Program-made: the position numbers and the translations under genes
Notes under the pieces: generated by a model
What the model was told of the DNA's origin: nothing
The model's input: the letters and a program-made list of their open reading frames with translations, nothing else
Databases searched by the model: none
Shown here: piece after piece, positions 1 to 14,418 of the stretch
Layout: each line of letters starts with the position of its first letter
Position numbering within the stretch: the first letter of the stretch is position 1
Assembly: GCA_018238625.1 (NCBI GenBank)
Contig: JABCSY010000101.1
Location: forward strand, 1 to 14,418
Direction: 5' to 3'
DNA length: 14,418 nucleotides
Source of the DNA: Promethearchaeota archaeon
GTDB lineage: Archaea; Asgardarchaeota; Lokiarchaeia; Sigyniarchaeales; SOKP01

Positions 1-59
1 GATATTTTGAATCTTTTCAATTAATTAAAACAGAGAAAAATTAATAAAATAAAAGGTTT

Positions 60-1112
60 TTATTTTAAATAGCCATAAGCGCTTTTAAGACGTTTTTCTG
101 CGTCCTCTACGATTTCTTCGACTATTTTCTTAACGCTTTTTAAACTTTTTATGACACCTATGCTCTGACCTAAAAGAACAGCCCCGGAATTAATATCTCC
201 TAAATATGCCGCTTCATATCTCCTTCCTTCTTCTATTATGTCTTCCATCGACATTTCTGCTTCTTCGGCCATTTTGGCTTCCTTATCGGATACAAGGCCA
301 TGGTGCGATGAATATTCGTTTCTCCAAAGCCGTATAGGTCCCAAAGCACCGGTTGCTAAGATTGTGTCTTGAGCTTTAGCTGAGGGGACAACATTTTTGT
401 AGGTTCCATCGAATTCGCTCTCGTTAGAAGCTATAAATCTAGAGCCCATTGCTACGGCTCCAGCCCCCATAGTCAAAGCAGAGGCTAGCCCATTCCCCGT
501 GGCAAAGCCACCACAGGCCACTACTGGTACATCTGGATGTTTTTGGAGAATCTGTTGTAATAATACTAAAGTGCTGACTTTTTCATAAGATTGATGACCT
601 CCACCTTCCCCACCAGAAACTACTAGACCGTCGACATTTGAAGCAACACATTTATCTGCAAGCCATAACGCGGGAGCTACGTGAAAATGTTTGATCTGAG
701 ATCCGCTTTCTTTTAGTCTTTGAAAAGGTTTAGATTGCGGTAGAGTTTTTGAAGAACCGGCGCTAGTAATTGCGTAAACACATTGTTCCCTTAATTTTGG
801 GTTTTTCATAATGAATCTAGGAATATCTTTAACGAGACCTGAAGCAGCCATTTCTCTTCGCGAAGTTCTAATGTTAAAACCAAAAGGCTTATCTGTGTGT
901 TCGACAACATATTCCATATTTTTTTTCATTATGCCGATCGGCTCTTTTCCAGCCTCATAATCTGATATTAAAGCAGTATGGCTTAACACGCCCAGACCGC
1001 CCGCTTCAGATAAGGCAACCGTCAACTCAGTGGTATAGAAGGGGCCCATCGGGGCAGCTATTATTGGATGCTTAATACCAAGCATCTTGGTTATGTTTGT
1101 TTCCAATACCAT
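60..1112 (-). CDS. Nitronate monooxygenase / enoyl-ACP reductase II (FabK-like) FMN-dependent TIM-barrel oxidoreductase
   Basis: 350 aa with family motifs: LGIKHPIIAAPM, VALSEAGGLGVL, KPFGFN, GGEGGGH (catalytic His), PVVACGGFATG, GAGAVAMGSRF and GQSIG. Confidence 0.88.
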   Translation of the reverse strand: MVLETNITKMLGIKHPIIAAPMGPFYTTELTVALSEAGGLGVLSHTALISDYEAGKEPIGIMKKNMEYVVEHTDKPFGFNIRTSRREMAASGLVKDIPRFIMKNPKLREQCVYAITSAGSSKTLPQSKPFQRLKESGSQIKHFHVAPALWLADKCVASNVDGLVVSGGEGGGHQSYEKVSTLVLLQQILQKHPDVPVVACGGFATGNGLASALTMGAGAVAMGSRFIASNESEFDGTYKNVVPSAKAQDTILATGALGPIRLWRNEYSSHHGLVSDKEAKMAEEAEMSMEDIIEEGRRYEAAYLGDINSGAVLLGQSIGVIKSLKSVKKIVEEIVEDAEKRLKSAYGYLK

Positions 1113-1218
1113 TTACATCACTTATTTTAAAATCTGAAATATTTTAATTTATTATTAACCTAAGTTATATATTAATATTCACGAAATTTGGTATGAAATT
1201 AAAGTAAGTGATTTAAAC

Positions 1219-2490
1219 TTGAAAGAAGTGTATTTAATTGATTACGCTCGGTCTGCTTTTTCCCGGTCCAGGCCAAATCAGCCCGAAAGAGATGTGTTTG
1301 GCGAGATTAGGGGAGATGAGTTGCTTGCTGAGTTGTTAATAAAATTTTTTGATGGAAAACTGGCAGATAAAGGAATTGAAAAAAAAGATATGGATGAAGT
1401 ATCAATAGGTGTTGCTGCGGGGGTATTAGAAAATTGGACTTATGGCGGCCGTGGTCCACTTTTTTTAGCAGGATTTCCCTACGAAGTTCCATCGTTCTTC
1501 ATCGATAGGCAATGTGCTTCTGCAGGTTCGGGAATGCACGTGGGAATTATGGAAATTATGACAGGTCATAGCAAAAGCGTATTAGCTACTGGTTTTGAAC
1601 ACATGACGCGCGTTCGCGGGATAGGGATAGATCGTAATTATTCAACAGAAGATAATGAAAGTATGTTTTATAGACCCGATTTAGATCTACAAACGTCATT
1701 TAACATGCTCCAAACAGCTCAAAAACTATACGAACAAGAAGTTCCTACATTTACTAAAGAAGATTTAGATAAGTTTGGCGTAAGAAGCCATAATTTAGCT
1801 GTCAAGAATCACGAAGAAGGGTGGTTTAAAGGTGAGATTATTTCTATTGAAGGGCACGCTCCTGGCAATGTCGAAGAGAAAATGATTATAGATAGAGATA
1901 TGAACGCAAGAAAATCTACGTTAGAAGCGGTATCACAATTACGTCGTATATCGCAACCTTTTTTCTTAGAAAAAAATGGGGGAAAAGAAGGATATATAAA
2001 AAGGGAAGGCACAGATGAAGGCGTTATTACTGCTGGGAATTCTTCGCCCTTAAATGCTGGAGCAACAGCAGCGGTTCTTATGGAGGCTGAAGAGGCTAAG
2101 AAAAAGAGGATAGAACCAATGGCAAAAATTGTATCAATTGGATGGGCTGGCGTTGACCCTACAGTAATGGGGAGAGGGCCAGTTCCAGCAACTCAAAAAG
2201 CGTTAAAATATGCGGGATTGTCTGCTAGTGACATCGACTACTGGGAAATTAACGAGGCGTTTTGCATCGTAGCTTTAAATTGCATGGATAAATTTAATAT
2301 CCCAGAAGAAAAAGTTAACATCATGGGTGGATCTACTGCTATTGGTCATCCACTAGGAGCAACAATGGTACGATTAACAGGAACATTAGCGAGAATTTTA
2401 AAAGACAATAAGGCTAAATTCGGCGTTGCAAATGCATGTGTTGGTGGCGGCCAAGGCGTAGCAACAATAATAGAAAATCTTGATACGTAA
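1219..2490 (+). CDS. Thiolase (acetyl-CoA C-acyltransferase) family protein
   Basis: 423 aa, TTG start. Contains DRQCAS (catalytic Cys), TAGNSSPLNAGA, EINEAF, GHPLGAT and CVGGGQG. Divergent from the FabK-like gene across a 106-bp spacer. Confidence 0.95.
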   Translation: MKEVYLIDYARSAFSRSRPNQPERDVFGEIRGDELLAELLIKFFDGKLADKGIEKKDMDEVSIGVAAGVLENWTYGGRGPLFLAGFPYEVPSFFIDRQCASAGSGMHVGIMEIMTGHSKSVLATGFEHMTRVRGIGIDRNYSTEDNESMFYRPDLDLQTSFNMLQTAQKLYEQEVPTFTKEDLDKFGVRSHNLAVKNHEEGWFKGEIISIEGHAPGNVEEKMIIDRDMNARKSTLEAVSQLRRISQPFFLEKNGGKEGYIKREGTDEGVITAGNSSPLNAGATAAVLMEAEEAKKKRIEPMAKIVSIGWAGVDPTVMGRGPVPATQKALKYAGLSASDIDYWEINEAFCIVALNCMDKFNIPEEKVNIMGGSTAIGHPLGATMVRLTGTLARILKDNKAKFGVANACVGGGQGVATIIENLDT

Positions 2491-2606
2491 ATTAGAAGTC
2501 GATTAATTATCTAAAAAAGTTATAGATTTTTTGTAAACATTAATTCCGTTAAGATGAATTTTTAATACTATCTAATTTAATTATCTTTATTTGTATTTAT
2601 TATTTA

Positions 2607-2954
2607 ATGATTCAAAAAGTTAAAAGGTTAAAAGAGCAACATTTAAAAGATTTAAAAATTGAATTAGAGCGCGTCAAATCTAAATTAATTGAAATGGGCG
2701 CGTTAAAAATAATACTTTTTGGATCTGCTGTAAGAGGAGAATTAGATATAACAAGTGATATTGATTTAATTGTTGTAATAGAATCAAAAAAAGAATTTAT
2801 AGAAAGATTAGCAGACTATTATAAAGAAATCCAACCCAAAGAAATCGATTTATTAATATATAACCCTAAAGAATTTAAGCGTATGAAAATTGAAAATTTA
2901 TTTATACAACATGTTTTAAAGAAAGGTGAAATCATATATGAGCGAAAAAAGTAA
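2607..2954 (+). CDS. Minimal nucleotidyltransferase (MNT), antitoxin-like partner of HEPN
   Basis: 115 aa with IILFGSAVRGE...SDIDLIVV (Pol-beta GS + DxD), a third Asp in IDLLIY and a C-terminal G-x-x-IYE. Confidence 0.9.
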   Translation: MIQKVKRLKEQHLKDLKIELERVKSKLIEMGALKIILFGSAVRGELDITSDIDLIVVIESKKEFIERLADYYKEIQPKEIDLLIYNPKEFKRMKIENLFIQHVLKKGEIIYERKK

Positions 2955-3369
2955 ATATACTAAGGAAGCAAGGAGATGGTTTGAACAAGCATGTGAAGAT
3001 TTAATAAGTACTAGAATATTGTATAATAATCAAAGGTATTATTTAGTCTGTTTTATGTCTCAACAGGTCGCCGAGAAAGCTTTAAAGGCTGTAATTTACT
3101 ATAATAAAGAAGCTTTAGTTTTAGGCCATTCTGTTAAGAAACTATCTGATTGGGCTGGAAAATTTGATACAAAATTTATAAATTTAGGAAAAAATATTTC
3201 AATTTTAGACTCTTATTATATTCCTGCTAGATATCCAAATGGATTACCAGAGGGTATCCCAGCTGAGATATTTAATGAAAGAGCGGCTAAAAGTGCTCTT
3301 GATTTAGCAGAAGAAACAATTCAAATAGTAAGAGATTATCTACATTTTAAAGAACCAATAAAAAGATAA
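2938..3369 (+). CDS. HEPN domain protein
   Basis: Motifs W...A.EDL, CFMSQQVAEKALKA, GHS and YIPARYP are typical of MNT-associated HEPN. The ATG at 2938 overlaps the MNT end by 17 nt and is preferred over the GTG at 2926. Confidence 0.88.
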   Translation: MSEKSKYTKEARRWFEQACEDLISTRILYNNQRYYLVCFMSQQVAEKALKAVIYYNKEALVLGHSVKKLSDWAGKFDTKFINLGKNISILDSYYIPARYPNGLPEGIPAEIFNERAAKSALDLAEETIQIVRDYLHFKEPIKR

Positions 3370-3411
3370 AATTATAACTTAATTTTACTAATCGTGAAAA
3401 AAATGAAGATA

Positions 3412-5913
3412 TTAAATTTTATGAGATTCTCGAGCGATTATTTCGTCTTGTAATTCTTTCCCTATAGCATTGAAGTAAGCGTTATAACCTGTAATACGAA
3501 CTAATAGATTAGGGTACTTCTCTGGATGTTCTTGAGCGTCTTTAAGCATTTCTACGTCGAGCATGTTTATTTGCAAGCATGTACCACCATTTTCAACATA
3601 TCCTCTCAAGTAAGATTTAAACTTATCTTTGTGTTCTGGGTCCTTAAGTATCGAAGGATTGAATGTAATCGTATGACTACTTCCGTTAGGTAGGTAATTA
3701 ACATAACCTCCGTCTTCCGTTTTTCCTCCCAAAACCACGCCTACAGAATTTGTTACGGCGGTTGGCCCTTTAAGATCTGCTCCATTTGAAGGACAGATTG
3801 CGTTAGATAAAAATGTCGCCTTATTTCGGCCGTTTGGAGTAGCAACTGTAAAACCAGCGTCAGCACCTGCCCAATAATTCCATGATAACATACCAGGCCG
3901 GAACTGAAAATCTGTAGGCGTCTTATATTTCCACGTTTCGTCAGACCATACTTTCATAACCTTCCTAGCTAGCTCGTCAGCATCGTCAACATCATTTCCG
4001 TATTTAGGTGCTCTATTTTTTAACATCGTTTGGATAACAGCAAATTCTTCCCCCTCGAAATCGTTAATGAGAGCATCTTTAATCTGGGTAATGGTGTATT
4101 TTTTGTCATCGTAAACAAATTTCTTAATTGCCAGTAAGGAATCGACAGTTGTTGCGAAGCCGACACCCTCAACGGTTATAAATCTTAATTCAGGGCCGCC
4201 TCTTCTAATATCCAATCCTTTATTAATACAACCACGAACTATAGTAGATAAATACGGAGTGGGCATGAATTCTGCTCTAAGTTCTTCGGTTATATTATAT
4301 ATATCTACTGTGTATTTAATGAGATATTTTACTTGTTTTTTCCACGCATTCCAAAATTCATCCCAAGTTTTGAAACTTTCAGAACTTCCAGTTTTAGGCC
4401 CAATTTGTTCGCCCTTCTTGGTAGCGACATCATTTCCTGGCATATTCTTTCCATTCCAAAGAGTTAATTCAATGCTTTTCGTTAAATTTGGATTGCAATT
4501 TACGGTGCCTGAACGATCGTTTCCTTGCATAGTATTTTCTAAGCACCCAACACAAGCGTAATCCCAAGCATCTTCGAGCGAAATTCCTTCCGTTATCATT
4601 CCAGCGATGCTTCTTTCATCGAAATTAATAAGGAAGGGAGCACCCTGCGAGCGAGATACTATATCAACTATTATATTTAATAACTTCTCGGGTGAATTTC
4701 GATGCAGCCGAATATTAGGTTTTGGTTCTAAAATAGGGGACCATTCGTCAACGATTTCTAAGATAGTATATGTTAATTCGTTGGTTAAATCTTCCCCGTT
4801 AGGTCCGCACCCACTAAGCGTCATCAATTGTCCGAACGCCGAAGTAATACCTTGCTTTCCTACCATTATTTGTGCGTCATACGCGGTATTACAATGAAAC
4901 CAGAAACTTCCTAAAATGTCTTTCGCAAACTCCTTTGAGATAGTTTTCTCATCAATAACATCTTTTTTATACAAATGCCAAAGATGCAGATCTGTCCGAC
5001 CAAAAGAGGTACCTGGCCCAGGATATGATTCTTCCGCCATGATTAACATATGGGTTAACCAAATTGCCTGAACCCCCTGCCAAAAGGTTTCTGCGGGTTC
5101 CCAAGGGACTATTTCGAGATTTTTTGCCATTTGTTCAAGCTCTTCTGCCCTCTCTGACGATGACGCAGTTTCTTTAAGCCTCCTACACTCTTCAGCATAT
5201 TTTTTCGCTAATTTCTTTGGAATTTTTGCTGCTTTCATCATTGCCCGTAATTCTTGGCCTTTAGGACCCTTTTTCTCCCGATCGTTTAATTGGCTATATT
5301 GTGCTTCTGCTTTTTCGTATATGTACTTGAAGCCCTTTTTAATTATTGTTTCGTGATCTGGAATGAGATGGCCTGATGTAGCGCCTGCATTTCCAAATCC
5401 AGACTTATGATATTTGTAAAATTTATGTCGAATACTCAAATTCTCTTTCCAGTATCGTTTTGTTTCTTTTTTAGTTAAACAATCACTTAATTGTGTGTTA
5501 AATCTACCACCCGCAATTAGATCATTTTCAGAAATAATTTCTTGAGGGATGTAATTAAGCATAACCTCTTCAAAAAAATCTATTCTGCGTTCGGGTAAAG
5601 ATAAAGCCCAGAAATTCTCCGTTAATTTTACAGGAATTGCCATGGATCTTAAAGACCCCTCAAAAACTCCCTTTCCCTTATTACCTATATAAAAATGCAC
5701 CTCTGGGGCGATATAATATTCAGTTTCGCTCCATATTATATCCCAATCAGTTCCAGTAGTAAACGGCATGTATTGATTGTTCCATTCACGTTTAACTCCC
5801 TTAAAGTAATAATCTCTTAGCCATTTCGACCTTGGAGATAAATCATGAGGTTCAGCTATATGATACTTTGGTACTTCTTTCCTAACTTCGGATTTATTAT
5901 CTAAATCACTCAT
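3412..5913 (-). CDS. Glycyl radical enzyme (PFL superfamily, PflD/PFL2-like; substrate unknown)
   Basis: 833 aa. C-terminal glycyl-radical loop LLVRITGYNAYF, Cys loop YACVGCLE (not the CC pair of true PFL), plus SFGRxD, PKYGND, ATPNGR and LQINM. Confidence 0.93.
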   Translation of the reverse strand: MSDLDNKSEVRKEVPKYHIAEPHDLSPRSKWLRDYYFKGVKREWNNQYMPFTTGTDWDIIWSETEYYIAPEVHFYIGNKGKGVFEGSLRSMAIPVKLTENFWALSLPERRIDFFEEVMLNYIPQEIISENDLIAGGRFNTQLSDCLTKKETKRYWKENLSIRHKFYKYHKSGFGNAGATSGHLIPDHETIIKKGFKYIYEKAEAQYSQLNDREKKGPKGQELRAMMKAAKIPKKLAKKYAEECRRLKETASSSERAEELEQMAKNLEIVPWEPAETFWQGVQAIWLTHMLIMAEESYPGPGTSFGRTDLHLWHLYKKDVIDEKTISKEFAKDILGSFWFHCNTAYDAQIMVGKQGITSAFGQLMTLSGCGPNGEDLTNELTYTILEIVDEWSPILEPKPNIRLHRNSPEKLLNIIVDIVSRSQGAPFLINFDERSIAGMITEGISLEDAWDYACVGCLENTMQGNDRSGTVNCNPNLTKSIELTLWNGKNMPGNDVATKKGEQIGPKTGSSESFKTWDEFWNAWKKQVKYLIKYTVDIYNITEELRAEFMPTPYLSTIVRGCINKGLDIRRGGPELRFITVEGVGFATTVDSLLAIKKFVYDDKKYTITQIKDALINDFEGEEFAVIQTMLKNRAPKYGNDVDDADELARKVMKVWSDETWKYKTPTDFQFRPGMLSWNYWAGADAGFTVATPNGRNKATFLSNAICPSNGADLKGPTAVTNSVGVVLGGKTEDGGYVNYLPNGSSHTITFNPSILKDPEHKDKFKSYLRGYVENGGTCLQINMLDVEMLKDAQEHPEKYPNLLVRITGYNAYFNAIGKELQDEIIARESHKI

Positions 5914-6050
5914 TTTTGATGGCTCCTTAAAATTTTAAATAATAAAAAATTGTACAGATTAACTTTTTAGTACCTAAATATTCCTATTTAAAGATAATTC
6001 AAACTCAATTATAAATTTTCAAGTTATTTCCTATAAGAATACATTTTTTC

Positions 6051-6795
6051 TTATTTTCTTCCAAAAATAATTCCTAGATTTTTCATTTCCACACGCGCGA
6101 AGCTAGGCAATTTTATCTCTTTTAAAGTATTAAAATAATTCACTTCCTCAACCCCAAATTCCCGAATCTTTTCTTTTAATGTATGTATTTATTTTTTCAT
6201 TTTTTATCATATCTTGAATAGAAAAAACGCCTCCTTTTTTTAAAACGCGCAATGCTTCTTTAAATAATATACTTTTATCTCCTACAAATAATATTTCATG
6301 GAATACAATATTGCTTACAATTGCATCAAACTCACCATCGTTAAAAGGTAGATGCAAGGCACTTGCTTTTTGAAATTTAGTACGATCCATAACACCCTCA
6401 ATTTTAGCATTTTTTTCACATGTTTTAAGAGAATTTTTCCATAGTTTGCTCCAAATATCAATCCCCCATGCTTCTGTGTTAGGATTAATTTTTGCTAACT
6501 GTATTGCAAGATAACCATTTCCTGTTCCAATATCAAGTACTTTTCCTTTACCATTCCATGGAAGATTTTGCAAAACGATATTTCGTAATTTATTTTACAT
6601 TTCTCCATTATTATGAGCAAATATACGATATAAATAGGTTAGAAATAATAACCCTACAATACAAAGACAATCAAGAATCCATAATATAATTTTAAAAATT
6701 AATAACATTGGAATAATTGATAGTGTACTTATAAATAAAGCGTATATAATCTTTTTAGGTACCCAGTTTCCATAACAAATTGAATTATTAGTCAT
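6051..6795 (-). pseudogene. Disrupted membrane-anchored class I SAM-dependent methyltransferase
   Basis: ORFs 6595-6795 and 6148-6573 are in the same frame and read ...NNGEM*NKLRNIVLQNLPWNGKGKVLDIGTGNG across an in-frame TAA at 6595-6597. A frameshift near 6185-6205 hides a plausible C-terminus in another frame (...LKEKIREFGVEEVNYFNTLKEIKLPSFARVEMKNLGIIFGRK*, stop at 6051-6053). Confidence 0.82.
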
Positions 6796-7146
6796 TTCTT
6801 ATATTCTTTTTTAATTAAATTTGTTAATTATGATTGAGAGATTTATTTTTGAAAACTTTTAATTAAATAGAACACATTTTTATTTTTAAATTTTAGTTAT
6901 ACCTAATTGAAAAAAAAAGAATTTTACTTATACATCATATTTAGAATTTTTTTAGAAATCCTTATTATTATTTAAAGAGATTTAAGCTTTTATTTCCTTT
7001 AATATTGAAAAAATGAAGGAACAACAAAAACAATATTTATCTTTTAATAAATCTCTATATTGCTATAATTATGAAAATTCTATGATGACTTTAACACTTA
7101 CTTAAATAAAATAGAAGAGAAATAAAAAAAAATTATTATGTAATAA

Positions 7147-8532
7147 TTATCTTGCTTTCAATTGGTTTTTTAAATTTTCTAATTGTTCTCCATGCAAATC
7201 ATAAGATCTCATAAAAAAGAACGCAATTAACAGCGCTATTGATGGAAAAACACACATAAGCAGTCTCAAACCGATAACTACATCTATTCCAGGATTAGGT
7301 ACATATCCACCAGACCAACTCGTTTCTGAAAATACAATTGCAACAGTTGAAATAAAAAATATTATTGAAAATCTATGAATAAAAGCGTTAGTGCCATAAA
7401 AACTAGCAGATCTTTTAACTCCGGTCTTTAATTCGTCTTGGTCAATTATGTTTCCCATTAAAATATCAAAATAGAACATAATTCCCGAGATTCCGAATCC
7501 AACTAATGCTGAGGTAACCATTCCTAAAATTATACTAATAGAATCTGTTGAAAGAAATAAGTACGGAATCAAAGTAAATATCATTACAATCATAGTAATC
7601 ATGAAACCTTTTCGCATTCCATATTTAAAACCCATCCATTTATGTATTGGCATAAAAGCTGCAGCAAAAATAAACGTTAACATTAATGATATCCCTACAT
7701 ACCAAAAAGCTGAAATTCCAAAAACGTAAGCGGAATATAAGGGAAACATCGCAGGTAACATATTTAAAACGTACCAAGTGCACATGTTGGCAAAAACTAA
7801 CTTAAGAAAAGTCTTGTTTTTAAAAGACATTTTTAGAGAATCAAATAATTTTGGTCGCTTTTCAAATTGCTCTCGTAATTCTTCTTTTTCCTTAATACCG
7901 AATAAAATAAATAAAAGACCAATTACTCCTACTATAATTGCAACGTAAATTCCTGCAGTAATATAGTACGATTGAATCTGAGCTATTTCTATTGGGTCAG
8001 GTGGAAAAATAGTTGGAACTGTTTTAGCAATGAATAAGGTTGGCACAAGATTTGTAAATAAGATAGCAAAAATTGTCAAAATTCTTAATACCATATTAAC
8101 GCTAGCTCTTTGCTTATCGTTTACCCACATCTCAGGAAATAAACTTTTTACGTTTACATCAAAGAGGGTATATACTAGTTCAAAAGTTATTATAATAAGA
8201 AGGAAGTAAGCAAATTCAATTCCAGCAGGGACCGTAAATAAAAAAATCATCATAAGACATAAAGGTACAAAAGAAATAGCGATAAAGAACCTTCGTTTCC
8301 CTAACTTACCATACTTTTTTCGGTCAGATAAAGCGCCTAATATCGGATCGTTAAAAGCATTCCATATAGCCCATATAATATAAGCTATCCACATCAACCA
8401 AAGATCAAGACCTATAACTGCGAAATAATACGTGAAAACTAATAGCTGGAAGAATTGATAAGTCATTTGATCTGGAAATCCGTTTAATCCGAAGAAAAAT
8501 TTTTCTCGAAAACTAATCTTATCTTCACTCAT
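7147..8532 (-). CDS. MFS transporter, GPH (glycoside-pentoside-hexuronide:cation symporter, MelB-like) family
   Basis: 461 aa with about 12 hydrophobic segments. WNAFNDPILGALSDR...GKRR and IIDQDELKTGVKRSASFYG match GPH signatures. Confidence 0.88.
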   Translation of the reverse strand: MSEDKISFREKFFFGLNGFPDQMTYQFFQLLVFTYYFAVIGLDLWLMWIAYIIWAIWNAFNDPILGALSDRKKYGKLGKRRFFIAISFVPLCLMMIFLFTVPAGIEFAYFLLIIITFELVYTLFDVNVKSLFPEMWVNDKQRASVNMVLRILTIFAILFTNLVPTLFIAKTVPTIFPPDPIEIAQIQSYYITAGIYVAIIVGVIGLLFILFGIKEKEELREQFEKRPKLFDSLKMSFKNKTFLKLVFANMCTWYVLNMLPAMFPLYSAYVFGISAFWYVGISLMLTFIFAAAFMPIHKWMGFKYGMRKGFMITMIVMIFTLIPYLFLSTDSISIILGMVTSALVGFGISGIMFYFDILMGNIIDQDELKTGVKRSASFYGTNAFIHRFSIIFFISTVAIVFSETSWSGGYVPNPGIDVVIGLRLLMCVFPSIALLIAFFFMRSYDLHGEQLENLKNQLKAR

Positions 8533-8765
8533 TTTAACTCAAATTATAAATTAATTATTTAGAATTAACGATTTATTTGATTAAAAATCTAGTAATTTCA
8601 ATAAAATTATTAATTTATTTTACATTAATATCGTTAAGACTCCAAAAGAATGTAATATTTATTTTAAATTTAAAATTGAAATTATCTGTTTTTATATAAA
8701 ATAGAAAAAAGTTTTAATTAAATTACAAACCATTAAAATATAAGAAAGGTATAAGGTTTTGTCTT

Positions 8766-9710
8766 ATGGAATTAAAAGAGTACAAATGTGAAGTTTTGAT
8801 AATAGGTGCCGGTCCAGCGGGACTAAGTGCGGGAGTTTATTGTGGTAGAGCAAACAGAAGCACTATTATATTAGACGGAAAAGAGCCTTCTGCTTTAGAG
8901 AGAACGAAGGAGATACAAAATTGGTTGGGAGAGGCAGCTATTGGAGGATTAGAACTTCTAAAAAAGTTTAAGAAACACGCTGAAAGCTTCGATAATGTCG
9001 ATATTATAAAAGGAGACGTCATCGCATTAATGTTAGGTATGGGCATGAATATGGTCTCAACAAGAAATGCAAATATTACTGCTGATGTTGTATTAATCGC
9101 TACTGGCACGGGAGTAAGGAAGGAAGTAATTAAAGGAGAAAGCGGATTAACTGGTTTTGGCGTGTCTTATTGTGCTTTGTGTGATGGTCCATTATTTAAA
9201 GAGAGAACCGTCTATTTATACGGTTCGGACGAAGAAGTTTTGGAAGACGCGCTTGCTCTTGATCAAATGGGTTGTATAACACATGTCATTACTAACGTAG
9301 GATTTAACGATTTACCTGAATTAGCTTCTGAAGTTAAAGAAAAAGGAATCGAAATTATTGACAATATGGAAATCGTTGAAGCTATCTCGGATTCTGATGG
9401 TCTGATCCAGAAAATTTTATGCAAAACAACAAAAACAGAGCAAGAAGACCAAGAAATACAAGAATACGAATTAGCTTGTCTATTCATCTTATCTCACATA
9501 CCTTCTAATTCGATATTCAAAAAAGCGGGAGTAGAATTGGACGAAAATGGTAATGTCGCTGCTGACGAGAATCAACAAACAAACATTCAAGGAGTATATG
9601 CGGCCGGAGATGTAACTGGAGGTTTATTTCAAGTAGTTTTTGCGGCGGCAGAAGGCGCGCGTGCAGGGATAAACGCTTGTAAATACCTACGAAAAACAAA
9701 GAAAGAATAA
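8766..9710 (+). CDS. trxB: Thioredoxin reductase-like FAD-dependent disulfide oxidoreductase
   Basis: 314 aa with IIGAGPAG (FAD), IATG, GVSYCALCDG (redox CxxC) and TNIQGVYAAGD. The NADPH-binding motifs are degenerate. Confidence 0.85.
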   Translation: MELKEYKCEVLIIGAGPAGLSAGVYCGRANRSTIILDGKEPSALERTKEIQNWLGEAAIGGLELLKKFKKHAESFDNVDIIKGDVIALMLGMGMNMVSTRNANITADVVLIATGTGVRKEVIKGESGLTGFGVSYCALCDGPLFKERTVYLYGSDEEVLEDALALDQMGCITHVITNVGFNDLPELASEVKEKGIEIIDNMEIVEAISDSDGLIQKILCKTTKTEQEDQEIQEYELACLFILSHIPSNSIFKKAGVELDENGNVAADENQQTNIQGVYAAGDVTGGLFQVVFAAAEGARAGINACKYLRKTKKE

Positions 9711-9717
9711 AATTTCA
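9585..9717 (+). repeat. Direct repeat copy 1: last 41 codons, stop and 7 nt of the trxB-like gene (putative attL)
   Basis: Hand alignment gives 127/133 identity to 12924-13056. Positions 9634-9710 give 69/77 identity to 10437-10513. Confidence 0.95.
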
Positions 9718-9782
9718 TAATAGCAGTGCATCCGAAGTATTATGTACTAGATTTAATTTAAATAAGTAGCAGAAAAAACTAA

Positions 9783-9800
9783 TAAAGCAAAATTTAAATA
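9783..9800 (+). promoter_or_regulatory. Putative archaeal BRE/TATA promoter of the first DUF6516-like operon
   Basis: Purine-rich AAAGCAAAA followed by TTTAAATA (9793-9800), 30 nt upstream of the ATG at 9831. The AT-rich background lowers specificity. Confidence 0.4.
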
Positions 9801-9830
9801 AGAAAAAGTTCGTTAAGATAATGAAGAAAA

Positions 9831-10061
9831 ATGAAAGTATATATAGACAGAGATGTAGCTGAGGATTTAGTTAACTACAAATTAAGAAATATTCAGGAAA
9901 ATATAAATAAAATATTAAAAAGATGGGATGAAACCGAAGCTTCAATATTTTTAGAAAAAGCAAAGAATGGAACTTATTCCGAAGCAGAAAACGATGCTAT
10001 TGATCTCAAACAATTATTACTTGACGAAAAACAATTAAATGAGTTAATTAATTCATTTTAG
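9831..10061 (+). CDS. Small helical protein, putative antitoxin of the downstream DUF6516/TumE-like protein
   Basis: 76 aa. Aligns without gaps to 13162-13404 (about 28/75 identities by hand; shared KL..I..IL..W, FL..AK.GT.SEAE.DAI). Same position in both operons. Confidence 0.7.
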   Translation: MKVYIDRDVAEDLVNYKLRNIQENINKILKRWDETEASIFLEKAKNGTYSEAENDAIDLKQLLLDEKQLNELINSF

Positions 10062-10073
10062 AGGCTTCAATTT

Positions 10074-10439
10074 TTGAGAGGATTCGATAAATTAATAACT
10101 GCTCGTAAAATTCTCCTTAATGTTTTATTTTCAGAAATAAAAAGTGAGTTTATTGATGATGAACGCCCATTTTTAAAAATTACTTTTTTTAAAGCATTAG
10201 TTCTTTATATTCGTTATAATGATTATGGTGAATACTCTTATCAATTAATTTACTCACAAGAACCTCTTGATAGAATTCGCTATGATAATTTTGATGATAC
10301 GTGGAATGTTAAATCTAAACCTCATCATTTTCATCCAAGATATGAGAGAATTGCTAATCAAAGTCCGATGAATGGCGATCCTGAACACGATATTCCAATT
10401 CTCTTAAAAGAATTTATCGAGAAAGAATTTAAAAAATAG
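10074..10439 (+). CDS. DUF6516/TumE-like putative toxin
   Basis: 121 aa, TTG start after GAGG. Contains YSYQ, RYDN and PHHFH, the pattern I recall for DUF6516. Its TAG stop is the first three bases of repeat copy 2. Confidence 0.72.
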   Translation: MRGFDKLITARKILLNVLFSEIKSEFIDDERPFLKITFFKALVLYIRYNDYGEYSYQLIYSQEPLDRIRYDNFDDTWNVKSKPHHFHPRYERIANQSPMNGDPEHDIPILLKEFIEKEFKK

Positions 10440-10513
10440 TTTTTATGGGGGCAGAAGGCGTGCGCGCAGGGATAAACGCTTGTAAATACCTACAGAAAAC
10501 AAAGAAAGAATAG
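10437..10513 (+). repeat. Direct repeat copy 2: shorter, degenerate trxB 3' end
   Basis: tagtttttatgggggcagaaggcgtgcgcgcagggataaacgcttgtaaatacctacagaaaacaaagaaagaatag. Eight substitutions and no indels versus 9634-9710. Confidence 0.92.
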
Positions 10514-10555
10514 ATAAATTCTATTTTTTAACCTTCATTCAATACGAAGATAACC

Positions 10556-10957
10556 CTAAAAATTAATTTTTTTAACTTTAAGATTATCTATATCATTAAA
10601 GTGAGTCTCTGTAGTATAGATAAATATTTTCCTAGTTAGAGCTTCAGCAATTATAATTGCATCTACCGTTGAGAGAAATTTATATTTACATTTAAGTTCT
10701 CCAGCCAATATTGATATATTCTCGCCAACGGGAACAAAATCAATGATGTCTCCTTTCCGTAGATTTTCCATTATAATTTGAGCGTTAATTTTTCCTTTTT
10801 CTCTGCATAAATGATTGAAAAACTCAATATAATTCAATTCCGATGATATGAAACTGTATTTATTTTTCTTTTTAGTTTTGATCTCTTTAAGTATTTCTTC
10901 ATGATTACTTAGATACAAACTAATTACGCCTGTATCAATAAAAATTGTATTTTTCAT
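10556..10957 (-). CDS. vapC: PIN-domain ribonuclease (VapC toxin)
   Basis: 133 aa with IFIDTGV, SELNYIE, LSTVDAIIIA and YTTETHF (the last acidic residue is E rather than the usual D). Confidence 0.9.
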   Translation of the reverse strand: MKNTIFIDTGVISLYLSNHEEILKEIKTKKKNKYSFISSELNYIEFFNHLCREKGKINAQIIMENLRKGDIIDFVPVGENISILAGELKCKYKFLSTVDAIIIAEALTRKIFIYTTETHFNDIDNLKVKKINF

Positions 10958-11220
10958 TAAAACTGCCTTTGGTATAGTTTTTCTTTCTCATTTTCTATCT
11001 CTTGTTTGCGTTCTTTAGAGAGTTCTTCAATGATTTTGATGCTTGTTTCCATATCTAATATTGATTGTAGTTTATTTTCTGAGAGGTATGGTAATATTTT
11101 TATTCCTTCTAAAGGGTGATCAATAATTATCACTTTATCTCCATCTTTCCATCCGTATTTTTTCCGCATTTCTGATGGAATTGTGATTCTTCCATGATTG
11201 CTAATATTAACTATTGTCAT
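10957..11220 (-). CDS. vapB: AbrB/MazE/SpoVT-family antitoxin (VapB)
   Basis: 87 aa with ISNHGRITIPSEMRKKYGWKDGDKV. Its stop overlaps the vapC start by 1 nt. Confidence 0.9.
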   Translation of the reverse strand: MTIVNISNHGRITIPSEMRKKYGWKDGDKVIIIDHPLEGIKILPYLSENKLQSILDMETSIKIIEELSKERKQEIENEKEKLYQRQF

Positions 11221-11259
11221 GTGTTACACATAGAAAGTAAAGAATTTAAGTTTGCTTAT

Positions 11260-11460
11260 AATTTTTTGGGTTTGCTTAGCATAATTCTTATTTTTTGGAC
11301 CACTTTTGGAAACAGAAATGTTATAATTATCTTGCTGTTGGTAACAATTCTCAGATCGGGTTGTGACACTTCAGCAAAAAAATCGTATGTTTTGCTTGTG
11401 GTACCGTTTTACCCATCCAAGACAAAAGCTTGTCCTAACTGTGGAATAAAAATAGAATAA
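11260..11460 (+). pseudogene. Remnant of a membrane protein with a C-terminal zinc ribbon
   Basis: Hydrophobic segments and C-terminal CPNCG lie in the listed ORF frame. The first knuckle (KIVCFACGTVL, 11379-11411) lies in a different frame. There is no credible start outside vapB, so the 5' boundary is approximate. Confidence 0.55.
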
Positions 11461-11558
11461 AGGAAATATAAATTAATAGTAATCAGATTATAATTAAAGA
11501 AAAGAAAAAAAAAAGCTGGATGATTATTTTAATTAACTTGATTAAATTTAGATTTTGA

Positions 11559-12569
11559 CTACGACAATATTTCAATTTTCCTCTTCCTTTTCAAAGTAAA
11601 ACTAATAGACAATCCAGAAAAGATTATAAATCCAAATAATAAAAACATTGGATAACCGGGAATTAATATTTGTAAATTTATAGTCTCTATATTAATAGAG
11701 AAAGGTTCGCTAAATCCATAGACTGCAGGATCGTAATAATCAGAAATCTTTATTAGATAATTCGTTCCACTAAGGTTCAAATAGGAAGGAATTGTCCAGT
11801 TGTATATCCCATCGTTAGGTTGATAGGAGGAAATGTTTGTTATTGGCGTTGATCCTTCAAAAAGTTCAATTCTCACATGTTCAATCTGTCCTTGAGAAAG
11901 CCATGTTATTGAAAAGGTATCTGAGTCGGACCATTCCGATAATGAATCAGGTTTGATCACTGTGAAAGTAGCATCCTCAATATAGGTCCATATGATCTGA
12001 GGGGCTTGCTCTTGCATCAAATAATCTTCACTTGAGTAAAAAGGTGCACTATTTTCAACAAAATTATCCATTTCCATGTAAACACATACTGAAAGGTTAG
12101 CTATTCCATCTACAACGCTGGAAATATCTAGCTTATAGACTCCGGGAGCATCGTTGTTATAGATGTAATATCCCAAGACTTGACCTTTTGAAGGAGCATT
12201 GTTCCAAGTGATGGTTTGTTCATCCCAACTCTCTTCAATCAAACATATAGTCAAATTAAGCTCGGGACCGGGAAAATCTTTTCCCCAAAAATGTAAAGAA
12301 AGTTCTACTTTTGAATAATTTGTAGGTTTATTAGTGAAGTTGAAATACAAATATGATTCAAGATAATTACCTACAATGTTATAACCCGCCTCGAGGTTAT
12401 CTTGCATGGAACCAATAGGGATGTCTGGGGTCCCTGAGCTAGTAATTGCGTCCTGTTCTGCGATACCTGAAACTGTAATCTCTCTATTAACCGCGTGAAT
12501 CGAGGGTATAAACATTAGCGGCGTCAATAAAAATATAGTACATAGTAAAAGTATTGATCTAGTTTTCAT
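11559..12569 (-). CDS. Secreted, C-terminally anchored surface protein: DNRLRE/CBM96-like domain, Kre9/Ser-Thr-rich-GPI-anchored-family Ig-like domain and Loki-CTERM-like tail
   Basis: N-terminal signal peptide. ESYLYFNF and SWDEQTITWNNAP (DNRLRE-like). VIKP...FSITW...VRIEL...NDGIYNWTIP...YLIKI...SEPFSI (Kre9-N-like). IPGY + TM helix + KRKRK. Confidence 0.75.
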   Translation of the reverse strand: MKTRSILLLCTIFLLTPLMFIPSIHAVNREITVSGIAEQDAITSSGTPDIPIGSMQDNLEAGYNIVGNYLESYLYFNFTNKPTNYSKVELSLHFWGKDFPGPELNLTICLIEESWDEQTITWNNAPSKGQVLGYYIYNNDAPGVYKLDISSVVDGIANLSVCVYMEMDNFVENSAPFYSSEDYLMQEQAPQIIWTYIEDATFTVIKPDSLSEWSDSDTFSITWLSQGQIEHVRIELFEGSTPITNISSYQPNDGIYNWTIPSYLNLSGTNYLIKISDYYDPAVYGFSEPFSINIETINLQILIPGYPMFLLFGFIIFSGLSISFTLKRKRKIEILS

Positions 12570-12923
12570 TATTATCTTTACCTTTTTTTTAATTATATTT
12601 CGCTAAATTTAATGGTTTTGAGATATATAAATTTAAAGTATTTAAAATAATCCTTTTGATTCATTTAAATTAATATGGTGAATTTGTATCAGAACAAATT
12701 TAAATAAAGAAGTATTGAGTATGTTCTGGAACTAAAACTTCTAAATGATATATTTGTAAGACCAGTTTTAAAATTTATTACAATATTTTTAAATAAATTG
12801 ATAAAAAATATCAGTAATCAATACCTATTGCAAAATCAGTAATTAAAAGAAACTTCAAGTCTAAGTACTCATTGTTCCTAAGGATGAATATACATTGTAT
12901 AAACAATTTGTGGTAATATGGGT

Positions 12924-13056
12924 ATTCAAGGAGTATATGCGGCTGGAGACGTAACTGAAGGTCTATTTCAAGTAGTTTTTGCTGCGGCAGAAGGTGCGCG
13001 TGCAGGGATAAACGCTTGTAAATACCTACGAAAAACAAAGAAAGAATAAAATTTCA
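12924..13056 (+). repeat. Direct repeat copy 3: displaced trxB 3' end (putative att junction)
   Basis: 133 bp, six substitutions versus 9585-9717, no indels. The last 61 bp are identical. Confidence 0.95.
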
Positions 13057-13161
13057 CCCATTTGTTATCTATATTAAATTTATTGTAATTCTATTAAGGA
13101 ATAATTTGAAAAAGCATTAGATATTTATAGGAAAAATTACACATTAAATGTGGAGATAATA

Positions 13162-13404
13162 ATGGCACGTGTATCGGTTGATGAGGAACTTTTAATGAGT
13201 TTACTTGATTTTAAATTAAACCATCTAAAAGAAGAGATAGATCGAATATTAAGTAAGTGGAATTATATGTCTTCTACTGAATTTTTAAAACACGCTAAAG
13301 ATGGAACACTCTCAGAAGCAGAAATGGATGCTATTGAAATGAAAAATCTCAATGACGAACGTGAACGATTGTTAGGAGAAAAAACGAGCTTTATTGTGGA
13401 ATAA
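13162..13404 (+). CDS. Small helical protein, putative antitoxin (paralog of 9831-10061)
   Basis: The ATG at 13162 is preceded by GGAG and is preferred over the GTG at 13150. TAATG coupling to the downstream gene. Confidence 0.72.
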   Translation: MARVSVDEELLMSLLDFKLNHLKEEIDRILSKWNYMSSTEFLKHAKDGTLSEAEMDAIEMKNLNDERERLLGEKTSFIVE

Positions 13405-13775
13405 TGTCTGCAATTTCTAAATTATTAGAAGCAAAAGCAATTTTCGAGCAACTTTTTGATAAGGAGATTAATAATTTGACTTTAAATTTAGATTCTAGGA
13501 AGCTCCATATCGTATTATCCGATGGTATTGAAATTTATATCATTTATAATAATCATGGTGAATACGGTTATAATATCCTATTTTCCAAGCTTGATCTAGA
13601 TAGATGTAGATTTGATAACTATGATGATCATTGGGATGTTGATTCTCGTCCGCACCATTTCCATCCAAGGAAAAAAACTGAAGTAGAATCAAGTAAAATG
13701 ACTGGAAATCCTAAAGATGACATTCCATATCTCAATAAAATCCTTAAGTCAGGTAAACTACATAAAACAGAATAA
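13404..13775 (+). CDS. DUF6516/TumE-like putative toxin (paralog of 10074-10439)
   Basis: 123 aa. YNNHGEYGY, LDRCRFDNYDD.W.V.SRPHHFHPR and S.M.G.P..DIP.L are shared with the first copy. Confidence 0.72.
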   Translation: MSAISKLLEAKAIFEQLFDKEINNLTLNLDSRKLHIVLSDGIEIYIIYNNHGEYGYNILFSKLDLDRCRFDNYDDHWDVDSRPHHFHPRKKTEVESSKMTGNPKDDIPYLNKILKSGKLHKTE

Positions 13776-13883
13776 TAATATTCCCGTAATAGTTAAACGT
13801 TAAAGAAAACAGATATATCTGATTTTATAAGAAATAATTGAAGTTATTTTTTTGGGACCGTTTTTAAAACTTTGGTAATACAG

Positions 13884-13925
13884 AGATATCATACAGATAT
13901 CATACCATATTATGTAATATCACGA
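13884..13925 (+). repeat. Short phased tandem repeats upstream of the recombinase
   Basis: AGATATCATAC x2 (13884-13905), then degenerate ATATTATGT and ATATCACGA. ATAT cores start at 13886, 13897, 13907 and 13917. Confidence 0.6.
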
Positions 13926-13941
13926 TGCTATTTCTTCTATT

Positions 13942-14418
13942 ATGGTTAATTATAAGGTTTCAGATTTTATCGAAGATTTTTTGATTTCAAAAGAAGTAGA
14001 AGAAGGGTGTGCGCCATCTACCATTAAAGCGTATCGGTACGATCTTGAAAAGTTTATTAACCTTGTAGAAGACGTTGACCTTGAATCGCCATTTTTAAGA
14101 CAGAAGATAAGGCTCTTTTTAAAAAAACTGAAAGATTTAGATTATTCAAAGAAGGGTATAAGTCGTAAAATCGCTTCGTTAAGGTCGTTTTTTAAGTTTT
14201 TAACTTTAAATGAATTTATTACTAAAAATCCTATGGCAACAATTAAATCCCCAAAGATCAAACTAGAAGAGAGTCTCCCTAAATTTCTGGATGTTTCTGA
14301 CATAGAAGTTATTTTTAACAAGCTGAAAGATCGAAGGCTATTTAATTCAAGAAAGAGCTTAAGATATTACTTAACTGTGAGGTTGTTATATTCTACTATG
14401 GCTCGTGTAAGCGAATTG
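13942..14418 (+). CDS. Tyrosine recombinase, XerC/XerD/XerA-like (N-terminal 159 codons, truncated by window end)
   Basis: Not in the ORF track; translated by hand: MVNYKVSDFIEDFLISKEVEEGCAPSTIKAYRYDLEKF...ISRKIASLRSFFKFL...KNPMATIKSPK...LPKFL...RLLYSTMARVSEL. This is a SAM-like core-binding domain plus box I with the catalytic Arg. Confidence 0.93.
   Translation, partial: MVNYKVSDFIEDFLISKEVEEGCAPSTIKAYRYDLEKFINLVEDVDLESPFLRQKIRLFLKKLKDLDYSKKGISRKIASLRSFFKFLTLNEFITKNPMATIKSPKIKLEESLPKFLDVSDIEVIFNKLKDRRLFNSRKSLRYYLTVRLLYSTMARVSEL

Follow-up and report, generated by a model that had tools for sequence, protein, structure and literature searches.

Copies of a trxB-like gene end between toxin-antitoxin modules in a variable trxB–xerA interval of an Asgard archaeon

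Organisation of the locus

The window, i.e. the whole stretch of 14,418 nt analysed here, derives from a Lokiarchaeon-type Asgard archaeon (Promethearchaeota), which confirms the host assignment made from the letters alone in the initial annotation. It contains an islet occupying the interval between a trxB-like gene and xerA, the gene of a housekeeping recombinase (Table 1). The product of the former reaches 213 bits on the TRX_reduct model TIGR01292 and thus stays below the cut-off of 343 bits, for which reason we refer to the gene as trxB-like. Its orthologs (62–97% amino acid identity) adjoin xerA across the genus. The gene order trxB–xerA–orc1/cdc6–DUF362 is kept in 18 of the 21 genus loci examined, including that of a genome in which the interval is empty; in these 18 loci trxB is directly followed by xerA and then by orc1/cdc6, the gap between trxB and xerA amounting to 85–195 nt in 15 of them. 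No tRNA or Rfam family was found in the window.

Table 1. Features of the islet and its flanks (window positions)
Feature	Position	Strand	Basis
trxB-like gene (thioredoxin-reductase-like flavoprotein, 314 aa), conserved left flank of islet	8766–9710	+	Pfam Pyr_redox_2, 91 bits
Copy 1: 3' end of intact trxB-like gene and the 7 nt after its stop codon	9585–9717	+	repeat search, MAFFT, BLAST
Module A: small ORF (76 aa, 9831–10061) and TumE toxin (121 aa, 10074–10439)	9831–10439	+	PF20126 TumE, 34.8 bits (cut-off 23.4)
Copy 2: 79-nt trxB 3' remnant plus about 26 nt of native trxB-downstream sequence	10434–10538	+	BLAST, alignment to G016
VapC (PIN, 133 aa)	10556–10957	-	PF01850, 48.3 bits
VapB (AbrB/MazE-type, 87 aa)	10957–11220	-	PF04014, 35.4 bits
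Doubtful ORF in block B	11194–11460		
Direct repeat of about 20 nt, left copy	11288–11308	+	local alignment with 13844–13865
Surface-protein gene (336 aa, CBM96 and Kre9/KNH Ig-like domains)	11559–12569	-	PF24517, 47.3 bits; PF10342, 37.4 bits
xerA-upstream ("pre-IR") remnant, right end of middle unit, abutting copy 3	12874–12918	+	match to L061
Copy 3: 133-nt trxB 3' remnant	12924–13056	+	95% to copy 1 over 133 nt, E 2e-56
Module C: small ORF (84 aa, 13150–13404) and TumE-like ORF (123 aa, 13404–13775)	13150–13775	+	PF20126, 21.6 bits
Direct repeat of about 20 nt, right copy	13844–13865	+	local alignment
Conserved inverted-repeat site upstream of xerA	13884–13926	+	alignment of 23 loci, PWM
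xerA, N-terminal 159 codons	13942–14418	+	PF02899, 49.1 bits

The 3' end of the trxB-like gene is present in three direct copies, as had been noticed initially and as is borne out by repeat search, MAFFT and a BLAST search of the complete assembly with the 133-nt repeat. These copies separate a TumE pair, a VapBC pair together with a surface-protein gene, and a second TumE pair; the content described earlier for blocks A, B and C is reproduced by our ORF and domain scan, which reveals neither an integrase gene nor a remnant of one in any of the three. The 6 mismatches of copy 3 to copy 1 all fall within its first ~67 nt, and its former reading frame shows a single Gly-to-Glu change. Copy 2 proper (10434–10512) is 90% identical to copy 1 over 79 nt (E 3.5e-24), its stop codon being changed from TAA to TAG; the difference of 10% from copy 1 is incompatible with a collapsed duplicate. 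A fourth copy is absent from the 4.29-Mb assembly, where the next best match has an E value of only 0.08, and the presence of three copies is therefore far beyond chance. A further copy predicted downstream of the recombinase gene is found neither there, within the 51.8 kb of contig C48, nor elsewhere in the assembly.

Modules A and C are paralogues (39–41% amino acid identity; E 1e-23 for C against A in tblastn); the TumE-like ORF of module C scores slightly below the TumE cut-off. Of 12 other loci with TumE homologues, 9 also possess the small ORF of module A, presumably a TumA-type antitoxin; the remaining three are cut at or near contig ends. Such pairs elsewhere match module A in the coding region only (80% over 9828–10415) and share no flanks with it. 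The surface protein consists of a signal-like N-terminus, CBM96, Kre9_KNH and a C-terminal membrane anchor.

The contig ends within xerA, which continues on the reverse strand of C48, the ends of both contigs overlapping by 247 nt with 3 mismatches. While the part on C48 scores 203.3 bits on NF040815 (XerA_Arch, an NCBIfam equivalog with a cut-off of 220), intact orthologs of 96–98% identity reach 239–240 bits on this model but only 99 bits on the integron-integrase model TIGR02249, whose cut-off is 265. Judged by its sequence, the recombinase beside the array is hence the core housekeeping XerA. The passed XerA_Arch model, the failed TIGR02249 model and the synteny, conserved even where the site is empty, exclude the island or integron integrase proposed for this gene in the initial annotation. 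A second, divergent tyrosine recombinase is encoded at C89:16040-16534 next to an RHH protein (70 bits on PF00589; 88 bits on NF040815, below cut-off).

Directly upstream of xerA, within 60 nt of its start in all 51 species loci, lies an inverted-repeat site which in the window comprises an extra 11-nt copy of the left arm (13884–13894) and a 32-nt core (13895–13926) with 8-nt palindromic arms spaced 10 nt apart. It is unique in the genome (PWM score 43.2 bits, next best 14.0) and represents a candidate dif site or operator. The number of 11-nt left-arm copies varies: there are two in the present genome (G000) and three in G008, and run X5 shows an additional 11 nt.

Variation among close relatives

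Eight close haplotypes, defined by XerA identity of at least 95% at the amino acid level, have eight different contents; as expected, close relatives differ in how many and which modules lie in the interval, an empty site included. In the empty genome (G016; trxB 95% identical) the trxB stop codon is followed by 97 nt and then by xerA. G008 carries module A only, L064 module C only, and G041 module C followed by VapBC. G042 harbours an ORF, C, VapBC, a 74-aa ORF, a PIN-like pair and a GNAT remnant; L061/L062 have VapB but no VapC, the antitoxin of C together with a truncated toxin, and a 74-aa ORF with GNAT. L063 possesses a divergent trxB accompanied by a trxB paralogue and by a trxB remnant of 228 nt, and G000 combines A, VapBC, the surface-protein gene and C. 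All insertions in the genus fall between trxB and the inverted-repeat site.

The same modules thus recur in other surroundings. The pair of G008 is 94–97% identical at the amino acid level to that of module A, and this genome is collinear with the window over 8820–10444 and then over 13876–14418. L064 is collinear with 12923–14418 (82.7%), copy 3 and module C included. Module C takes the first position after trxB in L064, G041 and G042, and the VapBC pair is found at 92–98% amino acid identity in another array position in the latter two. In neither of the single-module relatives G008 and L064 is a second trxB copy present. In G000 module C is bordered by 133 nt on the left and the 20-nt repeat on the right; in G041 its neighbours are full trxB and a remnant of 9 nt, and in L064 it has full trxB and no repeat. 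Across haplotypes, trxB remnants measure 9, 79, 133, about 183 (L126) and 228 nt (L063). Repeats of this kind do not behave as the consistent att sites they were initially taken for. A sliding comparison of six haplotypes reveals no clear mosaic breakpoint in trxB.

Junctions and flank remnants

The units of the array carry remnants of the chromosomal flanks at both ends. On the left, 10434–10538 is 86.7% identical to the trxB end plus downstream sequence of the empty-site relative; of the 24 nt following copy 2, 22 match native trxB-downstream sequence, a value reached by one of 2000 shuffles. On the right, 12874–12918 agrees at 39 of 44 nt with the stretch that in L061 immediately precedes the inverted repeat of xerA, a match equalled by none of 2000 shuffles. 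Behind module C, G041 has the pre-IR segment belonging to that module, then the last 9 nt of trxB, a complete empty-type spacer and finally VapBC. L063 contains a second inverted-repeat copy succeeded by a decayed xerA 5' start, a flank duplication on the other side. As the stacked units bear xerA-upstream remnants on their right, they would represent whole intergenic haplotypes instead of the discrete small cassettes, each with its own site, that had been assumed.

The array junctions are located at microhomologies. The left edge of copy 2 is the 8-mer TAGTTTTT, which is common to trxB (at 9634, and again at 12973 in copy 3) and the end of module A. The direct repeat of about 20 nt brackets a 2.56-kb segment missing from G041 and run X7. 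Mapping of Logan contigs (k=31) from four runs of four studies onto the window reveals joints away from the trxB repeats, namely 11282->13895, 11290->13848 (two contigs of X7, depth 41), 11467->12575 (one X5 contig, which lacks the surface-protein gene) and 9920->11448.

The same contigs bear on the possibility that a metagenome assembler joined alternative strain haplotypes into a chimera, which we consider highly improbable. Such an error would fit the bin contamination of 7.6%, the two xerA variants at the contig end and the unequal depth of trxB and blocks (25 versus 9 in X1, 55 versus 30 in X4). Yet the junction sequences have at most 8–20 nt in common, too short for mistaken k-mer joining, and the junction from the end of A through copy 2 to vapC is bridged in all four runs (with 0 differences in X1 and X4), that from the end of B to copy 3 in two of the four. 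The claim that the repeats are no artefact accordingly stands for the internal junctions. It does not extend to the linkage of copies 1 and 3: k=31 contigs break within the identical 66-nt tail common to both and hence cannot confirm which copy is linked to A and which to C.

Stacking of islands in tandem, as envisaged in the initial annotation, would be a further reading, in which non-autonomous elements with an attP containing the trxB 3' end were inserted by a tyrosine integrase acting in trans, for instance the enzyme encoded on C89 or one since lost. We regard this as improbable. Integrase islands at tRNA or protein genes are classically recognised by direct repeats restoring the 3' end of the target, and several of them may likewise lie in tandem; copies 1 and 2 bracket an 803-nt unit whose right edge matches the trxB 8-mer, and in G041 and G042 the trxB end and a 9-nt repetition of that end stand on either side of module C. 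Unlike in such islands, however, no unit bears an integrase, the repeats vary inconsistently in length from 9 to 228 nt, single insertions lack a repeat (module A in G008 has no right-hand copy), and the same module is bordered differently across genomes. Moreover, units end in xerA-upstream sequence, which is unexpected for an element with its own attP, no copy exists beyond the recombinase gene, and TumE pairs elsewhere have no flanks in common with module A.

Three independent breakpoints gather about 0 to +6 nt from the outer edge of the left arm of the inverted repeat, namely 12918|12924 in G000, the junction shared by G041 and G042, and the left border of VapBC in G041. This clustering is tighter than random illegitimate joining would lead one to expect, and may indicate that a protein directs one step. 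XerA bound to the inverted repeat as its site (a dif or attI analogue) might cut or stall DNA at the left arm, incoming DNA being inserted one-endedly, and modules would gather next to xerA in the way that integron cassettes gather next to intI. We deem such integron-like or IMEX-like capture unlikely, though less so than the two preceding readings. In streptococci, xerS has an adjacent difSL. Xer/dif modules and IMEX resemble the present locus in that a single Xer-type gene has a unique inverted-repeat site immediately beside it at which foreign DNA gathers, and the variable left-arm number and the confinement of insertions to the trxB side of the site are in line with this view. The arms may also be read as the 11-6-11 layout given for dif in the relevant passages of Cortez et al. 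2010 (PMC2958812). Those passages, however, place dif of Thermococcales, and of the archaea studied so far, away from xerA. Here the site is a candidate dif only, GC skew gives no origin or terminus signal at the locus, and with a T/A-rich hexamer inside it, ~31 nt before the xerA ATG, the site may be nothing more than a promoter and operator of xerA. While IMEX elements are flanked by dif-like sites, a second inverted-repeat site, even a weak one (>2 bits), is absent from the whole array of the window. Furthermore, tyrosine recombinases cut at arm/spacer borders, whereas the breakpoints lie at the outer edge of the arm; the junction of A with copy 2 and the 20-nt repeat are 30–55 nt off the site, and the partner breakpoints in trxB (-9, -79, -133) do not resemble it.

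Integrons are enriched in Asgard genomes according to the part of Ghaly et al. 2022 on archaeal integrons (PMC9668308). They share with the islet an array of small modules, rich in toxin-antitoxin pairs and devoid of mobility genes, which abuts a tyrosine-recombinase gene with a unique site beside it. In contrast to integrons, the enzyme here is XerA, modules occur on both strands, their borders vary between genomes, recombinase and synteny exist also in genomes free of modules, and a search for the attC-like hairpins expected of integron cassettes found none. Of the capture system originally envisaged, the array and the variable interval are supported, but not the integrase, att sites or cassettes.

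Proposed origin of the array

We consider it probable that alternative alleles of one hypervariable intergenic islet have become stacked by homology-anchored illegitimate recombination, a route we infer from its end products. Two observations speak against it, namely the tight clustering of breakpoints at the inverted repeat and the lack of a clear mosaic breakpoint in trxB. Different strains carry different small modules, mostly toxin-antitoxin pairs, in the trxB–xerA interval, and DNA with another strain's version of this interval would recombine into the locus, one end being anchored by homology in a conserved flank (trxB, or inverted repeat plus xerA) while the other is joined illegitimately at a few bases of microhomology. 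A circularised fragment entering via a single crossover would be equivalent. Each event would add a haplotype unit comprising a piece of the trxB 3' end, the spacer behind it, the cargo and an xerA-upstream piece, leaving a truncated trxB 3' end as its scar. Unit 1 would then comprise trxB and module A, unit 2 the 79-nt scar, VapBC and the surface-protein gene, and unit 3 the 133-nt scar and module C up to the inverted repeat and xerA. Toxin-antitoxin modules may pile up because loss of the antitoxin is penalised.

The same route, homology-facilitated illegitimate recombination, is proposed for orphan immunity-gene arrays in the portion of Kirchberger et al. 2017 (PMC5361080) devoted to them, which cites displacement of Rhs C-termini. 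As described there for T6SS effector-immunity arrays of Vibrio cholerae and for Rhs/CDI strings, small modules gather downstream of a conserved gene, orphan units are headed by a displaced fragment of its 3' end, and the same modules hold the "primary" position in other strains. The present array differs in that the conserved gene is a housekeeping redox gene and not the constant region of the toxin itself, that the modules are intracellular TumE/TumA-like and VapBC pairs and not secreted effectors with immunity genes, that units also retain remnants of the right-hand flank, and that the host is an Asgard archaeon. In this organism, the repeated gene ends resemble scars left as modules were stacked by ordinary recombination, and not integron-like capture sites.

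Composition of the array and identity of the recombinase

The window constitutes one whole contig of its genome bin (G000; 4.29 Mb, 201 contigs), and the three direct copies of the trxB-like 3′ end reported in the initial annotation are borne out by repeat search, alignment and BLAST against the whole assembly, with lengths of 133, 79 and 133 nt. Beyond these three copies an assembly-wide search with the 133-nt repeat yields a next match no better than E 0.08. ORF and domain scans agree with the block contents as first described, and the assignment to an Asgard host holds as well, the nearest relatives being Promethearchaeota. VapBC and the surface-protein gene are encoded on the strand opposite to the rest of the array, and copies 2 and 3 stand ahead of VapBC and module C, respectively. 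Neither a tRNA nor an Rfam family is found in the window.

Coordinates and contents of features in the window and of related loci (G, genome; C, contig; L, locus cut from a relative)
Feature	Location	Content or remark
Copy 1	9585-9717	end of trxB-like gene; reference copy
Copy 2	10434-10512	79 nt, 90% identical to copy 1
Copy 3	12924-13056	133 nt, 95% identical to copy 1
Block A		small ORF and TumE toxin
Block B		PIN/VapC and AbrB-type VapB pair, doubtful 88-codon ORF, surface-protein gene with CBM96 and Kre9/KNH domains
Block C		small ORF and TumE-like ORF; 39-41% identity to block A
Inverted repeat upstream of xerA	window 13884-13926; L013, L041-L064, L113-L175
MNT/HEPN gene pair	window 2607-3369	115 aa and 147 aa
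Glycyl-radical enzyme gene	window 3412-5913
Variable region left of trxB	window 6148-8532	methyltransferase gene (6148-6573), 66-aa ORF, MFS transporter gene (7147-8532)
Other TumE-like loci	G016:C24, C51, C76; G008:C416, C445, C514; G004:C72, C132, C141; G044:C24; G053:C8; G054:C28
Second tyrosine recombinase	G000:C89 15981-17407 (L010 5981-7407)	307 aa

Located 5 kb upstream of the islet, the genes of an MNT-type nucleotidyltransferase and of a HEPN protein overlap at their ends and form another module of the toxin-antitoxin type. The region left of trxB is variable, too. The methyltransferase gene, the 66-aa ORF and the MFS transporter gene follow the glycyl-radical enzyme gene in the window as well as in the relatives G042 and L063; they are missing from G016, L061 and G041, so that trxB directly follows the glycyl-radical enzyme gene there.

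Part of the window is present in 20 of the 24 sequencing runs listed (8 studies; marine sediment and cold-seep metagenomes). In the Logan contigs of four runs, each belonging to a different study, the joint leading from the end of module A via copy 2 into vapC is bridged in all four, and that between the end of block B and copy 3 in two. With so few bases in common between the joined sequences, a k-mer assembler is unlikely to have connected them by error. The Logan contigs stop in a 66-nt tail common to copies 1 and 3, so that the array and a combination of trxB-C-xerA with a 3339-nt circle look alike in them and the link is taken from the original assembly. Since contigs break in this tail, the uncovered stretches in two runs (X7, 12711-12901; X5, 13093-13283) are neutral, as is the lack of trxB copy-to-copy joints among those listed.

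The recombinase gene xerA starts at 13942 and runs off the contig end, while its remainder is found at the end of contig C48 of the same bin. The two parts overlap by 247 nt (window 14172-14418, C48 51551-51797) with three mismatches, one of which is a Lys/Asn change; the assembly break inside the gene is probably due to strain heterogeneity. Downstream of xerA follow orc1/cdc6 (TIGR02928, 207 bits) and then DUF362, DUF1326 and aminotransferase genes. Intact 308-aa orthologs which are 96-98% identical to the window fragment score 239.9 bits (L061) and 239.1 bits (G016) on NF040815, the NCBIfam equivalog model of archaeal XerA, whose curated cut-off of 220 bits refers to the whole protein; the split xerA yields 72.9 bits for its N-terminal part and 203.3 bits for the C-terminal part on C48. 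On the integron-integrase model TIGR02249 (cut-off 265 bits) the intact orthologs reach merely 99.3-99.4 bits, in two separate stretches, and the C48 part reaches 92.9 bits. The order trxB-xerA-orc1/cdc6 is conserved in 18 of 21 same-genus loci, in 15 of which the trxB-xerA gap measures 85-195 nt, and it is also found in G016, a genome with no module between trxB and xerA. Model scores and synteny together show the recombinase to be the housekeeping core XerA, standing in its ancestral place outside any island. It is hence neither an island integrase nor an integron integrase.

The genome contains only one further match to PF00589, a divergent integrase on contig C89. It adjoins an RHH/DUF6290 protein, scores 88 bits on the XerA model and thus below the cut-off, and may be left over from a mobile element at a different locus of the genome. 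Among five same-order genomes searched outside the genus, xerA was found in four (G027, G030, G032, G038), where it adjoins neither trxB nor cdc6 and where the inverted repeat described below is not evident by eye near the gene; in G033 (63% complete) xerA was not found with this query. The trxB-xerA arrangement including the inverted repeat is therefore specific to the lineage.

Modules and their variation among close relatives

The toxin of module A belongs to the TumE family (PF20126, 34.8 bits versus a Pfam gathering score of 23.4) and has a small partner encoded upstream. That of module C remains slightly under the gathering score (21.6 bits) and is homologous to the A toxin at E 1e-23. 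The pairing of TumE with a small ORF is kept in 9 of 12 other loci. As the small ORFs of modules A and C have no Pfam match, they are regarded as putative antitoxins. TumE-TumA is described as a toxin-antitoxin family which targets translation and has been validated by experiment (PMC10584680). VapC (PF01850, 48.3 bits) and VapB (PF04014, 35.4 bits), whose genes overlap by one base at 10957, constitute a VapBC pair. Seven of 41 other genomes of the genus harbour TumE-like pairs elsewhere in the genome. One pair, present in G016:C24 and G004:C141, is 78-80% identical to module A at the DNA level, exclusively within the coding region. Since the pairs at other loci of G016, G008, G004 and G044 likewise match module A in coding sequence only, the modules possess no conserved ends of their own.

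We defined close haplotypes, i.e. versions of the trxB-to-xerA interval, by a xerA identity of at least 95%. All eight haplotypes obtained are arranged differently.

Arrangement of the trxB-to-xerA interval in the eight close haplotypes
Haplotype	Order of contents after trxB
G016	empty: trxB stop, 97 nt, xerA
G008	module A alone
L064	module C alone
G041	C, then VapBC
G042	opposite-strand ORF of ~0.9 kb right after trxB, C, VapBC, then 74-aa ORF, PIN-like gene with small partner and GNAT remnant, these last items read from the sequence by eye with a partial domain scan (L173 1-1080; L194 4529-5521)
L061/L062	VapB without VapC; C antitoxin and toxin cut to 31 codons; 74-aa ORF and GNAT acetyltransferase gene (L061 4877-5680)
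L063	divergent trxB (76%), trxB paralogue, 228-nt remnant of resident trxB
Window (G000)	A, VapBC, surface-protein gene, C

The primary position after trxB is occupied by module A in G008 and by module C in L064, G041 and G042. Where a module placed first is the sole one (A in G008, C in L064) there is a single trxB 3′ end and no second copy. G008 is collinear with window positions 8820-10444 and then 13876-14418, L064 with 12923-14418. In L061 the toxins are gone or shortened and the antitoxins kept. Retention of the modules would fit toxin-antitoxin addiction.

Further joints are present in the population. They connect vapB to the inverted repeat (11282 to 13895, 11290 to 13848), remove the surface-protein gene (11467 to 12575) or, in run X5, add 11 nt at 13875, and none of them is located at the trxB repeats. 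The comparison of relatives proposed in the initial annotation thus cuts both ways: the content of the trxB-to-recombinase interval is highly variable, but the variation does not occur at the repeats.

In more distant species the same gap contains a 207-aa membrane protein without Pfam match (G019; L043 14335-14958) or a methyltransferase gene after trxB (G002; L057 1-345), which makes this gap a genus-wide hot spot of insertion. In L063 (1770-1900, 3143-3379) and L126 (5420-5602) a trxB paralogue stands between trxB and xerA and has a trxB 3′-end remnant behind it. In L063, moreover, the inverted repeat occurs a second time (31 bits) ahead of a decayed xerA 5′ start, which identifies this copy as a flank duplication rather than a dif-like flanking site. 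The remnants in L063 and L126 and the second repeat of L063 are scars on the other flank.

Junctions and the inverted repeat upstream of xerA

The trxB remnants differ in length across haplotypes, amounting to 9, 79, 133, ~183 (L126) and 228 nt (L063). Copy 2 is followed by ~26 nt resembling the native trxB-downstream sequence of the empty-site genome G016 (22 of 24 positions identical; 1 of 2000 shuffles as good), so that copy 2 must once have been the end of a chromosomal trxB. The 8-mer TAGTTTTT marks the left edge of copy 2, terminates module A and also occurs at the matching position in trxB. To the left of copy 3, 44 nt (12874-12918) are identical at 39 of 44 positions to the sequence directly preceding the inverted repeat in L061 (none of 2000 shuffles as good); the middle unit, accordingly, formerly abutted xerA. 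The order in G041 runs from module C through a xerA-upstream piece of its own to the terminal 9 nt of trxB; next come a complete spacer of the empty type, reaching as far as the first bases of the inverted repeat, and VapBC. Two direct copies of a ~20-nt sequence, at 11288-11308 and 13844-13865, bracket a 2.56-kb segment which is missing in G041 and run X7 and comprises the surface-protein gene, the remnant of the sequence preceding the inverted repeat, copy 3 and module C. These junction remnants of both flanks show each unit to be a slice of some strain's whole trxB-to-xerA interval, cut at differing points. Of 36 species loci in which a full trxB precedes the inverted repeat, only one contains an extra trxB 3′ fragment. 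Across 86 variable sites in six haplotypes, no clear switch indicative of a mosaic breakpoint within trxB is recognisable.

Alignment of the xerA-upstream regions of 23 loci revealed a conserved inverted repeat made up of two 8-nt arms, inverted relative to each other across 10 nt, and a conserved tail, with a further direct arm copy ahead. A 32-column position weight matrix (PWM) locates it once in the G000 genome, at 43.2 bits, the runner-up scoring 14.0. When one genome was scanned for each species, the Asgard-type level of at least 30 bits was reached at 52 loci, and in all 51 with enough sequence the xerA start is at most 60 nt away. The remaining 13 genome loci scanned score 5-26 bits and all 15 viral contigs scanned 13.7-18.6 bits, in each case without xerA; being chance matches, they give no evidence for the repeat on viruses. 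The layout of dif has been described as 11-6-11 (PMC2958812), and the repeat, which is unique and has palindromic arms as a dif site should, can be read in this way as a candidate xerA-adjacent dif. Since it overlaps the apparent xerA promoter, an (autoregulatory) operator is equally possible. On long contigs of relatives (G009:C134, G017:C7, G016:C56) GC and AT skew and coding-strand bias track local gene orientation only and yield no origin or terminus signal.

A cassette array of the integron type should have its genes in one orientation, hairpin-forming attC sites and a single attI, next to intI, as the point of insertion. The array does border on a unique site next to xerA, at whose edge three breakpoints cluster. 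The genes of the array, however, are found on both strands, and two other junctions are 30-55 nt distant from this site. DNA folds of five border regions (z from -0.99 to +2.40 versus shuffles) revealed no attC-like hairpin, and the 25 longest of the 43 pairs listed include no local inverted repeat at a module border. As XerA fails the integron-integrase model as well and the module borders are inconsistent, we reject an integron, and with it the claim of an Asgard integron at trxB. A classical integrase island, which would bring its own integrase and duplicate its target, is likewise rejected. ORF and domain scans detect no integrase gene in blocks A to C, the duplication is inconsistent (9-228 nt, and no repeat in G008 and L064), and the genes downstream of xerA are syntenic core genes without an attR-like trxB copy past the recombinase; the further copy predicted there by the initial annotation is absent from C48 and the entire assembly. 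The inserted DNA also lacks the second dif-like site expected of an IMEX, an element exploiting Xer: applied to the window, the PWM recovers position 13895 alone and scores nothing else in the array above 2 bits. Dif-like look-alikes after copies 1 and 3 were dropped on the same grounds (at most 2 bits).

An Xer-linked capture of the modules is improbable but kept alive by the clustering of breakpoints at the inverted repeat. Random illegitimate joining does not explain why three independent ones come to lie ~6 nt or less from the outer edge on its left. The copy number of the 11-nt left arm varies, too (two in the window at 13884-13905, three in G008 (L013), besides the X5 insertion). Against such capture, no module of the window is flanked by a second site, the breaks lie away from the arm/spacer borders, and the two distant junctions are not at the repeat at all. 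We accordingly consider quite unlikely the combined reading in which the inverted repeat of all 51 sampled Promethearchaeota species is the XerA recombination site, be it a dif fused to the recombinase gene or an attI analogue, and in which bound XerA moreover directs foreign DNA to its left arm by one-ended insertion.

Origin and significance of the array

In our opinion, the array has fairly probably arisen as alternative alleles of a single hypervariable islet became stacked. From its anatomy and the haplotype variation, both directly observed, we infer the following route and order of events. DNA of another strain would pair with a conserved flank, which may be trxB or the inverted repeat together with xerA. 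The opposite end of the incoming DNA would then be joined at a microhomology; alternatively, an excised circle might enter via a single crossover. In either case the incoming unit would be added and the truncated flank would remain as a scar. PMC5361080 puts forward the same route for the orphan immunity genes arrayed in T6SS clusters of Vibrio and for Rhs loci. As in an array formed by sequential displacement, trxB remnants stand before the orphan modules, and A and C are primary in other strains. Of homology-facilitated illegitimate recombination, solely end products are visible, namely the 8-nt microhomology between module A and copy 2 and the ~20-nt repeat at 11288 and 13844.

The locus thus resembles sequential-displacement orphan arrays and bacterial hot-spot islets. 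As far as a narrow literature search shows, in which no description of trxB as an att site or of this locus in archaea was found, such loci are apparently new for this lineage, the kind of locus being already known elsewhere. Stacking of islet alleles replaces the unsupported integron by the documented growth and reshuffling of a small toxin-antitoxin islet in an uncultured Lokiarchaeon-type species, in which scars record the joins. It also cautions that direct repeats of a gene 3′ end beside a tyrosine recombinase are not by themselves the sign of an integrase island. If XerA did direct insertion at the inverted repeat, the trxB-xerA islet would serve Asgard archaea as an Xer-based platform for gene capture, a functional integron analogue derived from the housekeeping dimer-resolution system without attC. 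Irrespective of this, the repeat provides a concrete candidate target site of XerA for Promethearchaeota, unique and fused to the xerA promoter region. Were it shown to act as dif, archaea would thereby have their first xerA-adjacent dif, which would account for the recombination-prone spot.
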